DNA from: a phage
DNA: 64,000 bases
Direction: 5' to 3' (one strand)
Assembly (NCBI GenBank): GCA_028909515.1
Contig: GCA_028909515.1_4811.1
Shown: positions 1 to 64,000 of the stretch, piece after piece
How the letters are laid out: every line of letters starts with the position of its first letter
Numbering within the stretch: the first letter of the stretch is position 1
Notes under the pieces: generated by a model
The model's database searches: none
The model's input: the letters and a program-made list of their open reading frames with translations, nothing else
Told to the model about the DNA's origin: nothing
Translations under genes and position numbers: made by a program

Positions 1-124
1 TCAAGTACCCTGTCAATCCTGCAACTTCGATTGTGGCCTTATTCTGCACGGAAAGTGCTGCCTTTTTGATTCGGCATCTGAGCATCAATCCTTCATCAAG
101 CACTTGGCTTGTGCCATCCGGCAT
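1..124 (-). CDS. hypothetical protein, partial (3' end beyond window start)
   Basis: Minus-strand frame open from an ATG near 124 to the window edge, directly downstream of the tape measure gene; no clear SD. Confidence 0.25.
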   Translation of the reverse strand, partial: MPDGTSQVLDEGLMLRCRIKKAALSVQNKATIEVAGLTGYL

Positions 125-161
125 AGATAAGGTGACTTTAAGTATTCTCTTTTTCAAATTA

Positions 162-2342
162 TCACCACTTCAAAGGTGTAGCAGTAAGGTTGTTTATGTC
201 GTTGATATCATCTTGTTCAAGCACTCGTTTCGTTTCGAATGCCGTGCTGCGCGGGTCTTGAGCGCCGTTGACGTTGATGACAACATTTTTCTGACCCATA
301 GTAATATCACGCCCACCAGGTCGACTATTCGCGGAAAGGTCGCCGCCGTATTTCTGGAATGCTTCAAGTTGGAATGCAGCAAGACGAGCGTTTTTCATCG
401 CTTCGGCTTGAATGTTTGGTCTTACACCTGGAGTTGAAGCAAGCTGCATGTTTTTAATATAATCCCTTTGCGTTCCAAGTTTAAGGTAAGTTTGAGCAAA
501 GTCAATATCACCTTTGTTAACTTGCCCCTGCATTAACTGCTCAACAGGCACGTTCAGGTATCCTGCAATGGCTTCTTGCAACTGCCTGTATTGCACAGTT
601 TGGCGCGATTGGCCTTGTACTGGTGCATAGCTGCCCTTTGGCGCTTCCGCTCCGCTACCGCTAAGGACTGGCGTTACTGGTGCACCTTGCGGCGCTGCCG
701 TGGCATACTCACCATTGGATTGTCGGTCGAGAGCGGCCATGACCTTTCCAGGATACGCGCGTGTGTTCTTGCCCCAGCCGCTGCGGTCGTAGCCACCGTG
801 ATACATCGTCAGCGCAAGATTCCAATCGCCGTTGGCAGCGTTTAAATACTCTTTCAAAAGTTGAGCGCCGCCCATAATGTTTTGTCGGGGGTCACTGCCA
901 TCTGTTATTCCAAGACCCTTGAAGTTGGAAGGCATGATTTGCATCAAGCCAGTCGCGCCTGCTCCGCTCACAGCATTTGGATTGAATCCAGATTCAACTT
1001 CAGTCACAGCTTTCATCATCGCTACAGGTATTCCATAGCGTTTTGAAGCTTCCTCATATATCGAGTCATATGCTGTCGGGTTGCCTGATCCAAGATTATT
1101 CCCTACGGTCGCGCCAGTATTCAATGCTGGTGTTCCAGGCATCGCGGATTGACCTGCACTTCGCCCTATCTCACCAGCCCATGCAGCCCACGCTTGTCGC
1201 TCATCAATGACGCCAGCAAAAGTTGAAACAGCACTTGAAAACAGGTTGATGTCGCGAGTGAAAAGCGCCTGTGCAGAACGTTGTTCAGCTGCGTTCTGCT
1301 CTTGATTCCTCTGGCGTTTAATATCGCCATCAGCCATTTGTGTGATCCATCGGTCAACAGCTCTTTCGTGACGTTCATTTACAGCGGCCTGCTTGTCGAA
1401 CGGATGTTTCAAGTCAGAGATGAAGTTGTCGACAAATTCGCTCCATCCGTCAGACATTCTTTGGAACATCATTTGGAATCCTTCGACTGTATCAGCAGTT
1501 TTGCTGACAAGAGTCGAGAATGCAGGCATGACATTTTCACCAATTACCAGCTCAATACGCCGCCAATCTTCTTGAATTTGCCCCATACTATTTCGTATAG
1601 TCTCAAGAGCAGCTTGTTGGCGCTGCAGCTTTGCCGTTTCCTCATCGCTTATGCGCGTGCTTTCTTTTACAGACTGGTTGCGCTCGCGAAGGGCGCGGAC
1701 TTCATCAGCCGTGAATCCTGCCAATGCACCAATAGCACGAGCGGTCTGCTCATTAACGCTTCTCAGCTTTGTTCCAATTTCATCAAGCAGCTGGTTTGTG
1801 TCTTTTATGCCGCCGTTACTGTTGAAAGGACTTGTGCCCATCTTGTTAAGCAATAAGTTGTCCTTGTTCATTACATCAGGGTTGGTGTATGCATTGAACG
1901 CCAAATTAGAAGCTTTACTGATTAAATCACGCGACCCCTGTGCGCCAAGGATTCCACCTGAACTTTCATTCAACTGTCGTTGTAATTGTTCGACACCCAT
2001 TGGAGAGAGTCCGGCTTCAAAGCCAAGCTTTCTTTGCGCTTCGTATTCTTTTCGAACATCAACGATGGATTTGACAACGACGGCCAATCCTGCGACAACA
2101 GGAACGAGCGCGGCAAAGCGATATGTCAGCCGCGCAAGCATTCCGTCAATTGACCCTAGCTCACCAGTAAGGGGCTTTAGCTCGCCAAAAATATCTTTGA
2201 ATGCTCCAGAGAAATCTTTGCCAGCTGATTTTGCCTTTTTGTTTGTCTGATCAACTTTATCTTGCAATTGCTCAAGACGATTGATGGACTCTTTCAAGTC
2301 CACCGTATATTGAAGTACAAATTTTTCTAATGAGTCAGACAC
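162..2342 (-). CDS. tail tape measure protein with C-terminal lytic transglycosylase (SLT-like) domain
   Basis: 726-aa ORF; coiled-coil and hydrophobic N-terminal half; SLT-like motif 'GLMQIMPSNF...ALTMYHGGY'; lies at the distal end of the sheath/tube gene block. Confidence 0.75.
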   Translation of the reverse strand: MSDSLEKFVLQYTVDLKESINRLEQLQDKVDQTNKKAKSAGKDFSGAFKDIFGELKPLTGELGSIDGMLARLTYRFAALVPVVAGLAVVVKSIVDVRKEYEAQRKLGFEAGLSPMGVEQLQRQLNESSGGILGAQGSRDLISKASNLAFNAYTNPDVMNKDNLLLNKMGTSPFNSNGGIKDTNQLLDEIGTKLRSVNEQTARAIGALAGFTADEVRALRERNQSVKESTRISDEETAKLQRQQAALETIRNSMGQIQEDWRRIELVIGENVMPAFSTLVSKTADTVEGFQMMFQRMSDGWSEFVDNFISDLKHPFDKQAAVNERHERAVDRWITQMADGDIKRQRNQEQNAAEQRSAQALFTRDINLFSSAVSTFAGVIDERQAWAAWAGEIGRSAGQSAMPGTPALNTGATVGNNLGSGNPTAYDSIYEEASKRYGIPVAMMKAVTEVESGFNPNAVSGAGATGLMQIMPSNFKGLGITDGSDPRQNIMGGAQLLKEYLNAANGDWNLALTMYHGGYDRSGWGKNTRAYPGKVMAALDRQSNGEYATAAPQGAPVTPVLSGSGAEAPKGSYAPVQGQSRQTVQYRQLQEAIAGYLNVPVEQLMQGQVNKGDIDFAQTYLKLGTQRDYIKNMQLASTPGVRPNIQAEAMKNARLAAFQLEAFQKYGGDLSANSRPGGRDITMGQKNVVINVNGAQDPRSTAFETKRVLEQDDINDINNLTATPLKW

Positions 2343-2345
2343 AGT

Positions 2346-2762
2346 TTACCCCTTATTTGGAGTCTCGCCGCTGAGGAATGGCGCGATTAATCGCATCGAT
2401 TCGCCGATGAATGCTGCAGCCATTTCGCCGCCAGCCTGTTCCCAGTAGCCTTCACGCTCGGCGTGGGTGTCTGGGTTTATACCGTTCTCCATGAGAACTG
2501 CTTCAAATACTTCTTTAAGGTTTTCCCAGTCACCAAGATGGTTGTCAATTAGTGCACCAGTGCTTAATGGGATTTCTTGCCCCACGTCAAGCTCGACTTT
2601 TGCAAAGCTCAACACTTCCATCGTATACTCTGAACGAAAAGCAGGGTCTTTCGACATTGCAAATTCTACGAATCGACGCTGAATATTCCAGCCTTCCATC
2701 GCAGTCATTTTGTTGATTTTAATTTCTACTGTACGACCAGTTTGTTTGTTGGTGATCTTCAT
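2346..2762 (-). CDS. hypothetical tail-module protein
   Basis: 138-aa ORF tiled between tube genes and tape measure; starts 2 nt after upstream stop. Confidence 0.45.
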   Translation of the reverse strand: MKITNKQTGRTVEIKINKMTAMEGWNIQRRFVEFAMSKDPAFRSEYTMEVLSFAKVELDVGQEIPLSTGALIDNHLGDWENLKEVFEAVLMENGINPDTHAEREGYWEQAGGEMAAAFIGESMRLIAPFLSGETPNKG

Positions 2763-2763
2763 T

Positions 2764-3324
2764 CTATATTCCTACTGTTGATTTTATTTTATTATATAAC
2801 GAACTCACAGTTGTAGTCAAACTGACTGGTTCTTTAATAGCAACACCATTTGATGATTCGTCTGCGGATTGTTTAGGGTCGAAGCTTCCTTGAATGCTAA
2901 ATGACGTTTGCTCGAAAGTTATTACTATTGAGACGCCATTCAAGTTTTCTTCTGACTGGGTTATTTCAACGTCAGACATCGACATTTTACTGGCAATGAT
3001 GCTTCGGGAAGTTATTGAAAATGTGACTTCGTCATCATCAAATGCATTTATGATATTTTCAATTGTAGACTGATCATTGCAAATTACGTTTAACGCCATA
3101 TGGGCTGGCATTACAACCTTTGCCGCCTGTAAATTGCTTACTGATGATGTGCTTGACACTTCGACGACCTGCATTGCTGTACCAGCAAGAGGGAATTGAG
3201 TTGTTTCTGCGGGGGATGTTATTTCTGCAGAAACAGGTGAAAGCCTTGTCCAGACAGGAAGACCTGTTGACTCATTCGTTATGGTCAAAGATTGACCAGA
3301 AAGCAGAATCGAAACGAAGTCCAT
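2764..3324 (-). CDS. hypothetical tail-module protein
   Basis: 186-aa ORF in co-directional tail gene array. Confidence 0.45.
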   Translation of the reverse strand: MDFVSILLSGQSLTITNESTGLPVWTRLSPVSAEITSPAETTQFPLAGTAMQVVEVSSTSSVSNLQAAKVVMPAHMALNVICNDQSTIENIINAFDDDEVTFSITSRSIIASKMSMSDVEITQSEENLNGVSIVITFEQTSFSIQGSFDPKQSADESSNGVAIKEPVSLTTTVSSLYNKIKSTVGI

Positions 3325-3857
3325 CAGAACATCCCCTTGATACCATTCATCACCTTTGTAGCAACGCCAGTGACGCTGGCAGAAGTTTCTTTTATGTATG
3401 CAATGCCGCGCTCTATTACTGTTGAGTCGCCTGCCTGCGCTGTTTGAATAGACACATCCTGCTGTGTTAATATCTCATGGAATACCAATTGTATGGGTTG
3501 CGACGTTATATTGTCAGCGTCCTGGCTGAAGTTGTTATTTTGCAGCACCATACGTTCGAATATTAAACCACGGGAATTAATTGTGTATATAGTCGACCTG
3601 TTTTGCAACATCTTAGCTATTGCATCTGATGCGCTTTTTGTTTGTGCTATCACGGTGACAGTCAGTATTCGCGGCATCTTTACTCTGCCATCGACAATAT
3701 AGCTGCCATCTTCCCTTTGGTTTTTGAATATCTTTGCTTGGAGTCTTATTTTGACGTTGACTATTGCCCATCCAAGCGTGGATACTTCTCCAAGGTTGAA
3801 GCTCTTTATCGTGAAGCTTCTGTTTGATAAACTATATGACAATAAATCGATAGCCAT
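3324..3857 (-). CDS. hypothetical tail-module protein
   Basis: 177-aa ORF abutting neighbours (1-nt overlaps). Confidence 0.45.
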   Translation of the reverse strand: MAIDLLSYSLSNRSFTIKSFNLGEVSTLGWAIVNVKIRLQAKIFKNQREDGSYIVDGRVKMPRILTVTVIAQTKSASDAIAKMLQNRSTIYTINSRGLIFERMVLQNNNFSQDADNITSQPIQLVFHEILTQQDVSIQTAQAGDSTVIERGIAYIKETSASVTGVATKVMNGIKGMF

Positions 3858-4354
3858 TAAATGGACCCCAATATGCTCTGCACCACGCCTTTTGCAATTT
3901 GAGACGTGCTCTGTGCGCCGCCGTAGCTGGCAAACACAAATGTGTATCGGTTTGTCTTGCGACGGCCTGATTGCTCTATGGAGTCACCAAGCGGACCGCT
4001 GATTATTGTTCCGTTCGAGAATGCCACCCTTCCACCGTCAGGATATGTGATAAGCATTGATGTCACATCCTGAATTGGCAACCACTTGAATCCACCTTTA
4101 CGGGCAGATAATAAAAGCTTAAGATTTATGTCATCTTCAGTGTTTGGAATGACCGCAATGGATACGCGAACGACGGCGGCTTTGTCGTATATGCAAATGC
4201 CGCCGTCGTAAGTAAGTTGATAGCCTACTGATTCAACTTCCTCAATAATTAGCGAATCCTGGTCATCAGACAAAGAACTGATATTCAGCCCAACAGGGAA
4301 AGATTGAAGAGCGACAATTCTAATGCTTGTGCCAAATCCACTAATATTGACCAT
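3857..4354 (-). CDS. tail tube-like protein (paralog of 5305..5772)
   Basis: N-terminus 'MVNISGFGTSIRIVA' parallels 'MINVSGFGASIRLVA' of 5305..5772; similar length. Confidence 0.55.
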   Translation of the reverse strand: MVNISGFGTSIRIVALQSFPVGLNISSLSDDQDSLIIEEVESVGYQLTYDGGICIYDKAAVVRVSIAVIPNTEDDINLKLLLSARKGGFKWLPIQDVTSMLITYPDGGRVAFSNGTIISGPLGDSIEQSGRRKTNRYTFVFASYGGAQSTSQIAKGVVQSILGSI

Positions 4355-4356
4355 GT

Positions 4357-4623
4357 TTACTCCGCAGATGCAGATTTAACTGCAGCAAGAATTTCATCCT
4401 TATAAGAAAGACCCTTGATGTCGATGCCATTTTCTTTGGCATAAGACTTCAATTCTGAAACACTCATGGAATCAAAATCGAGTTTTTGTTCAGTGGCCTT
4501 TTCTTCGACCTGCTCTTTGATTTCTGCAACAGGCTCGACTTTCTTGTTGAACATCTCTGATGCGTCTTCAAATTTTTCGCCAAATTTCATGACGCCATTT
4601 GCAAAATGAATTACTTGTGCCAT
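4357..4623 (-). CDS. hypothetical protein
   Basis: 88-aa acidic ORF tiled in tail module. Confidence 0.45.
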   Translation of the reverse strand: MAQVIHFANGVMKFGEKFEDASEMFNKKVEPVAEIKEQVEEKATEQKLDFDSMSVSELKSYAKENGIDIKGLSYKDEILAAVKSASAE

Positions 4624-4979
4624 TATTGATTACTCACCTTTATACGTTCGCCATAAATAGTCACCACTTCTGCAGTGAATCCAAGGATACCGTTTTGGAT
4701 GGTGACAGTCAATGAGTCGATTCCGGCAACGTCTGCTTTCTTCAGAATAGCATCTGCAATCGACTTTCGCGCACCGTCTTCGTCAACGGGCGACTTGAAA
4801 ACGGTCCCCAAATAATCGACACCGTTTTCTATATCGTACAAGTCTTCACCAAGTCGCATCTGGTGCGCTGCCTTGATTACTTGCACCATCGCTTTTTCTC
4901 CTGAAAGAATATTTAAGTTTCTTCCATCAGGTAGAAAAAGATCATTATTTTCGTTAACTTCAATTGTTAGAGTTGTCAA
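4623..4979 (-). CDS. hypothetical protein
   Basis: 118-aa ORF tiled in tail module. Confidence 0.45.
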   Translation of the reverse strand: MTTLTIEVNENNDLFLPDGRNLNILSGEKAMVQVIKAAHQMRLGEDLYDIENGVDYLGTVFKSPVDEDGARKSIADAILKKADVAGIDSLTVTIQNGILGFTAEVVTIYGERIKVSNQ

Positions 4980-5305
4980 ATTGCAAACTCCGCTTCAGCA
5001 GTGGCCTGGAATTCAGCCAACTCAGATTCTGACATGTAATATAGATTACAGCCGCCAGAGTTAAAACTTTCATAATCAGGTACGCTGTCGAAAATGAAAT
5101 TACCGTACCCAATCATAAGATACTTATAAGGCACCATTGGGATACCACCAAAACAGCGCACCCCTTGAATCAAAAGTTCACCGTTGCGGTATACGTCGGC
5201 GCACATATGCTCGATAGCGGCAAAAATGTGCAACTGCCAATATGCACCGTCAACGTTAAAGCTGATATTCTGGTTAGGTACGCTGTCAAGTGGTATTTGA
5301 TACAT
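4976..5305 (-). CDS. hypothetical protein
   Basis: 109-aa ORF, 4-nt overlap with downstream gene. Confidence 0.45.
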   Translation of the reverse strand: MYQIPLDSVPNQNISFNVDGAYWQLHIFAAIEHMCADVYRNGELLIQGVRCFGGIPMVPYKYLMIGYGNFIFDSVPDYESFNSGGCNLYYMSESELAEFQATAEAEFAI

Positions 5306-5772
5306 TATAAAATCTCTTGGTTGCTCACGCCAGTTTTGACTACGTTCTCAAACTTGAAGCGATATTGACGTGTTTTCACACGACCTTGAGACTGGATGCC
5401 AGGAATTACTGAACCAGTTGTCAAGGTGCCTTTATTCAGCGTGATAACCATTCCAGAAGGATAAGTCAGCACAAGTGTGATCACGTCTTTTGCGGAGTTC
5501 TTACGCTTGCCTACGCGGTTTGCAGCCGCGAGAACGTCCAAGTTGACATCACTTTCAGAAGTAGGGATGATGTTCACGCCTACTTCAAGCGGGTTTGCAC
5601 GGTTCCATACTACCAAGTCACCGTTAAGGCCCATTGCGGCCTCAGAGATTTGCAGGTCCGGCGCGTCAATCGGATCAGCATCATCTGCAAAATCAGAAAG
5701 AGTCACACCATTCGGAAAAGTGTTTGATGCTACCAAACGAATCGAAGCGCCAAAACCGGAAACGTTAATCAT
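5305..5772 (-). CDS. tail tube protein
   Basis: 155-aa ORF immediately downstream of the sheath gene; paralog of 3857..4354. Confidence 0.6.
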   Translation of the reverse strand: MINVSGFGASIRLVASNTFPNGVTLSDFADDADPIDAPDLQISEAAMGLNGDLVVWNRANPLEVGVNIIPTSESDVNLDVLAAANRVGKRKNSAKDVITLVLTYPSGMVITLNKGTLTTGSVIPGIQSQGRVKTRQYRFKFENVVKTGVSNQEIL

Positions 5773-5819
5773 TACAGATTCCTCTCAGAGAGATGGCCGC
5801 CAGTTACGGCGGCAATTAT

Positions 5820-7358
5820 TTAAATAAGAACGTCACGACCTTCAACGCGACGCACAGCATCATCTTTAGAGTAGATTAGCGTGTATGTTGCATAGTATTC
5901 GGTGCGGTTATCGGAAGTGGTTTCAGTGTCAAAATCGACAGTCAACCAATAGCCGATAGTCTCAACCTGCCGCCAAGCAGTGTTGTCACCGGAAGTTTGC
6001 GTGATGTACTGTTTCTGGATTTCCGTCAGCGCCTTACCGACAGAGATGGTGCCGTTAACCTTCGCGTTGTCAACAGCAACTTGAATCATGGCTTGTACAG
6101 TCGCTTTGCCTTCTTCGTTCGCAGGCACGCGACCAAGATTCAAGAACATGCTGAACAGCTGAGAAGTGATAGCAGATTTAAGCCACATCTCGTTGGCATA
6201 AGTGTTCATGTCAACTGCTGCGGTAGACCCGCCCATCAGAACGCCACGCTGGAAGAAGGCGAGCGTTTGACCAGCTTGCTGAGTAGCGCCGATATAGTTT
6301 GCACGGTTTTGATCAGCAGTATCTGCGCGTGAATCAGTCGATACAGTAACATTTCGAGTGTCAAACTGATAATACATGTAGTTTTGAGTTGCGTTTACAG
6401 TATTATAGTTTGTCGCTGCGAGAATTTCAGCAGGTGCCTGGTCGATGTAATCATTCGCAAGGTTGGTTGCACGGATCATCATGCCAACGCCTGAGTAACC
6501 TTTCAGCGCGGTATAGTATGAGCCGATGTTGGCGAATGCAGTCGAGAACAGATACATGTACATATTGTTCTGCGAGTGAGTCCAAGCTGCAACAGCTGTG
6601 ATTTCTTCCAGCGTTCGGTCTGCTCCAGCGAAAAGGAATGAGCCAAAGTTGTTGGAAATCTCTACAGATGCCGCGATGGCTTCTACCGGACTTGCTACAC
6701 CCTGACCAGCGACCGTAACGGTGCCAGTAGTCGTCCAACCAAGCGCCTGAGATGGGTCTGTCGGTTGACCTGTTACGTTAATCGAAAGGTTTCCAGCGCC
6801 AGCGGTCGACGGGGCGGCTTCCAAAGTGAACTGCTGGGTGTTGGCATTCCAATACACTTCTGCATCAGCAAGTGCAGGCACCGACGTGCCACCTTCTGCT
6901 GCAAACTTGGTGTTGATTGCCGTTTCCAAAAGTTCCGCTACATTGGCAAGGCTTGTTGCCGCTGAAAGGTTGATGGCGTCAGTCAGGTAATCTGTGCCGT
7001 CATAAGTAATACTTAAGATAGCGCCAGTGAATGCCTGAAAAGTAGCAAGTGTTTTAGGCTCAGTATCGCCGATAACCATTGCAGGAATCGCCGTGGATAC
7101 AACGCGAGAAAAGCTGATTGAATCAGGCGAGTTGATTTGCTTGCTGATGAATCCAAAATACAGTGCTGCGCGCTTGTATTCTTCGGAAGAAAAACCGAAA
7201 TATGATCCAACGGCATCAGCAGTTGAAAATTCTGCTACAATGCCTGGCGGCAGAACTGTATTGGAAGTCATGATGCGAAGCGACAGTTTGCGAACTGCAA
7301 CAGCCGCGCCTGCTCCGACCCCTGATACAATTTTAATATAACGAGATTGACTGATCAC
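5820..7358 (-). CDS. tail sheath protein
   Basis: 512-aa ORF preceding the tube gene; sheath-like C-terminus '...YATYTLIYSKDDAVRRVEGRDVLI'. Confidence 0.7.
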   Translation of the reverse strand: MISQSRYIKIVSGVGAGAAVAVRKLSLRIMTSNTVLPPGIVAEFSTADAVGSYFGFSSEEYKRAALYFGFISKQINSPDSISFSRVVSTAIPAMVIGDTEPKTLATFQAFTGAILSITYDGTDYLTDAINLSAATSLANVAELLETAINTKFAAEGGTSVPALADAEVYWNANTQQFTLEAAPSTAGAGNLSINVTGQPTDPSQALGWTTTGTVTVAGQGVASPVEAIAASVEISNNFGSFLFAGADRTLEEITAVAAWTHSQNNMYMYLFSTAFANIGSYYTALKGYSGVGMMIRATNLANDYIDQAPAEILAATNYNTVNATQNYMYYQFDTRNVTVSTDSRADTADQNRANYIGATQQAGQTLAFFQRGVLMGGSTAAVDMNTYANEMWLKSAITSQLFSMFLNLGRVPANEEGKATVQAMIQVAVDNAKVNGTISVGKALTEIQKQYITQTSGDNTAWRQVETIGYWLTVDFDTETTSDNRTEYYATYTLIYSKDDAVRRVEGRDVLI

Positions 7359-7370
7359 GTCGGTGTCCTC

Positions 7371-7856
7371 TTATTTAATGACTTGGCTGCTGACAGATTG
7401 CCACATGAGGCTGGTGTGAATCAAAGGTTTGTCGAATCCTTTCACACGTACAGTATATCTGGCGTTTGGCTGCCACGGTCCGTTTTTAATTGATTCGACA
7501 ATCTTTGCTTCCATCGCAAGCCCAATTTGACCCAATGCCTGTCTAGCGTCTATTTTACCGGAAAAAATTTTTTTAGCAATTTTATTCTCTATTTCACTGC
7601 GCTCACTAACGAATAATTCATAGGCGTATCTCATGAATGGTCTGGGTGGCACTTCTACCCTGACTGGTCCTTGTCCAAAGTTCAAAACGGCTATGTGACC
7701 AAATTCATTAAGCCGCGCAACTTCTGACACCAGAATACCTTCTCCACCAGTTTCTGAAGGGTATCTGGTAGAGTCAAACCATCCTGCCTCAACAGTAAGA
7801 CCCTTCATTGATTGAAGCGCCTTTATCTGTTTTTCTATCATTTTTGATTTTGTCAT
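7371..7856 (-). CDS. hypothetical virion protein (neck/tail completion region)
   Basis: 161-aa ORF between head and sheath genes. Confidence 0.45.
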   Translation of the reverse strand: MTKSKMIEKQIKALQSMKGLTVEAGWFDSTRYPSETGGEGILVSEVARLNEFGHIAVLNFGQGPVRVEVPPRPFMRYAYELFVSERSEIENKIAKKIFSGKIDARQALGQIGLAMEAKIVESIKNGPWQPNARYTVRVKGFDKPLIHTSLMWQSVSSQVIK

Positions 7857-7857
7857 A

Positions 7858-8439
7858 TCACACCGGAATATCGCCTAAATCGTTATTAACAGCTCTTGCA
7901 ACAGCAGGCGTGTCAATTGAAATTGCGTTTCTGTGAAGGATTACCAAATCAAAAGAAGGGAATGATTCAAACTGCGACATGTCGTCATAGAACTTTTCAT
8001 TGTTGTTCATGTCGACTCTATATACTGAAGCCTGATGCTTTTTAAACCAATCCCTTAAATTAGCCTTGTGGGTTATGAATCTTGCCAAATAAGTCAAAAC
8101 GTCATTAGCCGTAGGCTTTTCTGGATTGCCAGGGACTTCTGGGAATAAGCCGCTAATTTGAAAACGTGTTGCGTATATCTGATCTTCAATATCTTTAAAT
8201 TTGCCATTAACGAATTGAGATTCATCATTGACAAATTCATTCTTTCTCATCGACCAACCGAATGGAACTGAGAATAAAAGGTTAAACCAAATCTGATCAC
8301 CAGTCGGAATGCCCTGCTGAGTCGGTTGGTATTTTTTCTGGACCGGAACAGCAGAAAGGTCTGCACGACTATACGCCGCCAGACCTTCTTCAATTCGCGT
8401 TGCCAGCATGTCAATCAGGTCGACATCTGTCATATACAC
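7858..8439 (-). CDS. hypothetical virion protein
   Basis: 193-aa ORF tiled with neighbours. Confidence 0.45.
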   Translation of the reverse strand: MYMTDVDLIDMLATRIEEGLAAYSRADLSAVPVQKKYQPTQQGIPTGDQIWFNLLFSVPFGWSMRKNEFVNDESQFVNGKFKDIEDQIYATRFQISGLFPEVPGNPEKPTANDVLTYLARFITHKANLRDWFKKHQASVYRVDMNNNEKFYDDMSQFESFPSFDLVILHRNAISIDTPAVARAVNNDLGDIPV

Positions 8440-8440
8440 C

Positions 8441-8827
8441 TCAAGTAGACACTGGAAAGCTTTGTTTTACTTCCACGGCAAGGCAAGACGTCCAACCATC
8501 TTGGTCAAACCATGTCGTTTCATCTTCCATCTTGTACGTTTTGCCACCAAACACGAAATAGTCGCCGGAAGCGTCGCGGTCAAGGTCAACAATGTCTTTG
8601 TCCACCCAGATTTTGACATAGTTCTTTTGAAGCTCTAATCCAAGCTCAACGTATTGGTTTCGAAGAACAGCCTGCACCGAAGCAAGTAGGGTGATTGGTT
8701 CTTCATATGTAGTTACATAGTTGCGCATCTTATCAAGGGTGCGCCCCTTGTACATGTAATATTGAATCGGTTGGCGACCGATGACCTTTGTCGCAACTCG
8801 ATATAAGTTTACGCCAGGAATCCTCAC
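8441..8827 (-). CDS. hypothetical virion protein
   Basis: 128-aa ORF tiled with neighbours. Confidence 0.45.
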   Translation of the reverse strand: MRIPGVNLYRVATKVIGRQPIQYYMYKGRTLDKMRNYVTTYEEPITLLASVQAVLRNQYVELGLELQKNYVKIWVDKDIVDLDRDASGDYFVFGGKTYKMEDETTWFDQDGWTSCLAVEVKQSFPVST

Positions 8828-9288
8828 CAGAATACCCCACCAATTTTACGAAATCCTTCGCGCTCTGGAAGCCCACCGAATGACAAGCCGCCAACGGCCA
8901 GTGCTTGAAGAAGCGCCCACAACGCCATGCCATAAGGAGTGCTTGACAGCCAGTATTCCCAGCCATCACTCGCAGGCGGCGCAACTTTGTTCACTGTGAT
9001 GTCACCAATTGTTGCGCCAGTCACGAAGCCGCCTTGTTCAACTCCGTCACCAGAAGACACAGACACTTGCTGGTCTGCGGCTATGCATAAAAGATGAGCC
9101 GTCATATATTCCAATGCCAGCTCCAATTTACTGCCATTTAAAACACGACAAGGACTGTCTTGTGATTCAATAAATTCACATGCCATGTCATAGAATACTT
9201 GAAGTGTTGTGTCAGGAAATTTAACCTGATCGGCAAACTGTGGAAATTTAATTCTGAACTTTTCGTAATCTAATGACATGGCATTCAC
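8824..9288 (-). CDS. hypothetical virion protein (head-tail joining region)
   Basis: 154-aa ORF, 4-nt overlap with downstream gene. Confidence 0.45.
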   Translation of the reverse strand: MNAMSLDYEKFRIKFPQFADQVKFPDTTLQVFYDMACEFIESQDSPCRVLNGSKLELALEYMTAHLLCIAADQQVSVSSGDGVEQGGFVTGATIGDITVNKVAPPASDGWEYWLSSTPYGMALWALLQALAVGGLSFGGLPEREGFRKIGGVFW

Positions 9289-9293
9289 CTTAT

Positions 9294-9758
9294 TTAAACG
9301 CGGAATAAATCATCGTCTTGGTCGCCGCTCAATTTTACCTTGATGCGCTTGTCAGCAGTTTCACGCGTCATAGGCGCAAACGGGTCGTCTGACATGCCGC
9401 GAACTTCTTTAGCGACGGCCTTGTGATTGCCAACAATGTCGTGATTTACGACTTTCACCAAACCTTTTTCAAGATGCTGCTTAAACACGTGATGGTCTTT
9501 AAGATGCTCAAAATCTGCATCGCTTACAACGGTGACGATTCCTTCAGGAGTCCACAAAGGTGCACCATCAGCGCCTTTTGCCATTTCACCAAAGCCGGAA
9601 GTTGCTGAAGTAAGACCAGCGCCGCCTTTGATCAGAATTTGTTTGCGGATATTTGGAAGAGCGCCTGAACCAGCTTTTGCATTCGGGTTTTCTTTCACTT
9701 CCGTATAGAAGGTGTAGTTAACTGACATAGACATAGTTGAAACGATGTATTTTGACAT
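9294..9758 (-). CDS. hypothetical virion protein
   Basis: 154-aa ORF directly downstream of the capsid gene. Confidence 0.45.
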   Translation of the reverse strand: MSKYIVSTMSMSVNYTFYTEVKENPNAKAGSGALPNIRKQILIKGGAGLTSATSGFGEMAKGADGAPLWTPEGIVTVVSDADFEHLKDHHVFKQHLEKGLVKVVNHDIVGNHKAVAKEVRGMSDDPFAPMTRETADKRIKVKLSGDQDDDLFRV

Positions 9759-9873
9759 TTTGTAGTCCTATTTATATAAGCCTCAGATAAGCCCCTACAG
9801 CCCTTGAGGTCTATTGATATGGGGCGAAGCCTTTCGACCACGCCCCATGTGTTTTACTGTGTAATCACAGCAA

Positions 9874-11013
9874 TTAAATACCAGTCATACGGACGACTGC
9901 GAAAGGACGCTTGAGCAGAACGCCTGCTGTTGCGTTTGCGTAGTCTTCAACGTAGCTCTTAGCACGCTTTTCAACGCCCAGAGTCATGAACTTGGTCTGA
10001 ACCAGCTGACTGAATACGGAACCATCATCGCTTGAACCATCGATTGAGGAATCGATGTGATCAGCGTACAGGTATGCCACGTTCAAGAAAGTCGGGTCGC
10101 TGCCAAGTGCGCCGTTGAGTTCCGGTGCAGACTTGATCTTCATCTTCGGATAAGTCTGAGTGATCCAGTCACGTACAGAAATACCGAAGTCAGTGGTGTT
10201 GGACAGCCAATCGATAGAGTTGGTCGGCAGCGCCAGAGTCATGTCAACCTTCTCTGGATCAATCTGGTCCTGAGAGTTCACACGAATTTGACGAACCATC
10301 AAACGGATGTCTGCAGTCACCTGCTGGAAGGTCGCAGTAGCCCAGCCGGAAGTGGTGTTGGAAGTCATCGCCGCTGGCAGGTTTGGATCATTCAGGAAGC
10401 CGAACGTGCGGTTGTTCCCGTTGTACCAACCATAGAAGCCGATTGCGTTACGCATGATTTCCAGAGACACAGCAGCCTGCTGGCGCTTGGTTTCTGCGGA
10501 GTTCAGACGCATCGCAGACGCGCGGCCTTCTTCCAGCATACCAACTGCCATACCCATTTCGCCACGAACGATAGAGCGACGTTCAAAGTTTACGTTCCAG
10601 CTTGCCAGAGGAATAGCGGTGAAATCACCATATTCAACTGCGGTGCCAGCTGGTTCAACGATTCCCTGAACGATTTCTGCATCTTCCCACTGGCCAACGG
10701 TATCAATACCAACCAGCTCGTCGATTTTACGAGCGGCGGTCATGATTTTGACGAAGCCAGGCAACCACTGCTGCAGGAACTGCAACGGGGTCGGGATTGA
10801 CGGAGTGGTCTGCGGCGCAGTAAACGCGGCGTCACCTACGCGGAAAGCGCCTGCACGGTTTAAGTGCTCAATCTGATCACGCACAATCGCGGAATCAAAA
10901 ACAATACCGATACGAGCAAGCTGGGAAACAGCCGCGTCGGTAACGGATTGCATATCAAAAGGGCGCACCTTGCTCGCTGGGAGGCGAGAGTGTGTTTGGC
11001 TAATGCGAGTCAT
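9874..11013 (-). CDS. major capsid protein
   Basis: 379-aa ORF after scaffold and decoration-like genes; strongly host-optimal codon usage (CTG, CGT, GGT, ACC, CCG); followed by a 115-bp stem-loop-rich spacer. Confidence 0.7.
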
Positions 11014-11027
11014 TATTCACCTGCCTA

Positions 11028-11645
11028 TTAACGAGTCAATTGTACAATGGTATAAGTGGAAGACTGGACGCTTGGGCCGGAAAGGGCAATAGCAGTCGGG
11101 TCAATCACGATACCGCCTGGAATGGCAACCATGCCAGTTGGCAGTGAGCCAGTATAGGCGATAATTGCACCGATAGGCAAGTTGTTCGGGTTGTTGCCGC
11201 TGGAAATGCCTTTAGGTACATAAGCGAGCAGGTCGCCGTAGTTCAGCGTCTGCGGACTGGTGCCAGGGTTGAATACTTCAACTACGAGGCCCGTGCACAT
11301 ATCGTAAAACTCGCCTTCGCTATATTGAGGCAGAACCATGCTGGCACCCAAAGGACCAGTAGAGTTGCCATACAGAGCGTAACGCTTGCTGTTGCCAAGG
11401 ATGCCATAATAATTGGTGCCGCCCAGTTCAACTTCAAAGTCCTGCGCGCCCAATGTTTTGGTTTGACCAGTACCCATCAAGGATACGTCAGCCTTAAAAC
11501 CGAACACACGGCTGATGGCGTTTACGTTTGCGCCTTCGTTGGCGTTGGCAATTCGGCCTGGCTTCCCACGCTGTGGGCCGTCGCGAACGATGTCGCCAGG
11601 AAAGCCAGTTGTATATTGACGGCCTACACTAGTTTGGAAAGTCAT
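11028..11645 (-). CDS. putative head decoration or accessory capsid protein
   Basis: Gly/Thr/Ser-rich ORF between scaffold and capsid genes; start placed at internal Met ('MTFQTSVG') abutting the scaffold stop. Confidence 0.4.
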   Translation of the reverse strand: MTFQTSVGRQYTTGFPGDIVRDGPQRGKPGRIANANEGANVNAISRVFGFKADVSLMGTGQTKTLGAQDFEVELGGTNYYGILGNSKRYALYGNSTGPLGASMVLPQYSEGEFYDMCTGLVVEVFNPGTSPQTLNYGDLLAYVPKGISSGNNPNNLPIGAIIAYTGSLPTGMVAIPGGIVIDPTAIALSGPSVQSSTYTIVQLTR

Positions 11646-11647
11646 GT

Positions 11648-13069
11648 TTATTCCCCTTTCAACCAAGCTTCAAATGCTTCGTCAGTTGCTGCAGAATCCG
11701 CAGCGGCCTTTTGTTTTGCGACTACACGCTGTTTTTGACCGTGTTCAACGCCGCGCAGATAGTTATCCACCACGTCAAACTCAGCACCATCAACGCACTT
11801 CAAGCCTAACTTTTTAGCGCCATATTTCGCTACGGACTTGGAATCCATAGTTGCATGATCAAAGGCACCAACAACTTTAGACAGGCGCTGGTAGAGGCTA
11901 TTCTTACGAGCAGAATCAGCGTAGAAAGCAGCAACTGCTGAATCAGATGCCATTGAGTGTTCCCCTTTTGCTGGACCTGGCGACGCTTTCGCCGCTTTTG
12001 TCGGTTTGTCATCTTTTTCGACCGAAGCCCCCTTTACGTTGCTGTTTTGCAGGCCGCTAACCACATCTTCAGCTTTGTCGCAAGGTGATACATCTTCAGC
12101 CTTGACTTCAACTTCTTCTTCGTCTTTGACTTCGGCTTCAACTTCTTCTTCATCACCTACCGCGCCACCTTTCAGTTTTGCAATAAGCGCTTCGATTTGG
12201 CTGATCAATTGCGGAAGTTCGCCGCCAGCGTGAGATTCAGTTTCAACTTCAAACTTCTCTTCACCTTCTGGGGTTTCTTCTGCTTCTGCCTTGACTTCTG
12301 GATCAACCATTACTTCTTCACGATTTTCGGTTGAGTCCTTCTCTTCTGCTTTCACTTCAACTTCATCCTGATGAGCAGCTTCAGTGCTCTCTTCGTTCAG
12401 AAATTGTTCGAGCGCAGGGATCAGTGATTTCAGCTGTTCAACAGCATTATCACGCGCTTTACCTTTTAACGGTTTTGGCATGTCTAAATCCTCGTTGGAT
12501 GGTGTTACAGTCGTCAAACAAAGATGGTCAAAGCAACGACCATCCAGCACCCGTGCACCTGGTACTCGACCAACGTCCACGAGAGCAATGTGGTTGCCGC
12601 GAAGAGTTGTCTGCACCACTTCATACGGCTGCCCGTCAAACTCTCCAGACTGTATGATGAATTCACAGTCATAGCCCAAAGACAAGTCAACCTTTCCAGA
12701 ATCGATGGCCTTCTTCAGACGACGGCTAAACACTTTAAGGTCGCCGCGCATCCATGGCTTGTCATAATAAACATTGCCAGTCAGAACGCCATCAACGCCA
12801 TACTCTTCGGGTGCTGTGTTATCCTCATCACCTTCAAATCCAGAAAGCATTTCGTGATTGTCGATGAAAGGGATATTTTTGAATGAATCTATCGCTTCGG
12901 GGTCTTTCACCGCTGACTCAGGGCGATAGACTTTTACGATGCGATTCGGATCACCATCAAGACCAACTTGACCAGCAGAATAATCAAAAATGCCAAATGA
13001 CGAAATTGGACAACCCATAATCGTCAAGAATCCATTTTTGTCAATTTCGCGTGCCGTTTGCATTCGCAT
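11648..13069 (-). CDS. scaffold protein, possibly fused to an N-terminal prohead-protease-like domain
   Basis: 473 aa; globular N-terminal ~190 aa, then long acidic helical region ('EEVEAEVKDEEEVEVKAED'); positioned before decoration and capsid genes. Confidence 0.55.
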   Translation of the reverse strand: MRMQTAREIDKNGFLTIMGCPISSFGIFDYSAGQVGLDGDPNRIVKVYRPESAVKDPEAIDSFKNIPFIDNHEMLSGFEGDEDNTAPEEYGVDGVLTGNVYYDKPWMRGDLKVFSRRLKKAIDSGKVDLSLGYDCEFIIQSGEFDGQPYEVVQTTLRGNHIALVDVGRVPGARVLDGRCFDHLCLTTVTPSNEDLDMPKPLKGKARDNAVEQLKSLIPALEQFLNEESTEAAHQDEVEVKAEEKDSTENREEVMVDPEVKAEAEETPEGEEKFEVETESHAGGELPQLISQIEALIAKLKGGAVGDEEEVEAEVKDEEEVEVKAEDVSPCDKAEDVVSGLQNSNVKGASVEKDDKPTKAAKASPGPAKGEHSMASDSAVAAFYADSARKNSLYQRLSKVVGAFDHATMDSKSVAKYGAKKLGLKCVDGAEFDVVDNYLRGVEHGQKQRVVAKQKAAADSAATDEAFEAWLKGE

Positions 13070-13159
13070 CCACCCTCAAATAAGTATTGTGTATTATATC
13101 TAATGAAAAAAACTTAGGCAAACAATAATTATGGTTTGAATATGTATAACAACCGATAT

Positions 13160-13455
13160 AGCCGCGCCTTTATTAGTGTGATACGGATGATACGGATAAA
13201 ATGAGGCGTATTTTTATCCGTATCGGTGTATAAGCCGCGCTATCACTGGTGTGCTACGGATGATACGGATGATACGGATACTTTTCATATATAAGAGTTT
13301 ATAAAAAAATAAAATTAAATTAGATATATAATTTTAAATTAATTTATTTGAATTCCTATATAGTACGGCGGCAACGCGTATCATCCGTATCATCCGTAAG
13401 ATTCTTTTGAAAACAACAACTTACTTGATACGGATGATACGTCATTATACGTATA
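13160..13455. repeat. iteron-flanked AT-rich element, copy 1
   Basis: Direct and inverted copies of TACGGATGATACGGAT (13179-13198, 13216-13226, 13255-13280, inverted 13377-13400, 13427-13445) around an ~85-bp AT-rich core; homologous to 29030..29365. Confidence 0.7.
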
Positions 13456-13632
13456 AAACTTGCGGCAATCCTTTGCCGATGAATTCAGTGAATATTAAAT
13501 AGCACTCCTGCCACTAAAACGCCAATCAACATCGAGTCATAAACAGCCCATTTCCAAGAAAGCAAAGAGTTGCAATTAATATTTCGCACTTTAACATAAC
13601 GTGACTGAATAATCTTTTGCATAACTTCCTCT

Positions 13633-14646
13633 TTAGTTCAGCTTAATTGCGGTGATCTGTCCGTAAACGGTAGATGTCAACGCGTCGGTGCACTGATAGT
13701 TTAAATACACATTACCAGGCGCGGCAAGAGTAATTACTTTTGTTGGGATGTTGCCGCCGAAGCGACCTGCAGCCCGAATGCCAGCTGACATGGCAAATGC
13801 ATCATCCGTAATATCTGAATTGCTTGTTGACAATTTGACTGTAATTCCGGTATTCGCTTGAACGCCTGCTGTCGCGACAGTCAACTGACTTGCTGTTACA
13901 AGCCATTTCCCTGCAGGAAGGTTTAAGGTTGCCAGATTGACCAAAGTTGTTGGAGGATTGCTGACGCTATTAGTGGCATTCTGGACGGTACTTGCTGCTG
14001 CATTAAGCACACCAGACCCATCAATTGATAGAGTTGTACCGACCTTTACGCCGCCTAAAGTAGATGCTGAGGCAATCGGCAATGAGTATTGGGTGACGCT
14101 GATTGTTCCATCGCCTGCGACGCTTATTCCGGTGCCTATTTTGACGCCACCAAGAACGGAGGCTGTTGCCGCTGGTAACGTGTATTGGTTGCCGCTGGTT
14201 TTCACAACTTTGACCGCGACAGCGTTTTTCGACCCTCCAGACTCCATGCCTATAATCACTGCTTCGCCAAAAGCAATGGTGATTGTTGATGCAGTCAAGC
14301 CAGTTTGAACGTCTGTGATGTTCATCTTAGGCACAGACAATGTCAGGTTAGGCTTGCTGGTCGAATCGCCATCATTGCCAATCATAAAGAATTGACCTAC
14401 TGAGTTATACCCTGATGCAAGCGGCGGGCTCAGTGGAACAATCAAGTTTTTATCAGAAGTGAATTCTGAGACAATTGCCAAGCCATTAGCATACACTGCA
14501 GGCAAGACTGGAGTTTGTCCAGATAGAGGGAATGTGTTGATTGGTATCGTCATAATGACCTCAGATAATTGGTATTTTCCTGCATTTGCAGTGTATTGCC
14601 CATCCAGGAGGACCGATGTCACCCTTTTTGAACTTAAGTTCTCCAC
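13633..14646 (-). CDS. structural protein with phage tail-fibre-type repeats
   Basis: 337 aa; two internal repeats 'Y(T/S)LP(A/I)A(T/S)AS(V/T)LGGVK(I/V)GT' typical of fibre proteins; sits between head-morphogenesis and scaffold genes. Confidence 0.55.
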   Translation of the reverse strand: MENLSSKRVTSVLLDGQYTANAGKYQLSEVIMTIPINTFPLSGQTPVLPAVYANGLAIVSEFTSDKNLIVPLSPPLASGYNSVGQFFMIGNDGDSTSKPNLTLSVPKMNITDVQTGLTASTITIAFGEAVIIGMESGGSKNAVAVKVVKTSGNQYTLPAATASVLGGVKIGTGISVAGDGTISVTQYSLPIASASTLGGVKVGTTLSIDGSGVLNAAASTVQNATNSVSNPPTTLVNLATLNLPAGKWLVTASQLTVATAGVQANTGITVKLSTSNSDITDDAFAMSAGIRAAGRFGGNIPTKVITLAAPGNVYLNYQCTDALTSTVYGQITAIKLN

Positions 14647-15412
14647 CTACTTCCCATAAGCGTTTGTCATCAAGCTTGAATCTCATGCCGTCGACGTGCT
14701 CATGTGATATTCGCGGCTCTTTGCCTGCTCCTGAATGCGCCCACTCAAATTCCTCAACGCCATTCTGTCGCATCCTTTCATCACTTAATACGCAATAAAG
14801 TTTGCTCGTTTGGTCTTTGGCGATAAGGTCTACGCGTTTTGCAGAGAAGTGTTTTACATTCCTTAGTGCCGCCTGAATGCCTGACGTGCCTTGTTGCGCT
14901 GGGTCTGGCGAAGTCAGCGAAAGCATCACCGCTTCGTACACCCTGTTGTGAATATCTTCGCCAACCTTAGTCACTAAAGTCGTGTTGAACGTCTCGCTTG
15001 TTTTAAGAGTGTTCTCAACGAATTTATTATATGTGGCTTTTGGCGCTTCTATTCCTGCAGATTTAAGACTTGCAAATGTAGCAGAAGTGGCACCCTTTTC
15101 AACTGACTTGATGAAATCTGCGGCAATCTTTGACCCGACACGGGCGAAAGCCTTTGCCCATTTCAGTTGCAGTCGCTTCATCAAGGTCTGAAAAGTTGAA
15201 TCAGCAGAGTCTTGCGCAAAGAACTTTTTAACCTGCTTCTTTTCAAGCCACTCAGCAATTCCTGCTTGATAGTCGTCAATCATCGCATAGCAAAGACCTT
15301 TCATCTCACGACGATAGGCCATCGCAATAGCATTGGATGGGATTATCGGACTGCCGCGCCCGATTCTATCGGGTGAGCGGCGTTCACGTTTTTTCGAAGC
15401 TTTAAAAGCCAT
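14561..15412 (-). CDS. head morphogenesis protein (Mu F / SPP1 gp7-like)
   Basis: C-terminal 'GWAIHCKCR' resembles the Mu F minor head protein motif; start set at 'MAFKASKK' (1 nt after portal stop); the ORF track allows an earlier start at 15475. Confidence 0.5.
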   Translation of the reverse strand: MAFKASKKRERRSPDRIGRGSPIIPSNAIAMAYRREMKGLCYAMIDDYQAGIAEWLEKKQVKKFFAQDSADSTFQTLMKRLQLKWAKAFARVGSKIAADFIKSVEKGATSATFASLKSAGIEAPKATYNKFVENTLKTSETFNTTLVTKVGEDIHNRVYEAVMLSLTSPDPAQQGTSGIQAALRNVKHFSAKRVDLIAKDQTSKLYCVLSDERMRQNGVEEFEWAHSGAGKEPRISHEHVDGMRFKLDDKRLWEVGGELKFKKGDIGPPGWAIHCKCRKIPII

Positions 15413-15413
15413 A

Positions 15414-17789
15414 TCAACCTTGCTTCGGTGAATTAGTAGGATTATTGAGTGCTCCATATGCTTGAGAGCAATCACCCTTCAACCACTCCTTGAATGAGTT
15501 TACATCCAATTCGTGAATTGAGTCGAAGCCGTTCCAACCGTTACCAAATGATGCTTGATAAGCTTCTTTCGCTTCTTCTGCTGAATCAAATCCAAGCATA
15601 CACTTGTGTTCATCAAATTCGCCAGAATAATTATCATTTTGGTTAATGATGAATACTTTAGGCGACTTCATATTTGGCCCAACAAAGCAGTCGACTTCAT
15701 CACCATCAGCACCCTTGGTGCCTTTGATGAATCCGTAGTGGTGCGGCATCTTAACTGCCCATTCACCATCAAGGCTGTTTCCCCTACGAATGCTGTTGCG
15801 AGGATTCTCAATACCAAGAATCATCCCGTGCAACTTCATCTTAGGTAGCGATGCGGCATCCATCTTCCCTACGTTGTGTCGCAAGTTGACGACATTTCCT
15901 TTTACGCTTGGAAGCGTGGACGGTTGCACCGACCTTGCATCTTTTTGAGGGTCAAAATCCACATCCTGACCTTCTTTAAGGTAATAGTCAGCAATACCCT
16001 CCAGACCTTCTTTCAGTTGCGTTAGGACATCAACGTGATGGCTTGATTCATCATCGGTATCATCCATGTTAATCTCAACTGGTGCTCTGTCAGGGTTTTC
16101 TGCCAACTCACCACGCGCGGCACCTTCCGGCATAATACCAGTTTCGCTGTAGAACTGGCCGCCCATCTTGACAACGTCAGCCTTAGCCTGTTCAATATCG
16201 GCCTTGCCTTGCAGAACTTCACCAGCAGACTTGCCAAGCAACGCCATATTCTCTGGAGACATCCCTGGGGTTTCTTCTGCCGCGTCTTCCGGCAAACGGT
16301 TGTAGCCACTGTTTTTGTCGTCCTTGATGCGGTCGCGCTCTTCATCAGGGGAGATGACGCCAGCATCAATGAGAGTCTTGCCAGTGTTCGCTCGTTTGTC
16401 GTTAATCTCTGCAAGCTGAGTAGCAGTAAGTGAACCAACTGGCTCCCATGCCACTTTAACGTCGACTTCAACACCTTCAGATTTCAAAAGGATTTTATAG
16501 TGACGGTCAAGAATCTTCGTCAAATCGTGCTGCTGACAAGTTTCCAATTCTTCGTGATAGCTGACCATTTCGAACTCACCAGTGGCGTTAAAGCCTTTAG
16601 GTGAAGTCCCTAACAGTTTTGTCGACGGAACTTTTGCGATTGCGGCCACCAACTGGTACTGGTTCATGATGATGCTGTCGAAGTCTGACAAGTTGATGTC
16701 AAACTGGTCCATCTCTTCTTTCTGACCAAGCACTTTTACCGCATAGTTGTCGCGGTACTTAATCCACATCATCAAACGTTCGGCAAACGACCGCTCATTG
16801 GCAATCGCCTTGTCAACGTCGGTCCGCAGCGTGGTTGTACGCTTAGACATCGCCAGCAATGGCGCTTCGTTAGCGGTACGTTCAGCGGCATAGATACGTT
16901 CATAAATCTGCTGAGTCAGAGGAATGCCGCCGTATATATAAGTCGGCTTGAGAATATCAGCTGGCTCATCGTTGCGCAAGATGATTAGGTGGCTGCGATG
17001 ATAACGCTGTCCACTGATCACCCAGTATTCTGGATCATAGAAATGCTGTGACGCAGGGTCTGCAGTGTTTTCAGACGTCAAGAATGGCATCATCCAATAA
17101 GGGTCAACCTGAATGATTCCCTTATAAGACCCCTTTGTCACACCATCGATGTTAAAAGGTTTGCTATAATATTCTGGGTCATCGCTGCGCACATCAAATA
17201 TGATGACACGGATGCCAAAAATATTCTTGAATCGTTCGGCTTCAACTAAGTGCTCTTTGATGTTAAATTCTTTATCAATTTGCTTCAGGCGTTCGCTTGC
17301 CTGCACAGACAATTCTGATTCAGAGCTTGATTTTACTTCCCAACCTTTACGTACTGCATCGCGGCCTACCATTGAGCAAGCCTTATTCACCAGCCAGTGC
17401 TGCGCGATAATTGCGCAAGCTTGATAGCCGATGAATGATTGTGACAAGTACCAGTTTTGCAACTGAATAGGGACTGTGTATGGATTCACCTGCCCTTCTG
17501 AACTGATGTTCTTCAAAGCATTATCCATAACTTTTTTGGATACGGTTGCTGAATCTACTGAGCGACCTTTGATGATTGCAACACCGTCTCCGTTGATATC
17601 AGGCTCATATAAAGGGAAGTCATCAACCGTTTTAAAGGTCGGTCGATTGCTTTCAGTCTTTTCCCAGCGTTGACCGCTGCCGCGCCTTTCAAGGCGTTCA
17701 AACGGTGCCAATGGGTCGCCTGGCGGCATCTCCGCTGGTTCGGCTTCTGGTTGCGTCTTCTCCCAGAGTTTTATGCCAAGAATTTTCAT
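15414..17789 (-). CDS. portal protein with C-terminal extension
   Basis: Large ORF immediately downstream of terminase; start set at 'MKILGIK' behind an AGGTGG RBS; last ~150 aa carry pyrophosphatase-like motifs (see findings). Confidence 0.7.
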   Translation of the reverse strand: MKILGIKLWEKTQPEAEPAEMPPGDPLAPFERLERRGSGQRWEKTESNRPTFKTVDDFPLYEPDINGDGVAIIKGRSVDSATVSKKVMDNALKNISSEGQVNPYTVPIQLQNWYLSQSFIGYQACAIIAQHWLVNKACSMVGRDAVRKGWEVKSSSESELSVQASERLKQIDKEFNIKEHLVEAERFKNIFGIRVIIFDVRSDDPEYYSKPFNIDGVTKGSYKGIIQVDPYWMMPFLTSENTADPASQHFYDPEYWVISGQRYHRSHLIILRNDEPADILKPTYIYGGIPLTQQIYERIYAAERTANEAPLLAMSKRTTTLRTDVDKAIANERSFAERLMMWIKYRDNYAVKVLGQKEEMDQFDINLSDFDSIIMNQYQLVAAIAKVPSTKLLGTSPKGFNATGEFEMVSYHEELETCQQHDLTKILDRHYKILLKSEGVEVDVKVAWEPVGSLTATQLAEINDKRANTGKTLIDAGVISPDEERDRIKDDKNSGYNRLPEDAAEETPGMSPENMALLGKSAGEVLQGKADIEQAKADVVKMGGQFYSETGIMPEGAARGELAENPDRAPVEINMDDTDDESSHHVDVLTQLKEGLEGIADYYLKEGQDVDFDPQKDARSVQPSTLPSVKGNVVNLRHNVGKMDAASLPKMKLHGMILGIENPRNSIRRGNSLDGEWAVKMPHHYGFIKGTKGADGDEVDCFVGPNMKSPKVFIINQNDNYSGEFDEHKCMLGFDSAEEAKEAYQASFGNGWNGFDSIHELDVNSFKEWLKGDCSQAYGALNNPTNSPKQG

Positions 17790-17951
17790 TGTTAACGCCA
17801 CCTGACAGTGAAAGGGAATCAATCTATATTATAAATATTCATGTGTTTGTAAGCAAATGATATGTATAGTAATCATAAATAGTTCATAAAATATTTTGCT
17901 TTTGTATCATTTTGAGTTATATTTTAGTTAACCAAACGAAAGGAGATTGAA

Positions 17952-18368
17952 ATGAGCACAACAATTGTATTTGTCGTCCTTCATCAAGGCGAAGTAGTAA
18001 ACGTATGCGAATATGAAGAGCTGGCAAAAGCCACTGCTGCGCGATATGAAGGTGCCACAGTTGACCCTTGGATTTTGGATGCGCGAAACGTGTTGCAGGC
18101 GACCATGGATGAATGGCTTTTAGGTCGCAAGGTGTATCCGGTTGAAAACATCGAATCCATTCAAGGCGAAACGGTATACTTTGAAGATGAATGCGTTCGC
18201 GGCATTGGTAAATTTATGGGATTGTGCCCATCTTCATCCAAAAATAAATTTTATCGTATTCAAGTTGAAGAAAACGATATGTTTGACAAAGTAACGCGCT
18301 CGATTGTTCCTGGCGGCGGCACTCCAATCTTTATGGCAGAATCAGACATCAAGGGGATTATCAAATGA
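17952..18368 (+). CDS. hypothetical protein
   Basis: 138-aa ORF with strong RBS AAAGGAG; opposite strand to the flanking terminase and portal genes. Confidence 0.55.
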   Translation: MSTTIVFVVLHQGEVVNVCEYEELAKATAARYEGATVDPWILDARNVLQATMDEWLLGRKVYPVENIESIQGETVYFEDECVRGIGKFMGLCPSSSKNKFYRIQVEENDMFDKVTRSIVPGGGTPIFMAESDIKGIIK

Positions 18369-18604
18369 GAACGTTAACCGAACTCGATGTTTTGAAAGAC
18401 GTTGCAGCCGCGCTAGGCGTAGAAGTATCCGAAAAGGCGACACTAGGTGCTTTGCGTCGGGATTTACTCGAAGCCGTTGACCGCAACGATTTTGACCGTA
18501 AGTGTATGCAAAAGAAGATTCGTCAGGCGGTAAGAGCGGGTAAGCGATTCCGTGCCAGGTCATTTGCTGCAAGAAAACTCGACCTTCAGCACGGAATGCT
18601 TTGA
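18365..18604 (+). CDS. hypothetical protein
   Basis: 79-aa basic ORF, 4-nt overlap with upstream gene. Confidence 0.5.
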   Translation: MRTLTELDVLKDVAAALGVEVSEKATLGALRRDLLEAVDRNDFDRKCMQKKIRQAVRAGKRFRARSFAARKLDLQHGML

Positions 18605-18607
18605 TTG

Positions 18608-20068
18608 TTAAAGGTTAGAGAAGAAGCCGGATGCTGCAACGATTGGTTTCATCAATGCCATGATTGCTGCGTCCGCTTTGTTAGGTGATTTAACTCCACG
18701 CTTTGCCATGTCCTTTTTGGATTCAACTTTGAACTTGCCAAGAACAGACGTATCTTTGCGCGGCGCTGACATCTCAAAAAGAAACGTCTCAATCTCTTCA
18801 GTAGTCCAAGCTGGAATTCCAAGTTCTGGTATGCCATCTGTGTCAATTGAAATCAACTCATCAGTCGGATATACGGCCTGCCCAGTCGCATACTCGTATG
18901 TCTTTCTGAATCTCTCTGCAATCTCAGTCCACTTTTGCGCTTTTATGTTTGCGAAATGGTCTTTATTGAGTATTTCAACGTGTGGTAGTTCAAGAAAAAC
19001 GTCATCAGGATCATCAACAGACCCTTGCGCGTTGAACGCATTAAATTCGATTCTTGGAAATGATGGATTTTCATGTATCGCATACTCGTTTAGTTCATCA
19101 AATTTTGAACCAGCAAAAGCGCCGACACCGATGGCGTCATAAGTTATAGAAGCGCCAAATGTAAGCGCATCTTTCCAAACTCCGCTTGCCGATTTCAACA
19201 ATTCATCTTCCAGACCTTCCCATGTCTTGATGCCGCGCAATACGTTTCCTGTAACGAATGCAGTGGCGTTAAGGTCGTCGCCATCGTCCGCTACGTCAAA
19301 GCCTATACGGTTAGACCCTGACAAACTCCAACCCAGCGTAGGGTGTTTGTGGAGGTTAAGCGCGGCCTTAACGAATGCGCGGTTGATTACAGATTTATCG
19401 CCGCCAGTCTTCGGCACGCCGCCATAAACGTGCTCTGCCTTTTTCGGGTCACGCTCGTACATGCCTGCAATAACGTCCAGCATTGTTTGCGACAAGAATG
19501 GATTGTCTTGCCAGTTTATCTTTTTGACAATGGCATTCTTCGGCGGTCGCATGACAAAGTTTTGATAGACGAAATCGGCCTCTTCATCAGGGTTAAAGAT
19601 AATCCATATTTCGGACCCTTCTTTACGGATTGTCGGCTCAATAATGTCCCACTGTTCTTCAGTAAGCGCGTGCGCTTCTTCCAGCCAAAGAACATCAACG
19701 CCTTCTGTTGATTTGATTTCATCAACGTTACGTGCGATACCATAAAATAGAAATTCAGATTTAGTTCTTTTGTGTTCGATAGAGTTCTTTAATAAATTGA
19801 ACTCATCTTTAAAATCAGAAATCTCTATTTTGTCTTTTAATAGAGTATATACAGATTCAGAAATCTTGTTCTGGAATTGTCGAACGCAAAGGAATTTTAA
19901 TTTGAAGTTTGCCGCCAAATAAATAGCAAAACCAGCGGCATCGTGCGATTTGGAAGATGCACGACCGCCGTATATTACTTTGTATCGCGCTTTTGTCTTC
20001 CAGACTTCTTTTAAAGCAGGATTCAACTGGTACATGAATTTCCAATTATGTGTTAATATTTTATTCAT
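18608..20068 (-). CDS. terminase large subunit
   Basis: 486 aa; N-terminal ATPase region with Walker A-like 'YGGRASSKSHDAAGF' and Walker B-like 'DVLWLEEAHAL'; C-terminal nuclease-like region; precedes portal. Confidence 0.8.
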   Translation of the reverse strand: MNKILTHNWKFMYQLNPALKEVWKTKARYKVIYGGRASSKSHDAAGFAIYLAANFKLKFLCVRQFQNKISESVYTLLKDKIEISDFKDEFNLLKNSIEHKRTKSEFLFYGIARNVDEIKSTEGVDVLWLEEAHALTEEQWDIIEPTIRKEGSEIWIIFNPDEEADFVYQNFVMRPPKNAIVKKINWQDNPFLSQTMLDVIAGMYERDPKKAEHVYGGVPKTGGDKSVINRAFVKAALNLHKHPTLGWSLSGSNRIGFDVADDGDDLNATAFVTGNVLRGIKTWEGLEDELLKSASGVWKDALTFGASITYDAIGVGAFAGSKFDELNEYAIHENPSFPRIEFNAFNAQGSVDDPDDVFLELPHVEILNKDHFANIKAQKWTEIAERFRKTYEYATGQAVYPTDELISIDTDGIPELGIPAWTTEEIETFLFEMSAPRKDTSVLGKFKVESKKDMAKRGVKSPNKADAAIMALMKPIVAASGFFSNL

Positions 20069-20078
20069 ATTATAGTTT

Positions 20079-20090
20079 GCTTGTACAAGC
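20079..20090. promoter_or_regulatory. perfect 12-bp palindrome GCTTGTACAAGC upstream of terminase start
   Basis: Read directly; 11 bp from the terminase ATG. Confidence 0.4.
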
Positions 20091-20143
20091 TATATCAAGT
20101 AAAATTATGATTCCAGCTTAGTAGTGGATAAAGGGTGATCTTT

Positions 20144-20171
20144 CGGCCAGATTTTTTCTGGCCATTTTTTT
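20144..20171 (+). terminator. rho-independent terminator-like hairpin
   Basis: GGCCAGA-tttttt-TCTGGCC followed by ATTTTTTT. Confidence 0.5.
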
Positions 20172-20190
20172 GATTAAAATTCACAAAAAG

Positions 20191-20218
20191 TTTGCCTTTC
20201 TGAAACTCTGCGTTATAA
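20191..20218 (+). promoter_or_regulatory. sigma70-like promoter
   Basis: TTGCCT-N16-TATAAT, about 28 bp upstream of 20246. Confidence 0.55.
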
Positions 20219-20245
20219 TCATATTAACTCAAAACCGGAGGTAAT

Positions 20246-20461
20246 ATGAAACTCATCGACCGTGCCATCAAAGCCATAGATAACCATTCCACAGCTATTG
20301 CATTCGTAATGGGATTCTGTTTTACTGCTGCGTTTGGCGACGTTCACACATTCAAGTCTGTCATCTTGTGCTGGTCTATCTGGTCCCTCATTTCTCTGGT
20401 TTTGATTCTTCCGATGACGTGGCTTGTCCTTACTTGTCTGGAATCTCAAGGTGAAGACTGA
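20246..20461 (+). CDS. small membrane protein
   Basis: 71 aa with two hydrophobic segments; sigma70-like promoter and RBS upstream. Confidence 0.5.
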   Translation: MKLIDRAIKAIDNHSTAIAFVMGFCFTAAFGDVHTFKSVILCWSIWSLISLVLILPMTWLVLTCLESQGED

Positions 20462-20682
20462 TGAGACTATCAATCAAAGAGCGGGCAAAACGGCCCAAAA
20501 GGAGTGAGTCAAAAGCTAAATACACGTGCATAGGCGGTCCATTCGACGGGCAGCCTATATGGCTTTCAAAATCTAATCCATCGACGGTTGAATTCAGCCT
20601 TCATGGAATGCGCGGCAGATACCTGCTAAACAGAGAAACAAGCGTCAGTACATTTGTGGAGTGGAAAGAAAATGGCAAGTGA
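20461..20682 (+). CDS. hypothetical protein
   Basis: 73-aa ORF, start overlaps upstream stop. Confidence 0.45.
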   Translation: MRLSIKERAKRPKRSESKAKYTCIGGPFDGQPIWLSKSNPSTVEFSLHGMRGRYLLNRETSVSTFVEWKENGK

Positions 20683-20905
20683 ATTAACTTTAAAAGTACC
20701 AAAAGAAGTGCTAGATAAGGCATATGCAGATTCTGTAAAAGAATTGGCCGTGGTGCTTGGGATTGAAAATGAATTTAACGTTCAATTGCAATTCCTTAAG
20801 GACACGCTTCAAATTAAAGAGAATAGAGAAGTTGGAAGCGGTGCGCCTTTAGCTCTGGCAATCCTCTATGCGGGTCTGATTTTGCAATCTGGAGATGAAC
20901 TGTGA
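20672..20905 (+). CDS. hypothetical protein
   Basis: Start set at 'MASELTLK' behind a GGAG-type RBS. Confidence 0.4.
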   Translation: MASELTLKVPKEVLDKAYADSVKELAVVLGIENEFNVQLQFLKDTLQIKENREVGSGAPLALAILYAGLILQSGDEL

Positions 20906-21100
20906 ATCGTTGGTGTAGTTGGAAGCTGAAACGACTCGCCTGGGCCAATGCCGCCAATTCTGCTGGGGTTATCACCGCTGGCGTTGGTTCGGTATGGGAT
21001 GGCGAAGGCCGTTGGGATTCGCTGTGTGGCACGCGCCTATTCTTTCGCGTAAAATAATTATCACCCTTCCCGATATGGGAAGGGAATTAAAGAGGTTATC

Positions 21101-21442
21101 ATGAACAACACTTTATCACAACTGTTAATCTGGACTATCGCCGCTATCATCGGCACCGTTATTATGATGTCAAGTGCAAAGGCTGAAACGGATATTTGCG
21201 GCAGACTGATTTCTGAAAACGGCGAAATTTATTATGGCAACTCAAAAGGTGATTACATATCACCTGAAGTTTGCGCTCAGAAGAAAGCAGAGCTGCAAAA
21301 GCAGTATCATGAAGATCAATCTATATCTCAAGCCACGCTGATTGAATTAAGTATATCAGCCATCATCTTTCTAATCGTTTTTATGCTCATTATTAAACCA
21401 AATAATGGCAGCCATCGTCATATTCCTCTCAAAAGAAATTAA
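21101..21442 (+). CDS. membrane protein with N- and C-terminal hydrophobic segments
   Basis: 113 aa; N-terminal signal/TM 'LLIWTIAAIIGTVIMM' and C-terminal TM 'AIIFLIVFMLII'. Confidence 0.5.
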   Translation: MNNTLSQLLIWTIAAIIGTVIMMSSAKAETDICGRLISENGEIYYGNSKGDYISPEVCAQKKAELQKQYHEDQSISQATLIELSISAIIFLIVFMLIIKPNNGSHRHIPLKRN

Positions 21443-21480
21443 GGTTATAATACGGTTGTCGACAAAACGAGGACCGTAAA

Positions 21481-23868
21481 ATGCCAAGGCTAATATTCAA
21501 AAACAACTTTGAGGTCGCGCTTGCCCAGCCAACGACGACTTCAGACACCACCATCACAATTCGCTCAGGGTCGGGCTTTCCGACCTTGGGCGCAAACGAG
21601 CGTGTAGTGGCGACAATAGTCGACGCTGCGACAGGCCTCCAATTCGAAATCATCACAGTAACCGCCGTCGTCGGTGATGTCCTGACCGTTCAGCGTGCAC
21701 AGGAAGGGACTGCAGCGCGTGCATGGGCTGCTGGTGATTTGCTTTCCATTCGAACTACTGCTGCATCTTTGACCAACACCGTCCGAAATTACGGCGCAAT
21801 GCCATCAGGCATCAACTTGAATGCTCTTACAGGAAGTTGGTTTGGACAGTATTATCAGCCAGTAAGCTCAAATGCGCCAACAAACTTGAACTACCCAATA
21901 GCAGAGGCTGGCGTTTTACAAGTACTTCAAACTTCTGCAAATGGTTCAGAAAGCTGCATCCAAATATATACCACTTTTCAAAATAACATCACATTCCAAA
22001 GGACTTTTGTTGAATTATCAAGTTCATGGTCTAACTGGTCGAGAATAAGAAGGTTTACCGACATAGTAGGCATAGAGGCTGGCGGAACAGGTCAAACAAC
22101 CATTCAGGGGATGAAGTCTGCTTTTGGATTCGGAACAGTCGCTGATCAAGACATCGTTCCAACTTCCATGGGCGGCACAGGGTCAGCCGACAACGCGCAA
22201 GCATGGTTGAATATTCGCCCTCAAGGTTCAACGCCGCTTGCTGGCGACCCAGTGAATGATTATGATGCCGCGACCAAGCGTTGGGTAGAGAACTTGGTGA
22301 ACACAGGCACCGTTGGCCCAAGCATGAACGGTGTAATGAACTATGGCGTCGGCGACTTCCACTTGCGTGACAGTCGTGCATACATTCAACCATACGAAGT
22401 TGTTGCCGATGGGCAGTTGTTAAACCGCGCTGACTGGCCTGAGCTTTGGGCTTATGCGCAAATGCTTACGCCTATTGCTGATGCCGACTGGCTTGCTGAC
22501 CCACTTAAGCGCGGCAAGTATTCTTCAGGCAACGGCACAACAACATTCCGTGTACCAGACCGTAACGGTGTTCAGACAGGCAGCGTCAGAGCGCTATTTG
22601 CGCGCGGTGATGGCGGCAACTCGTCGAACGACGGAATGATCATGGAATCCTTCCTGCCAAACATCACTGGCAGCATCAACTTCCACGGGTCCGGCCCTGC
22701 AAGTGAACCAGGATCGGGAACGGTTGTCGCAAGTGCTGGCGGCGCATTCGTCAATGGAGAAGGATTCACCATTCCGCGATATGTTAGAGGCGTTTCGCTT
22801 TTAAGTTCTGGTGCGAACTCTTTGGGAAGCGTTGCGCTAAGAGCTTCTAACTCAAGCCCAGCTTACGGTCGTAACAACCTTGCAACAGATGAAGTATTGC
22901 CGCGCAACTTTTCAGGCGTTTGGGTTATTCGTGCATCTGGTGGATTTGTTGCTGCTAAAACTTCTTGGGAGGTTGTGAACGGTGACTCAGTTCTTCCAGG
23001 CCCAGGTACCACTGTTGACGGCGGCGAAGTAAAATCAAAATATAATGTTGGAACGACTCTGCAAGCCCAATTTAGTATGCGCGCACGCGCAGACGTTGGC
23101 GGGAACTATTATGGGCGTTTGAGCGTTTATAATGCTGCAAAAAGCGTCACCACTGTATATGATTTTGACGATACTGGTGCTATCACGCTTCCTCAAAACG
23201 CGTCAATAAGATCAGGGTCGATGAAATTCGACTTTGCCCAATCCACAGGCGAAGTGTATTGCGCCACCTCAAGATTGCGCGTCGCCCCGTTATCAGGCGG
23301 CCAAACGATGGGTATTACATCGCTCGGCGGCGGAGGCTTGCCTGCTGAAAGTGCCTGGTTCGAGCACTGGGGCAATAGCACAAGCGGAGGTTCAGACAGA
23401 ACGCGAGCGACAGTGGTTGAGTGCAAGGTTGGTGCTGATTACATGTGGTACTCGCAAAAGTTGACCACAGGAGCAAAAGAGTTGCGCGTCAACGGCGCTT
23501 GCATCGCAACGGCATTCACACAATCATCTGACAGAGACTTGAAAGAAAACATCCAAGTCATTCCAGATGCAACGGCAGCTTTGAGAAAGATGAGCGGCTA
23601 TACATACACCTTAAAAGAGGATGGCATGCCGCATGCTGGTGTCATAGCGCAAGAAGCAATGGAAGCGATTCCAGAGGCTGTCGGCTCTCAATATAAATAT
23701 CCAGAAGGTGATGAAGAAGGACTAATCCCTGAAAGATATTACACCGTTGACTATTCTGCAGTCACAGGCCTTCTGGTTCAAGTTTGTCGTGAAGCTGATG
23801 AAAGAATAACGGCGCTTGAAGAGAGGATTGCGAATCTGGAAGCGTTAATAAAAAGTATGGCGAAATAA
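21481..23868 (+). CDS. tail fibre protein with C-terminal intramolecular chaperone (peptidase S74-like) domain
   Basis: 795 aa; C-terminal 'SSDRDLKENIQVIP...GVIAQE...LIPERYYTVDY' matches the auto-cleaving chaperone domain of phage fibres and endosialidases; terminator follows. Confidence 0.8.
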   Translation: MPRLIFKNNFEVALAQPTTTSDTTITIRSGSGFPTLGANERVVATIVDAATGLQFEIITVTAVVGDVLTVQRAQEGTAARAWAAGDLLSIRTTAASLTNTVRNYGAMPSGINLNALTGSWFGQYYQPVSSNAPTNLNYPIAEAGVLQVLQTSANGSESCIQIYTTFQNNITFQRTFVELSSSWSNWSRIRRFTDIVGIEAGGTGQTTIQGMKSAFGFGTVADQDIVPTSMGGTGSADNAQAWLNIRPQGSTPLAGDPVNDYDAATKRWVENLVNTGTVGPSMNGVMNYGVGDFHLRDSRAYIQPYEVVADGQLLNRADWPELWAYAQMLTPIADADWLADPLKRGKYSSGNGTTTFRVPDRNGVQTGSVRALFARGDGGNSSNDGMIMESFLPNITGSINFHGSGPASEPGSGTVVASAGGAFVNGEGFTIPRYVRGVSLLSSGANSLGSVALRASNSSPAYGRNNLATDEVLPRNFSGVWVIRASGGFVAAKTSWEVVNGDSVLPGPGTTVDGGEVKSKYNVGTTLQAQFSMRARADVGGNYYGRLSVYNAAKSVTTVYDFDDTGAITLPQNASIRSGSMKFDFAQSTGEVYCATSRLRVAPLSGGQTMGITSLGGGGLPAESAWFEHWGNSTSGGSDRTRATVVECKVGADYMWYSQKLTTGAKELRVNGACIATAFTQSSDRDLKENIQVIPDATAALRKMSGYTYTLKEDGMPHAGVIAQEAMEAIPEAVGSQYKYPEGDEEGLIPERYYTVDYSAVTGLLVQVCREADERITALEERIANLEALIKSMAK

Positions 23869-23875
23869 TTCACTC

Positions 23876-23903
23876 AAGGCGCTGAAAAGCGCCTTTACTT
23901 TAT
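23876..23903 (+). terminator. rho-independent terminator after tail fibre gene
   Basis: AAGGCGCT-gaaa-AGCGCCTT then TACTTTAT. Confidence 0.6.
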
Positions 23904-23949
23904 GCGCTATTAAGTTATACTCATTATACGTTAACAAGTGAGGTGTTTT

Positions 23950-24156
23950 ATGGAAATTAAAGTGTTGCCCGATTTTGTAAAAAGTATCGAAGCCAAAGGC
24001 ATGACCATCAAGGCCAAAGGCAGTCTCGTTTGCATTGATAAAAAGCAAAGCGATCAAAGTATATCACTTGATGATATCAAGACTATGCAAAAACTCAACA
24101 AGAAAGGTGCTTTGCACGAGTTCTTAACGGATATTGGAGCAGTGGACAATGGATAA
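23950..24156 (+). CDS. hypothetical protein
   Basis: Start set at 'MEIKVLPDF' behind GTGAGGTG RBS. Confidence 0.45.
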   Translation: MEIKVLPDFVKSIEAKGMTIKAKGSLVCIDKKQSDQSISLDDIKTMQKLNKKGALHEFLTDIGAVDNG

Positions 24157-24250
24157 AGAGGCACGACGTTTTGCATTTTGGGGCACGGTTTGTGTTGTCG
24201 CCCTGTTTGGAATTGTTTACGCAATCATCCACGCTGCTGCAGCATGAATT

Positions 24251-24646
24251 ATGATCATTGATATTGAAAAGGCGCTTAAGCGCGAACTGACACCAGGTGC
24301 AACTCCTGGTGAAGAGGCTTATTACCGACCCAAGCCGCAACGCACCAATGATATTCCGGTCGCCAAGCGTACAGTGAATAAGAACGGCCAGCGGTCGCGA
24401 CCACGCTCTATCCGGTCCGGTGAGAAGCTGAAAACGATTCGCCAATGTCTACAACGCCTCGAAATCATGGGTTGTCGCGCTTATATCGACCCTGATGGAA
24501 AGGTTTTGGTGAGAATTGGCAATAGTACACATCTGCAAGACGGATTGCCCTGCGGCGAATCCAGACCCATAGCGAAGACCGACCGTGTGGCTACTGGCCG
24601 CGAAATTGAGGAAAGCTGGTTGGGTGCTTTCTTATTAAAATATTGA
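24251..24646 (+). CDS. hypothetical protein
   Basis: 131-aa ORF. Confidence 0.45.
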   Translation: MIIDIEKALKRELTPGATPGEEAYYRPKPQRTNDIPVAKRTVNKNGQRSRPRSIRSGEKLKTIRQCLQRLEIMGCRAYIDPDGKVLVRIGNSTHLQDGLPCGESRPIAKTDRVATGREIEESWLGAFLLKY

Positions 24647-24653
24647 GGTTGAC

Positions 24654-24902
24654 ATGAATCAAAATGAATCAGTAGCATTCTTACAATGGCTGGAAGGTGT
24701 GGTGGAGTATTACGCTCCAAAAGACCGCTTCATCTTTCAAGGAAAAAGTTACAAGCGCAAAGGGCAGGCCCAGAAAGCTGCGCGCAAGTACTGGAAAGAA
24801 GTTTATTCAGAATTTTTCTCTCAGATGGGAATCATCGGCGCAACGGTGTCCGGCGACCCTGCACAATTGGTATCGATTGATGAATCCAATCGTCACAATT
24901 AA
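24654..24902 (+). CDS. hypothetical protein
   Basis: 82-aa ORF. Confidence 0.45.
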   Translation: MNQNESVAFLQWLEGVVEYYAPKDRFIFQGKSYKRKGQAQKAARKYWKEVYSEFFSQMGIIGATVSGDPAQLVSIDESNRHN

Positions 24903-24917
24903 TAAATCGATTTGAAT

Positions 24918-24940
24918 GCCGCGCTATGCGGCTTTATTAT
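24918..24940 (+). terminator. rho-independent terminator-like hairpin
   Basis: GCCGC-gctat-GCGGC then TTTATTAT. Confidence 0.45.
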
Positions 24941-24977
24941 AGTTATTGTTAATCACCCAAATATTAAAGGTAATGAT

Positions 24978-25358
24978 ATGTCAAATAAAAATGATTCTAT
25001 GAGCCACACATATACTAAAGGCAGCGGCACCGCTTTTGGTTCAAGTATGAAAATTGACGCTCCATCTTGCTATTCTGATGGATTGGAAGTTGGCAACCGT
25101 GACTTGACATGGGTTTTACGTCGCCAATCCGATTTAGAAGAGAAGTTGGAAAATATTGAGCGTTCTCTTGAAAGTCTGCGCGACCAGCTTTTTGGTTGTT
25201 CTGGAGATGAGTCAAAACCTGTATCATATGCAGCCAATCGCGGTTTGATTGATAATATGCTTGCTATTACCGCTCGATCAATTGGTAAAACTGTGTCCAT
25301 TGAATCATTGATCAGCCAGATTGCGGATGGCTTTGGTGATGCCCATAAGAGTGAGTAG
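24978..25358 (+). CDS. hypothetical protein
   Basis: Start set at 'MSNKND' behind AAAGGTAATGAT; a hairpin terminator lies in the longer ORF-track N-terminus. Confidence 0.45.
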   Translation: MSNKNDSMSHTYTKGSGTAFGSSMKIDAPSCYSDGLEVGNRDLTWVLRRQSDLEEKLENIERSLESLRDQLFGCSGDESKPVSYAANRGLIDNMLAITARSIGKTVSIESLISQIADGFGDAHKSE

Positions 25359-26070
25359 TGGGTGTTGGTTATTTAACCGTGAATCGTGGGTCGTGAATCT
25401 TGGGTCGCTTAGTGCGGCCCTTTCTTTTGCCTGCCGTGCAGGAGTGTACTGCAAATTTACTGTGGGTACAAAATAGTACGGTACTGTCTAGGATTTTTTC
25501 TTTGAAAAGTTAGTGGACCAAATGTGTCGTATTTTGATTAGTGTACTACAAATTTCATCAAGTACCAAAACGCACCAAAAGACCCATGCCATAAAAACCA
25601 CACGAACGCAATAATCAATCGCCGTTACAGTTTCCAGCGTTACAATTCGAAAGCGAATGATTCGAAGCATAATAATATGAAGCATAATGATTCGAAAGCG
25701 AATGATTGCGTGTAGGATAATATCGGTGGGGATTATTCTAGATGCATGTAATTTCGCATGCGTACTATTTTCGGACGAAGGGTCGGCATATTCCTCGTTT
25801 TAGTTCGGAACGAAGGGAAAGTTTTGCGCCTTTATAAAACAACGACTTACGCGACCCTCCCTAACGGTCCGATATAGGTGTCTATATAAAACAACGACTT
25901 ACGCGATGTTCTCCATTTAACGTAATACCCGTTATGCGAACTAAGGCGCATCTCGGCGAAGATTATGCGACGACGAAGGGAAGGATAAAGGAGTTTTCGC
26001 GGAGAAGCGCATCGGGATAGGGACGAAGAAAAGCCGCGACTAAGCGCGGCCTATTAGTAACGGAAGGGTA
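25359..26070. repeat. repeat-dense non-coding region between convergent genes
   Basis: Two copies of ATAAAACAACGACTTACGCGA; GTGAATC(G/T)TGGGTCG twice; GTGTACT(G/A)CAAATTT twice; permuted repeats of CGAAAGCGAATGATT and GAAGCATAAT; about five ACGAAGGG-type copies. Confidence 0.6.
26015..26040 (-). terminator. rho-independent terminator of 26071..26361
   Basis: Minus-strand hairpin GCCGCG...CGCGGC followed by TTTTCTTC. Confidence 0.55.
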
Positions 26071-26361
26071 TTATAAGGAGACGATTTTAAAATAAGTTAC
26101 TTCGCCGCCAAGTTGCGGGACCGCGATATATTCGCCGCCGATTTCGGTAATCGTATAGACGAAGCCGTTGATGGTTACGCGGTAGGATACTACGTCCTCG
26201 TCGCGATACTTGTAAAGGTCGAGGAAGTTGATCGGCTCATAAATAGACTCGATAGTCGCGTCTACGTTAGAGAGATAAACGCTCTCTAAGGTTTCGCCAA
26301 ATACGTTAGAGTTTTCGGAAGTCTCGACGCGAGCGGAACGGATAGCGGATAAAGTAATCAT
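26071..26361 (-). CDS. small acidic protein, paralog family (copy A)
   Basis: 96 aa, Glu/Asp-rich; own promoter, AGGAG RBS and terminator; similar to 26995..27279 ('SIR.A.VE...NVD.TIE...NG..Y...EIG'). Confidence 0.6.
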   Translation of the reverse strand: MITLSAIRSARVETSENSNVFGETLESVYLSNVDATIESIYEPINFLDLYKYRDEDVVSYRVTINGFVYTITEIGGEYIAVPQLGGEVTYFKIVSL

Positions 26362-26427
26362 AATATTCTCCTAGTTAGTCGGGAGGGTAGCGACCTATTC
26401 GCTACCTCATCCCCTCTCGATATAAAC

Positions 26428-26456
26428 ATTATAGTCTTAGTGTACGAATAAGTAAA
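26428..26456 (-). promoter_or_regulatory. sigma70-like promoter for acidic paralog A
   Basis: Minus-strand TTTACT-N17-TATAAT with internal TACACT. Confidence 0.55.
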
Positions 26457-26466
26457 GCACTTTTCG

Positions 26467-26769
26467 TTATTCTGCGATAAAATATTTATAAGCTTTATCG
26501 CCTTCTATATCGAGATACTCGACGATAATTAACGCTTCGCCGCGCGGCGTAACGGTTTCGATGAGGGTTACGGTTTCGTCGTCGGCCCGAATGAAGCGGA
26601 TGGCGCTACGTTCGGCGTACTTAATCTCGTCGAAGGAAAGGCCGACGAAGGCGACCGCGCGGACTTTAATTCCGCTCCACTCTAGTTCCGCGTTAACGGC
26701 TTTAAGAAGAGAAGCGACGGTTAAGCGGTCTTCGTCGTAAGTAAGAAGAGAAGAAATTAAAGTAGCCAT
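26467..26769 (-). CDS. small acidic protein, paralog family (copy B)
   Basis: Start at 'MATLISS' behind GGGAG RBS; acidic; same promoter architecture as copies A and C. Confidence 0.55.
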   Translation of the reverse strand: MATLISSLLTYDEDRLTVASLLKAVNAELEWSGIKVRAVAFVGLSFDEIKYAERSAIRFIRADDETVTLIETVTPRGEALIIVEYLDIEGDKAYKYFIAE

Positions 26770-26825
26770 AATAAAACTCCCGATGCTAGTAGAAGGAAGG
26801 GCCATCACCCGTCTCGATATAAACA

Positions 26826-26854
26826 AGTATACGCGAGTGTACGAAGAAGTAAAG
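26826..26854 (-). promoter_or_regulatory. sigma70-like promoter for acidic paralog B
   Basis: Minus-strand TTTACT-N16-TATACT with internal TACACT. Confidence 0.55.
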
Positions 26855-26898
26855 AAAAAAAGATAAAATAATTTATCTCATTTTTATCGAAAAAGTGC

Positions 26899-26926
26899 TT
26901 TACTTTTTTCTACACTATATTATAAT
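26899..26926 (+). promoter_or_regulatory. sigma70-like promoter for acidic paralog C (divergent from B)
   Basis: GTGCTTTACTT-N-TACACT-N-TATAAT; -35 TTTACT, 16-bp spacer. Confidence 0.55.
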
Positions 26927-26994
26927 GTACTCATATCGGGACGGGATGAGTTAACGAATAGGTCGTTAACGCCTCTCCCAACTAGGAGTTTAAA

Positions 26995-27279
26995 ATGGCT
27001 ATTCTTAACGTTTCTTCTATTCGCAACGCTATCGTCGAGAACTACGGCGTAAAACAAATTTTATCCGAAGTCTACGCCGCGAACGTAGACCAAACTATCG
27101 AGGCGGGTGGGGTAACGGTCGCCGAGGCTTTTAAACTTTACGCGGCGCTACCGGAATCGGACCGCGAAGCCTTCGAAGTAAACGTTAACGGATACTTCTT
27201 CGAAGCGGTCGAAATCGGTAACATCTTACTCGTTATGGGCGAAGAAGAATTTGAGACCTTCTCCCTCGTCGAAGCGTAA
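26995..27279 (+). CDS. small acidic protein, paralog family (copy C)
   Basis: 94 aa, about 14 Glu versus 4 basic residues; AGGAG RBS; promoter TTTACT-N16-TATAAT upstream. Confidence 0.6.
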   Translation: MAILNVSSIRNAIVENYGVKQILSEVYAANVDQTIEAGGVTVAEAFKLYAALPESDREAFEVNVNGYFFEAVEIGNILLVMGEEEFETFSLVEA

Positions 27280-27359
27280 GAGAGGATTTTTAGAGCGTCG
27301 TGCGCGGCGCTTTAATAAAATTCTTTCGCGCCTAGCGCCCTAACAAATAGGAGTTTATT

Positions 27360-27986
27360 ATGGTTAGCTTAAATCGTTTCTCGACTAGCGGCGACGTTAT
27401 CGCAACTAAGACCGCCGACCTCGTTGCATTTTATAATGCAAATTCCGGTTCGAAGCCGATTAAGAAATTTGCGGACCGCCGGACCGCCGAGACTCGCGTA
27501 ATCGCGTTAATCGAGTCCTTAAACGCGCTCGATGAGCCGTCCAACGAATCGCCCATTCCCGACGCGAAGCCGCGCGAGGAAGTGTCCAGCGATGTAAAAA
27601 CGCATAAGGCGCGCGCGGTCGTTAAAAAGGCCGAGCCGACCCAGGAAGAACTCGACGCGATGAGCGATGAAGAGTATGAAGCCTTCGTTAAGAGCGGCTT
27701 AAACGATAGTGCGAATTGCGTAGTGCAAAATGGAACTCCTTCCCATCGCCGTTCGAATAGCGAAGGTATTGCAAAAAGTTGGGATAATAAGGAAGTGGCG
27801 CAAAAGCGTCTTACTCGTAACGGTGTTATGGTCGAGGGTGTAGGCGAGTTCAAATCGGTCCGCGTAGCGTTCGCCGCGCTGGGCTTACCGGATAGCAAGC
27901 ATATTCGCTTCCGCATGAAGCTTAAAGAAGCTGGACGCTTAAACTTCGAGTTCGGCAACAAGTCCTACACCTTCCAGATTATCTAA
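27360..27986 (+). CDS. hypothetical protein
   Basis: 208 aa; AGGAG RBS; CpG-rich, CTG-poor codon usage like the adjacent paralogs; hairpin terminator follows. Confidence 0.55.
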   Translation: MVSLNRFSTSGDVIATKTADLVAFYNANSGSKPIKKFADRRTAETRVIALIESLNALDEPSNESPIPDAKPREEVSSDVKTHKARAVVKKAEPTQEELDAMSDEEYEAFVKSGLNDSANCVVQNGTPSHRRSNSEGIAKSWDNKEVAQKRLTRNGVMVEGVGEFKSVRVAFAALGLPDSKHIRFRMKLKEAGRLNFEFGNKSYTFQII

Positions 27987-27992
27987 TCGAAT

Positions 27993-28014
27993 GGCGGCCC
28001 TTCGGGGTCGCTTT
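27993..28014 (+). terminator. rho-independent terminator after 27360..27986
   Basis: GCGGCCC-ttcg-GGGTCGC (one G-U pair) followed by TTTT. Confidence 0.5.
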
Positions 28015-28036
28015 TCATAGTGCAAATTGGTGGATT

Positions 28037-28300
28037 ATGAATACTCTTATTCTCATCGCTACGTTGTCCATCGGAAGTGGTCGCACCTTATCCCTTTATG
28101 ACCATAGTGCAAATTGCGCTTACCCTACGCGCGTTGCGGCGATAGTTAATAGTGCAAATAAGATGCTATTCGAGACTTGCTGGCGGGTCGATAACGAGAA
28201 AGGTCGGGTAGTCTTAGGTTATAGTGCAAATCTGCTGGTGGAGTCGTTCGATTGGACGGCTGAAGGTCGTAAATTGTTACGTAAAGTGACTAAAAGATGA
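28037..28300 (+). CDS. hypothetical protein with in-frame 'SAN' repeats (doubtful)
   Basis: 87-aa ORF carrying three in-frame copies of ATAGTGCAAAT, with further copies flanking it; may be a DNA-level repeat array, not a gene. Confidence 0.3.
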   Translation: MNTLILIATLSIGSGRTLSLYDHSANCAYPTRVAAIVNSANKMLFETCWRVDNEKGRVVLGYSANLLVESFDWTAEGRKLLRKVTKR

Positions 28301-28345
28301 CTTATAATAATACACTTTCTAACGCGTTTATGGTTGCAACCTTCC

Positions 28346-28402
28346 CCGTCGTATTACCGACGGCCCTAGAAGTGGAGAAAATGTGTTCTAGGGCCGTTTT
28401 AT
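28346..28402 (+). terminator. tandem-hairpin terminator
   Basis: CCGTCG-tattac-CGACGG, then CGGCCCTAGAA-N14-TTCTAGGGCCG followed by TTTTAT. Confidence 0.45.
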
Positions 28403-28414
28403 AGTGCAAATTGG

Positions 28415-28888
28415 CTAGTGGCGGGAGAATTGCTCGCCTTCTTTGGCCGCCTCTCCAAAATCCTTGTAGAAATCGTCCATAGAACGGCCCATTTTACTAT
28501 TGCCGTTTTCATCAATCATCGTGATGCCGTAGATGATATTCAGTTCACGAATAGCATTAAGCTTGGCTGACGCCGCGACTTCTGGATCACGCACAAGCTT
28601 GACCAAATTGTGAATTGCACCTTTTACGCTCCACAAATCCTTGAGTGGCATCTCTTCCATACGCTTTTTGAAGCGCATTTTGTAGTATGGGTTGCGTTGC
28701 GCGCAAAGGATTCGCTGGCCAGTGTAGTTATCCGTTGCAACTTCCATTCCAAATACTAGTGCAAAAGCTGCGCGCATGTCATGGCCCTGAATAACAAGGT
28801 CAATGAACTCATCGAATAAAGCCTGATTGTGCTCTGCAAATCGCGGGTCTTCAAAGTCTTCAGGCATCGCTACATAATCTTGACTCAT
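28415..28888 (-). CDS. hypothetical protein
   Basis: Start set at 'MSQDYVAM'; three ATAGTGCAAAT-type copies lie at or just upstream of the start. Confidence 0.5.
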   Translation of the reverse strand: MSQDYVAMPEDFEDPRFAEHNQALFDEFIDLVIQGHDMRAAFALVFGMEVATDNYTGQRILCAQRNPYYKMRFKKRMEEMPLKDLWSVKGAIHNLVKLVRDPEVAASAKLNAIRELNIIYGITMIDENGNSKMGRSMDDFYKDFGEAAKEGEQFSRH

Positions 28889-29029
28889 AGTGCAAAATCC
28901 CATAGTGCAAATTAATAGTGTGAATTATACAATGGATGGACATTATATTCAAGTGCAGATTGATGTTCATTATGGCTATAAACGTACACAAATCATAGTG
29001 CTGATAGAGTTGCGGACCGTGGTGCGTGG

Positions 29030-29365
29030 TGTACTGTTTGATACGTATAAAAGAAATCCATCCCTTTCGCCGCTTGCTATGCAAATCAATGACTTAGCCG
29101 CTGCTGGCTGGTTGAAGCGTATCATGACGTATCATCCGTATTGCCGCAAGTCTTTGTTTTTACTTATATCTTACGGATGATACGTATAAATATAAGTTTA
29201 GTATAAGTATGAGGATGTAGAAAAAAATTAATTTAAATTAATTCAAAATGGAGTTAATTAATTTTCTGGAATTCTATATATATTATGTTTGCACCCGTAT
29301 CATCCGTATCAGCGTATTTTTCCTTATAAATCAATAGCCCAATGATACGTCATGATACGTATGAA
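29030..29365. repeat. iteron-flanked AT-rich element, copy 2
   Basis: TACGGATGATACG-type iterons at about 29117-29140 (inverted), 29171-29187, 29294-29314 (inverted), 29342-29362 around an AT-rich core sharing 'AAAAAAATTAATTTAAATTAATT' and 'GAATTCTATATA' with copy 1. Confidence 0.7.
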
Positions 29366-29855
29366 TGACTGCCTTCGCGGCAAAACAATCCCAGTGTATA
29401 CCAACAATCCCAGGCGCGGCGCACCACAGGGCCACGGTACAATATCCTGTGAAGAGGTGACTCTCATTTCCTTATACGTATCATCATGGACTACGATTAC
29501 TAAAACTAAAAACATTATTAAAATTCTGAGCACCAACACCACAAGCACCAAGACCCACGGCTAACGCACCGTTAGCCAATACTCCACGATAAAATATCCT
29601 ATAAATTACAAACAATCCGCGTATATAATAGCACCATAATTATTTATTTTTGATTCAATATTTACACTAAAATAAGCCATTGTATTTTCCTCACTGTTCT
29701 ATCCGTATTATTTAGTGGATTAAACTGTCATAAATACTTATAAACGTTGATTGCCACAATATGCAATAATCTTGATAAATTATTATAATATTTTCGCTCT
29801 CTTAAATTACAGCCTTGAATCGTAAATAACCACAAAAAGCCTCACATTACACAGG

Positions 29856-29880
29856 CAAACAAAAAGGGCCAATCGGCCCT
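29856..29880 (-). terminator. rho-independent terminator ending the minus-strand early array
   Basis: Minus-strand GGGCC-gatt-GGCCC followed by TTTTTG. Confidence 0.6.
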
Positions 29881-29897
29881 CTTAACATTAATCATAA

Positions 29898-30350
29898 TTA
29901 AAATATAAAATTCTTCACTCCAAGCCTTTTGAATTCTTTCCTTAACATTATATTAAACTTCTTCAATTTAGTTTTATTCATCCTTAGCGGATTGTAGGTG
30001 AACACCTTTTCTATTACTTCCTTACGCATCTTTGAGCGCATATTAGTTAAGTAATAATTCTTGAACATATTAATAAGGTGATTGGCTTCCAGCTTAAGCT
30101 CAATTACTTCTTCCGATTCATCAAGCTCAAGCAGTCCTTTTTGCGTAAGAATATCTCTTAATATATCCTGACATTTCTTGCAATCACCTTTGCCTAAAAG
30201 CGAGTCGATGTAATCGCCGCTGACGCGCTCATCACCGAAATAAGTTGCGCGACCACAAAGGCTTTGCACTTCTCCTTCATCAAAGTAGTGCGCACGATGA
30301 GCCCACTTCGGTATGGCCCAACCAGCGGCGATAAGCTTTTTACCCATCAC
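29898..30350 (-). CDS. hypothetical protein
   Basis: 150-aa basic ORF, last gene of the minus-strand early array; terminator downstream. Confidence 0.5.
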   Translation of the reverse strand: MMGKKLIAAGWAIPKWAHRAHYFDEGEVQSLCGRATYFGDERVSGDYIDSLLGKGDCKKCQDILRDILTQKGLLELDESEEVIELKLEANHLINMFKNYYLTNMRSKMRKEVIEKVFTYNPLRMNKTKLKKFNIMLRKEFKRLGVKNFIF

Positions 30351-30772
30351 CCCTCCTTAACAACCCGATAAGCAATAATGTCGCTGCCTTTGAGTGCTCC
30401 TATATGACCCCAGTGAAGATGGTCAGAAAGTCTCGACAGTACTTTATCACCTCCATTGCGCAGCTTGTATTCAACAATCTCGCCAGGCACCGGATTCTCG
30501 CCACCAAACCACACGGTCCACGCTTCCTCCTTCGGCGCATCATCATCCACGCCTATAGTGGCAACAACGTCGTGCAACTGCTTAACGAGCGCCCACGCAT
30601 CACGGACCTGCGAGCGTAATGCAACCAACTCGCGTTGCGCTTCACCATATTTCGCTTCCAGCGCGGCATAGTCCTCATATTCAACGTAGCCGCCTTCATC
30701 ATCCTTTACAACTTCGCAGGTGCAAGCGTGCTGCGTGCAATAATCAACATCGTAACGTTGTATCATGATCAA
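30347..30772 (-). CDS. hypothetical protein with conserved C-terminal 'GG.NPVPG...DIIAYRVV' domain
   Basis: 141 aa; C-terminal domain shared with 32172..32672. Confidence 0.5.
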   Translation of the reverse strand: MIMIQRYDVDYCTQHACTCEVVKDDEGGYVEYEDYAALEAKYGEAQRELVALRSQVRDAWALVKQLHDVVATIGVDDDAPKEEAWTVWFGGENPVPGEIVEYKLRNGGDKVLSRLSDHLHWGHIGALKGSDIIAYRVVKEG

Positions 30773-31029
30773 TACTCCTTGTTTACTTCTTCAATTATTT
30801 TTTCGGCCAATTTGATTGCCTGTTCTTTGTTTAACACCAAACATGATGTTTCACTGTATATCGACAGCTCAACAAGATTGCAACCTCCTTCACCATCGTT
30901 GTAAAACTGAATGCTGCACACATCGCCGTCATTATCTTCAAACTCAAAGGTTGGGCATTCAGGGGTCCGAAGATTGCTCCTGTCCTTGAACATTTCTTTT
31001 AAGCAATCATTAATCATTTTAAGCTCCAA
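30769..31029 (-). CDS. hypothetical protein
   Basis: 86-aa acidic ORF, 4-nt overlap. Confidence 0.45.
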   Translation of the reverse strand: MELKMINDCLKEMFKDRSNLRTPECPTFEFEDNDGDVCSIQFYNDGEGGCNLVELSIYSETSCLVLNKEQAIKLAEKIIEEVNKEY

Positions 31030-31505
31030 GTATTTAACAGGGTGTTTCGTAAGTTCTGCACTTCTATCTTGAGAAGGTCAATTTGCAAGTCACGATGGGC
31101 CAGTTCAGCGGCGATGTCCGACTTGCTGTAAAGTCCTTCATGAGTCATGGCATAGATGTGGCGCGTATAATAGCCGCCCTCGTCGAGTTGCTCGATGTCA
31201 CGCTGCCCGACTGCGTATTGTTTATCGGTCGATGGCGCTGGGTCCTGGATTTTGATTGATTCGACTTCCTTCAATGAATCGCGTGATGCTGGCCTGTTCT
31301 CTTCGAACATCTTTCCATCACCAATTTGCTTGCACCAAAGCGAATCGCCAATTGCGTATCCCCACTGGCCGCGCCAATCGTTCCATGCAGGCTTCCCCTC
31401 ATACGCCCAGATGGTTCCGTTAGAGTCACGCGCAACGAATCGCGCACGAGCGTCTATTTCGTATTCTTTACCTTCAAAATTGATGCGCTGCGTTTTGTTA
31501 GTCAT
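31014..31505 (-). CDS. hypothetical protein
   Basis: 163-aa ORF in early array. Confidence 0.45.
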   Translation of the reverse strand: MTNKTQRINFEGKEYEIDARARFVARDSNGTIWAYEGKPAWNDWRGQWGYAIGDSLWCKQIGDGKMFEENRPASRDSLKEVESIKIQDPAPSTDKQYAVGQRDIEQLDEGGYYTRHIYAMTHEGLYSKSDIAAELAHRDLQIDLLKIEVQNLRNTLLNTWSLK

Positions 31506-31834
31506 GATGCATCCTTAGTTGGATAGAATTTAGGGTTGTTCTTATAGAACGCCTTGAGCCATGCCTTTGCTTCAGCAATGCTGCTGAACTCTTCCTTGGA
31601 GAGTCCGGTGCGGTCCTCGCCTGCGACCTTGAAATGGATGCGCACCTTGAGACGAAGGTTGGTTGCTCTCGCGTAGTGGCCTTCATAGCCGTCATGGTTA
31701 AGGCTTACTATCGCGGCGAGCATCTCGCAGTCTTCTTTATCGGGATTGCCGCTGTAACAAATCGGCCAGCCACGACGTTGGAATGACCTGTATGAGCCTG
31801 TCGGCTCAGGGTCCACGTACCATTTCAATTTCAT
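31502..31834 (-). CDS. hypothetical protein
   Basis: 110-aa ORF, 4-nt overlap. Confidence 0.45.
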   Translation of the reverse strand: MKLKWYVDPEPTGSYRSFQRRGWPICYSGNPDKEDCEMLAAIVSLNHDGYEGHYARATNLRLKVRIHFKVAGEDRTGLSKEEFSSIAEAKAWLKAFYKNNPKFYPTKDAS

Positions 31835-32172
31835 TTAACCTTCTCCAATTGGAATCTCGTTTCAGGAAAGCCCGCAACAAACATGTCACGGCCCTCTACA
31901 TCACGCTTCACAAACCATCTCATGCCGTTAACAACCGTGAAGACAATTTGCTTTCCATCAATAATAAGTCCTTTTGCCTCATAAAGCAAATAAGACTGAC
32001 CGACCTTGAAGATTGACAGTTCTTTGCCTGTGCTGGTGCACTTGAGCCGCCACTTGGTGAGATTGGATTCACTCGCCTCGATGTCAACAATCTTACCGCG
32101 CAGCGGCGATGTGCGCTGAAGCTCGGCCATCTGTTCATCGAACGTTAGCTCACGGCCTTCTTGCTCTTCCAT
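31831..32172 (-). CDS. hypothetical protein
   Basis: 113-aa ORF, 4-nt overlap. Confidence 0.45.
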   Translation of the reverse strand: MEEQEGRELTFDEQMAELQRTSPLRGKIVDIEASESNLTKWRLKCTSTGKELSIFKVGQSYLLYEAKGLIIDGKQIVFTVVNGMRWFVKRDVEGRDMFVAGFPETRFQLEKVK

Positions 32173-32672
32173 TATTCCTCCACGACGCGATAAGCGATGA
32201 TGTCATACCCCGATTCTTTATGACTCCAACGCCATTTTTCGGATTTTGAAGGAAAAATCGTCTTTGTGCCTTGCCTTACCGCCACGCGGACTAACTTGCC
32301 AGGCACCGGATTGTCGCCGCCATCCCAATCAATCCAACCGTCAGCAGTCTTTTGTTTATCCTTCAAATGCTCATGCTTCTCACCGATGTGGGCGACAGGT
32401 TGACGGCTTCCGTAATAGAATGCTAATGCAACGTCGTAGGATGGATGAGTATTCGAAAGACAGATGTCATCGCACCAAAGCTCCATGGTGCGCGACTTAA
32501 GCGTCATCATGTTAGTATACCACTCGATGGTGTAGTGGTCGTTAAGGTTGCCGACGATATAGAAGTTGCGACAAAAGTGCGCAGCGTCATCCGACTTCTC
32601 GCGGCTATAGCTTCTGATTGCGCCTGCCTTTACAGCCATTTCCAATACTGCTTCGAGTTGTTCGATTTTCAT
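32172..32672 (-). CDS. hypothetical protein with conserved C-terminal 'GG.NPVPG...DIIAYRVV' domain
   Basis: 166 aa; C-terminus 'WDGGDNPVPGKLV...YDIIAYRVVEE' paralogous to 30347..30772. Confidence 0.5.
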   Translation of the reverse strand: MKIEQLEAVLEMAVKAGAIRSYSREKSDDAAHFCRNFYIVGNLNDHYTIEWYTNMMTLKSRTMELWCDDICLSNTHPSYDVALAFYYGSRQPVAHIGEKHEHLKDKQKTADGWIDWDGGDNPVPGKLVRVAVRQGTKTIFPSKSEKWRWSHKESGYDIIAYRVVEE

Positions 32673-32905
32673 TTCTTTGCTCCTAGTTCAATTTGATAGC
32701 CGATTGACAATTCATTTTCGCCGATGTTGAATGCATCAACGGGCTGCGACATCACCGCTTTTAAATATACCTTCTTGCGCCGCTTCGCCTTGTACAGACA
32801 ACGGTCGCCGCTGCGGTTGTAGATGTTAAGCCAGGTGCGCTTGCTAATCTTATACGGCACATGCGGCTTGATGAACAGTAAACGGGCTTTAAGGTTGGAT
32901 GTCAT
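32669..32905 (-). CDS. hypothetical protein
   Basis: 78-aa basic ORF. Confidence 0.4.
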   Translation of the reverse strand: MTSNLKARLLFIKPHVPYKISKRTWLNIYNRSGDRCLYKAKRRKKVYLKAVMSQPVDAFNIGENELSIGYQIELGAKK

Positions 32906-33200
32906 AATAGTATTTTCCTCCTCTCATGTTCTCTTTAATTCCTTGTAATGCCTCGCGACCCTTCTTTGTCATCACCACGGATGAATAGCGCGTCGGGTCT
33001 TTCTCTCCTGGCACCGCCCAATCAACAAGGCCCAACCGGAATAAGACAGGGATTGATGGCGCATTGATGTCGTGAAACAGTGATGGCCGCTTTTCATAAG
33101 CCTTCTTGCAATCGCCGCGCAGCATGTATGGCGTTCCGTCTTCCATGCGATATAATGTCTGAATCTGAGCTAGGCTTAATCTCATTGCTGTCTTCTCCAA
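32889..33200 (-). CDS. hypothetical protein
   Basis: 103-aa ORF. Confidence 0.4.
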   Translation of the reverse strand: MEKTAMRLSLAQIQTLYRMEDGTPYMLRGDCKKAYEKRPSLFHDINAPSIPVLFRLGLVDWAVPGEKDPTRYSSVVMTKKGREALQGIKENMRGGKYYYDIQP

Positions 33201-33367
33201 ACTGCGTGTAATGTTTTCTGGTCAAACTTGGACAGCGTTTCACGCTCCGAAGCCTTAAGGAATCGCGTGCCAAAGAACAGCATGCCTTGCGGCGTTTTAA
33301 CGAGTGACACGCCTTTGTTGCGGTAGAAGCTTACCAGTGCTGATGCGTTATGGACTTCGGTACTCAT
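33182..33367 (-). CDS. hypothetical protein
   Basis: 61-aa ORF. Confidence 0.35.
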   Translation of the reverse strand: MSTEVHNASALVSFYRNKGVSLVKTPQGMLFFGTRFLKASERETLSKFDQKTLHAVWRRQQ

Positions 33368-33669
33368 AAAACGCCTCCAAAAGTCGCAACACGAATGCCG
33401 CGACGCTCAAACGTTAACATAGGATTAATACCCGTCGCGCAGGTGATGTAAGCGTCATCGGCGACAAGGTCATAACCGCCTGCGCAAAGAATGAAGGTCG
33501 TGTCGCTGTTCTTCAAGAGCATAACAGCAGCTGCCGCACCTTTCTTGTTCTTAAAGAAGAATACTGGTTCACCGCCTTCTTGCGTCTCTTTGAACTCCTG
33601 AATAGCGCCGCACTCTACTGCGGCCTGCATCACCTTCAACAACTTGCTCTTCATCGCTTCGGTGCTCAT
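33364..33669 (-). CDS. hypothetical protein
   Basis: Start set at 'MSTEAMK' behind strong RBS AGGAGAGG; promoter/terminator composite upstream. Confidence 0.5.
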   Translation of the reverse strand: MSTEAMKSKLLKVMQAAVECGAIQEFKETQEGGEPVFFFKNKKGAAAAVMLLKNSDTTFILCAGGYDLVADDAYITCATGINPMLTFERRGIRVATFGGVL

Positions 33670-33697
33670 AATAACCTCTCCTTTGCTTGATGAAGTA

Positions 33698-33745
33698 AGT
33701 ATAATACAGACAAATAAAAAGGCAAGCAATTAGCTCACCTTTTTG
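33698..33745 (-). promoter_or_regulatory. terminator-promoter composite element (copy 1)
   Basis: Minus strand: AAAAAGGTGAGC-taatt-GCTTGCCTTTTT hairpin whose 3' arm supplies -35 TTGCCT, 16-bp spacer, -10 TATACT, then TACTTCATCAAG. Confidence 0.5.
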
Positions 33746-33747
33746 AA

Positions 33748-34008
33748 TTAAATCTGATCGGCTTCTTCGTGTAGACCAACTGACCTTAACTTACGCCGCA
33801 AGTAAGCTTTCTTTTCACACTCGCGTCCGGCTGGCGTGACGCGGTACTTTAATGTGTTCTCTCTATTCTTGCGTCGGTTGTTCTCGTCGAGTAGCTCTAC
33901 CAGCGCCTTTGCGTCGTCGAGTGTTAACACCACGGGCCGCGACCCATTAACGGCCTGTCGAAGCTTCCGCGCGGCAAGGGCCAGTGGCGTCATCGGTCCC
34001 TTATTCAA
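33748..34008 (-). CDS. hypothetical protein
   Basis: 86-aa basic ORF. Confidence 0.45.
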   Translation of the reverse strand: MNKGPMTPLALAARKLRQAVNGSRPVVLTLDDAKALVELLDENNRRKNRENTLKYRVTPAGRECEKKAYLRRKLRSVGLHEEADQI

Positions 34009-34397
34009 GCCAACTCCTTATTCATCGGCGTGATGGACAAGACCTTTACTTCAGTGATGTCGCGGTTGTATTCGCGCTTGATTTGAAGAATCTGGGATTG
34101 GATGCGCGCGATGAAGTGCGGCGTGACTCCTTCCTTAACGTTAATCCAGGCCGCAAGCTGCATTGAGTCGATGTCGCTTCTCATCACCGTTGGGCAGTTG
34201 ATGGTACTTGGTGCACCGTTCGCGCCGTAGGCCAGTTGGGAATCATAAGCCGAATACCTGAACGCAACCAGGAACATTCGCTCTTCAAGCTGGCTTTCGC
34301 TTCTTGGATTCTTATCGCAACCAGACATGTGCTGCACAAACTCTTCATGCGGAAGGTGCATGACGTCGTGGCAATAAGGGCAACGTTTCATTCTCAT
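34005..34397 (-). CDS. hypothetical protein, possible zinc-binding (CxxC/H cluster)
   Basis: 130 aa; N-terminal 'CPYCHDVMHLPHEEFVQHMSGC'. Confidence 0.45.
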   Translation of the reverse strand: MRMKRCPYCHDVMHLPHEEFVQHMSGCDKNPRSESQLEERMFLVAFRYSAYDSQLAYGANGAPSTINCPTVMRSDIDSMQLAAWINVKEGVTPHFIARIQSQILQIKREYNRDITEVKVLSITPMNKELA

Positions 34398-34630
34398 TTT
34401 GCATACTCCATAGCATATCGCTGCAACTTGAATGCAGCCTTGTTTAGTTGCTTGTGTCTTGCGTACAAGCGCTCACGTTCTTCTTCAGGGCAATCGGCAC
34501 GAAGAATAGACATGGCAATACTTGACATGGCATTAAGGGTGCGCTGAAAGGCAGACACCATGCGCAACTCATTGCGCTTATTAAAAGACAACTTACCCAG
34601 CGCGGCATTCATAATTGCACCTCGACACAC
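34394..34630 (-). CDS. hypothetical protein
   Basis: 78-aa ORF, 4-nt overlap. Confidence 0.45.
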   Translation of the reverse strand: MCRGAIMNAALGKLSFNKRNELRMVSAFQRTLNAMSSIAMSILRADCPEEERERLYARHKQLNKAAFKLQRYAMEYAK

Positions 34631-34926
34631 GATTCACTGGCCTTGAAGCTCCAGCCTTCCAGACCGACTTCGCCGCAACAGCGCACCTTTGCCCAGCCAG
34701 TCATGAGCCATTGGTGATACTTTTCGAAGTATGTCGGCTTTTCTGAGTAACAATGAACAAGGCCGTTATCGTCAATGGCCACGTAACGCGTCCAAGGTGC
34801 AACGGGTACAACTACGTCGGGGTGGCCTTCTGGCCAAGGCTTGGTGTGTACAGCTGTGTTCAAGTCTATGTTTAACACGCTTCCTAACCGCTCGTCTTGT
34901 TCCTTGTCGATGCCTAAGTAAATCAT
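34609..34926 (-). CDS. hypothetical protein
   Basis: 105-aa ORF; RBS GAGGTG; promoter/terminator composite upstream. Confidence 0.5.
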   Translation of the reverse strand: MIYLGIDKEQDERLGSVLNIDLNTAVHTKPWPEGHPDVVVPVAPWTRYVAIDDNGLVHCYSEKPTYFEKYHQWLMTGWAKVRCCGEVGLEGWSFKASESCVEVQL

Positions 34927-34958
34927 AATTCACCTCACTTGTTCGCCTTGATGAAAAG

Positions 34959-35006
34959 AGTATAAATATTGATAAAAGAAAAGGCAAGCATTTAGCTCAC
35001 CTTTTG
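34959..35006 (-). promoter_or_regulatory. terminator-promoter composite element (copy 2)
   Basis: Minus strand: AAAAGGTGAGC-taaat-GCTTGCCTTTT hairpin, -35 TTGCCT, 17-bp spacer, -10 TATACT, then CTTTTCATCAAG. Confidence 0.5.
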
Positions 35007-35010
35007 ATAT

Positions 35011-35205
35011 TCATTTCTGCTTTATGTATTCATCAACTATGTCGATTATGTATCGATGCTCAACAAGCCACTCAAGCATACTTTCCGGTCTTACGTCGCC
35101 GTTTGGAACGCTTCCATAAAGCGTGCAACTGGCATAACAATCCATGAAGTTCTTTATTGCAGCGGCCTTATCAAGAGTTTTCTGTATGTCTAGTTTAACA
35201 CTCAT
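35011..35205 (-). CDS. hypothetical protein
   Basis: 64-aa ORF, RBS AAAGGTGA. Confidence 0.4.
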   Translation of the reverse strand: MSVKLDIQKTLDKAAAIKNFMDCYASCTLYGSVPNGDVRPESMLEWLVEHRYIIDIVDEYIKQK

Positions 35206-35223
35206 AAATCACCTTTTTGATAT

Positions 35224-35556
35224 TCATTTTACATAGTGGAGTAGATCAATCTCTATCTGATCACGCGTCCTTGTTATCTTTGTATCACCCGTCCGGTGAG
35301 AGAATCGATAGATGGTCAACTCTCCGTCACCTCCCCTATCGAACTTCATGTTGGCTAGTCGACAAGCATATATTGCATTAAGCTTATTACCATAAGACAA
35401 GATGTTAAATGTCAAAACGGTATTGCCCATCCTCACATTCTCTTTTATGCACCTCTTTAAGAAGTAATAGGACTCGGCAAAAGCGTTTTGTCTTTTCCAG
35501 ATTTCTTTAACCTTCTCACGCTCATGCGCGGCGAGTATCTGATCACGGGTCATCAC
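35224..35556 (-). CDS. hypothetical protein
   Basis: 110-aa ORF. Confidence 0.45.
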   Translation of the reverse strand: MMTRDQILAAHEREKVKEIWKRQNAFAESYYFLKRCIKENVRMGNTVLTFNILSYGNKLNAIYACRLANMKFDRGGDGELTIYRFSHRTGDTKITRTRDQIEIDLLHYVK

Positions 35557-35789
35557 TGCACCTCTGTTATTCCGGTAATTCGAACGATGACGGTGTCATC
35601 CAAATTGAACTGCTGCCGCGCGACGCGTTTGATGTCGTCCTTAAGGTCGGCAATCAACTCCCTTGTTAACACTGTACGCTCTGAAACGTCATATTGAACG
35701 TCAAAGGTATACTCGCCATAGAATACCGCGCCATTGGGAAGCTGCACGACATAGAATGCCATATACATGGCGTTGATATAATCTTCCAT
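35553..35789 (-). CDS. hypothetical protein
   Basis: Start trimmed to 'MEDYINAMYMAF' so the gene abuts the upstream stop (TAATG overlap). Confidence 0.45.
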   Translation of the reverse strand: MEDYINAMYMAFYVVQLPNGAVFYGEYTFDVQYDVSERTVLTRELIADLKDDIKRVARQQFNLDDTVIVRITGITEVQ

Positions 35790-36136
35790 TATACATTCTC
35801 CACGGGTCGACGGATGAGTTTGCGTAATCCTTCGGGCCATACCTTCTTGATGACGGCCTTCGCTGGGCTTGATGAAAGCTTCTTCAGCTTCAATAGGACA
35901 CATCCTTCATCATCGTTCGGTTGCACCTGGATAACGACTCGCGCTTGTCGGTCGATGACCATGACATCACCAATGCGAATGTCCTTCACCAACACGCCCA
36001 TCTCCTTCGTGCCGGATACACCAATCACATGGTCACATCGAACGCGCGGCGGGAGTAGCGTTCCACCGTCAGCCATCTCACGCACGCGCTTCTTAATCTC
36101 TGCACCGTATAACACTTCGTCTTTAACATGAGCCAT
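35789..36136 (-). CDS. hypothetical protein
   Basis: 115-aa ORF. Confidence 0.45.
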   Translation of the reverse strand: MAHVKDEVLYGAEIKKRVREMADGGTLLPPRVRCDHVIGVSGTKEMGVLVKDIRIGDVMVIDRQARVVIQVQPNDDEGCVLLKLKKLSSSPAKAVIKKVWPEGLRKLIRRPVENV

Positions 36137-36617
36137 GGTCGAGTACCTTATAAAGAGTGCAAGAAGGGCTGCTGAATTCCCTTAATGCATAAGCCACGTT
36201 CAAGCTGCCAGGTTCTTTCTTTGCGTTTGTCACTTCCATGTATTGGCAGCCGTTTATGCTGTATCGTCTTACTACAACAGCATTGAAAATCTGACTGCCG
36301 TAATAGACGCAGACGATAACATCACCGACTTCTATTTTATCAGCCGGAACAGGCTTAAGGCGCGGCTTTTTATCAACATAAGTTTGAATAGGAACTCTTA
36401 CGCAACGTGATTGATGGTGAATAGGTCTTGTTGCACCTTTGACGTTGCGCTTCAGTAATTCATCAATGGCATAGTCAACATCACCACTTTCGAACTGCTT
36501 CATGATGAAGTCTCTTACCTTTACGCGAAGGTTAACATCTGCTTCTGCACGTCTCAATGCGTGTAAAATTTCTTCACACTCTTCTTTGTTTAACATTAAA
36601 GGGCGATGGATGATCAT
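36123..36617 (-). CDS. hypothetical protein
   Basis: 164-aa ORF; RBS AGAGG. Confidence 0.45.
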   Translation of the reverse strand: MIIHRPLMLNKEECEEILHALRRAEADVNLRVKVRDFIMKQFESGDVDYAIDELLKRNVKGATRPIHHQSRCVRVPIQTYVDKKPRLKPVPADKIEVGDVIVCVYYGSQIFNAVVVRRYSINGCQYMEVTNAKKEPGSLNVAYALREFSSPSCTLYKVLDHGSC

Positions 36618-36619
36618 AA

Positions 36620-36775
36620 TTAACCTCTTATTTGTGACACAAAACGTTTATAATGTTCTTTGGCTAGGACGCGTGCGCGCTCTTTCGTATGGCCGCTGGC
36701 TTCAAGTACGCGGCGAAGCTGCTTGATTGCGTCTGCCTTACTGATTTTATTATCGCTAAATTGATGTTTATTCAT
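36620..36775 (-). CDS. small hypothetical protein (not in ORF track)
   Basis: 51-aa ORF 'MNKHQFSDNKISKADAIKQLRRVLEASGHTKERARVLAKEHYKRFVSQIRG'; ATGA overlap with upstream stop, fills an otherwise empty 150-bp gap. Confidence 0.5.
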   Translation of the reverse strand: MNKHQFSDNKISKADAIKQLRRVLEASGHTKERARVLAKEHYKRFVSQIRG

Positions 36776-36993
36776 GCTTCACAAGCAGCCTTGATTTGAC
36801 GTGGAGTTACAATGACGACTTCACCAACCAGTGACTTGTCATCTTCTTTTACTGTATCGATTCTTACACGGTAATGATTGCGACCGCGTGAATCGGTAAG
36901 GTATTCATCCAGCTCAAGGATGGTGCCTGCACGCATATTCTGTCCTGACATCCAACGGATACGGTCGCCAGCCTTAAGGGTTTTCTTGCTCAT
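36772..36993 (-). CDS. hypothetical protein
   Basis: Start trimmed to 'MSKKTLKAGDRIRW' to remove overlap with 37001..37279. Confidence 0.45.
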   Translation of the reverse strand: MSKKTLKAGDRIRWMSGQNMRAGTILELDEYLTDSRGRNHYRVRIDTVKEDDKSLVGEVVIVTPRQIKAACEA

Positions 36994-37000
36994 CTTCAAC

Positions 37001-37279
37001 TCACTTATAATATTTAAACATAGCCGCGCAAAAGTCTTGCATGGCATTCTTGATTTGCTTCTTGAACAACGGGTCATGCATCGTTTCAACATTCGTCTTA
37101 ATCCGAACGTGACCGATAACATCAAACGCAGTCGCTGGCATCGGCTCATAGATTTCATGATCGTTCAAGATTATATCTAGCTTTGACTCAGAAATCACGG
37201 GATAATTCTTGCCAGCAGTAAATTGGTCATCAATAGATGATGTGCACTTGACAAAGAATACTTTGTATGTAGTAATCAT
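37001..37279 (-). CDS. hypothetical protein
   Basis: 92-aa ORF. Confidence 0.45.
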   Translation of the reverse strand: MITTYKVFFVKCTSSIDDQFTAGKNYPVISESKLDIILNDHEIYEPMPATAFDVIGHVRIKTNVETMHDPLFKKQIKNAMQDFCAAMFKYYK

Positions 37280-37485
37280 AGAGAATCCTTCGGGCCGCAG
37301 TAGCGCCCGTCCAGGTAGCGGTCATATTGGATTAAAGCGAATGTTTTTAGCGAAAGGTTACGGCGCTTAAACAGATGACCAGTTGCTGGATTCTGCTCGT
37401 GCGCCGTTGGATAAAGGCGTGACAGGTAGTGGATGAGGACTTGTAAAGCCCTACGTTGATTTGTGATTCTTCCCTGTGTATTCAT
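37276..37485 (-). CDS. hypothetical protein
   Basis: 69-aa ORF. Confidence 0.4.
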   Translation of the reverse strand: MNTQGRITNQRRALQVLIHYLSRLYPTAHEQNPATGHLFKRRNLSLKTFALIQYDRYLDGRYCGPKDSL

Positions 37486-37675
37486 GGCTGAATCTACCCT
37501 CTGTCAATATCCGGTCATGGATGACTATACCAGTACAGCGCAGGCGGTTGGCATTGCTTCGCGCCTTTGCTGCTTGATGAGGATTGAACAAGCCAAACAA
37601 ACTAGCCTTAAAAGCAAACTGGTAATATTTGATTAAGGTACTAAGTGCTAACTCAATCCTGTCTAAATTAATCAT
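37451..37675 (-). CDS. hypothetical protein
   Basis: 74-aa ORF; 35-nt overlap with downstream ORF, start uncertain. Confidence 0.35.
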   Translation of the reverse strand: MINLDRIELALSTLIKYYQFAFKASLFGLFNPHQAAKARSNANRLRCTGIVIHDRILTEGRFSHEYTGKNHKST

Positions 37676-37714
37676 AATATCACCTCGTCAGAAAAGCAAA
37701 TATTTTGATGATAA

Positions 37715-38362
37715 TTATCCTGTGGCCTGCATATTGCGTACATACTTCTGCTCTAATGAATAGATGAAGTCGGCGACAGTTAATCCCTTCGTGTGCCATT
37801 CATACATGGTGAAGCCTGTATTCAGGAAATAGCCGCGCACCTTGTCCATCGCTTCAGCTTCCTCCATTGAAGCCATCAGCGCGGCGACGTTGTCATAAGA
37901 AGGCACAAATCCCTTCTTGCGTAGCGCATTGCGCAAATCTTTAGTTCTGAATCCAATCTTGCAAGGGTCATCACGGCCCGTGGATGATGCAACCTTCGGT
38001 AGCGCAAGGAACTCTTTAAGGAACATTGCAATGTTCAAGTCTCCTGCGTCATCAAGCTTCTGGATTCGGTTGCGACCGCGACCCTTGAATTCACTTGCAC
38101 GAGGGTGAGCGCCAAAACAGTGCGCCCCTTCCAGTTTAGGGTCGATGATCATTACATCTTTACCAATGCGCAGCTCTACGTAGTAAAGATAAGACTCATC
38201 GACAAGCTTTGTGCGCTTGCAAGTGATTGAGTCCTTATCATAACCAAAGCCACGCAACACGGTTGAAATCATCCGGTTCATTTCTTCGCCGTGAACGTCA
38301 CTCTCTTTGTTCAGTTCACCAAGATTTTGAAAGAATTTAGCGATGTTGATTGCTTTATTCAT
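37715..38362 (-). CDS. hypothetical protein
   Basis: 215-aa ORF immediately downstream of the helicase-like gene. Confidence 0.5.
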   Translation of the reverse strand: MNKAINIAKFFQNLGELNKESDVHGEEMNRMISTVLRGFGYDKDSITCKRTKLVDESYLYYVELRIGKDVMIIDPKLEGAHCFGAHPRASEFKGRGRNRIQKLDDAGDLNIAMFLKEFLALPKVASSTGRDDPCKIGFRTKDLRNALRKKGFVPSYDNVAALMASMEEAEAMDKVRGYFLNTGFTMYEWHTKGLTVADFIYSLEQKYVRNMQATG

Positions 38363-40032
38363 CAGAATTCATCCTTATCTCTTCCCAAAGAACGTTTACG
38401 CTCAATAACCTTCTTCAAGAATTCAATATCTTCAGGGTCAGACTCATCGCGGATGAGATACGCTAAGATGGTCATCAAATCAGAAATGTATTCCCCTGAT
38501 TCATTCTTAATCAGCGGCGTAAAGTAACCGCGCTGGTTGCGATAGGTTGCAGGCTCAAAACCAAGCTTCGACATGTGCGGCGCAAGGGTACGAGAGAAAG
38601 GCGACTTGCCGCACTTCGCTCTGAATCCCATAGCAATAGCACCACTGGTGATGTGCCAGCGTCCGCTGTGATGTCGGTCATAAGGCGCGGTGATGACGAC
38701 TTCAACAAGGTCGTTGTCAACCATCTCATCACGGATAACGCCGCGCGCACGTTCCATTTCGTTCTTGCTGAACTCAGTAAGCATGCGAGATGTTTCACCA
38801 ACAAACGCATTGTAACCTGCTTCGCCGTGCTTCTCCATCCACGCAGCACACTCAGCCATCAACTGCCAAACGTCTTCTTTCAAAGTGGAAAGGTCAGCTT
38901 GGAAATCTTTCGACCAGTTCGGTTGCCCGTCCTTGTCAGCGAGTTGGCCAACAAAGATAGGATACACACGACGGTTGCCCGTGTCATCGCGCTGCATACC
39001 TGCGTATTCATTGCCGTCCATGATAGCAATCCACTGGCGTGGTTTAACCTGCGTATCTTCAAATTTGAAGTCCAGGTCATCTTCTGTCTTAGTCAGGAAT
39101 GCTTTCATGTTTTCGATGTCGGCCTTTTTAAAGCCTGTCATCTCGCCGACGTTCGCGATAATCGAGCGACCCGTAATAGCTCGCAAGAACGGGTTGAAGT
39201 TTTGCGCGGCTAAGTTTAACGGAATCGGTGTTGCGTGGCGGTCGTTCATAATAGCTTCGCAAAGCAGCTTGCTAAAATAACTCTTCCCTGCGTTCTGGCC
39301 GCCGATGAGCGCGATGGAGATTGGCGCTTGACAGCCAGGGTTGGTCAGGCGGTTATAGAGCGATAGCCAAAAATACACACCGATTTGTCGGTTTAACTCT
39401 GTATCGAATGGTCGGAATAGCTCGATAAGGTATTTCTCGATGCGCGCAGTACCGTCCCATTCAGGCAGCTTCTTGTAGAAGAAGTCCATCAGGTCGTCGC
39501 GCTGATAACGCATGGCCCATTCCTTATAGGATTGAGCGACCTGACGTGAGTTTGGGTTGGACAATCCTGCTGCGTCGACAGCGGCAACTATCTCTGTGAC
39601 TTCCAAAGTACGGTCGGTGAATGTTTCGCCGCGATGGTCGACTAAGCGCCCACGAAAAGTATCTTTGTGAGGGAATGGAACAACGCCACTTCCCTTATCA
39701 AACAACGCGTCGAAAACCGCATAACGGTTCATGTCACTCGTCCTGTCTGCCTGTAGAACGAAGTCATCTTTGGTAGGCTTGTAGTGAGGGAACTTGATTA
39801 CCTGAAGTGAGGCGAGCAAGCGTGCTCTTTCAACCAAGTCTTCTTCACCGTAGCATTCCATGCGCTCTGAATCTTTTTCAACGGCTTTATGTTGAAGGCT
39901 GATTTTAGCTCTGGTGCCTTGCTGCTCTGCCGCCTGCATTTCTTCCGAAACGCCTGCATCTTGAATTTCGTCAAAGATTGCACCAAATTCATCACCTGTA
40001 TCCTCTGGAAGATTGTCATTATTAATTGACAT
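38362..40032 (-). CDS. primase-associated SF3-type helicase (D5/VirE-like P-loop NTPase)
   Basis: 556 aa; Walker A 'GGQNAGKS' and downstream Walker B-like acidic patch. Confidence 0.65.
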   Translation of the reverse strand: MSINNDNLPEDTGDEFGAIFDEIQDAGVSEEMQAAEQQGTRAKISLQHKAVEKDSERMECYGEEDLVERARLLASLQVIKFPHYKPTKDDFVLQADRTSDMNRYAVFDALFDKGSGVVPFPHKDTFRGRLVDHRGETFTDRTLEVTEIVAAVDAAGLSNPNSRQVAQSYKEWAMRYQRDDLMDFFYKKLPEWDGTARIEKYLIELFRPFDTELNRQIGVYFWLSLYNRLTNPGCQAPISIALIGGQNAGKSYFSKLLCEAIMNDRHATPIPLNLAAQNFNPFLRAITGRSIIANVGEMTGFKKADIENMKAFLTKTEDDLDFKFEDTQVKPRQWIAIMDGNEYAGMQRDDTGNRRVYPIFVGQLADKDGQPNWSKDFQADLSTLKEDVWQLMAECAAWMEKHGEAGYNAFVGETSRMLTEFSKNEMERARGVIRDEMVDNDLVEVVITAPYDRHHSGRWHITSGAIAMGFRAKCGKSPFSRTLAPHMSKLGFEPATYRNQRGYFTPLIKNESGEYISDLMTILAYLIRDESDPEDIEFLKKVIERKRSLGRDKDEF

Positions 40033-40168
40033 TTAATCCTCCTGATACGGCTTTGTTATATTGTTGCATGGATATATCCTTTCAGGGTGCGGTAAATAAA
40101 CGCCAGAAATCTGGCGTTGTATATTAATATAGTAAAACTCAATTTAAAGCAATATAACTGGTGAACTA

Positions 40169-40459
40169 TCAGCAAGGAAATTGGTTGGCGTATGCCTTTC
40201 TCAATTTGTTTACTGATTGAACAGCATGAAGGTATTGGCAATCGGTGAAGATGCGGCGCAAATGATCCATAGAAGACAGGTCATCGTTAGTAACCACCAG
40301 AATCTCTTCCGAAGGGCAGCCAGCTTCTTTGACAATCTCATTGAGATTTGCGCCACTAATTTCTTCAACACGTTTCACCTCATCGATACCGTAAACATCA
40401 ACGGCAACTTCGATGTCGTCATCGCTGATATTTTCACCATAAAGAATTACAATATTCAT
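40169..40459 (-). CDS. hypothetical protein
   Basis: 96-aa acidic ORF. Confidence 0.45.
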   Translation of the reverse strand: MNIVILYGENISDDDIEVAVDVYGIDEVKRVEEISGANLNEIVKEAGCPSEEILVVTNDDLSSMDHLRRIFTDCQYLHAVQSVNKLRKAYANQFPC

Positions 40460-40560
40460 CCGCTCACCCCTGCCAAATAATATGCCATATCCAATACATA
40501 TAATAGCCCCAGGATGATGACAAGGGAAATGATTAATGTGTATTTCTTTACGGCTTTCAT
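40456..40560 (-). CDS. small hydrophobic peptide (not in ORF track)
   Basis: 34 aa 'MKAVKKYTLIISLVIILGLLYVLDMAYYLAGVSG'; stop overlaps next gene start (ATGA); hand-counted coordinates. Confidence 0.3.
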   Translation of the reverse strand: MKAVKKYTLIISLVIILGLLYVLDMAYYLAGVSG

Positions 40561-40578
40561 AAGTATCTATACCTAAAT

Positions 40579-40842
40579 TTACTGTTGAGGATCACCAATG
40601 GAGTCTGTCGCATCCCATTCAACGCGTGCTGTGCGCTCTGCTGGTGGGCAACCTTCGCCAGCGTAAAGCTCCACAACGCCTTCATGAGAGCAGCACTGGC
40701 ACTCTACAAGGTCGCCATCTTCCCAGGCACCTTCCTCCGCGTTGCGATGCTGCCGCACCTTGATAACATCGCTCGCACAGTTAGGACAAGTCGAGAGATT
40801 GCTGGCAACGTTCCAGATGAACTCGTTACGGAAAGCACCCAT
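40579..40842 (-). CDS. hypothetical protein with Cys cluster (zinc-ribbon-like)
   Basis: Start set at 'MGAFRNEF'; 'CPNC...CQCC'. Confidence 0.45.
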   Translation of the reverse strand: MGAFRNEFIWNVASNLSTCPNCASDVIKVRQHRNAEEGAWEDGDLVECQCCSHEGVVELYAGEGCPPAERTARVEWDATDSIGDPQQ

Positions 40843-40843
40843 G

Positions 40844-41134
40844 CTACACCTCTTGATCTCTTTGCTGTTGAATCGCGGCTGAAGCTTCGTCAAAATTGAC
40901 TGGCTCAACGGTGAACGTTGCACTGACTGTAAGGTCTTTAATAGTCAGCAGTGTGTTGAATCGCTCGGCCTGAAGATTCATAGCTACATGCGTGGATACG
41001 TTAAGGATTGCACCAACAACTTCCTCCACTGCGTAGCCTGCAAACAAGGGGAGAATCTGGTTGACAAGCTTAAGCTCGTTTTCAACACGAAGCTTTTGTG
41101 CTTCTTCAACGGTCATCATTTTTGGTTCGTTCAT
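40844..41134 (-). CDS. hypothetical protein
   Basis: 96-aa ORF. Confidence 0.45.
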   Translation of the reverse strand: MNEPKMMTVEEAQKLRVENELKLVNQILPLFAGYAVEEVVGAILNVSTHVAMNLQAERFNTLLTIKDLTVSATFTVEPVNFDEASAAIQQQRDQEV

Positions 41135-41136
41135 TT

Positions 41137-41283
41137 TTATTCCTTAACAAATTCAGAGTAGTGTTTGGCCGCAGCCGCTTGATGGTGAGCCATGACTCCT
41201 TGAAGGGTCGGAAGCTCTGCTGGTTTAGGTTCTAACGACTTTAACAGACATTCAACCTCGATGTTCAATTCTTCGCTTTGCAT
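41137..41283 (-). CDS. small hypothetical protein (not in ORF track)
   Basis: 48-aa ORF 'MQSEELNIEVECLLKSLEPKPAELPTLQGVMAHHQAAAAKHYSEFVKE' behind RBS AGAGGTGA; stop 2 nt before next gene. Confidence 0.45.
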   Translation of the reverse strand: MQSEELNIEVECLLKSLEPKPAELPTLQGVMAHHQAAAAKHYSEFVKE

Positions 41284-41341
41284 AAATCACCTCTGCTTCA
41301 GTTCATAAAATGATTATAGTTACTATGAAAGTAAAAGCAAA

Positions 41342-42424
41342 CTATTTTATGCCACCTGCACGACGATTTATCATGTCAAGTTGATTCTCAATATAAGGCA
41401 TGACGATTGCTTCAACAAAAGCGGTCCAACCTTTCTTGCCTTCCCCTTTACGGTGACAGTCGTGGGCGCAACCGAACACAAATTCATGTTCTGCACCAGG
41501 GATAGGGCCGCGAAAGTAAGCGCCATACGGGTCGCCGTTGGTGTGTTCTTCACCCCAAGGACAGATTATGCGGCACTTGCCTGACATGTTCTCGATGACG
41601 TCACCATCAGACCCTTCACCCATCTTGCTGCGCGCTAGAATCTGCTGGGCTATTTTATACCAAACAGCATCATACTTGTATTCATCGACGTCAATTTGAA
41701 TCTCACGCTTTTGCGGCATGACGACGTGAAAGCCAAATGCCTGACAAATGTCTTCGATGGTGTAGCGCAATGAGTAGTCTGCATGGACAAGTCGGCAGCG
41801 GAACGGGTCGCCGTTCTCATCGACATATTTATAGGGGCCGTCATGAGTCACACGCTTGTTGTTGATGCACCCAGGAACACGGCCCACGCGCGTTACGTCT
41901 TTAATCGTGTTGTCGCCGCCCTTCTTGAGTACCATGTTAACGAAAGACCCAAGGAACGCTTTGAACTGAATAAGATGGTCAATCGGTTCTTTAAAGAAGT
42001 ACCAAAGCTGGTGGTTGTTCGGTGAAGTCTCGACGATGACAGTCGGCTTCAGTCGCTCAAAAAAGAATTCCAAATCTAAATCGCCTTTGGACCCTTTACC
42101 GTGACCGATGTCGTCGACCATCATCGCCATGCCGTGACCAAAGGCCGACTCTGTACGCCAGTATCGCATCTCACCCGTCTTTGGGTTGGGAGACTTACGC
42201 ATTGAACTGATGCAAGCATAGCCGTTTTGGTGCTGCATGAGCGGCTTTCCCAACTTCCAAGGCTTAGGCCAGAAGCTGCTGTTAATCTTCTTGCCGCGCT
42301 CGTCAGTCTGCACCGTTGCTTCAGGCGCAAACACCGTCATGACGCGCTCATCTTCTGGAATGCCTCTTTGGAGTTCTGTTAAAAACTCTTCGATTATTTT
42401 TGCTTCTTCTCTTAAACTAGCCAT
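41342..42424 (-). CDS. primase-polymerase-like replication protein (AEP-type, tentative)
   Basis: 360 aa; acidic 'VDDIGHG' and 'NNHQLWYFF' resemble AEP primase motifs I and II; C-terminal Cys/His cluster; first gene after a strong TTGACT-N16-TATACT promoter. Confidence 0.4.
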   Translation of the reverse strand: MASLREEAKIIEEFLTELQRGIPEDERVMTVFAPEATVQTDERGKKINSSFWPKPWKLGKPLMQHQNGYACISSMRKSPNPKTGEMRYWRTESAFGHGMAMMVDDIGHGKGSKGDLDLEFFFERLKPTVIVETSPNNHQLWYFFKEPIDHLIQFKAFLGSFVNMVLKKGGDNTIKDVTRVGRVPGCINNKRVTHDGPYKYVDENGDPFRCRLVHADYSLRYTIEDICQAFGFHVVMPQKREIQIDVDEYKYDAVWYKIAQQILARSKMGEGSDGDVIENMSGKCRIICPWGEEHTNGDPYGAYFRGPIPGAEHEFVFGCAHDCHRKGEGKKGWTAFVEAIVMPYIENQLDMINRRAGGIK

Positions 42425-42453
42425 CTTTCTTTCCTTTGGTGATCAATACCTGC

Positions 42454-42481
42454 AGTATAATATTGAGTGATACAAAGTCAA
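42454..42481 (-). promoter_or_regulatory. sigma70-like promoter for the minus-strand early array
   Basis: Minus-strand TTGACT-N16-TATACT upstream of the primase-like gene, RBS AAAGGAAAG. Confidence 0.55.
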
Positions 42482-42584
42482 CAATATTTACCATTTAGTT
42501 CACAATTTCGATTTACTTTGCTTTATACTATATCTGCAATTATACTATCAGAAAATATTTCCGCACTAACAAAGGTCGCCTGAA

Positions 42585-42911
42585 ATGAACGAAAAAGAGA
42601 CGAAGCAACGCGAACGTGCAACACACGTCGGAATCGTTGAGTCCTTCCTTAATACAAGATTGAATTCAAGCCTAACAATCATGCGATTCCTGGGTCAACC
42701 AGACAGAATCAAATTTATTTTTGCCGCAAATCCGGTATCGCTGTACATCCCTGTTGAATCCATGGCGTACTTAGTGCGCGACGAGAAAGGATGGAAGATA
42801 CCAAACACAACTGTTTTCTTCAGCCATGTTGATGGTGAGATGTTTGAACGAAAAGAAGATTGCCATTTTATTCCAGTATATCTGGACCTTGAAAGCGTAG
42901 TGGAGTTATAA
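42585..42911 (+). CDS. hypothetical protein
   Basis: 108-aa ORF; stop overlaps helicase start. Confidence 0.45.
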   Translation: MNEKETKQRERATHVGIVESFLNTRLNSSLTIMRFLGQPDRIKFIFAANPVSLYIPVESMAYLVRDEKGWKIPNTTVFFSHVDGEMFERKEDCHFIPVYLDLESVVEL

Positions 42912-44095
42912 TGAACATTCCAGAATTTAATGATGAGCCAGTTATTCAGTTTAACGCGCAACAAATCGATGCCATCGAGAAGGCCGTTGCATGGTACAAG
43001 CGATTGCAGGACGGTAAAACGACGAAGCGCGTGTTTTTCATTGCTGGCTATGCAGGGACTGGTAAAACCTCTATTGCTCGCGAGATTGTGCGCCGATGTG
43101 TCGGTGAGTACGGCGCTATCTATATTGCGCCGACCGGAAAGGCTGCAAGCCGATTAAAGCAAAAAGGCTGTCGTGGAGCTAAGACCCTCCACCAGTTCAT
43201 CTATAACGTGCGCGGCGTAAATGACGATAATGAGCCAATCTTTTCGAGAAAGTCAAAGCTGGATGAAAGGCCGCACCTTGTTGTACTCGATGAAGCGTCG
43301 ATGGTTGGCGAGTGGGACACAGAGCGCCTTCTTGATCACCGCATCCCTGTCCTGGCATTAGGCGACATTGGACAAGTACCTCCGGTAAAATCCGCCGCCT
43401 ACTTTACTGAAGATGCCGTTGACGTACTGTTAACAGAAATCATGCGGCAAGGGAAAGAGTCCAATATAATCCGCGCCTCCTTCTTCGTGCGCCAAGGCAA
43501 CCGCCTTCCTCCGCGTGAATACGATGACGTCAAAGTATTGGCAGAATCGCCGCGCGTTACTGCATTGAAGAAATTCATGGGCGAAGATGATCAAATTATT
43601 TGCTCCTATAATAGCACCAAAGATAAATGGAATTCATTATTACGGCAAGTGAGCGGACGTATAACGCCAATGCCAGGAATCGGCGAGAAAGTTATTTGCA
43701 CCTTCAACCAGCACGGGCCAGGATTCTGTAATGGCGAGCAAGGGATTGTTATTAGCTATGAGCCAGTGCCGGACTTTGAAAGGGACGAGGACGAGTCCAA
43801 TGAAATAATGTATGTCAATTTGCGCTCGCTTACCGATGGCAAAGATATAAAGGTTAAGATTAATCCTCTTTCCTTCTCTACTGATCAGGAAGTGCGCAAA
43901 GAGGCCCAACGCGCTGTTGGAGGCATGGACTATGGCTATGTCATCACGGTGCACAAATCACAAGGCAGCGAGTGGGACAATGTGTGCGTGCTGGAAGAAA
44001 TCTTACGCGGCGTTCCGTACTCCAAGATGATGTACACCGCTGTCACCCGTGCTAAGAAGAATCTGACCGTGTACCGTGATTTGAAAGCGCGTTAA
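42911..44095 (+). CDS. ATP-dependent DNA helicase (Dda/RecD-like, SF1)
   Basis: Walker A 'GYAGTGKTS', Walker B 'VLDEASMV', C-terminal 'VHKSQGSEWD'. Confidence 0.8.
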   Translation: MNIPEFNDEPVIQFNAQQIDAIEKAVAWYKRLQDGKTTKRVFFIAGYAGTGKTSIAREIVRRCVGEYGAIYIAPTGKAASRLKQKGCRGAKTLHQFIYNVRGVNDDNEPIFSRKSKLDERPHLVVLDEASMVGEWDTERLLDHRIPVLALGDIGQVPPVKSAAYFTEDAVDVLLTEIMRQGKESNIIRASFFVRQGNRLPPREYDDVKVLAESPRVTALKKFMGEDDQIICSYNSTKDKWNSLLRQVSGRITPMPGIGEKVICTFNQHGPGFCNGEQGIVISYEPVPDFERDEDESNEIMYVNLRSLTDGKDIKVKINPLSFSTDQEVRKEAQRAVGGMDYGYVITVHKSQGSEWDNVCVLEEILRGVPYSKMMYTAVTRAKKNLTVYRDLKAR

Positions 44096-44169
44096 TGTTG
44101 ACGTAAATTTACGAAAAATAAAACTGAAAATCAGTTTAATTAAAGTGGCATTGCCGCCATAGTTTTTAG

Positions 44170-44198
44170 TTGCTACTGGCGGCGACTGAAGGCATAAT
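44170..44198 (+). promoter_or_regulatory. sigma70-like promoter of the K/E/A-rich protein gene
   Basis: TTGCTA-N17-CATAAT. Confidence 0.5.
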
Positions 44199-44254
44199 TA
44201 AGTTATCCCAAACGGGGAATATAAAATAAACTAATTTATTTAAGGACTGTGAAT

Positions 44255-45094
44255 ATGGCCGAAGCAATCAAAGTATTATCTAAAGAAGAAAAACAAGCAG
44301 CCGCAGCAGAACGTCGTCGCGTGGCTGAAGAAAAACGCCTGGCTAAAAAGAAAGAAGCCGAAGAAAAACGCCAGAAGCGTGAGCAGGAAAAACAAGCCAA
44401 GCGTGAAGAAGCTGCGCTGAAACGCAAGCAGGCTGCTGATGAGAAGGCTCAGAAGCGTGCTGAAGAAGCAGCTAAGAAAGCTAAAGAGCGTGCAGAAAAG
44501 GCTGCTGCTAAGAAAGCAGAGCGTGAAGCCGCTAAAGCAGCAAAAGAAATCGAAAAGGCAAAGGCTAAAGAAGAAGCCAAGCGCCTGAAAGCTGAGCAGG
44601 CTGCGGCCAAGAAAGCAGAGCGTGATCAAGCCCGTGCTGCAGCGAAGGCCGAAAAAGAGAAGGCCAAAGAAGAAGCTAAAGCGAAACGCAAGGCAGAGCG
44701 TGAAGCTGCTAAGATTGCGGCGAAAGAAGCTGCAGAACAGCAGAAAGAACAGCGTAAGAAAGAAGCTGAAGAACGTCGCAAAGCCATCGCAGAACGTAAG
44801 GCTGCTAAAAAGGCAAACGGTCAGCGTCGTGCAAAAGCCACTCACTTCATCTACACTGGCAATGGCCTGAGCCAGCCGCAAGAGCATTCCACCCGTGGAC
44901 GCGTTCTGGCGGCGATCAAAGAAGGCGAAGTTGGCGTGGCGCAGTCTATCGATGAGCTGGGCGAAAAAGTTAAAGATCAACTGTTTGGCGCTTCCGTTCG
45001 CTCCTACCTGAGCAAGCTGGAAGAGATGGGCCACATCGAGTTTGTCGATGTTGAATCCAACGGCGATGCCGAAGACGGTGATCAAGCGGAATAA
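44255..45094 (+). CDS. Lys/Glu/Ala-rich charged helical protein (histone H1-like low complexity)
   Basis: About 190 aa of K/E/A/R repeats then a ~85-aa globular C-terminus; own promoter and terminator; host-optimal codons; ATG at 44255 preferred over GTG at 44249 for RBS spacing. Confidence 0.6.
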   Translation: MAEAIKVLSKEEKQAAAAERRRVAEEKRLAKKKEAEEKRQKREQEKQAKREEAALKRKQAADEKAQKRAEEAAKKAKERAEKAAAKKAEREAAKAAKEIEKAKAKEEAKRLKAEQAAAKKAERDQARAAAKAEKEKAKEEAKAKRKAEREAAKIAAKEAAEQQKEQRKKEAEERRKAIAERKAAKKANGQRRAKATHFIYTGNGLSQPQEHSTRGRVLAAIKEGEVGVAQSIDELGEKVKDQLFGASVRSYLSKLEEMGHIEFVDVESNGDAEDGDQAE

Positions 45095-45120
45095 CCTGTA
45101 GGACGGTTATAGCGGTAATT

Positions 45121-45147
45121 GACCCACACTTGTTGTGGGTCTTTTTT
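45121..45147 (+). terminator. rho-independent terminator
   Basis: GACCCACA-cttgt-TGTGGGTC followed by TTTTTT. Confidence 0.65.
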
Positions 45148-45226
45148 CGTCTGTACTAAATAGAAATGACTTGTTGCTGTAAAATAATTTAGCTATTATA
45201 CTTCTCATATCACCCACAAAGGACAA

Positions 45227-46222
45227 ATGAACATGAAACAACCTGTAATGATTATCGGCGGCGGACTGGCAGGACTTATCACCGCGTGTCACTTCCCGAA
45301 CTCTATTGTGTACGAAGCAGGGGAACGAGCGCAACAGCACAAGGCACTGCTACGCTTTCGCGGCGAAGAAGTAAGCCGTATTACCGGAATCCCTTTTAAG
45401 GCCGTGACAGTTGACAAGGCTGTGTATTTTCGCGGTAACTACTACCACGACCATTGCCCAATCAACCTTGCCAATATGTATTCCATGAAGGTCACCAATC
45501 AGTTTGGCAGTCGTTCAATCATGAAGCTTAAAACTGCAACGCGTTATATTGCGCCTGATGACTTTTATGATCAGCTTGTCGACAAACTGGGTGACCGCAT
45601 ATTCTTTAATACTCCGGTTGATACTCTTTGCGGCTATAGCGAGACGCCAATCATCAACACGTCGCCGCTGCCAGTAATGATGAAGCTTGCTGGGATTGAT
45701 CAAAAGCTTGATTTCTCATTTGATAAAGCAAACATTCGCGTTTACCGCTTTAAGATTAAACGTAAGTGTGATTTGTATCAGACAATTTACTTCCCTGACT
45801 ACTCCGTCAGAACTTACCGCGCATCAATTACTGGTGACACGCTTATCATTGAAACAATTCCTTTGGTCAGCGTGAGTGAAGCTGCAGTTGAAGCCGCTGG
45901 CGGCATCACCCGTTATCGCGACATGAAGCTGCGCGCGGAAGTGGACGAAGTTCTGACCGCTTTTGGTCTTTCATGGAATGACATCTCTTTGGAAGAAGTT
46001 GAAAAGGTTGACCAGAAGTATGGCAAGATTGTAGACATTCCGAAAGACTTGCGACACGCCTTACTGCTCCAGCTGACTATGGATTTGAACGTATTCAGTG
46101 TTGGCCGATTCGCTACATGGCGCAACATCTTGCTTGATGACGTAGCTCATGACCTTGTTGAAGTTGAAAAACTCATCAAAGCAAATAACTATCAAAAATT
46201 TGCTTATATTGCTAATAAATAA
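45227..46222 (+). CDS. FAD/NAD(P)-binding oxidoreductase
   Basis: N-terminal Rossmann dinucleotide-binding motif 'VMIIGGGLAGLITA' with downstream acidic residue ('VYEAGE'). Confidence 0.6.
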   Translation: MNMKQPVMIIGGGLAGLITACHFPNSIVYEAGERAQQHKALLRFRGEEVSRITGIPFKAVTVDKAVYFRGNYYHDHCPINLANMYSMKVTNQFGSRSIMKLKTATRYIAPDDFYDQLVDKLGDRIFFNTPVDTLCGYSETPIINTSPLPVMMKLAGIDQKLDFSFDKANIRVYRFKIKRKCDLYQTIYFPDYSVRTYRASITGDTLIIETIPLVSVSEAAVEAAGGITRYRDMKLRAEVDEVLTAFGLSWNDISLEEVEKVDQKYGKIVDIPKDLRHALLLQLTMDLNVFSVGRFATWRNILLDDVAHDLVEVEKLIKANNYQKFAYIANK

Positions 46223-46287
46223 TTTGCTTTCTTCTTCAATGTGCGTATACTTTAATCATTGAAGCAGAACTCATAGAGGAAACGAAA

Positions 46288-46734
46288 ATGAAACGAATCA
46301 CTGGAATCGCGCTTGCCGCGACTGCTATTCTCGGCACCATGTATATGGAAGCGACTGAAGCCGCCGTCCGTACTTCCGATTCAATCGCTGTTTACGATTG
46401 TGAAGCGATGGACGGTAAGACCGCAGCAACGACTGGTGCGAAGATTACCACTTACATCGGTGTGAATGAGCAAGAAGGTCTGAATATTCAGATTCAGGGA
46501 TTCACGGGAAAAGGCGCCAACCGGACTCCGTGGATGCAGCGTTTCACTTTCGTTCAACCTCGTTCAACTGGCGCCTTTATCAACCTGATTGGTGAAAACC
46601 GTTCTGGTGCAGAAATCTTTACATCAATGAGTTCCAATAATGAACCAAAGAAAAGTTTTCAGTTGCTTTATAACGCACAATTCGTTTATCATTGCACCTT
46701 CTCTGGTGATCAGCAACTAGTTAACTACCGTTAA
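46288..46734 (+). CDS. hypothetical protein with N-terminal hydrophobic/signal-like segment
   Basis: 148 aa; 'ITGIALAATAILGTMYM' at N-terminus. Confidence 0.45.
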   Translation: MKRITGIALAATAILGTMYMEATEAAVRTSDSIAVYDCEAMDGKTAATTGAKITTYIGVNEQEGLNIQIQGFTGKGANRTPWMQRFTFVQPRSTGAFINLIGENRSGAEIFTSMSSNNEPKKSFQLLYNAQFVYHCTFSGDQQLVNYR

Positions 46735-46747
46735 TAGGATAATTAAA

Positions 46748-47551
46748 ATGAAAGTTGAATTAATTCGATACACCCAAGATGCACTTGACCTTTTGCTGGA
46801 AACAAAGAACACGCGCATGACTGGTAAGCCAGTCTCTGAGATGACAGAATCAGAGAAGCAAGAGCACTGGCGATACATGCTTGACACAATCAAGTCGCCT
46901 TTTGATTTTGTGGACTATATCTTTGACATCACTGATGTATCAAAGAATATGACTCATCAGATGGTGCGCACGCGCACAGGTGCATATCAAGAACGTACAA
47001 GCCGCGCTCAGGAATCTTCTGCTTTTGATGCGATTCGTCCTGCCAAATTTACTTACCCAGAGGATGATCCAAAGGGATGGACTCGTCATGACGAGAAGGC
47101 TGCTGAACTGGCAGAGAAATGGGATGATGCGATGGCCACGATTGACGCCCTCTACCAAGAGCTTCGCGCGGCTGGCGCAGAGATTCAAGATGCACGTGCC
47201 GTGTTGCCTTCTAATATGCAAACGCATATCATGGCAAAGTTCAACTTGCGAACGCTGCAACAGATGGCGTCAAACCGCTTGTGCACGCGCACCCAAGGCG
47301 AGTATCAGGAAGTTTTCCGTGCGATGGTAGCTGAAGTCCTCAAGGTGCATCCGTGGGCTAATCCTTTACTACAGCCGCAATGCATCGGCATGGGCAAGTG
47401 CGCATTCCCTCGCCATGGCAAGGCCCATTGCCCTTGGTATCGTGATTGGATGGATACCACTGCACAGCAAGAAGAATTACGCATCCAGTTTTGGAATGCA
47501 ATGCCAATCACCAATAATCCGGTTGCCAAAGATGGAGTATCAAAAGGATGA
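46748..47551 (+). CDS. ThyX-fold protein (flavin-dependent thymidylate synthase family), divergent signature
   Basis: Collinear with recalled ThyX sequences: 'FDITDVSKNMTHQMVRTRTGAYQERTSRA' versus canonical '...HE.VRHR.AS.SQ.S.RY', and 'FNLRTLQQMASNRLCTRTQGEY' versus 'NLR...HF..LR....AQ.EIR'; RHR is replaced by RTR and the Tyr after S-x-R by Ala. Confidence 0.65.
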   Translation: MKVELIRYTQDALDLLLETKNTRMTGKPVSEMTESEKQEHWRYMLDTIKSPFDFVDYIFDITDVSKNMTHQMVRTRTGAYQERTSRAQESSAFDAIRPAKFTYPEDDPKGWTRHDEKAAELAEKWDDAMATIDALYQELRAAGAEIQDARAVLPSNMQTHIMAKFNLRTLQQMASNRLCTRTQGEYQEVFRAMVAEVLKVHPWANPLLQPQCIGMGKCAFPRHGKAHCPWYRDWMDTTAQQEELRIQFWNAMPITNNPVAKDGVSKG

Positions 47552-48420
47552 GCATTAAAAACAGCGAAATCTTAAACGTATTCGACCTTGACGGAACGCT
47601 GTTTGATGACCGTTGGCGCTTAGACCGCATCAAGGTGGCAGGTCCGTTGTCAGACTATGATGACTATCACAGCGGTATTGGTTATGATCAGTTCTATCCT
47701 CACATTGCATCAGCAGTAGAGTCGGCATCTCTTCGCGGTGAGGCGGTTGAATATTGGACTGCAAGGCCAGAAAAATACAGACAAGTGACTTTTGAACGTC
47801 TGGACAATGTTTTCCCTTTTGATGAATTTACAATCAAGATGAGAGACTATGGCGACAAACGTCCATCAACTATCATGAAATCTGCATGGCTATCGCACGC
47901 ATTGCGGCACGGTGATTATCGAATCATCAATGTATTCGACGACCGACAAGACGTACTCGCGCGGATGCAAGATGAAGCATTGTATTATAATTCCGTTGCT
48001 CAAAATAAAATCGCTTTTACATTTAATCTTTGCAAGGCAGGTGAAGTGGTGCAACAATTAGCAATTGATCCAAGCGCAACAGGGCAAGAAGAGACTAAGG
48101 CTGTGGAAGTTGAACAATCTCCGGCAACTGCCGCCGATATTCTTGATGCAATGGCAGCAACCTTCCGTGAGCGCAACGCTGTCTATGGCGATAACGCTGT
48201 GATGGTAGGTCAGGTTATGCAGGTGCTTTTCCCTAATGGCGTAACGTTGAAAACGCCGGAAGACTACCACATGTGGCATCTGTTCGAGCTTAAGATTGTC
48301 AAGCTTACACGCTTTGCAATCAGCGGCCTGAAGCACGAAGACTCTATACACGATGATGGTGTTTACAGCGCCATGTGTGAACGTCTTGTAAACACCCATA
48401 ATATTAATTTCAATAAATAG
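47548..48420 (+). CDS. HAD-family phosphatase fused to an alpha-helical C-terminal domain
   Basis: HAD motif I 'VFDLDGTLFDD'; 4-nt overlap with the ThyX-like gene. Confidence 0.55.
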   Translation: MSIKNSEILNVFDLDGTLFDDRWRLDRIKVAGPLSDYDDYHSGIGYDQFYPHIASAVESASLRGEAVEYWTARPEKYRQVTFERLDNVFPFDEFTIKMRDYGDKRPSTIMKSAWLSHALRHGDYRIINVFDDRQDVLARMQDEALYYNSVAQNKIAFTFNLCKAGEVVQQLAIDPSATGQEETKAVEVEQSPATAADILDAMAATFRERNAVYGDNAVMVGQVMQVLFPNGVTLKTPEDYHMWHLFELKIVKLTRFAISGLKHEDSIHDDGVYSAMCERLVNTHNINFNK

Positions 48421-48449
48421 TTTACTTGTGCGTTTCGATGAGTTATATT
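48421..48449 (+). promoter_or_regulatory. sigma70-like promoter with conserved downstream box
   Basis: TTTACT-N17-TATATT followed by TACCTCATCGAAACGAA. Confidence 0.5.
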
Positions 48450-48485
48450 TACCTCATCGAAACGAAGTCCAAAAAGGATAAATAA

Positions 48486-49169
48486 ATGAAAAAAGTAATT
48501 GTTGTAACAGGTTCCAATTCCGGTCTTGGTAAATCTATTTTTGACACCCTTGGCGCTTACGGTCATAACGTGCTTGGCATCGATTCAGCATACGGATATG
48601 ACGTCCGCGATGCTAAACAGATGAAAGAAATTTTAAGCCCATATGATGTTGAAGGCTTGATCAACTGTGCTGGTGTCAACTCTAACAACTGGTTCGAAGA
48701 TGTTAACTACGAAGAGTTCAATCGCGTTATGCACACCAACGCCTTCTCTTTCGTCAACACGACTCAGGCCGCGCTGAAAAGTCTTATCGACAACAAAGGC
48801 TTTGTGATCAACATCGTTTCCAACGCTGCGCATATTCCTATGACGTCCAGCTTGTGTTATAATGCATCCAAGGCTGCTGCGCTTATGATCAGCAAGCAGA
48901 TGGCTCACGAACTTACGCCTAAGTACGGCATCACGGTATTCTCTATTAGTCCTAACAAGTTGCGCGGCACTGGCATGTCTAAACAGATTGAAGATGCCGT
49001 TTGTGCGACTCGCGGCTGGACTCCTGAATACGCTGCTGAATACCAGAAAAAGGCATTGATGAATGGATTGGAGACTGAGCCGCAAGTAATTGCCGACTTC
49101 ATTCGCCATATCTTAATTACGGGCGCATGGCGCTTTATGTCTGGCACTGATATTCCATTTGGTAAATAA
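48486..49169 (+). CDS. short-chain dehydrogenase/reductase (SDR)
   Basis: 'VIVVTGSNSGLGKSI' cofactor motif and 'YNASK' catalytic Y-x-x-x-K; promoter upstream. Confidence 0.65.
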   Translation: MKKVIVVTGSNSGLGKSIFDTLGAYGHNVLGIDSAYGYDVRDAKQMKEILSPYDVEGLINCAGVNSNNWFEDVNYEEFNRVMHTNAFSFVNTTQAALKSLIDNKGFVINIVSNAAHIPMTSSLCYNASKAAALMISKQMAHELTPKYGITVFSISPNKLRGTGMSKQIEDAVCATRGWTPEYAAEYQKKALMNGLETEPQVIADFIRHILITGAWRFMSGTDIPFGK

Positions 49170-49265
49170 ATCACGAACATTTTAAGTTGTCACACCCGCT
49201 CCTGAAAAGAAACAGGACGAAGACAACACAGTAATTAATCAATAATATTTAATTAAGGAAACAAA

Positions 49266-49817
49266 ATGCCACATTTTAAAATTGAACAAATCGCCCTGTC
49301 AATTCCAGATGCTCAGCGCGCACAGGATTTCTTGGCTAAAATCGGCCTGACGGAATGGTTCCATGATCATGTTGTTGCTACTGGTCGCGTATTTGAAGCT
49401 GATGACTTTAAAGGTCGTCGCGACGATTGCACCAATGAAGCTGACTTGCGCTTCAACTATCAGGCTGGCAACGGTACTGATGGCGGCGCTGGTAAGCCTC
49501 TTGAGCTTGAAATACTTGACTACACAATGGGCTGCAACTGGATTAACGAAAACATCGAATATATCGATGCGCATGACAATCAGGTCAGCCACCTTGGCAT
49601 GCATGTGACTGCCGCTGAACTTGCTGAATGGCGTAAGTTCTTTAGCGAAGAAGGCATTCAGGTTGCACAGGAAGTTGTAACTGACTCTCATACCAACCCG
49701 AACATTGCTGGTCAACGTCGTTACAACTATGTGATCTTTGATACGCGTGAAATCATCGGTGTTGATTTGAAGTTTATCGTGCGCTTGAATCAAGACGGTA
49801 CTCCGTACACTGTATAA
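49266..49817 (+). CDS. VOC/glyoxalase-fold protein (tentative)
   Basis: 'PHFKIEQIALSIPDAQRAQDFLAKIGL' and 'SHLGMHVTAAELAEWRKFFSEEGIQV' resemble paired glyoxalase-type modules. Confidence 0.4.
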   Translation: MPHFKIEQIALSIPDAQRAQDFLAKIGLTEWFHDHVVATGRVFEADDFKGRRDDCTNEADLRFNYQAGNGTDGGAGKPLELEILDYTMGCNWINENIEYIDAHDNQVSHLGMHVTAAELAEWRKFFSEEGIQVAQEVVTDSHTNPNIAGQRRYNYVIFDTREIIGVDLKFIVRLNQDGTPYTV

Positions 49818-49871
49818 CGAATCGTGAATCTGTGGCCGTCCTAATGGGCGGCCTTTTTGTAGGAGGCTAAT

Positions 49872-50414
49872 GTGTTATTTCTCCCTTATGACTTCGAAAC
49901 AACCGGATTGACCGTGCACCCGAAAGCGCCGCTTGGGATGCAGCCGCGCCCTATTGAATTTGCAGGTCTGTTGACAGACGGCAAAGAGATTCTTGAAACG
50001 TTTGAATTCATAATTAATCCTGAAATCGTGATTGAAGAAATTATCACAAAGATTACCGGATTAACAAATGAAGACCTTGAGTGCAATCCACCATTCATCA
50101 ATTTCGTCCCGCAGCTAAAAGAAATCTTCAAGAAGACTGATGCAACTATCGCGCACAACCATGCGTTCGATAAAAACATTCTTGATTATGCACTACAGCG
50201 CGAAGGACTTACGCTTGATGATGTTAATTTTCCAGAAATAAACATATGTACAGTTGAGCAAACCTTGCCTATTTTTGGCCGAAGAGTTAAGCTTCAAGAG
50301 CTGTATGAATTATATTTCGGAAAATATGAACAGAAGCACCGTGCATTAGACGACGTAATATTACTGCACAAAGTCTGCCAACAAATTGGCGTATATGACA
50401 TCTGGAGTAAATAA
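49872..50414 (+). CDS. DnaQ-like 3'-5' exonuclease (DEDDh)
   Basis: Exo motifs 'DFETTGL', 'HNHAFD', 'HRALDD'; stop overlaps polymerase start. Confidence 0.75.
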   Translation: MLFLPYDFETTGLTVHPKAPLGMQPRPIEFAGLLTDGKEILETFEFIINPEIVIEEIITKITGLTNEDLECNPPFINFVPQLKEIFKKTDATIAHNHAFDKNILDYALQREGLTLDDVNFPEINICTVEQTLPIFGRRVKLQELYELYFGKYEQKHRALDDVILLHKVCQQIGVYDIWSK

Positions 50415-53311
50415 TGTTTCCACAATTGAGAGTTCGCAGCGGTTACACGTTCAAAGAAGTTTATGGACGGCATCCTGAAATTATAGCACGGCTCAAAGAG
50501 TTGGGCTGCGAAGTCGCGGCATTAGTTGATAACAACACATGGGGTCACGTCCGCTGGGAAAAGGAATGCCAGAAAAATGATATTAAGCCTATGTTTGGGA
50601 TGGAGATTCCAATCATCGACCCTGATGCGGACCCTAAAAAGGGATTCAAACCGAAGGCTTGGATATTGGCCCTTGACTTAAAATCTTTTTACAACGCTAC
50701 GACACTTGCAACGCAGCGTGGTGGCCTTACCCGTGCAGAGTTCGGTGCGCTTGATGGCGTCGTTAAATTCTGTGGCGGTGCCGTTGAGCTGCTGCGGCCA
50801 GAGGACTACGATTATATAGACGTCAACCCATCATCGTTCCTTTTGGCTAAGCGCCAGGTGTTGGCTCACCGCAGCAACGGAAGGCCGCTGGTTTTAACCG
50901 GATACAACCACATGCCTTCACCTAAGCACGTTGACTTTGCTTATGCTTGGGAAGTGCGCGACACGGTCAAGCCGCACTGCATCGTTGACGCGGAAGACTT
51001 GCGCAAACAGCTTAAAGGCATCTTGACTGAAGATGAGCTCAATCAGGCAACGGCCAATGCTGTTGACATAGCAAACGGCATAGTCGGACTTGACCTGAAA
51101 TTGCGTAAGGCACCGATTATTCACCTTGCTGGTGACATGGTAAAGCTTGCTCGCGAGGGGATGGAGTATCGTCTCAAAGCAGGTCACATCAAAGAGTGGA
51201 CTCAGGAATATGAGGACCGCTTCAACGAAGAAATTCACCAGATTCAGCTGAAAGATTTCGACTCATACTTTCTGGTAGTAGCGGACCTTGTACGATTCGC
51301 AAAAACAAAAATGCTCGTCGGGCCTGCTCGCGGCTCATCGGCTGGTTCACTTGTTTGCTATTGCCTCGGCATCACGGAAGTGGACCCAATCCCGTATAAG
51401 CTGCTGTTTGCCCGATTCATCGACGTAAGCCGCGCCGACCTTCCTGACATCGACATCGACTTTGAAGATACCAAACGCTACATGGTGTTTGATTATCTTA
51501 AAGAGAAATATGGCGAAATGAACGTTGCAAAGCTTGGCAACATCAACACGCTTAAGGCCAACTCAGTAATGGCGCAGGTTGGTAAGAAGTTCAACATTGG
51601 ATACCACGAAACGGCCAACATTAAAAACGCACTGCTTGAATACTCATCCGGTGACGCCCGTTATGGTCACGGCCTGGAGGATACCTTTGCAACAACGACC
51701 ACGGGCCAAGAGTTTGTGGCGAAATATCCTGACGCCGCGCGTTGCATGGGTGACCTTGAGATTCACCCGTCTCACACAGGTGTTCACGCAGCGGGAATCA
51801 TTGTGTGTAATGACCCAATCTCTGATTACTGTACTGTAACTGCAGAAGGGATTGCGCAAATCGATAAGCCTGACAGCGAATACCTAAACCTTTTGAAGCT
51901 TGATGCGCTGGGCCTTCGTACTCTCGGAATCATTTCTGATACTGGCGTGATAGATGCTGAAACGCTGTACGGAATCAAGCTTGATGACCAAAGCGTCCTT
52001 GACATCCTTAACGAAAACAAGATGTCAGGCATCTTCCAGTTTGAAGGCGACGCTGTACGCTCAGTAACCAACTTTGTGCACGTTGATAACTTTAACAAAA
52101 TCGATAACCTGACAGCACTTGGCCGACCTGGCCCGTTGTCGTCCGGTATGGCCCAGAAATACATTGAACGCGCGGCAGGACGTGCGCCGATTGAGTACGA
52201 CGTGCCGCAGCTTGAGCCGTACTTAAAAGAGACTTACGGCGTGTTTCTTTACCAAGAGCAAATCATGGCCGTGGTTAAAGAGATTGGTTCATTTGACTGG
52301 GCGAAAACATCCGCTGTACGTAAGGCGATGTCAGGTCGTAAGGGTGAGGAATACTTTAACAAGCTTGGCGAAGACTTCGTTGCAGGAGCAATAAATAACG
52401 GCGTACCGGAAGCGGATGCAAGAAAGCTTTGGCAAGCGATGGCGACGTTCGGGTCATGGGGCTTTAACAAGTCACACTCCGTATCATACGCGGTCGTGAC
52501 CTACTGGACCTTGTGGCTTAAGCGACACTACCCGTTGGAATTTGCCGCTGCTTGCTTACGCGCTGCTAAGGACGAAGACCAGACGATTGCGATATTACGT
52601 GAACTTGCGAAGGAAGGCGTGGATTATGTGCCAATCGACCCTGATCACTCTTCAATGAACTGGACCATCGCTAACGGAAAGCTAATCGGCGGCATCATGA
52701 ACGCAAAAGGATATGGCATGGTGAAGGCAATGAAGTATATCGAAGCACGTGAAGCCGGAACCTTAACGCAAAAGCAAAAGGATGCATTGGCCAATGCTGA
52801 AGTCAAATACGGCGACCTTACAGAGATGCACACAAAGTTCGGATGGGCATATAATGACCCCTATCTGATTGGCGTTACTTCCGGTGCTTCAATACGCCAG
52901 ATGAAGGAAGTCGGCGATGACGAGCGTGCAATAGTGATCGGCAAGTTGACCAAGAAAGTGCTGGCTGACGAGAACGAAGCGACACGCATCCGTAAACGTC
53001 TTGAGCGCGGCATTTATACAAAGCACGGCAAACTTAAAAAGGGTCTTCAAGCTGATGGCCGCTACGCAGAGTTTGACCAGTATGGAAACAAGCTTGAGAC
53101 TCAGTTCATTGACCTTATGTGCAAGGACGATTCGACCGACTCGCCAATGCGCTTCAGGATTCGTCCAGAGAAGTTCCAGAAATACGGGAAATACATTGCA
53201 GAGAACGTCGGGAACGGCGCATTCTTCCTGATGAAAGGCCGCAAACTTGAAGGCATTGACATGTTCATCGTCGACGTTATCAAACAGGTGTATCCAGATG
53301 GCAACAAATAA
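50414..53311 (+). CDS. DNA polymerase III alpha-type (DnaE-like) replicase
   Basis: 965 aa; N-terminal PHP-like region; 'GPARGSSAGSLVCYCLGITEVDP' matches the conserved Pol III alpha motif. Confidence 0.8.
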   Translation: MFPQLRVRSGYTFKEVYGRHPEIIARLKELGCEVAALVDNNTWGHVRWEKECQKNDIKPMFGMEIPIIDPDADPKKGFKPKAWILALDLKSFYNATTLATQRGGLTRAEFGALDGVVKFCGGAVELLRPEDYDYIDVNPSSFLLAKRQVLAHRSNGRPLVLTGYNHMPSPKHVDFAYAWEVRDTVKPHCIVDAEDLRKQLKGILTEDELNQATANAVDIANGIVGLDLKLRKAPIIHLAGDMVKLAREGMEYRLKAGHIKEWTQEYEDRFNEEIHQIQLKDFDSYFLVVADLVRFAKTKMLVGPARGSSAGSLVCYCLGITEVDPIPYKLLFARFIDVSRADLPDIDIDFEDTKRYMVFDYLKEKYGEMNVAKLGNINTLKANSVMAQVGKKFNIGYHETANIKNALLEYSSGDARYGHGLEDTFATTTTGQEFVAKYPDAARCMGDLEIHPSHTGVHAAGIIVCNDPISDYCTVTAEGIAQIDKPDSEYLNLLKLDALGLRTLGIISDTGVIDAETLYGIKLDDQSVLDILNENKMSGIFQFEGDAVRSVTNFVHVDNFNKIDNLTALGRPGPLSSGMAQKYIERAAGRAPIEYDVPQLEPYLKETYGVFLYQEQIMAVVKEIGSFDWAKTSAVRKAMSGRKGEEYFNKLGEDFVAGAINNGVPEADARKLWQAMATFGSWGFNKSHSVSYAVVTYWTLWLKRHYPLEFAAACLRAAKDEDQTIAILRELAKEGVDYVPIDPDHSSMNWTIANGKLIGGIMNAKGYGMVKAMKYIEAREAGTLTQKQKDALANAEVKYGDLTEMHTKFGWAYNDPYLIGVTSGASIRQMKEVGDDERAIVIGKLTKKVLADENEATRIRKRLERGIYTKHGKLKKGLQADGRYAEFDQYGNKLETQFIDLMCKDDSTDSPMRFRIRPEKFQKYGKYIAENVGNGAFFLMKGRKLEGIDMFIVDVIKQVYPDGNK

Positions 53312-53720
53312 CCGTGAACAGAAATACATATTCGTGCCTTTGAAGAAGCATTCAGAATCAATCTTGAAGCTTCAAAGAATCGAATCAATGACGGGTGATG
53401 GTGTGCCGGACGTAATCGGCACCAACCGGAAAGGGCGCGGCTTTTGGCTTGAAATGAAGTTCTTTGAATCGTGGCCTGCAAGGGCCACCACTCTTCCTTT
53501 CAAGAGCGCATTTGAGAAAGGTCAACAAAGCTTTTTGACTTCTTGGAGTGATTGGAAATTCTCGTCATTCGTGTTGCTGAAGGTGGACTCTGAAAAGGCT
53601 TATTATTTAGTTCACCCTTCATTGCGATTAAAAGAATATACTAAGCATGAGATTCTGGCTATGGTCGCCGCGAGCGGGTCCATCCATCACATCATCAAGT
53701 ATTTAGAGGAATTGTCATGA
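53298..53720 (+). CDS. PD-(D/E)xK nuclease (VRR-NUC-like)
   Basis: Start set at 'MATNNREQ'; 'GVPDVIG...FWLEMKF' gives a PD...ExK arrangement; 14-nt overlap with polymerase end. Confidence 0.5.
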   Translation: MATNNREQKYIFVPLKKHSESILKLQRIESMTGDGVPDVIGTNRKGRGFWLEMKFFESWPARATTLPFKSAFEKGQQSFLTSWSDWKFSSFVLLKVDSEKAYYLVHPSLRLKEYTKHEILAMVAASGSIHHIIKYLEELS

Positions 53721-55240
53721 AAACACAAGGGATGCGCCACCAGCTTCTGGCGCTTGATAAAGCAGGCCGCAGAAAATACTTTGCCTATTTCATGGAACAG
53801 GGTCTTGGTAAAACTTGGACCGCTTTGGCAGAGTTTGAAAAGCACTTCACTGCTGGCGCGTTCGATGCCATGGTCGTCATCGCTCCAAACGGTGTCCACT
53901 CCAACTGGATTCGTCGTGAAGCACCAGAACACCTTTCCATCAAGTGGATTGGGCACTACTGGCGCGGCAACGACAAGATGAAGACTAAAAAGGGCAAGGT
54001 GCTTTGGGAGAAGATGTTTGCTGATCACTACCCTGAAGGCGAAGTGCCTGCGCGCATCTTCTCATTCAACATCGATACCGTCAACACACCAGTAGGTTAT
54101 CAACACATCGAGTCGGTCTTGAAGAAATACCGCTGCCTGATGATCATTGATGAATCGACTCGCATCAAAAATAACACAGCAAAACGCTCCATCAAGGTCG
54201 TGGAATTGGGTCGGCTGGCAAAGGCCCGTCGAATCCTTTCTGGCACGCCGCTGCCGCGCTCGCCTGCGGATATTTACATGCAATATCACTTCCTTGAAGC
54301 AGGCTTGCTCGGCACCAAATCTTTCCGCGCCTTCAACTCTGAATTCACTGTGCTACTTGAAGCGCACGACCCAGAAATGCAAGCCATCCTCAAGAAAATC
54401 GGCGGCAATGGCTATGGGATTCCGCAAGTGCCGCGCAAAGACCAGTTTGGCCGACCGATGTACAAAAACCTTGACAAGCTTATCCGGCTGATGGAACCGC
54501 ACTATTTTCGTGCGACAAAAGCGGAATACTTGCCTGACCTTCCAGAGAAGGTGTATAAGTTTATCGACTTCGAGCTGTCGCCTAAACAACGCGATGTCTA
54601 CGATGAACTCAAGAATGAGTACAACTATTTGATGGAATACAAGGGCGAAGAAGAAAACGTTAAGTTTGAGATGATCGCATCTCGCACTAAGATGAAGCAG
54701 GTTACATCAGGCTTTGTTAAGGTGTATGATGAGATGGTCTACATGGAAGACAACCCACGATTCACGGCCTTTAAGGACTATGTGGAAGGGGTGCTGGAAG
54801 ACGACCCAGAGCGCAAATTCATTGTTTGGGCCATCTTTAAGGAAGAGATGAACCAGATTAAGGATTGGCTTGAGTCTGAAGGAGTGGTCACTGGTGTATA
54901 TAACGGTGAGACGTCAAAAGAGCAGCGTGAGTTCTTGATTGATGACTTCCAGAAGAACACAGTCGAGAACGGTGGGACGCAAGTGCTTGTTTGTCACGCT
55001 GCAGCGGCAGGAATCGGTATCACGCTTACCGCCGCCGACTTGGCAATCTATTATTCTTGCAACTATGACAACGAGTTGCGCAAGCAATCTGAAGACCGAA
55101 ATCACCGAATCGGCACAAAATCAAGCGTGTTGTATGTTGATTTTATTGGTGTTGATACCATCGACGAAGAAATTCAGCGTTCATTAAGTATGAAGTCTAT
55201 GCTTGCTGATCACATCCTCGACGGCAAAAAGATGAATTAA
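53717..55240 (+). CDS. SNF2-family helicase/ATPase
   Basis: 'MEQGLGKTW' (Walker A), 'MIIDESTRIKN' (DExx box), C-terminal helicase lobe 'LVCHAAAAGIGITLTAA'. Confidence 0.75.
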   Translation: MKTQGMRHQLLALDKAGRRKYFAYFMEQGLGKTWTALAEFEKHFTAGAFDAMVVIAPNGVHSNWIRREAPEHLSIKWIGHYWRGNDKMKTKKGKVLWEKMFADHYPEGEVPARIFSFNIDTVNTPVGYQHIESVLKKYRCLMIIDESTRIKNNTAKRSIKVVELGRLAKARRILSGTPLPRSPADIYMQYHFLEAGLLGTKSFRAFNSEFTVLLEAHDPEMQAILKKIGGNGYGIPQVPRKDQFGRPMYKNLDKLIRLMEPHYFRATKAEYLPDLPEKVYKFIDFELSPKQRDVYDELKNEYNYLMEYKGEEENVKFEMIASRTKMKQVTSGFVKVYDEMVYMEDNPRFTAFKDYVEGVLEDDPERKFIVWAIFKEEMNQIKDWLESEGVVTGVYNGETSKEQREFLIDDFQKNTVENGGTQVLVCHAAAAGIGITLTAADLAIYYSCNYDNELRKQSEDRNHRIGTKSSVLYVDFIGVDTIDEEIQRSLSMKSMLADHILDGKKMN

Positions 55241-55253
55241 TATCAAAAATAAT

Positions 55254-55282
55254 TTGACTTGTCACGGAAGATGAGTCATAAT
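55254..55282 (+). promoter_or_regulatory. sigma70-like promoter with conserved downstream box
   Basis: TTGACT-N17-CATAAT followed by TACTTCATCGAAACGAA. Confidence 0.5.
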
Positions 55283-55314
55283 TACTTCATCGAAACGAAA
55301 CAGAGGAATACAAA

Positions 55315-55578
55315 ATGGTACGCATCCTTGAACGTTACAAAAATGAAGCTACTGGTGCAATCGCTTTCAAACGTCTTTTGGTCAAAGAAATTGACGGGAT
55401 GTTCCGCGTTGTTAAAGAGTTTGATTATGGCAACGGTGCTGGGGTGAATACCGTTATTATGCCTGGCATCAAGGCATATAAAACATTGAAAGGCGCTGAG
55501 AAGGCTTTGGCGGCTTGGAAACCTGAACGTTATCAAATGACCCGTGTTGAAGGGCTAATGCAAGAAGGTAAAATATGA
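55315..55578 (+). CDS. hypothetical protein
   Basis: 87-aa ORF behind promoter TTGACT-N17-CATAAT. Confidence 0.5.
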   Translation: MVRILERYKNEATGAIAFKRLLVKEIDGMFRVVKEFDYGNGAGVNTVIMPGIKAYKTLKGAEKALAAWKPERYQMTRVEGLMQEGKI

Positions 55579-56132
55579 GCAATATTAATTGGGAAGATGA
55601 TTTGCCGCAGGTCGCTCCTGAGAGCATTCAAGAGCGCCTTGCGCGCTTAGTATCTGAACTGGCAGAACGCCAAGAAGCTTTGACAGAGCTTGAAGATGAA
55701 GCTGATATGCAAAAGCAGCGAATCAGTGAAATCAAAACTGTTCTGCTTCCTGGCGTTATGGATGAGCTTGGCGTGTCCGAAATCAAGCTTGAGGACAAGA
55801 CCAAAATCAAGGTCGAGTCCAAGGTGAACGCTTCAATCAAGAAAGAAAACGAATTAAAAGTTTTCGATTGGCTTGTCAACAACGGTTACGGCGGCTTGAT
55901 CAAGTCCAGCGTCACGGCTGAGTTCGGTCGCGAAGAAATCGAACAGGCGCAAGAGATTGTTGCCGCGCTGCGTGAAGATGGTGTTGAAGCCACGTTGAAA
56001 CAAGGCGTTCATTCTGCTACACTGAAGTCGTTTGTAAAAGAACAGCTGGAAGCGGGCAATCCAGTTAGTGAAGATATTAGCGTTTTTGAATACAAAGAAG
56101 CTAAAATAACCTTGCCTAAAAGCAAAAAGTAA
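55575..56132 (+). CDS. coiled-coil protein, possibly Gam/Gp157-like DNA-end-binding (tentative)
   Basis: 185 aa; acidic N-terminal coiled coil then mixed alpha/beta region; immediately precedes SSB-like gene. Confidence 0.3.
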   Translation: MSNINWEDDLPQVAPESIQERLARLVSELAERQEALTELEDEADMQKQRISEIKTVLLPGVMDELGVSEIKLEDKTKIKVESKVNASIKKENELKVFDWLVNNGYGGLIKSSVTAEFGREEIEQAQEIVAALREDGVEATLKQGVHSATLKSFVKEQLEAGNPVSEDISVFEYKEAKITLPKSKK

Positions 56133-56191
56133 TTTAACCTTTATCTTGAAATCAGGTTGCCACGAAACTTGATACTATAGGAAAATATCAA

Positions 56192-57052
56192 ATGTCTAAG
56201 AAAGAAACCACCGAAGTTGCAGTGAAAAACACCCAGATGTCCGCTATGGCTGATTTTGTCGACATGACCGATTTTGGCGCTGGTTTTGAAGGTGCCGATG
56301 CCGATGCGTATGCCATTCCTTTTATCGTCGTACTGCAGAAGATGTCTCCTATGGTCGACGAAGATGATCCGAAACACGTTCCTGGCGCAAAAGCTGGCAT
56401 GCTTTACAACACCGTTACTGGTGAGTTGTATGACGGCAAGAAAGGCGTGCAGATCATCCCTTGCGCATTCAAACGCACCTTCATTCTTTGGGGCGGTCGC
56501 GAGTCCGACGATAAAGGCTTTAAAGGTGAATTCACCAAAGAGCACGTTGATGCAGAAGTCGCGGCAGGCCGCGCTGTTGAGATCAACGGTAAGGTATTCG
56601 TGCCGGACGAAAACGGCAAGGTGCACGAGAAGAAATCTCCTTACTACGCAGATACACGCAACCACTTCGTAATTCTGTTGAACGAAGAAACTGGTGAATT
56701 TGGTAGCGCAATGCTGTCTCTGACTTCTTCCATGATCAAGCCGTCTCGCATGCTGATGACCGCCCTGCAGCAGAAGAAAGTTCAGACTCCGCAGGGTCTG
56801 AAAACGCCGCCGACCTTTATGAACATTGTTCGCATGGGTACTGCATCCCAGTCCAAAGACGGCAATACATGGTCTGTTCTGAAGTTTGAGCTGGAAGGTC
56901 TGGTGCAGGACAAAGGTCTGTACGAAGTCGCCAAGGCATTCCACAACGACGTAGTTGGCGGTAACGTTAACATCGACCGCAGCAAGCAGGAAGAAGCAAG
57001 CGGTGCCGCTGGTCCTGTCAATGAAACTCCGACCGACGCAGAAGAGTTTTAA
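56192..57052 (+). CDS. single-stranded DNA-binding protein-like (gp2.5-type acidic tail)
   Basis: 286 aa; acidic C-terminus ending '...ETPTDAEEF'; host-optimal codons; own terminator. Confidence 0.5.
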   Translation: MSKKETTEVAVKNTQMSAMADFVDMTDFGAGFEGADADAYAIPFIVVLQKMSPMVDEDDPKHVPGAKAGMLYNTVTGELYDGKKGVQIIPCAFKRTFILWGGRESDDKGFKGEFTKEHVDAEVAAGRAVEINGKVFVPDENGKVHEKKSPYYADTRNHFVILLNEETGEFGSAMLSLTSSMIKPSRMLMTALQQKKVQTPQGLKTPPTFMNIVRMGTASQSKDGNTWSVLKFELEGLVQDKGLYEVAKAFHNDVVGGNVNIDRSKQEEASGAAGPVNETPTDAEEF

Positions 57053-57070
57053 TCGACAATCAAATCAACA

Positions 57071-57098
57071 AGGCTGCCGTTTGGCGGCCTTTTATTTA
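57071..57098 (+). terminator. rho-independent terminator after SSB-like gene
   Basis: AGGCTGCC-gttt-GGCGGCCT followed by TTTATTTAT. Confidence 0.55.
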
Positions 57099-57109
57099 TC
57101 TGGTGCATC

Positions 57110-57625
57110 ATGATAGAAAGAATTGTACCGCTCCTGAAGATTCTGGCCCTTGTTGGCGCGTTTGCCGCTGGATCATACGTTGAAGACCTGCAGCAAACCA
57201 ACGCATCACTGGCCAAGGATAATCAATATCTGACATCGCTTAATGAGCGTAAGGACAAGATAAATGCACTCGAAGAGCAAATTGCAACTTTACAGGTTGA
57301 ATCGGCATCGGCATATGAGAAGGGTCGCCAGGAAGCGCAACTGGTTGCTGATGACACTATTGCTCGTTACAAGTCTGGGAATGTCAAGTTGCGCGAGCAA
57401 CTCAGCTGCTCCCGTGAGTTACTCAGGAGTGTGCCCGACTCTGCGACCACTGGACGCCTCTCTATCCCAGAAGGAAACTGTGGACTATCAGAAGAGGATG
57501 TCAGATTTCTTGTTCAGTTCGCCGCAGAAACAAATCGATTAAAAGAGAAAGTTAATAGCTTGATTGATACTTATAATCAGGCTAAAATAAAAATCGATCA
57601 ATTCAATGCATCAAAGGAAAAATAA
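57110..57625 (+). CDS. i-spanin-like (Rz-type) protein
   Basis: N-terminal TM 'IVPLLKILALVGAFAAGSYV' then long coiled-coil region; contains an embedded +1-frame lipoprotein-like ORF. Confidence 0.45.
   Translation: MIERIVPLLKILALVGAFAAGSYVEDLQQTNASLAKDNQYLTSLNERKDKINALEEQIATLQVESASAYEKGRQEAQLVADDTIARYKSGNVKLREQLSCSRELLRSVPDSATTGRLSIPEGNCGLSEEDVRFLVQFAAETNRLKEKVNSLIDTYNQAKIKIDQFNASKEK
57315..57542 (+). CDS. embedded o-spanin-like lipoprotein (Rz1-type, tentative)
   Basis: +1 frame inside 57110..57625: basic n-region 'MRRVARKR', hydrophobic core, lipobox-like 'LGMSSC', Pro-rich mature part with a second Cys. Confidence 0.35.
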   Translation: MRRVARKRNWLLMTLLLVTSLGMSSCASNSAAPVSYSGVCPTLRPLDASLSQKETVDYQKRMSDFLFSSPQKQID

Positions 57626-58249
57626 ATGAAACAGATTTATGCAAACATTCGCCAGTGGGCTTCTGACCGTAACATCATCCAAGGTTGCGACCTTAAGGAC
57701 CAATACCCGAAGCTTATCAGCGAGTTTGGGGAGTTAACCGACCACGTTGATCAACTCCATGACCTTGTGTTCTTCGACCCTGAAATTGGATATACAGAGC
57801 AGGCCATCTGTGACTTGCAAGCTGCAATCAAGGACGACATTGGCGATTGTCTTGTTGTGTTGACCATCCTGGCGGCGCAAAACGGTACTGAAATCGAAAA
57901 CATTAATGGCGGCGGTTGTGCTGATAAAGGCGCTCACCCTCATTCATTCATCCTTCGCCTGGCAAAGACCCTTGGACGGCTTGGTGATGCTATTGCTAAG
58001 AATCAGACCATGGATATTGACGTCACCATCATGGCCGCAGTCGATTACCTTTCCGGCGTAGCTCATGATTATGGCCTTCGCTTATCCGACTGTGCGCAAG
58101 CGGCCTACGAAGACATCAAGGACCGCAAAGGTGTCATGTACAACGGAACGTTCATCAAATCTACTGATCCAGCTTATGAGCACTCCTGCAAAATGGTAAA
58201 GAAGCTGGAACTTGAAGACCGTGTGATCAGAGAAGTTACAGGACAATAA
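57626..58249 (+). CDS. MazG-like nucleoside triphosphate pyrophosphohydrolase
   Basis: 'LISEFGELTDHV' and 'DDIGDCLVVLTILA' fit the MazG E-x-x-E / D-x-x-G-D metal-binding pattern. Confidence 0.55.
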   Translation: MKQIYANIRQWASDRNIIQGCDLKDQYPKLISEFGELTDHVDQLHDLVFFDPEIGYTEQAICDLQAAIKDDIGDCLVVLTILAAQNGTEIENINGGGCADKGAHPHSFILRLAKTLGRLGDAIAKNQTMDIDVTIMAAVDYLSGVAHDYGLRLSDCAQAAYEDIKDRKGVMYNGTFIKSTDPAYEHSCKMVKKLELEDRVIREVTGQ

Positions 58250-58251
58250 TT

Positions 58252-59214
58252 ATGACAGCATTAAAACCAATGAAGGGTTGCCAACGTAAGCAGATTATCG
58301 AGCGCGGCGAGGACGTGCCGCTGCCTTGCGGACTGTCATTCAAGGTCGATGGCATACGTGCAATGGCGTATGACAACTTGCCAATGGGCACTTCCGGCAT
58401 GCCGTTGCGCAACGTTCAAATCAAAAAAGAGTTCCTCTTTTTGGGTGAACTAATTCACGGACTTGATGGAGAGCTAATCGACGGAAATCCAAATGATAAG
58501 AACGTCATGCAACAGGCCTATACTGCATGCATGAATACTGATGCAATCACTAACTTTACATGGTGGGTGTTTGATGACTTCAGCGACCCTGATCTGCCTT
58601 TTGAAAAGCGTTATGCAAACTATCGAGCTAGAGTTGCTGAAGTTAATCAGCATCTCATCAACCATGGTCGACGCCCATTCCTTCGCGCTCTCGAATATCG
58701 AAACATCGAAAATATGGAACAGTACGCGGCGATGCAAATCGAAGCAGACCAGCTTGGATATGAAGGCTTGTATGGCAAGTCTTGGACGGGCAAATATAAG
58801 CATGGCCGCGCGACGCCGAAGTCACGTGATGTGTGGAAGGACAAGCCGTGGACCGATGAAGAAGGGTTGATCATAGACTTCGTTGAGATGATGGAGAACA
58901 ACAACGAAGCATTCATTGACGAATTGGGTCGCACCAAGCGTTCAAAAGAGGCTGAAGGTTTAGTTGCGAAAGGATACCTTGGCTCATTCGTAGTCGTCAA
59001 TCCAAAATATGTGGATGAGAAAGGTGAAATGATTCCTTTCCGCGTCTCCGCTGGTTCAATGCCTATGGCAGAGCGTAAAATGCTTTGGGAGAATCGCGAG
59101 AACTATCGCGATAAATACCTAACGTATAAATTCTTTAACTTTGGCATCGTCGACGTGCCGCGCTCTGCTTTGTATAAATGCTTCCGTGATATTACCGATA
59201 TGGAGTATTTTTAA
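58252..59214 (+). CDS. ATP-dependent DNA ligase
   Basis: Nucleotidyltransferase motif I 'FKVDGIRAM' (K-x-D-G-x-R); size comparable to small phage ligases. Confidence 0.7.
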   Translation: MTALKPMKGCQRKQIIERGEDVPLPCGLSFKVDGIRAMAYDNLPMGTSGMPLRNVQIKKEFLFLGELIHGLDGELIDGNPNDKNVMQQAYTACMNTDAITNFTWWVFDDFSDPDLPFEKRYANYRARVAEVNQHLINHGRRPFLRALEYRNIENMEQYAAMQIEADQLGYEGLYGKSWTGKYKHGRATPKSRDVWKDKPWTDEEGLIIDFVEMMENNNEAFIDELGRTKRSKEAEGLVAKGYLGSFVVVNPKYVDEKGEMIPFRVSAGSMPMAERKMLWENRENYRDKYLTYKFFNFGIVDVPRSALYKCFRDITDMEYF

Positions 59215-59288
59215 GACACTAGATAAATAATTGATGCGGATAATCTATCGCGTCGTTTTATAGAATTTAATATACAGTGTATACATAA

Positions 59289-59315
59289 AGCCGGAAATCT
59301 CCGGCTTTTCTTTTA
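59289..59315 (+). terminator. rho-independent terminator after ligase gene
   Basis: AGCCGGA-aatc-TCCGGCT followed by TTTCTTTTATTT. Confidence 0.6.
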
Positions 59316-59390
59316 TTTACCTTTCGCCTTATTTACTTTCAAAACCTTCGGCCTATACTATTAATATTCGTAATCAAAAGGTGGATTATA

Positions 59391-59933
59391 ATGAAATCGA
59401 AAAATTTAAAGATTGTTTTGATCATCATCATGGCTATGCTGACAGTTTTGTTCTTCACCAAAAGTGCTTCGGCTGAAAGTATGTTTACGCCGCCAAACAG
59501 TAATGCAAAAGTGTTAACTCGATATTTTAACAACGGCCAATCGTTCGAATTTTGCTGGAACAAATACGATGTGATAAAGGAAAGGTTTGACAAGGAAAAG
59601 ATGTGCGTAATGAATGATCGCGGTCGCCAAGTCGTGTCGTTTGTGTTCGGAATGTCAATTGCAAAAGTTGATGCCCCTGAAATCGTTGTCAGGTATAATA
59701 CATTGGACAGCGGCCTTGTCGACAAGACATACCCTGTTGCAGTAGACAGCAGGACAGGCGGCGCACTCATACTTACTCCAGAAGATAAATCGGATGTCGT
59801 TAACATGCTCATCAACAGCAAAGACGTAATCGTGTTTTATCATGTTGAAGGCGTATCAGACTACCAAATGGCCTACTATCCACTGCCCTTAAGAGATGCT
59901 TCAGGTAATGTTAAGACACAGGATGTGCGTTGA
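59391..59933 (+). CDS. secreted/periplasmic protein
   Basis: Signal peptide 'MKSKNLKIVLIIIMAMLTVLFFTKSASA'; promoter TTTACT-N16-TATACT upstream. Confidence 0.5.
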   Translation: MKSKNLKIVLIIIMAMLTVLFFTKSASAESMFTPPNSNAKVLTRYFNNGQSFEFCWNKYDVIKERFDKEKMCVMNDRGRQVVSFVFGMSIAKVDAPEIVVRYNTLDSGLVDKTYPVAVDSRTGGALILTPEDKSDVVNMLINSKDVIVFYHVEGVSDYQMAYYPLPLRDASGNVKTQDVR

Positions 59934-60160
59934 CATGGGTGGTAGTTATGCAGAAAGATTTGGAAGAAAACAAAAGGCTGAAAAAGGCTTTGACGTCTCA
60001 AATCTTGTCCCTGTTGGTAAAGCTTATTGGGGAGTCAATCAGCAACAAGGTGGCACGGGCCGCGATTGTTGGCGTGATTGGCATGGCGGGGTATTACTTC
60101 GACTTGCCAGACATTGATACAAGTTCCGCGCCGCCCGTCCAGGTTGAAGCCGTAAAATAA
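59930..60160 (+). CDS. small membrane protein (holin-like candidate)
   Basis: 76 aa with one hydrophobic segment 'AAIVGVIGMAGYYF'; convergent with endolysin across a bidirectional terminator. Confidence 0.4.
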   Translation: MTWVVVMQKDLEENKRLKKALTSQILSLLVKLIGESISNKVARAAIVGVIGMAGYYFDLPDIDTSSAPPVQVEAVK

Positions 60161-60162
60161 AC

Positions 60163-60185
60163 AAAGGCCCATATGGGCCTTTTTC
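60163..60185. terminator. bidirectional rho-independent terminator between convergent genes
   Basis: Perfect palindrome GGCCCATATGGGCC flanked by an A-run upstream and T-run downstream. Confidence 0.65.
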
Positions 60186-60830
60186 TTACATAACTGCTAG
60201 TGCATCCTTGTAACGCTTCCTTCGCAAATCCCCATGGTTAGCCGTATTCGGCGCGGCCCCGTTAATCCGCTTAACGGTTGAATCAAAATTTCCTGCATCA
60301 GCAAGAGGAATACAGCCGCTATTCTTAAAGAACCATGCCGCGCTGTCAGCGATGTATTTTGGTTCAGTCAGAATATCAGGATTGTTCAATGCGTCATAGC
60401 CTGATTGACGTGTATATTCCGCATAGTTCGCTTTGCCAGTCAGCTGAATGGCACCACGGCCACGGTACTTCCAACCGTCGCCCGATGCTACCGAACCGTT
60501 GCCCATGCGGTTTGCATATGTATTATTGGCGATTTCCATTGGTTTACGGGCAATCGACAATGCCAAGGAGTTGGGTGCACCGCCGAAACGACCGCTGGCG
60601 CTGTAACGGCTAGGCCATGTATTAGCAAGACCTTGAGCGGAATAATTCAAGTTTTCCACAAATGTCTTCAGGCTGCCTGTTTCCACTCCTACGTTTGCAA
60701 GCAACGCCGCGATGGCATTCTTGCTTTTGATTCCGTAGTGCTCACAAGCCTGCTTGAAAGGGTCCACCCATTTCTCTGCAACATCCATGCTGCATCCGGT
60801 CCCTTTAGATATTACGTTTGCATTAATCAT
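60186..60830 (-). CDS. endolysin, glycoside hydrolase family 19-like
   Basis: 'ANVGVETGSLKTFVENLNYS' and 'GDGWKYRGRGAIQLTGKANY' match GH19 catalytic-region patterns. Confidence 0.7.
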   Translation of the reverse strand: MINANVISKGTGCSMDVAEKWVDPFKQACEHYGIKSKNAIAALLANVGVETGSLKTFVENLNYSAQGLANTWPSRYSASGRFGGAPNSLALSIARKPMEIANNTYANRMGNGSVASGDGWKYRGRGAIQLTGKANYAEYTRQSGYDALNNPDILTEPKYIADSAAWFFKNSGCIPLADAGNFDSTVKRINGAAPNTANHGDLRRKRYKDALAVM

Positions 60831-60838
60831 AAATCACC

Positions 60839-62626
60839 TTATGCGCTTCTGTACCAGCCGTTCAAGACGACATATCGCGGCAGAGTTGAAACAGCCGTTG
60901 GGACGGACTGTCCTGCATCGCCAGTATTTCCGACCACATCGTGAGTGTGAGCGGGAAGGGTATAGCTATGGCTGTGATTGCCAGCGTAATTTATATTCAA
61001 CCCATGGGTGTGTGACCCAGAAGATTGGATATTGTGGACGTGGTTGCCGTTAGTCGAGGTGTTGTATTTGTAGTTATCCCAGTCGCCGCCCTTTCGACTG
61101 CCGAAGTTGTTGTGCGTATTGTCATACACGCCATACCGCGCATCATTCGTATTCGATTCACCCCAGCTACTGTCATGGTGGTGGTTGCCTGCTGAATCCA
61201 TTCCGTGCACGTGAGCACCGTTTTGACTGGTATCGCCTGTGTGGTTATGGTTGCCTGCGCCTCCAGTGGTGTTGGACCACGGACCACTCTGTCGCGTAGT
61301 TATGTTCACGCTGTGATTGTGGAGAGGAAGCATGGCGGCGGTAAGGGTGACAGAGTCCGCGCCGCCAGTGGCAAGACCGTTTCGTGCCGTGCCGGATGTT
61401 CTGATGACCATGTTATCAGGCAATCTGGTCCACACCTGTCCATAAGCGCCAAGCTTGGTGTTTGGGTTGGTGCCATTGGTCAGGAATCGAGTCTCGCCGA
61501 CTTCGAATACATCACCCATGGTAATCAACTTTTCAGCAAGCGCATCAAGCTGTCTTTTGGTGACAAACTGCTGCGGCTCAGTAGCATCCACGCCGATTTG
61601 CGCCGCGCCGAATGCTTGAAGAAGACGCCAAACGTTGCCGTCATAAATAATAGTAAAAGGAAGAAGCCCGACGATGGACCCTGCTGGCAGCTCGCCGCCG
61701 TCGAATCCAAGGACTGCAACTTTGTTTGCACCAATGGTCACGGTAACAGGTCCGGTAGTTGTGACATCATTGACAATTGTCAGGCGACTACCTGCTGACG
61801 GCGGCCATGCATAACCTGCCGGAACGGTAAGGATTATATCTTGTGCACCTTTACCTGATGCAAGATTCGGCGTGCCGATTTGCACGTCTTGAACAGTTGC
61901 ATTTTGAATCCAGGCACTCCAAGCACCAGAAGTGTAAGAGCGGGTGAAAACATATCGGTTCATTGACGTGTATTGTTGCAGGGCGAAAGTCTGCGCATCA
62001 ACCTGCCAAGCGCAAACCTGGAGACGACCTGCAACCTTCGTCGCACCAACCGCGTTCGGGATGTTAGAGCAGAGAGCGGCAACGGTGTCAGATTGAATGA
62101 CAATAGTTGTGGAAGTCGTGATATTATCAAAGTCCACAAAGTTTGAAATCAGTCCGCGAACAAAATACGGGTTTTGCGCATCGCCGCCAGCAGGCATAGG
62201 AATATATTTTCTCGCTTCGCTAGGCAGCGTCAATTCCTGCCAAGATTCCGTTTCGCCGTTAGCTGGGACTGCGCTGGTGTTGCCGTCAACCACGCTCTGG
62301 AAAATGCGCCATTCAGGCGCTGAAGGGGTGCCAGAGTTGCTGACAACGATGGCATTTTTCGGGTATCCATCTGGCTTCAAGTCAGACGAGAAATACTGTT
62401 GAGCGCCGTGGTCCTGGATGAACATAAGGTTGTCGGTGATCAGATTCAGCAACCAGTTCATCGACTCACGTTCAACGGCTTTCGCGGCGACGTTTCCGGC
62501 TTCCAGGGCAAGTGCGTAGTCAGGGGTGTAGCCGCGCTGGAAGTTTACATAACCGCTTGGACTTGCATCCGGCACCACGGATACATCACCGCTTTGCGCG
62601 AAAGGTCTATTAATAAGTGTTGGCAT
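60839..62626 (-). CDS. distal tail fibre / receptor-binding protein with His-rich tip
   Basis: Start set at 'MPTLINRPF' behind RBS AGAGGAA; C-terminal HxH-rich segment 'GNHNHTGD...HVHGMDSAGNHHHDS...NGNHVHNIQSSGSHTHG...HSHSYTLPAHTHD'. Confidence 0.7.
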   Translation of the reverse strand: MPTLINRPFAQSGDVSVVPDASPSGYVNFQRGYTPDYALALEAGNVAAKAVERESMNWLLNLITDNLMFIQDHGAQQYFSSDLKPDGYPKNAIVVSNSGTPSAPEWRIFQSVVDGNTSAVPANGETESWQELTLPSEARKYIPMPAGGDAQNPYFVRGLISNFVDFDNITTSTTIVIQSDTVAALCSNIPNAVGATKVAGRLQVCAWQVDAQTFALQQYTSMNRYVFTRSYTSGAWSAWIQNATVQDVQIGTPNLASGKGAQDIILTVPAGYAWPPSAGSRLTIVNDVTTTGPVTVTIGANKVAVLGFDGGELPAGSIVGLLPFTIIYDGNVWRLLQAFGAAQIGVDATEPQQFVTKRQLDALAEKLITMGDVFEVGETRFLTNGTNPNTKLGAYGQVWTRLPDNMVIRTSGTARNGLATGGADSVTLTAAMLPLHNHSVNITTRQSGPWSNTTGGAGNHNHTGDTSQNGAHVHGMDSAGNHHHDSSWGESNTNDARYGVYDNTHNNFGSRKGGDWDNYKYNTSTNGNHVHNIQSSGSHTHGLNINYAGNHSHSYTLPAHTHDVVGNTGDAGQSVPTAVSTLPRYVVLNGWYRSA

Positions 62627-62636
62627 TGCCGTTCCT

Positions 62637-64000
62637 CTACACGATGTATTTAATTTTTGATAAAAGGGTCGATGCCCAATCACCAGTTAAGTCAGTTATG
62701 TTCATGCTTGAAACATAACCACCAGCAGCACTTCTCGGAAAGTTTACTGTTGCTACAACATCACCATTAGAGGCAATCAATTGAACTCCAGTGGCAAGTG
62801 ATCCTGGGTTTTTGATGTATATAGAAGTTGCAGTTTTCTTTGCGAAATCTTCGCTTGTTGAAATTGCAAGCGCATTCATCGTATCGCCAGACACAAGCAT
62901 CAAGCTCAAAATATCAAGTTCAAGAGTTGTGCCAACTTCGGTCGGCAAGTCTTTCCCTGATATCAAGCCGATGCTGATGCCACCTGTTGATCCATCCCAG
63001 TTAGCTCCTGCCACAATCTCAGCGGCAAGGTCAATCTCAATGCGCTGTAAATCACCAACACCGATGTTATAGAATTTAGGGATATAGCCGCCCATTCCAT
63101 CCGGTACAGTTACAAAAAGCTTTTGCCCGTTAACCGTGTTGTTTTTGACTATCGCAATGAATGATAAAGGACCAGTAAGCGTTCCAGTATATTTTGTTGC
63201 GAGAACGGCGCGTGCATAACCGGACGTTGGCACAGTCCCTATTGTAGCGGAAAGCTTGAATGATGGGAACTGGTTGGGCGCTCCGCTTATTGGCGTTGCC
63301 GTCACTGTGTTTGCACCATCCTTGACGATATTACCAAATGAAGTTCCATCATTCGGCTGAGTATAGCGCCAATAGTTTGTTATGGCTGCACGCGGAATTT
63401 CACGACCAAAGTCATCGCGAGAAGCTTTTGAGATTGAATAGTCGTTGACAAGAGCGCCATCGACGACTTGGTTCACACCTTTCAAAGATTCAAGCTGGCG
63501 TATGACACCGTTGAAGTTGTTAAGCGGCCATTCGTTAATGCCGCCAACTCTGATGATGCCATCAGTGTTAATCCACGCAACGCCTTCCGTTTCAAATCCT
63601 ACTCGCGTATCCGTTATGTCGCTGACAGTCAAATCAATATCAGATAAGTCTGCGACTTCTTGGTAAAGCTGCCAACGTATTCCGGCATTTGCTGGCAAGA
63701 ATCCTTCATTCCTGTCGCCAACCAGCGTCTTAAAGTTGTCAGACAGTTTGTTGGCAAAATAAGGTCCGATGACGTATTCCATGTAATAGTCGTCGGTCGG
63801 CGGCGGCGGTACTCCATCCAGCCTGCTAACGTTCCATGAGCGTCTGATTCCATCAGTCTCTGCAATCAGCGTGGCGTTCCCTGGATACGGGTAGCCGCCG
63901 ATTGAGCCAGAGTATGCAAGTGATGAGCCAGGTTGCATGAATGACTCGCCAACTACACCGTTTCTTGTCGTCAGCGGCCCGTTTGCACAGGAGATGTTAT
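62637..64000 (-). CDS. tail fibre protein, partial (5' end beyond window end)
   Basis: Frame stays open upstream of the ORF-track Met at 63938 to the window edge; Gly/Thr/Ser/Asn-rich fibre-like composition. Confidence 0.6.
   Translation of the reverse strand, partial: NISCANGPLTTRNGVVGESFMQPGSSLAYSGSIGGYPYPGNATLIAETDGIRRSWNVSRLDGVPPPPTDDYYMEYVIGPYFANKLSDNFKTLVGDRNEGFLPANAGIRWQLYQEVADLSDIDLTVSDITDTRVGFETEGVAWINTDGIIRVGGINEWPLNNFNGVIRQLESLKGVNQVVDGALVNDYSISKASRDDFGREIPRAAITNYWRYTQPNDGTSFGNIVKDGANTVTATPISGAPNQFPSFKLSATIGTVPTSGYARAVLATKYTGTLTGPLSFIAIVKNNTVNGQKLFVTVPDGMGGYIPKFYNIGVGDLQRIEIDLAAEIVAGANWDGSTGGISIGLISGKDLPTEVGTTLELDILSLMLVSGDTMNALAISTSEDFAKKTATSIYIKNPGSLATGVQLIASNGDVVATVNFPRSAAGGYVSSMNITDLTGDWASTLLSKIKYIV

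What the first reader, a model, noticed from the sequence alone, without database searches (positions are those of the whole stretch)
13160..13455. Iteron-flanked AT-rich element inside the head-gene block (copy 1 of 2): origin-like or enhancer-like architecture
Multiple direct and inverted copies of TACGGATGATACGGAT bracket an ~85-bp AT-rich core. A second, clearly homologous element lies 16 kb away at 29030..29365, with the same iteron and shared core strings. Iterons flanking an AT-rich unwinding segment are the classic layout of replication origins; equally they could be binding sites for a phage activator driving the scaffold and capsid genes just downstream on the minus strand.
Basis: partly seen in the sequence, partly recalled or inferred. 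Interest (0 to 1): 0.65.

Follow-up and report, generated by a model that had tools for sequence, protein, structure and literature searches.

The report
Uncut twin of the phage packaging site
The repeat-flanked AT-rich element in the head-gene block is a conserved second copy of this phage's DNA-packaging start site, which matters because it offers defined DNA motifs for testing how the small terminase recognises viral DNA.

Summary
9-bp units (TGATACGGA and variants) in direct and inverted orientation bracket an 86-bp, 89.5% AT core at 13160-13455, and a homologous element lies at 29030-29365.

The window is a Wifcevirus, an E. coli myovirus related to PB1. In relatives whose genome ends were mapped, the left physical end of virion DNA lies in the AT core of copy 2 (window 29249|29250), just upstream of a small-terminase (TerS) gene that matches a solved TerS structure. 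Copy 2 is therefore the packaging-initiation (pac/terminus) site.

The flagged copy 1 is its paralogue. It keeps the repeat arms but lacks the conserved cut-site motif, and sits between a terminator and the promoter of the protease-scaffold-capsid operon.

The same pairing occurs in four genera (Wifcevirus, Myosmarvirus, Pbunavirus, Bcepfunavirus). Each has a different repeat sequence, shared by both of its copies.

Best reading: both copies bind the same protein, most likely TerS. Copy 1 is an uncut auxiliary site, either a pairing partner for pac or a control of head-gene expression. Its role is inferred, not shown. A replication origin gains no support but is not excluded. The second copy was not described in the literature searched.

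The parts
13070..13484 (.). Element 1 in full: the non-coding gap between the 45-aa ORF and the protease gene (the finding)
   Evidence: ORF list. The Bas101 annotation shows the same gap at 6552-6957. All 29 Wifcevirus records cover at least 80% of the 3-kb query that contains this gap, each in one aligned piece.
13463..13478 (-). Terminator-like hairpin that ends the portal / head-morphogenesis / 45-aa ORF transcription unit
   Evidence: Scan: CGGCAAAGGATTGCCG followed by a T-rich tail.
13426..13455 (+). Gene-distal outer arm: TGATACGGA TGATACGTC ATTATACGTAT
   Evidence: It aligns with 29343-29365 of element 2.
13374..13398 (-). Gene-distal inner arm: tandem 9-bp units, read CTTACGGATGATACGGATGATACGC on the minus strand
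   Evidence: Conserved in all Wifcevirus element 1 copies; Bas101 has one unit fewer.
13280..13365 (.). AT-rich core (89.5% AT). It lacks the cut-site motif found in element 2.
13252..13279 (+). Gene-proximal inner arm: GCTACGGATGATACGGATGATACGGAT, about three tandem 9-bp units
   Evidence: It forms the 22-bp stem with 13374-13398.
13179..13224 (.). Gene-proximal outer arm: two tandem units plus an inverted unit, forming a 13-bp-stem hairpin (GATACGGATAAAA...TTTTATCCGTATC)
13093..13121 (-). Sigma70-like promoter TTGCCT-17-TATAAT for the protease-scaffold-capsid operon
   Evidence: The same TTGCC(T/C)...GATATAATACA motif precedes the MTx protease gene.
11648..13069 (-). Head maturation protease gene, the first gene downstream of element 1
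13485..13622 (-). 45-aa ORF with a hydrophobic C-terminus. A similar small ORF precedes element 1 in all four genera.
29030..29365 (.). Element 2, the paralogue that holds the genome's left physical end (pac/terminus site). Arms at 29118-29140(-), 29172-29187(+), 29293-29311(-) and 29343-29365(+).
29245..29257 (+). Cut-site motif AAAAT|GGAGTTAA. The virion DNA left end falls between 29249 and 29250.
   Evidence: Mansfield position 1 equals window 29249. WFC has the same end. The ECO71P1 record ends 10 bp away. The motif is conserved in all element 2 variants and is unique in the window.
28415..28903 (-). Small terminase (TerS) gene
   Evidence: phmmer against PDB 7UXE 'Small terminase', E=6e-34. 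The profile search gave E=5e-83.
28924..28952 (-). Sigma70-like promoter TTGAAT-17-TATAAT upstream of terS
25578..29249 (.). Inferred direct terminal repeat, by homology to Mansfield's 3,673-bp DTR. The WFC record implies a boundary 81 bp further, at 25497.
   Evidence: Also PMC6753283 and PMC6563267.

Best explanation
Elements 1 and 2 are paralogous terminase-recognition modules.

Element 2 is the active packaging-initiation site. Repeat arms on both sides of an AT-rich core recruit a sequence-specific protein, most likely the ring-shaped small terminase encoded next door. The large terminase then cuts in the core at AAAAT|GGAGTTAA, creating the left end of virion DNA.

Element 1, the finding, keeps the arms and much of the core but not the cut-site bases. 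It probably binds the same protein without being cut. There it would act as an auxiliary site. One possibility is that it pairs with pac through TerS-TerS contacts (synapsis). The other is that it couples TerS occupancy to the adjacent protease-scaffold-capsid promoter.

Shown: the homology of the two copies, a physical DNA end in the element 2 type site in three genera, the TerS identity of the neighbouring gene, and conservation with co-varying repeats in four genera.

Inferred: that TerS is the binder, that element 1 is not cut, and what element 1 does.
For: 1. Physical ends.
- Mansfield's PhageTerm DTR start equals window 29249, in the element 2 core (PMC6753283).
- WFC, sequenced by another laboratory, has the same start, with terS at 361-834 in both records (PMC6563267).
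- The ECO71P1 record ends 10 bp away.

2. TerS. The adjacent gene matches the solved E217 small terminase, E=6e-34.

3. Same design in other genera, each with its own repeat.
- Serratia phage MTx: its PhageTerm end lies in an element that is 69.7% identical over 267 bp (E=1e-21) to its own protease-upstream element. The repeat is ACTTTTCG.
- Pbunavirus: the JG024 long-read pac start at 59,376, Ab28 position 1 and PB1 58,910 are the same nucleotide. It lies in the core of an element homologous over about 330 bp to the protease-upstream gap. The repeat is GGTAATTTGG (PMC10913387, PMC4482731).
- BcepF1: the protease-upstream gap matches the region upstream of TerS, E=3e-13. All 11 of 11 exact TAACTAAG sites in the genome lie in the two loci.

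4. Constraint on the repeats. Element 2's gene-distal half exists in three mosaic variants, and each keeps tandem repeat units at the same distance from the cut.

5. Element 1 lacks the cut motif. It is near-invariant in Wifcevirus and at least 89% conserved in 295 of 297 Pbunavirus records.

6. No sign of cutting at element 1. Only one major read-start position is reported for JG024. Only 1 of 297 Pbunavirus records opens inside element 1.

7. Bridging is plausible. E217 TerS is a decamer whose C-terminal helix is proposed to promote higher-order oligomers (PMC9611059).
Against: - No binding data exist for any protein on these repeats.
- TerS-pac binding is notoriously weak in vitro in other phages (PMC9611059).
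- The ends were mapped in relatives, not in this exact phage.
- Absence of cutting at element 1 rests on published summaries, not on re-analysed reads. One Pbunavirus record (E215) and one IMG/VR contig do break inside element 1.
- Xanthomonas phage XcP1 has the same TerS family but no detectable pair, so the second copy is not obligatory for this terminase.
- In three genera element 2 also lies next to a primase gene, which equally fits an origin.
Confidence: 0.55

Rival explanations
1. The repeats are operator or activator sites for a phage-encoded transcription regulator other than TerS. This regulator controls the promoters just downstream, for terS and for protease-scaffold-capsid. The packaging cut merely happens to lie inside one of these regulatory regions.
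For: Both elements lie between a transcription-unit end and a sigma70-like promoter on the same strand. The protease promoter motif is conserved in MTx. Pbunavirus records annotate predicted sigma70 promoters in the AT cores. Phage 14-1 uses host RNA polymerase plus a second, phage-specific promoter class that probably needs phage factors (PMC10914365).
Against: The repeat clusters occur at only two loci per genome, not at other late promoters. Spacing from arms to promoter differs between the copies: about 58 bp for element 1, against about 87-166 bp for element 2 here and about 365 bp in PB1. The cut falls centrally between the arms in two genera and between repeat copies in a third, which is hard to call coincidence.
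Confidence: 0.2
2. Both elements are replication origins: iterons bound by an initiator such as the primase-helicase, plus an AT-rich unwinding region. Packaging would then start at one of the origins.
For: The layout has iterons and an AT-rich segment. In PB1, MTx and BcepF1, element 2 lies directly after a primase or primase-helicase gene. The authors of SCUT-S1 remarked that the AT-rich pac region 'could be a replication origin' (PMC6521218). From my own knowledge, two-site iteron systems exist in phages: SPP1 oriL/oriR and P4 ori/crr.
Against: Cumulative GC skew has no turning point at element 1. The window's minimum is at about 42.75 kb, at the helicase|primase divergence. In this window the primase genes are about 9 kb from element 2. 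The repeats flank the core symmetrically in inverted orientation instead of lying on one side. Element 1 sits in the late head operon. A virion DNA end in the core is direct evidence for packaging, and there is none for initiation of replication.
Confidence: 0.12
3. Element 1 is a functionless relic or duplicate of the pac region, kept similar to element 2 only by occasional gene conversion.
For: There are signs of exchange between the copies. In FEC19, ECML-117, Bas101 and Mansfield, the distal arm of element 2 is nearly identical over about 45 bp to the element 1 arm.
Against: Element 1 holds the same syntenic position (small ORF | element | protease) in four genera whose proteases share only about 45-54% identity in the three for which this was measured. 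Each keeps its own repeat in both copies. Non-coding DNA without a function would not persist like this. It is also as conserved as the flanking coding sequence in 295 of 297 Pbunavirus genomes.
Confidence: 0.05

Closest known systems
Phage P1 pac site (from my own knowledge; not tested here)
   Same: Short repeated recognition motifs are clustered on both sides of a central region of about 80-100 bp in which the terminase makes the initiating cut. The site lies beside or within the small-subunit (pacA) gene.
   Different: P1 uses hexamers containing GATC and is regulated by Dam methylation. Here the units are 9 bp, have no GATC, and lie in inverted orientation to form a quasi-palindrome. P1 has no conserved second, uncut copy elsewhere in its genome.
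Phage SPP1 pac (pacL-pacC-pacR) (from my own knowledge, and PMC9611059)
   Same: TerS contacts several sites flanking the cleavage site, and pac lies at the start of the terS gene region.
   Different: SPP1 boxes are not symmetric. No paralogous copy is present in its head-gene cluster.
Phage T4 gp16 'twin-ring pac synapsis' between homologous sequences in genes 16 and 19 (PMC9611059, and my own knowledge)
   Same: Two homologous sequences within one genome are proposed to be bound by the small terminase, and they flank terminase genes. Here terS, terL and the portal gene lie between element 2 and element 1 in the packaging direction.
   Different: The T4 sites are short and lie within coding sequence, and T4 has no unique pac cut. 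Here both are large non-coding modules, one holds a precise cut, and the pair is conserved across four genera.
Two-site iteron replication systems: SPP1 oriL/oriR and P4 ori/crr (from my own knowledge)
   Same: Two distant homologous iteron clusters per genome, with AT-rich DNA.
   Different: Those are bound by replication initiators and carry no virion DNA ends. Here one copy holds the packaging cut and adjoins terS.

Membership tests
Terminase packaging-initiation site (pac / DTR-terminus site) | Holds the physical DNA end made by terminase | tested here: met
   Met for element 2, by homology: Mansfield and WFC ends equal window 29249. The equivalents in MTx and in JG024/Ab28/PB1 agree. It is not met for element 1: the cut motif is absent and no end is reported there.
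Terminase packaging-initiation site (pac / DTR-terminus site) | Lies next to or within the small terminase gene | tested here: met
   The element 2 cut is 346 bp upstream of terS, which matches 7UXE at E=6e-34. Element 1 is about 16 kb away, next to the protease gene, so it fails this feature.
Terminase packaging-initiation site (pac / DTR-terminus site) | Sequence-specific binding by TerS | not testable with these tools
   Only indirect support: each genus has its own repeat, and both of its copies share it.
Iteron-type replication origin | Repeats next to an AT-rich unwinding segment | tested here: met
   The repeats and the 82-90% AT core are present. The repeats flank the core on both sides in inverted orientation.
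Iteron-type replication origin | Replication starts there, or compositional skew switches there | tested here: not met
   Cumulative GC skew has no turning point at element 1. The window minimum is at 42,751. This is a weak test for a phage; actual initiation cannot be tested here.
Iteron-type replication origin | Adjacent to the initiator gene | tested here: inconclusive
   Element 1: no. Element 2: next to a primase gene in PB1, MTx and BcepF1, but about 9 kb away in Wifcevirus.
Activator-dependent promoter / upstream enhancer | Promoter downstream on the same strand | tested here: met
   TTGCCT-17-TATAAT at 13121-13093 and TTGAAT-17-TATAAT at 28952-24. These are consensus matches only.
Activator-dependent promoter / upstream enhancer | Same motif at other co-regulated promoters, and consistent spacing to the promoter | tested here: not met
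   Repeat clusters occur at only two loci. Spacing differs between the copies and between genera.
T4-like paired pac sequences (synapsis model) | Two homologous terminase-recognition sequences in one genome that flank terminase genes | tested here: inconclusive
   Homology and flanking arrangement are met. TerS binding and pairing cannot be tested. Sequence exchange between the copies is suggested.

The most novel reading that the evidence does not exclude
PB1-like myoviruses use a two-site packaging checkpoint. TerS rings loaded on pac (element 2) and on its uncut twin upstream of the capsid genes (element 1) pair with each other. This would link packaging initiation to concatemer state or to capsid-gene expression, and would be a natural, conserved example of the 'twin-ring pac synapsis' so far proposed only for T4.
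Probability: 0.2. Interest if true: 0.8.

Novelty: new variant of a known kind. Interest (0 to 1): 0.62.

Why it matters
How small terminases recognise viral DNA is a long-standing open problem. Few pac sites are defined, and TerS-pac binding has been hard to demonstrate.

This family now offers four things:
- a mapped cut;
- explicit repeat motifs that differ by genus (TGATACGGA, ACTTTTCG, GGTAATTTGG, TAACTAAG);
- a solved TerS structure (E217);
- a yeast-based rebooting system (JG024).

It also offers a built-in control, a second copy with the arms but without the cut motif. Pbunaviruses are among the phages most used for P. aeruginosa therapy. Knowing their pac architecture, and an apparently essential-looking non-coding element in the head operon, matters for genome engineering and for assessing transduction.

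Tried and rejected
- IMG/VR scans for the repeats returned almost only single chance matches. Clustered repeats were found only in FEC19 and ECML-117, with one match at the start of the WFC record, all already known genomes.
- Rfam found no RNA family in either gap.
- IHF consensus sites: one in element 2, none in element 1 or in PB1. This is not a shared feature.
- The short GCGGCA/TGCCGC motif looked conserved across genera. In Pbunavirus it is part of a 22-bp long-range inverted repeat, and in element 1 of the window it is partly the terminator stem. It is not enriched genome-wide in the window.
- The right DTR boundary (window 25578 or 25497) has neither the repeats nor the cut motif. Mansfield and WFC disagree on it by 81 bp.
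- Xanthomonas phage XcP1 has the same TerS family but no pair was detected.
- The E217 terminase paper (PMC10026623) and the 14-1 TSS tables are not held.
- A mobile-element (MITE-like) reading was rejected, because both copies hold fixed syntenic positions in four genera.

Full report
**The observation**

The 16-mer TACGGATGATACGGAT and close variants occur 10 times in the window at up to 3 mismatches. The chance expectation is 0.33, and no shuffle reached 10. Nine of the ten lie in 13182-13444 or 29125-29308.

The underlying unit is 9 bp (TGATACGGA, TGATACGTC or TGATACGTA). Of 21 TGATACG heptamers in the window, 17 fall in the two elements. Each element has this layout: outer arm, inner arm, AT-rich core, inverted inner arm, inverted outer arm.

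- The two cores are the two most AT-rich 86-bp stretches in the window.
- Element 1 aligns with element 2 in the same orientation at 68.6% over 210 bp, E=3.6e-12.
- Element 1 is also a quasi-palindrome (73% over 148 bp, E=8.5e-14).
- As single-stranded DNA it folds into a hairpin with a 22-bp stem, z=-6.5.

**Context**

The window is a Wifcevirus, an E. coli myovirus of about 68 kb. Its nearest relatives are TH32 at 99% and Bas101 at 98.6%. This genus is distantly related to the Pseudomonas PB1 group (PMC11990801).

Element 1 fills the 415-bp gap between a 45-aa ORF and the head maturation protease gene. All of these are on the minus strand, inside the late structural operon. A terminator-like hairpin (13463-13478) precedes it, and a sigma70-like promoter (13121-13093) follows it.

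Element 2 lies upstream of a 162-aa gene. That gene matches the solved small terminase of Pbunavirus E217 (PDB 7UXE) at E=6e-34. Rfam finds no RNA family in either gap.

**Element 2 is the packaging start**

[quoted passage not shown] Its position 1 aligns to window 29249, in the middle of the element 2 core...TTCAAAAT|GGAGTTAA....
- WFC was sequenced by another group with a terminal repeat of 'about 3.7 kb' (PMC6563267). It has terS at the same record coordinates, so it has the same left end.
- The ECO71P1 record ends 10 bp away.
- Across Wifceviruses, the half of element 2 that lies outside the repeat exists in three unrelated mosaic variants. Each keeps tandem TACGGATGA units at the same distance from the cut, and all keep the cut motif.
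- The motif AAAATGGAGTTAA is unique in the window.

**The same design in other genera**

*Serratia phage MTx (Myosmarvirus).* Its protease is 53% identical to the window's. It has a PhageTerm repeat of 3,566 bp. Its first gene is a TerS homologue at position 377. Its end lies in an element that is 69.7% identical over 267 bp (E=1.4e-21) to the gap upstream of its own protease gene. The repeat there is ACTTTTCG.

*Pbunavirus.* The PB1 gap gp21|protease aligns over about 330 bp with the gap primase|TerS. Both share the repeat GGTAATTTGG and a 22-bp long-range inverted repeat. The mapped ends agree:

- the experimentally supported pac start of JG024, where 36 of 161 long reads begin at 59,376, backed by a pac restriction fragment (PMC10913387);
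- the read-pile-up end of Ab28 (PMC4482731);
- the starts of at least five other records.

All fall on one nucleotide, PB1 58,910, in the core between the arms. SCUT-S1 also has a PhageTerm pac site 'in an AT-rich region' (PMC6521218).

*Burkholderia phage BcepF1.* The 410-bp gap upstream of the protease matches a segment upstream of an unannotated TerS homologue (E=3e-13). All 11 exact TAACTAAG sites in the 72-kb genome lie in these two loci.

*A negative case.* Xanthomonas phage XcP1 has the TerS family but no detectable pair.

**What element 1 is**

It is a conserved paralogue of the pac site. It keeps the arms, and with them whatever protein they bind, but differs at the bases around the cut in both Wifcevirus and Pbunavirus.

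- It is nearly invariant among Wifceviruses.
- It is at least 89% identical in 295 of 297 Pbunavirus records.
- It always follows a small ORF with a hydrophobic C-terminus and precedes the protease gene.
- Four genera carry four different repeats, and each repeat is shared by both copies in its genome. This argues strongly that one sequence-specific protein reads both sites.

TerS is the most economical candidate. The cut lies between the arms, and terS is adjacent in all four genera. TerS is a ring oligomer that could contact tandem 9-10 bp units; that last point is inference.

Published data give one major cut only. One Pbunavirus record and one metagenomic contig do break inside element 1, so rare cutting is not excluded.

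**What element 1 might do**

This is inference. One option is pairing with pac, as in the T4 twin-ring synapsis model. E217 TerS has a C-terminal helix proposed to link rings (PMC9611059). The near-identity of some element 2 arms to element 1 arms suggests exchange between the copies. The other option is control of the adjacent protease-scaffold-capsid promoter.

**Rivals**

*A separate transcription regulator.* It fits the position between terminator and promoter. It is weakened because the repeats occur at only two loci and the spacing to the promoter is inconsistent.

*A replication origin.* It fits the iteron plus AT-rich look, and the primase gene adjacent to element 2 in three genera. 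It has no direct support. GC skew shows nothing at element 1. A virion DNA end in the core points to packaging.

**Caveats**

The ends were mapped in relatives, not in this isolate. The right repeat boundary differs by 81 bp between Mansfield and WFC and has no repeats. Wifce- and Myosmarviruses are reported to have fixed terminal repeats, whereas Pbunaviruses are reported as headful and permuted. The left cut is the common feature.

**Novelty**

The position of pac, or of the terminus, has been noted in passing for several of these phages. I found no description of the repeat architecture or of the conserved second copy in the searchable literature. The E217 terminase paper could not be read.

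Noticed in passing
window 25400-25900: Around the inferred right DTR boundary (25578 from Mansfield, 25497 from WFC) there are unrelated repeat sets: GTACTGCAAATTTACTGTGGGTAC / AGTGTACTACAAATTTCATCAAGTAC; GAAAGCGAATGATT x2 with GAAGCATAAT x2; and TATAAAACAACGACTT x2. They may be early promoters or operators, or a right-end signal.
   Followed up: no
window 29400-29600; also the MTx junction (L239 end) and PB1 58600-58780 / 59200-59400: There is a strand-composition dyad around pac in three genera. The gene-distal side is G/T-rich, with Chi-like strings such as GCTTGTGGTGTTGGTGC and GTTGGTGGTGCG. The TerS side is C/A-rich. This might protect the unpackaged end from RecBCD, which is speculative.
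   Followed up: no
window ~42,750: The cumulative GC-skew minimum of the window lies at the divergent junction between the Dda-helicase operon and the primase operon (Bas101 46218|46261). This is a more conventional candidate for a replication origin than either element.
   Followed up: partly
window 13485-13622 (-), with equivalents in MTx, PB1 gp21 and BcepF1.120: A 45-49 aa ORF with a hydrophobic C-terminal segment (..VDL.II..) always sits immediately upstream of element 1 in all four genera. Its function is unknown.
   Followed up: partly
L253 (BcepF1) 20082-20486, minus strand: The BcepF1 TerS homologue (tblastn E=9e-25) is not annotated. The record instead lists small plus-strand ORFs (.059-.061) over it. 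In JG024, a CDS annotated at 59205-59786 overlaps the pac element, while the real TerS is at about 59,992-60,408.
   Followed up: partly
L128 (IMG/VR UViG_3300045988_152943 contig end); Pbunavirus E215 record start: A metagenomic Wifcevirus contig ends 334 bp upstream of the protease start, inside element 1. The E215 record opens inside the element 1 core. These are probably assembly breaks at repeats or at AT-rich low coverage, but physical ends are not excluded.
   Followed up: partly
window 29249-29311, and PB1 ~58,888: The pac cut coincides with a mosaic boundary. In many Wifcevirus and Pbunavirus genomes, nucleotide similarity stops or switches variant within a few tens of bp of the cut. 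This suggests the terminus is a recombination hotspot.
   Followed up: partly

What the first reader, a model, noticed from the sequence alone, without database searches (positions are those of the whole stretch)
13633..14646. Fibre-repeat protein encoded inside the head module, bounded by the iteron element
A 337-aa protein with two tail-fibre-type repeats (Y-[TS]-L-P-x-A-[TS]-A-S-x-L-G-G-V-K-x-G-T) sits between head-morphogenesis and scaffold genes, where a protease or scaffold is expected. It is followed by the 560-bp iteron-containing intergenic region. It could be a head fibre or decoration fibre, or a fibre gene acquired as a moron.
Basis: partly seen in the sequence, partly recalled or inferred. 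Interest (0 to 1): 0.45.

Follow-up and report, generated by a model that had tools for sequence, protein, structure and literature searches.

The report
Accessory virion fibre in head operon
This is a real, conserved gene of an E. coli Wifcevirus phage for a short three-part fibre protein that is found in purified virus particles and probably decorates the capsid, but its place on the particle has never been shown and the gene is already annotated in public genomes.

Summary
The window is a Wifcevirus (E. coli myovirus, 97.5% identical to phage Bas101). The repeat-bearing gene is real, but the 337-aa ORF is a mechanical artefact. The true start is ATG 14553, giving 306 aa and 30.8 kDa. The first 31 codons overlap the end of the MuF gene.

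The protein has three parts:
- an N-terminal beta-sandwich (aa 1-122) with a T4 gp9/gp10 "XD"-like fold;
- two 32-aa repeats carrying YxLPxA[TS]xSxLGGVK, a motif also present once in the phi29 head fibre;
- a family-specific all-beta C-terminal domain.

The gene sits 7 nt after MuF. It is followed by a 45-aa membrane ORF, a terminator-like hairpin and the iteron region. The protease/scaffold gene is present downstream, so nothing is replaced.

Pbunavirus PB1 lacks the gene, so it is an old insertion. Divergent relatives keep an N-domain fibre in the same slot, with 2-4 repeats or different C-termini. Within the genus it is under purifying selection (dN/dS 0.03).

Published mass spectrometry found the orthologue in CsCl-purified virions at 73% coverage.

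A capsid fibre is the best reading (about 0.5). A tail or neck fibre is not excluded. Some distant homologues carry signal peptides, which is unexplained. Modest interest.

The parts
13633..14553 (-). Fibre gene proper: 306 codons plus stop (MTIPINTF...AIKLN), 30.8 kDa
   Evidence: ATG 14553 with GAGG 5 nt upstream. Same start in GenBank Bas101_0006 and vBEco4M7_38 and in homologues at 49-57% identity. Mass computed.
14554..14646 (-). 5' extension of the mechanical GTG ORF; not part of the protein. It overlaps the 3' end of the MuF gene in another frame.
   Evidence: MuF ORF ends at 14561. No homologue carries these 31 residues.
14188..14553 (-). N-terminal domain, aa 1-122: all-beta sandwich with a T4 gp9/gp10 'XD'-like fold. 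Proposed trimerisation and anchor module.
14092..14187 (-). Shaft repeat 1, aa 123-154 (QYTLPAATASVLGGVKIGTGISVAGDGTISVT)
   Evidence: PF11133 hit over aa 139-178 of the 337-aa ORF, which is aa 108-147 of the 306-aa protein. phi29 gp8.5 alignment.
13996..14091 (-). Shaft repeat 2, aa 155-186 (QYSLPIASASTLGGVKVGTTLSIDGSGVLNAA)
   Evidence: Copy number is 2, 3 or about 4 in homologues.
13636..13995 (-). C-terminal domain, aa 187-306: predicted all-beta distal knob, specific to the Wifcevirus-like clade
   Evidence: Found only in Wifcevirus among 50,697 phage records. Weak match to the C-end of PHROG 11393 'tail fiber protein', E 4e-4. No Pfam or PDB sequence match. Low-confidence AF2 strands. 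Highest dN/dS of the three parts, 0.065.
14559..14562 (-). GAGG ribosome-binding site, overlapping the MuF stop codon (TGA 14563..14561)
   Evidence: Read directly from the sequence.
14561..15412 (-). Upstream gene: MuF-like head morphogenesis protein (283 aa from ATG 15412), 7 nt from the fibre start
   Evidence: PF04233 and phrog_324. GenBank annotation.
13485..13622 (-). Conserved 45-aa ORF with a C-terminal hydrophobic helix, 10 nt after the fibre stop. Resembles PB1 gp21 in length, position and a shared (K)WA-YD/FAAVD motif followed by a hydrophobic helix.
   Evidence: Annotated in Bas101_0007 and vBEco4M7_39. Side-by-side sequences with PB1 gp21 and the small ORFs of L002-L004, compared by eye without an alignment score.
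13463..13478 (-). Terminator-like hairpin (CGGCAAAGGATTGCCG plus a T-rich tail) closing the portal-MuF-fibre-small ORF unit
   Evidence: consensus scan only.
13180..13442 (.). Iteron cluster: tandem 9-nt GATACGGAT units in both orientations around an AT-rich core. Lies between the fibre unit and the protease/scaffold promoter-like site (13121..13093).
   Evidence: 8 hits against 0 expected.
11648..13069 (-). Downstream gene: DUF2213/Pa193_gp24-type protease/scaffold, showing that no head gene is replaced
   Evidence: PF09979 4.6e-35 and phrog_3778 1.8e-171.

Best explanation
The gene encodes a short homotrimeric accessory fibre of the virion, most likely attached to the capsid as a head fibre or capsid spike.

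Shown:
- It is a 306-aa protein translated from ATG 14553, placed at the end of the portal-MuF gene string.
- It has three modules: an XD-like beta-sandwich, two LPxA..LGGVK shaft repeats, and an all-beta C-terminal domain.
- Its orthologues are abundant in CsCl-purified virions.
- It is an insertion relative to Pbunavirus.
- It is conserved under purifying selection.

Inferred:
- The N-terminal domain trimerises and docks the fibre on the capsid surface, possibly on the cement-protein or three-fold positions of the T=9-type shell.
- The repeats form a short shaft whose length is set by repeat number.
- The C-terminal knob binds a conserved bacterial surface component reversibly. This would raise the dwell time and adsorption of the particle before the two tail fibres engage the O-antigen.
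- Like phi29 gp8.5 it would be dispensable for assembly.
For: Gene and start.

Virion presence: vB_Eco4M-7_38 gave 8 peptides, 72.9% coverage and score 3353.7. Only 14 tryptic sites exist. ECML-117 PI34_gp36 was also detected. Both samples were CsCl-purified phage (PMC7048862).

Head-module linkage:
- The gene starts 7 nt after MuF, with no promoter-like site between them. A terminator-like hairpin appears only after the following small ORF.
- The same slot holds the homologue in three relatives at 49-57% identity.
- It also holds very distant N-domain homologues: P0124 directly after MuF in L016, and P0127 just upstream of DUF2213-cement-MCP in L015.
- N-domain identity follows head-gene divergence: 59/40/40% against MuF 80/59/60%. 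C-domain identity does not: 53/65/66%.

Other support:
- The N-domain occurs once in the window and not in the tail fibres.
- The two Wifcevirus tail fibres are encoded in the tail locus (PMC11990801).
- The best Foldseek PDB match of the N-domain is the 295-aa trimeric capsid spike gp52 of phage Pa223, a protein of similar size and layout (bioRxiv 10.1101/2025.06.11.659172).
- The shaft motif is shared with phi29 head fibre gp8.5.
- dN/dS is 0.03, and 0.009 in the repeats.
Against: No experiment localises the protein on the particle. The published MS list also contains non-structural proteins (helicase, glyoxalase), so presence is not proof of attachment.

The N-domain fold is best known from baseplate-attached proteins: T4 gp9 and gp10, CBA120 TSP4, and KP1 gp9 and the proximal long tail fibre.

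The shaft motif is common in proteins sitting in tail-fibre contexts or joined to tail-fibre domains.

One relative (L010) encodes an N-domain-plus-repeats protein upstream of the terminase gene rather than after MuF.

Four distant homologues have textbook Sec signal peptides ahead of the N-domain. That is hard to square with cytoplasmic assembly onto capsids.

No head fibres are mentioned in the Wifcevirus TEM descriptions I could read.

The phi29 capsid-binding base and helical stem are absent.
Confidence: 0.5

Rival explanations
1. It is a third tail-associated fibre (baseplate, collar or neck whisker) that merely happens to be encoded in the head operon. The XD-like N-domain docks on a baseplate or neck protein, as T4 gp9/gp10 and CBA120 TSP4 do.
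Against: There is no sequence membership in PF07880 or any tail family. The gene and its distant N-domain relatives stay with portal-MuF / protease-MCP, not with baseplate genes. The Pbunavirus relatives share the homologous head-to-sheath gene set but lack this gene (shared E217-type Pfam families). The tail-fibre locus already supplies two fibres. Automatic annotations derive from the repeat motif only.
Confidence: 0.27
2. It is not a stably attached virion part. It is a fibre-like late protein that is released or exported, for example to act on the cell surface or block receptors, and it co-purifies with particles. The signal-peptide-bearing homologues would reveal the ancestral role.
For: P0121, P0123, P0124 (full ORF MKRFFRLVAMLVIASASTAWA|Q) and the L017 fragment have n-h-c signal peptides that obey the -3/-1 rule. 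The MS list also includes non-structural proteins. A small membrane ORF follows the gene.
Against: The window protein and all close homologues start directly with the folded domain and have no hydrophobic leader. It gave 73% coverage and the third-highest score in CsCl-banded phage. Its fibre architecture and head-operon position also argue against this.
Confidence: 0.1
3. It is a recently acquired moron or decaying passenger gene with no role in the particle.
For: It is absent from Pbunavirus PB1 at the equivalent slot, and it is inserted ahead of a retained gp20/gp21-like backbone in L002. It is the fastest-evolving gene of the head module.
Against: It has no own promoter or terminator. GC equals that of its neighbours. 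It is present in all 29 Wifcevirus records and in relatives at 49-57% identity. dN/dS is 0.03. The product is detected.
Confidence: 0.05

Closest known systems
phi29 head fibre gp8.5 (Pfam PF11133; PDB 3QC7, 6QVK)
   Same: Both are proteins of about 300 aa (280 for gp8.5), and gp8.5 is a homotrimeric accessory fibre. Both share the Y-S-L-P-A-A-T-x-x-x-L-G-G-V-K motif; gp8.5 has one copy at residues ~229-250. The Pfam score is above threshold. Both genes lie among head genes.
   Different: Only about 40 residues align. The gp8.5 capsid-binding base (two small beta-barrels, residues 1-110) and its helix-turn-helix supercoil stem have no counterpart here (PMC6542822). This protein has an XD-like sandwich, two motif repeats and a different C-terminal domain.
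Pseudomonas phage Pa223 capsid spike gp52 (PDB 9NY6)
   Different: There is no detectable sequence similarity. gp52 anchors through a 40-residue N-terminal arm that is absent here. gp52 has no LPxA..GGVK repeats. Its gene lies near tail and ejection genes of a podovirus. The location of the present protein is not shown.
T4 gp9/gp10-type 'XD' attachment domains (T4 gp9 1QEX, gp10 2FL8, CBA120 TSP4 7REJ, Solidus gp83)
   Different: These are baseplate or branched-tailspike components encoded in tail modules. There is no Pfam PF07880 match, and identity is 11-16%.
Pbunavirus (PB1/E217/Pa193) head module
   Same: The surrounding genes are homologous and in the same order: portal with a C-terminal extension (InPase domain shown for the window and for L002-L004, L010 and L016; not tested in PB1), MuF, small ORFs, long intergenic region, DUF2213 protease/scaffold, cement protein, MCP.
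   Different: PB1 has only gp20 (68 aa) and gp21 (46 aa) in the slot and no fibre gene.

Membership tests
phi29 gp8.5 head fibre family (PF11133) | Whole-protein Pfam score above the gathering threshold | tested here: met
   27.8 bits against a 24.6 cut-off, but only profile positions 213-252 of 277 align.
phi29 gp8.5 head fibre family (PF11133) | N-terminal pseudo-hexagonal base (two beta-barrels, residues 1-110) that binds the capsid protein | tested here: not met
phi29 gp8.5 head fibre family (PF11133) | [quoted passage not shown] | tested here: not met
   No sequence alignment to that region. The predicted secondary structure is almost entirely beta, though the full-length model is low confidence.
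phi29 gp8.5 head fibre family (PF11133) | Bound to the capsid exterior at (quasi-)three-fold positions | not testable with these tools
   Needs cryo-EM or immuno-EM. Only virion presence is documented.
T4 gp9/gp10-like baseplate attachment proteins (PF07880) | XD-type beta-sandwich fold | tested here: met
T4 gp9/gp10-like baseplate attachment proteins (PF07880) | Sequence membership in PF07880 | tested here: not met
   No Pfam hit for the N-domain even at E<=10, other than a chance DUF5801 match.
T4 gp9/gp10-like baseplate attachment proteins (PF07880) | Encoded with, and attached to, baseplate components | tested here: not met
   For the encoding half: the gene and its distant relatives lie with portal-MuF / protease-MCP. 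Physical attachment is not testable here.
Pa223 gp52-type capsid spike | Structural similarity of the body domain | tested here: met
Pa223 gp52-type capsid spike | About 40-residue N-terminal attachment arm that contacts six capsid subunits | tested here: not met
   The folded domain starts at residue 2 with pLDDT 93 and has no arm. Feature definition.
Pa223 gp52-type capsid spike | TNF-fold C-terminal knob | tested here: inconclusive
   The C-domain is predicted all-beta, but the model is low confidence (pLDDT 42-71 across the C-domain blocks) and there is no sequence match.
Moron (autonomously expressed acquired gene) | Own promoter and terminator flanking the gene | tested here: not met
   The start is 7 nt after the MuF stop, with the RBS overlapping that stop. 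There is no promoter-like site between them. The only terminator-like site lies after the next ORF.
Moron (autonomously expressed acquired gene) | Absent from otherwise syntenic relatives | tested here: met
   Absent from PB1. L002 shows the insertion in front of gp20/gp21 homologues.
Moron (autonomously expressed acquired gene) | Deviant base composition | tested here: not met
   GC 0.476 against 0.464-0.470 for neighbours and 0.463 for the window.

The most novel reading that the evidence does not exclude
The slot right after MuF in PB1-like and Wifcevirus-like myoviruses is a cassette site for a so far undescribed family of fibres. The family is defined by a conserved XD-like N-domain plus one LPxA..GG(V/I) motif, with freely exchanged shafts and tips. 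Within this family some members are virion-bound (no leader; found in virions) and others are Sec-exported (signal peptides in P0121, P0123, P0124 and L017). The same anchor module would then serve both a capsid fibre and a secreted or cell-surface protein.
Probability: 0.12. Interest if true: 0.65.

Novelty: new variant of a known kind. Interest (0 to 1): 0.35.

Why it matters
Wifceviruses are candidates for biocontrol of E. coli O157 and are now part of the BASEL reference collection. Their host recognition has been discussed only in terms of the two tail fibres.

A conserved, abundant third fibre that is not in the tail locus could contribute to adsorption, host range or particle stability. 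It would also be a handle for display or engineering. The N-terminal domain has no Pfam family. Together with the conserved insertion slot, it gives a simple way to find such fibres in related phages.

None of this overturns current understanding. Capsid fibres and spikes are a known class, and two GenBank records already call this gene a head fibre.

Tried and rejected
1. The search for homologous proteins with the N-domain alignment and with the C-domain alone returned nothing. It did not even return the 97%-identical P0001, so these searches failed their positive control and say nothing about distribution. The exhaustive HMMER search replaced the first.

2. The full-length AF2 model from 5 sequences was poor (pLDDT 53.7) and was not used for fold search. 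The C-domain fold therefore stays unresolved.

With A2 it found only Wifceviruses. P0131 and P0128 were not found in IMG/VR. The single metagenome scan gave one 1.6-kb fragment.

4. I tested whether the unidentified capsid fibre of Agrobacterium phage 7-7-1 could be a relative. Its head module is of a different type (HK97-like portal, protease and MCP), and no N-domain hit appeared in the parts fetched. Rejected; it is an analogy only.

5. Profile searches of the N- and C-domains against PDB sequences gave only chance hits.

6. Rfam on 12900-14800 gave only sub-threshold chance matches.

7. The idea that the gene replaces a protease or scaffold was rejected, because that gene is present.

8. 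Using MS score as a copy-number proxy was considered and dropped. The tail fibre gp27 scores as high per residue as the cement protein.

Full report
**What the window is.** Positions 9000-20000 are 97.5% identical to Escherichia phage Bas101. They are 93-97% identical to 28 other records of the genus Wifcevirus, E. coli/Shigella myoviruses of about 68 kb.

On the minus strand the gene order is:
- large terminase, 18608-20068;
- portal with a C-terminal InPase domain, 15414-17822;
- MuF-like head morphogenesis protein, 14561-15412;
- the gene in question;
- a 45-aa ORF;
- a long AT-rich region with iterons;
- the DUF2213/Pa193_gp24-type protease/scaffold, 11648-13069;
- an E217 gp24-type cement protein;
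- the major capsid protein.

**Check of the observation.** They belong to two adjacent 32-aa units at 14187..14092 and 14091..13996, which are 53% identical in protein and 50% in DNA.

The 337-aa length is an artefact of taking the longest ORF. The first 31 codons run through the last 86 nt of the MuF gene in another frame. An ATG at 14553 is preceded by GAGG, which overlaps the MuF stop codon. Every annotated orthologue and every divergent homologue starts at that methionine. The protein is therefore 306 aa and 30.8 kDa.

The repeat is more than chance. It is above the Pfam gathering score for PF11133. It aligns to residues 200-254 of phi29 gp8.5 in the PDB. It probably accounts for most of the 867 database hits. 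Its copy number changes from 2 to 3 to about 4 among full-length homologues.

**Anatomy.** There are three modules.

1. Residues 1-122. An exhaustive HMMER search of 1.84 billion representatives with this domain alone found 15 proteins. In the clear single-domain hits the domain lies at the extreme N-terminus of fibre-like proteins of 182-647 aa. The conserved signature is Y21, N23, F31, (E/Q)FYxIxNxGDxxxKPxLT and FGE. No Pfam family matches it.

2. Two shaft repeats carrying the LPxA[TS]xSxLGGVK motif. The motif is a general fibre element:
   - It occurs once in the phi29 head fibre.
   - It occurs in proteins joined to PF07880, PF12571 or PF13884.
   - It occurs in phiRSL1 and Erwinia phage proteins annotated as tail fibres.
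   - Two repeat-only hits that I located lie in tail-fibre-like contexts.

3. Residues 187-306. This is a predicted all-beta domain found only in Wifceviruses among cultured phages. Its only outside match is a weak one to the C-end of a tail-fibre PHROG. I could not obtain a reliable structure for it.

**Genomic context and history.** The fibre gene starts 7 nt after MuF. It is followed after 10 nt by a 45-aa ORF with a hydrophobic C-terminus. A terminator-like hairpin comes only then, at 13478..13463. A promoter-like site at 13121..13093 precedes the protease/scaffold gene. The arrangement suggests that the fibre is expressed with portal and MuF.

Three metagenomic phages whose fibre is 49-57% identical keep the gene in the same slot. 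Pseudomonas phage PB1 belongs to the genus that the BASEL authors name as the distant relative of Wifcevirus (PMC11990801). PB1 has the same backbone but only two small ORFs, gp20 and gp21, in the slot. L002 still has a clear gp20 homologue and a gp21-like ORF downstream of its fibre gene. The window's 45-aa ORF resembles gp21 (comparison by eye). The fibre gene is therefore an insertion immediately after MuF, older than the 50%-identity split.

The very distant N-domain homologues point the same way:
- P0124 lies directly after MuF in a TerL / portal-InPase / MuF phage contig (L016).
- P0127 lies just upstream of DUF2213-cement-MCP in L015, flanked by two further large ORFs, one with YadA-head repeats.
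- One exception, P0103 (N-domain plus two repeats only), lies upstream of the terminase gene of a related phage.

N-domain identity falls in step with the head genes: 59/40/40% for L003/L002/L004, against MuF 80/59/60% and portal 81/67/68%. C-domain identity does not: 53/65/66%. This is what one expects if the N-domain is the part that contacts the particle and the C-domain is the exchangeable tip.

Within the genus the gene is the most variable of the head module, at 95.8-100% protein identity against 97.6-99.9% for its neighbours. It is still under strong purifying selection. dN/dS is 0.031 overall: 0.018 for the N-domain, 0.009 for the repeats and 0.065 for the C-domain. GC is the same as in its neighbours.

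**Is the product made and in particles?** Necel et al. (PMC7048862) analysed CsCl-purified vB_Eco4M-7 and ECML-117 by LC-MS/MS. vB_Eco4M-7_38 is the orthologue (95.8% identical). It gave 8 peptides, 72.9% coverage and score 3353.7, the third highest in the table. ECML-117 PI34_gp36 gave 3 peptides. With only 14 tryptic sites that coverage is close to the maximum. The same lists contain a helicase and other non-structural proteins, so this is good evidence but not conclusive evidence of a structural role.

**Interpretation.** The data establish a functional, conserved, virion-associated fibre-like protein. They do not establish where on the particle it sits.

In favour of the capsid:
- the tight and evolutionarily persistent linkage of the N-domain to the portal-MuF / protease-MCP block;
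- its absence from the tail locus, which already encodes the two Wifcevirus tail fibres (PMC11990801);
- the similarity in size, layout and one domain's fold to the Pa223 capsid spike.

In favour of the tail or neck:
- the XD fold is typical of baseplate adaptors.

Against any simple picture: four distant homologues carry canonical Sec signal peptides ahead of the N-domain. The full L016 ORF begins MKRFFRLVAMLVIASASTAWA|Q. The window protein has none.

I put the capsid fibre at about 0.5, a tail or neck fibre at about 0.27, a non-attached or exported protein at about 0.1, and a functionless moron at about 0.05.

**Comparison with known families.** It is not a member of the phi29 gp8.5 family in any strict sense. 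Only the ~40-residue motif region aligns. The capsid-binding base and the helical stem that define gp8.5 (PMC6542822) are absent. The Pfam hit, and the "head fiber", "tail fiber" and "tail connector" labels in GenBank, all derive from the motif. By fold it resembles XD-domain fibres and the Pa223 spike, without sequence membership.

It is best described as a new variant of the known class of accessory phage fibres and capsid spikes. Interest is modest. The class is known and the gene is already annotated. The location is untested, the N-domain family is undescribed, and the signal-peptide relatives are a real loose end.

Noticed in passing
window 13180-13442 and window 29127-29360: The 9-nt iteron GATACGGAT occurs in tandem, in both orientations, around an AT-rich core. 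It has a second, clearly paralogous cluster about 16 kb away, in a GC-poor (0.35) region where GC skew changes sign. The 16-mer gives 8 hits at up to 2 mismatches against 0 expected. The same 9-mer survives in the equivalent intergenic region of the 57%-identity relative L003. This could be an origin or an array of regulator-binding sites.
   Followed up: partly
L016 9974-11800; P0121, P0123; L017 1316-1630: Distant homologues of the N-terminal domain begin with canonical Sec-type signal peptides (MKRFFRLVAMLVIASASTAWA|Q, ...GNVFA|Q, ...FVVA|Q, ...GARA|A). This holds even though the L016 gene sits directly after MuF in a phage head module. It is unexplained for a presumed virion protein.
   Followed up: partly
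window 13485-13622 (- strand); L002 about 8030-8400; L006 6277-6620: The 45-aa membrane ORF after the fibre gene resembles PB1 gp21 in size, position and motif pattern. L002 also keeps a clear PB1 gp20 homologue between its fibre gene and that ORF, whereas Wifcevirus has lost gp20. The function of both small proteins is unknown.
   Followed up: partly
window 15414-17822 (- strand): The portal protein carries a C-terminal inorganic-pyrophosphatase-like domain (PF18823 InPase, E 4e-46). The domain is also seen in the relatives L002-L004, L010 and L016. PHROG matches place the same domain inside very large virion, DarB-like and endolysin-annotated proteins.
   Followed up: no
L015 28-4401: A distant relative has three consecutive large ORFs in the slot upstream of the protease/scaffold gene: a 640-aa protein with YadA-head repeats, the N-domain fibre P0127 with about six motif repeats, and an unassigned 402-aa ORF. 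The slot can apparently hold several fibre-like genes.
   Followed up: partly
L010 8285-8833: A PB1/Wifcevirus-like phage encodes a 182-aa protein made only of the N-domain plus two motif repeats, with no distal domain. It lies immediately upstream of the large terminase gene, where a small terminase would be expected.
   Followed up: no
window 17952-18604 (+ strand): Two small genes on the opposite strand sit between the portal and terminase genes. In the relatives L002-L004 this spot instead holds DUF2786/DUF7168 and trypsin-like genes, so it is a second variable spot in the head region.
   Followed up: no
(tool behaviour): The word-indexed protein search returned no hits for 120-aa domain queries, although a 97%-identical protein is in the database. 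Negative results from that tool with short queries should not be trusted.
   Followed up: yes

Follow-up and report, generated by a model that had tools for sequence, protein, structure and literature searches.

The DNA analysed here, a window of 64,000 nt, comes from a Wifcevirus-type E. coli myophage and encodes on its minus strand a portal protein that ends in an InPase domain (PF18823). The open reading frame listing gave the portal 802 codons (15414..17822, minus strand), including an upstream TTG at 17822. The sequence indicates that the true start is almost certainly the ATG at 17789, eleven codons downstream of the ORF start, which is preceded by an AGGTGG ribosome-binding site 8 nt to its 5' side and corresponds to the start annotated for the portal of phage Mansfield. 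With this start the portal is 791 aa long, as compared with the 802-codon ORF. Numbers of landmark and catalytic residues (E672, D706 and so on) refer to the 802-codon ORF, and those of regions (1-102, 512-550, 551-649) to the 791-aa protein.

Features of the portal gene and its neighbours were as follows.
11648..13069, minus strand: DUF2213 head maturation protease or scaffold-like gene (PF09979, E = 4.6e-35; PHROG 3778, E = 2e-171)
14561..15412, minus strand: MuF-like head morphogenesis gene (PF04233, E = 5e-7; PHROG 324 'head morphogenesis', E = 3.5e-67)
15414..17789, minus strand: portal coding sequence for 791 aa, with its TGA stop at 15414-15416
17484..17789, minus strand: N-terminal ~102 residues of the portal, weakly conserved and predicted to be disordered
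16386..17426, minus strand: Phage_portal_3 core domain (PF06381, E = 4.5e-88, profile positions 1-353 of 357)
16140..16256, minus strand: long C-terminal helix in the AF2 model, residues 512-550
15843..16139, minus strand: variable linker, residues 551-649
15981-16052, minus strand: amphipathic helix within the linker, residues 580-603, predicted with pLDDT 77-93
15477..15845, minus strand: InPase domain (PF18823), a minimised family-I-pyrophosphatase-like beta-barrel

Organisation of the portal and the head-packaging module

Both the PF06381 profile and the position within the head-packaging module identify the gene as a portal. The protein matched PHROG 4660 from end to end (1267 bits) and PHROG 146 'portal protein' (E = 7e-90), and nucleotide identity to Wifcevirus portals was 92-97%. 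In the collinear Mansfield genome the terminase large subunit gene lies upstream of the portal gene, and the MuF-like, protease and major capsid genes lie downstream. Here, the ATG of the MuF-like gene lies 1 nt past the portal stop (junction TGA-T-ATG). The DUF2213 gene belongs to a family labelled 'head maturation protease' (PHROG 3778), its Mansfield counterpart is annotated as a capsid maturation protease, and its product is the candidate enzyme to suspect should the portal be processed. Scans for tRNA and Rfam families across the window, and for promoters and terminators around the portal gene, returned nothing relevant.

From its N-terminus, the portal consists of a disordered segment, the Phage_portal_3 core, a barrel helix, a linker of ~100 residues and the InPase domain of ~125 residues. 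Residues 1-102 were modelled with pLDDT <50 and had column conservation of 0.27-0.42; the counterpart segment, the first 93-96 residues, is without density in cryo-EM of Pa193 and E217, and the Pa193 paper describes the first 93 portal residues as undetected. Column conservation in the core was 0.6-0.94, and dN/dS relative to Mansfield was 0.006. The E217 and Pa193 structures are modelled over residues 94/97-528 and end in a barrel helix that projects into the head, of which helix 512-550 would, by its position, be the counterpart. The linker was the least conserved region of the portal (0.23-0.47), with a dN/dS of 0.022, and across 79 orthologues the core and the first catalytic Glu were separated by 128 to 178 residues. 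An alignment excerpt shows that it carries a conserved R-[ST]-x-x-P-[SG]-[VT] / PSV motif.

A trimmed-down relative of family I pyrophosphatase

The sequence-only reading had proposed a compressed domain of family I pyrophosphatase descent at the portal C-terminus, and profile and fold searches both bore this out. The InPase profile PF18823 matched aa 660-782 with 156.5 bits (cut-off 26.8, E = 4.4e-46, profile positions 12-135 of 135). When sequences of solved structures were searched, the top match was the C-terminus of the Pa193 portal gp19 (E = 1.4e-49), over the last 178 residues, and all remaining matches were family I pyrophosphatases. The AF2 model of the domain (pLDDT 83.7) contains the OB-fold catalytic barrel typical of type I pyrophosphatases, and fold searches with it ranked family I pyrophosphatases first in two libraries.

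Direct comparison with the classical enzymes gave lower scores. PF00719 reached 18.2 bits with the whole protein and 21.0 bits with the domain alone (gathering score 23.5) over 25-26 aligned residues, the NCBIfam inorganic pyrophosphatase model 18.3 bits against a threshold of 246, and phmmer E-values of 0.14-1.5. Profile alignment to E. coli Ppa with hhalign gave E-values between 1.5e-6 and 2.6e-5 in the YGxI-DGDxxD core; the classical profile was shallow, because every homologue retrieved with E. coli Ppa was at least 82% identical to it, and the hhalign alignment outside the 23-residue core is of low confidence. Since PF00719 scored under its gathering threshold, we treat the InPase domain as a sister family and not as a classical Ppa. 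It shares with E. coli Ppa (PDB 1INO / 4UM4; PF00719) the fold and the YGxI and DGDxxD motifs, but has ~125 residues compared with ~175. The E20 to Y55 spacing is 24 here and 35 in E. coli, and the AF2 model retains a short hairpin in this segment, which is 11 residues shorter. Classical Ppa is a free hexamer, whereas the InPase domain here is tethered. The domain is related to soluble family I inorganic pyrophosphatase, in a trimmed-down form.

The motifs on which this comparison turns are located as follows.
15801-15815, minus strand: GIENP, aa 670-674
15726-15743, minus strand: HHYGFI, aa 694-699
15681-15707, minus strand: DGDEVDCFV, aa 706-714
15690..15707, minus strand: DGDEVD metal-binding signature, counterpart of E. 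coli Ppa D65, D67 and D70
15603..15617, minus strand: FDEHK, probably equivalent to the D102 / K104 strand of E. coli Ppa
15546-15593, minus strand: GFDSAEEAKEAYQASF, fourth landmark, aa 744-759

All four strings that had been read as parallels of E. coli Ppa (GIENP, HHYGFI, DGDEVDCFV and the fourth landmark) were found within the last 150 residues of the portal ORF. Alignments to classical pyrophosphatases upheld the first three parallels: the PF00719 local match, the phmmer matches and hhalign were confined to YGxI...DGDxxDxxV, and at low stringency hhalign also paired IENP with IEIP. For the fourth, no significant alignment was obtained between GFDSAEEAK... and GWENAEAAK..., and the order of secondary structure in the model suggests that this parallel probably pairs non-equivalent helices. 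The proposed D-x-D-x-x-D metal signature was recovered by hhalign, phmmer and PF00719 alike, each aligning DGDEVD with DGDPVD of E. coli. DGDEVDC (aa 706-712) also fits the PROSITE pattern D-[SGDN]-D-[PE]-[LIVMF]-D-[LIVMGAC].

In classical enzymes ~13-14 residues form the active site (E. coli E20, K29, E31, R43, Y51, Y55, D65, D67, D70, D97, D102, K104, Y141 and K142), and of these E20, K29, Y55, D65, D67, D70, D102 and K104 bind Mg2+ and the attacked phosphate. Nine positions were invariant among the 79 portal orthologues (E672, R679, Y696, D706, D711, D737, E738, K740 and Y755). The first and third Asp of DGDEVD are among them, and the middle one, D708, was Asp or Glu in 77 of 79. Equivalent positions were 94-100% conserved in 155 distant InPase representatives of unrelated architectures; for the D, E and K of FDEHK this was 99-100%. 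All of the acidic residues assigned to metal coordination (E672, D706, D708, D711, D737 and E738) are present. The domain probably keeps equivalents of E20, K29 (here Arg), Y55, D65, D67, D70, D102 and K104, with FDEHK as the probable D102 / K104 strand by the order of strands in the model.

These eight members of the classical set have invariant or near-invariant counterparts in the portals; the set is incomplete, as far as can be judged from an alignment that is of low confidence outside the core. In that alignment E31 falls on a Gly that is invariant, nothing conserved among the 79 portals corresponds to R43, Y51 or K142, 65 of the 79 have Asn at the position of D97, and the Y141 equivalent is ambiguous. 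Pyrophosphatase activity may accordingly be weak or absent, given that E31, R43, Y51 and K142 are without conserved counterparts and D97 is mostly replaced.

Distribution and closest systems

Both domains were present in every one of the 120 top-ranking portal homologues, which reach down to 48% identity and include Pseudomonas PB1-like portals, and the fusion is ancestral to the entire Wifcevirus / Pbunavirus / BcepF1-like lineage; Wifcevirus and Pbunavirus are recognised distant relatives. PF18823 itself was found in 11,274 clusters (50%-identity clusters). An enzymatic domain on a portal had been taken to be unusual, which does not hold for a fusion that was published in 2017, is fixed across a whole phage lineage and carries a domain found in more than 11,000 clusters. 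The InPase domain was defined by Iyer et al. 2017 (PMC5512222), who named the portal fusion BcepF1.124, proposed packaging into the virion and injection, noted associations of InPase relatives with NUDIX, GNAT and TmrB genes, and suggested nucleotide-like substrates. The domain family, its descent from family I pyrophosphatase and its fusion to portals are thus already known; Pfam and PHROGs include them, and some names in UniProt and GenBank reflect them. Naming of the orthologous portal is inconsistent across records ('portal protein', 'minor head protein', 'hypothetical protein' and 'inorganic pyrophosphatase').

BcepF1 gp124 (YP_001039808.1) likewise combines PF06381 and PF18823, with 53% identity across 97% of the length and a shared PHROG family, but has 862 aa, a longer linker, a Burkholderia host and membership of another genus. 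The portal of Pbunavirus NP3 is ~52% identical over its full length. The E217/Pa193 portal gp19 (PDB 9B41) is orthologous and has a matching C-terminal domain, although the structures show only the start of the tether and not the InPase domain; portal residues 529-765, which include this region, are without density and are not discussed in the two structure papers. Phage polyvalent proteins such as DarB-like antirestriction proteins carry PF18823 with the same conserved residues in a virion-associated context. In these proteins, which reach 6421 aa, InPase is one of 2-15 effector domains of a giant protein, and an N-terminal GNYxKG motif occurs in ~80% of polyvalent-type representatives but is absent from the portal clade. 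Five orthologous portals carry an ADP-ribosyltransferase C-terminal to the InPase domain, and ADP-ribosyltransferases of the Alt/VIP2 type occur on orthologous portals. Phage enzymes that are packaged in the head and injected, such as T4 Alt, and MuF-fused effectors are similar by analogy only, in that a carrier associated with the head or the portal places an enzyme domain inside the capsid; T4 Alt is an independent protein freed by the prohead protease, whereas the portal InPase is covalently joined.

Proposed role and alternatives

We think it likely that the InPase domain, fused as described above, serves as a metal-dependent phosphoanhydride hydrolase that is tethered to the portal inside the capsid and carried in the virion for the earliest stage of infection. 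The enzyme is most likely Mg-dependent, held in the capsid by the ~100-residue linker and present in twelve copies per virion. Because the barrel of the portal is directed towards the head interior, twelve InPase domains would hang in the capsid interior on flexible tethers, and such tethering would account for the InPase region being unseen in cryo-EM of relatives. The domain would hydrolyse pyrophosphate or a pyrophosphate-bearing nucleotide derivative, and would act at the onset of infection, either when proteolysis has freed it or following exit of the DNA. That the domain is covalently bound to a protein that remains in the capsid counts against such delivery, and neither a cleavage site nor a proteomic sign of C-terminal release was found, a literature search on virion proteomes of PB1-like phages having yielded nothing usable. 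An internal start yielding free InPase was also considered, with Met654 as the sole candidate. It was rejected since it is not conserved outside Wifcevirus and since GGGAAG directly abuts its ATG, too near for a ribosome-binding site. The literature search found no experimental assay of any InPase-family protein.

A tentative possibility is that the domain is active on a substrate other than pyrophosphate, namely a nucleotide-derived molecule containing a pyrophosphate bond (for instance an alarmone, or a nucleotide that serves as an immune signal or immune precursor), and would be an anti-defence effector instead of a metabolic helper. R43 and K142 hold the leaving-group phosphate in the E. 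coli and yeast enzymes, and the loss of both alongside retention of the metal and attacked-phosphate residues is consistent with this proposal, as are the ADP-ribosyltransferases on some portals and the sharing of the domain with DarB-like antirestriction polyvalent proteins. The NUDIX, GNAT and TmrB links and the nucleotide-like substrates suggested by Iyer et al. (PMC5512222) point the same way. The argument is, however, purely inferential, and the assignment of the lost residues depends on low-confidence alignment outside the 23-residue core. That the portal InPase is specifically a first-minute anti-defence enzyme, destroying a pyrophosphate-containing nucleotide signal or precursor and not a housekeeping pyrophosphatase, we regard as unlikely. 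In that case the head protease would cut the domain off the portal, or DNA exit would expose it, the domain would enter the cell, and the lost classical leaving-group phosphate site would reflect a change of substrate.

We consider it quite improbable that the domain is a structural module devoid of catalysis, its barrel and acidic patch kept only for binding Mg2+, or for contacting the DNA backbone via Mg2+, in the head, where it might act as a plug, genome-end anchor or headful sensor on the portal barrel. The lack of conserved counterparts to E31, R43, Y51 and K142 would fit such a module, as would the location of the domain beside packaged DNA at the portal crown in relatives, the DNA-dependent refolding of the E217 portal barrel and the lack of reported InPase activity in the searched literature. 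The same residues are nevertheless 94-100% conserved in non-portal InPase proteins, both stand-alone and polyvalent (200-6400 aa), and a portal-specific structural role would not maintain them there; the full set of metal ligands is also kept, together with the Lys and Tyr at the attacked phosphate. Finally, a chance resemblance of the motif series in a low-complexity C-terminal extension, which the weak phmmer and sub-threshold PF00719 scores might suggest, is vanishingly improbable and was rejected in view of the PF18823 match (E = 4e-46), the 11,274 homologous clusters, the fold searches and the dN/dS of 0.011 for the InPase domain, which is under strong purifying selection.

The discovery value of the observation as such is small, with the domain family, its origin and the portal fusion on record since 2017. 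The domain is an invariant feature of a lineage to which therapeutic Pseudomonas PB1-like phages and very fast-replicating Wifcevirus phages belong. Bas98-101, the Wifcevirus isolates of the BASEL collection, can be grown on engineered E. coli K-12, which makes the function of the putative portal-tethered enzyme genetically accessible. If the anti-defence reading is true, more than 11,000 clusters of virion-delivered enzymes would gain a function.

The portal reading frame and its C-terminal domain

The mechanical ORF call placed the portal gene at a TTG start, which is probably wrong; we favour the ATG at 17789, because an AGGTGG ribosome-binding site lies 8 nt upstream and the portal annotation of phage Mansfield uses the equivalent start. 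The portal protein would then be 791 residues long. Residue numbers below follow the 802-codon frame unless the 791-residue numbering is stated (subtract 11).

Portal reading frame and the four strings quoted by the sequence-only reading
15414-17822, minus strand: portal ORF, 802 codons, TTG start at 17822
17789, minus strand: ATG, probable true start
Residues 670-674: GIENP
Residues 694-699: HHYGFI
Residues 706-714: DGDEVDCFV
Residues 744-759: GFDSAEEAKEAYQASF

All four strings were present at these residues. Pfam profile searches matched PF06381 (Phage_portal_3) at residues 133–479 (E = 4.5e-88) and PF18823 (InPase, 'Inorganic Pyrophosphatase') at residues 660–782 (E = 4.4e-46; 156.5 bits, where the cut-off is 26.8). 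The classical family PF00719 matched residues 690–714 only and, at 18–21 bits, did not reach its gathering score of 23.5. The protein was matched end to end (1267 bits) by PHROG 4660 ('minor head protein', profile length 765), and the two-domain protein is therefore itself a fixed family. Among PDB sequences, the last 178 residues matched the Pseudomonas phage Pa193 portal gp19 (9B41; E = 1.4e-49), and the remaining matches were weak and exclusively to family I pyrophosphatases (E = 0.14–1.5), over the YGxI...DGDxxD stretch.

An AlphaFold2 (AF2) model of residues 645–802, built from an alignment of 13 sequences, had a mean pLDDT of 83.7, with 96 residues at or above 90. Foldseek ranked family I inorganic pyrophosphatases first in both PDB libraries, and they made up all of the best 50 PDB matches, with modest fold-match scores (E from 1e-4, TM 0.4–0.5). 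The best matches in the viral structure library were other phage proteins with an InPase domain, including the Serratia phage MTx portal, several of them already named 'Inorganic pyrophosphatase domain-containing protein'. Homology and fold are both established, and the proposal of a pyrophosphatase-like C-terminal domain on the portal proved essentially right, a notable outcome given that it was made from raw sequence.

Active-site residues compared with E. coli Ppa

The InPase alignment matched E. coli Ppa, the family I soluble pyrophosphatase (reference sequence identical to PDB 4UM4), in hhalign at E = 2.6e-5 over 23 columns, in the InPase segment MPHHYGFIKGTKGADGDEVDCFV. A 156-sequence InPase profile run at low stringency reached E = 1.5e-6 and additionally paired IENP with IEIP and SIRRG with PIKYE. 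Conservation was assessed in 155 distant representatives (50%-identity clusters) and 79 portal orthologues, against the classical active-site residues and roles, which we take to be those known from the E. coli and yeast enzymes.

Portal residues, E. coli Ppa equivalents and conservation (representatives / portals)
E672: E20, 100% in both sets
R679: K29, 100% in both sets
Y696: Y55, 100% in both sets
D706: D65, 99% / 100%
D708: D67, 94% Asp; Asp or Glu in 77/79 portals
D711: D70, 100% in both sets
Q728: no E. coli equivalent, invariant
D737-E738-H739-K740: D102/K104 strand; D, E and K 99–100%
Y755: equivalent uncertain, 99% / 100%

The D-x-D-x-x-D signature recognised in the sequence-only reading thus corresponds to E. 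coli D65/D67/D70 and is conserved across both sets. The E. coli E31 position is an invariant Gly, 65 of 79 portals have Asn where E. coli has D97, and neither set of InPase sequences contained conserved counterparts of R43, Y51 or K142. This pattern of kept and missing residues indicates, as judged from alignment, that the domain keeps the metal cluster and the site of the attacked phosphate, while the leaving-group phosphate site appears partly lost. The description of the domain as compressed is fair, with ~125 residues compared to 175 in E. coli Ppa and an E20–Y55 spacing of 24 rather than 35 residues. The fourth proposed parallel, between GFDSAEEAKEAYQASF and the Ppa C-terminal GWENAEAAKAEIVASF, received no significant alignment support: neither phmmer nor hhalign paired them significantly, phmmer doing so once with a negative score and hhalign placing the GFDSAEEAKEAYQASF helix against E. 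coli helix A instead.

Distribution, selection and genomic setting

An exhaustive HMMER search recovered the InPase domain in 11,274 50%-identity clusters at E ≤ 1e-3 (9,406 at E ≤ 1e-10), in proteins of ~130 to 6,421 residues, a size range that is the polyvalent-protein pattern. InPase was defined as a domain of phage polyvalent proteins that forms a monophyletic group derived from type I pyrophosphatases by Iyer, Burroughs, Anand, de Souza and Aravind (J Bacteriol 2017, PMC5512222), who named BcepF1.124 as an example of fusion to a portal domain and proposed that the domain is packaged and injected, and that it either acts on a nucleotide-like substrate or clears PPi. BcepF1.124 (P0307 in our whole-portal search) is 53% identical to the protein studied here over 97% of its length. 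Our literature search found no later publications testing the domain.

The fusion is fixed across the lineage: all of the best 120 whole-portal homologues, down to 48% identity, carried both PF06381 and PF18823. These included portals of Burkholderia phages BcepF1, Maja and WTB, Pbunavirus NP3, Serratia phage Hera, Xanthomonas phage Carpasina, Pseudomonas phage tabernarius and Luteibacter phage Pluto. Orthologue annotations vary among 'portal protein', 'minor head protein', 'hypothetical protein', 'putative structural protein' and, in Pluto, 'inorganic pyrophosphatase'. A portal–enzyme fusion, which the sequence-only reading had considered unusual, is instead the rule among these homologues and was published in 2017 (PMC5512222); the feature is already known as a described domain family, a described fusion and a set of orthologues in many sequenced phages. 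Five orthologous portals among the 120 (P0016, P0298, P0301, P0352 and P0380; 1191–1321 residues, 50–53% identical) carried a PF03496 ADP-ribosyltransferase exoenzyme domain C-terminal of InPase, so effector-type domains of more than one kind are carried on the portal C-terminus. While ~80% of InPase domains in other architectures start with a conserved G-N-Y-x-K-G, the portal-fused clade has LPKMKLHG at this edge (15846–15890, minus strand), and its PF18823 match begins only at model position 12.

Codon-by-codon comparison with the Mansfield portal gene (dS ~0.5) gave dN/dS values of 0.006 for the portal core, 0.022 for the linker and 0.011 for the InPase domain (2 amino-acid changes against 31 synonymous differences), showing strong purifying selection on the latter. 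The portal region was 92–97% identical in nucleotide sequence to Wifcevirus phages of Escherichia and Shigella (SP13, F13, Bas98-101, vB_Eco4M-7, Mansfield and FEC19), 66–72 kb myoviruses recognised as distantly related to the PB1-like Pbunavirus phages of Pseudomonas (PMC11990801). In the 64-kb window (1–64000), ARAGORN found no tRNA or tmRNA genes and no Rfam family reached its gathering threshold.

Neighbouring features
15405-15420, minus strand: portal stop and start of the MuF-like head morphogenesis gene, one base apart (TGA-T-ATG)
13633-14646, minus strand: ORF between the MuF-like and protease genes, weak phi29-type head-fibre match (PF11133, E = 2e-6)
11648-13069, minus strand: head maturation protease-like gene (DUF2213), same module as the portal gene

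The one-base spacing suggests translational coupling of the portal and MuF-like genes; the MuF-like protein has 283 residues and lacks an extra effector domain. The ORF at 13633–14646, whose counterparts in relatives are annotated hypothetical, has a ~30-residue internal duplication (YTLPAATASVLGGVKIGTGISVAGDGTISV / YSLPIASASTLGGVKVGTTLSIDGSGVLNA), and might encode a decoration or fibre protein of the head. The middle of the DUF2213 protein is a long stretch, highly acidic and rich in Glu, Lys and Val; the protein looks like a protease–scaffold fusion.

Anatomy of the portal and proposed role

Full-length AF2 modelling from a 79-orthologue alignment (mean pLDDT 73) was paralleled by column conservation, which was 0.6–0.94 in the core, 0.23–0.47 in the linker and 0.5–0.84 in the InPase domain.

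Modelled segments (791-residue numbering)
1-102: disordered N-terminus
108-490: portal core
512-550: long helix
551-579: low-confidence stretch
580-603: confident amphipathic helix (pLDDT 77–93), within the linker (15843-16139, minus strand)
604-649: loop
650-771: InPase barrel (pLDDT 88–97)

The linker spans 128–178 residues among orthologues and is otherwise variable, but an Arg and a Pro are conserved within an R-[ST]-x-x-P-[SG]-[VT] ... PSV motif ~35 residues upstream of the InPase domain. The linker helix and PSV motif could be a putative docking element or a candidate maturation cleavage site.

Cryo-EM portals of E217 and Pa193 are modelled from residue 94/97 to 528, ending in a helical barrel that points into the head, and have no density for residues 529–765. 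By homology with these structures, twelve InPase domains would be expected in the capsid interior past the barrel, held by flexible tethers, if they are not cleaved off. A portal-specific structural role for the domain is disfavoured since the same residues are conserved across unrelated architectures, and on this conservation we infer that the domain would be a hydrolase. The polyvalent-protein and ADP-ribosyltransferase context suggests that this predicted hydrolase may act at the onset of infection. As a discovery the fusion has low value, and the function of InPase is now experimentally approachable in tractable E. coli phages.
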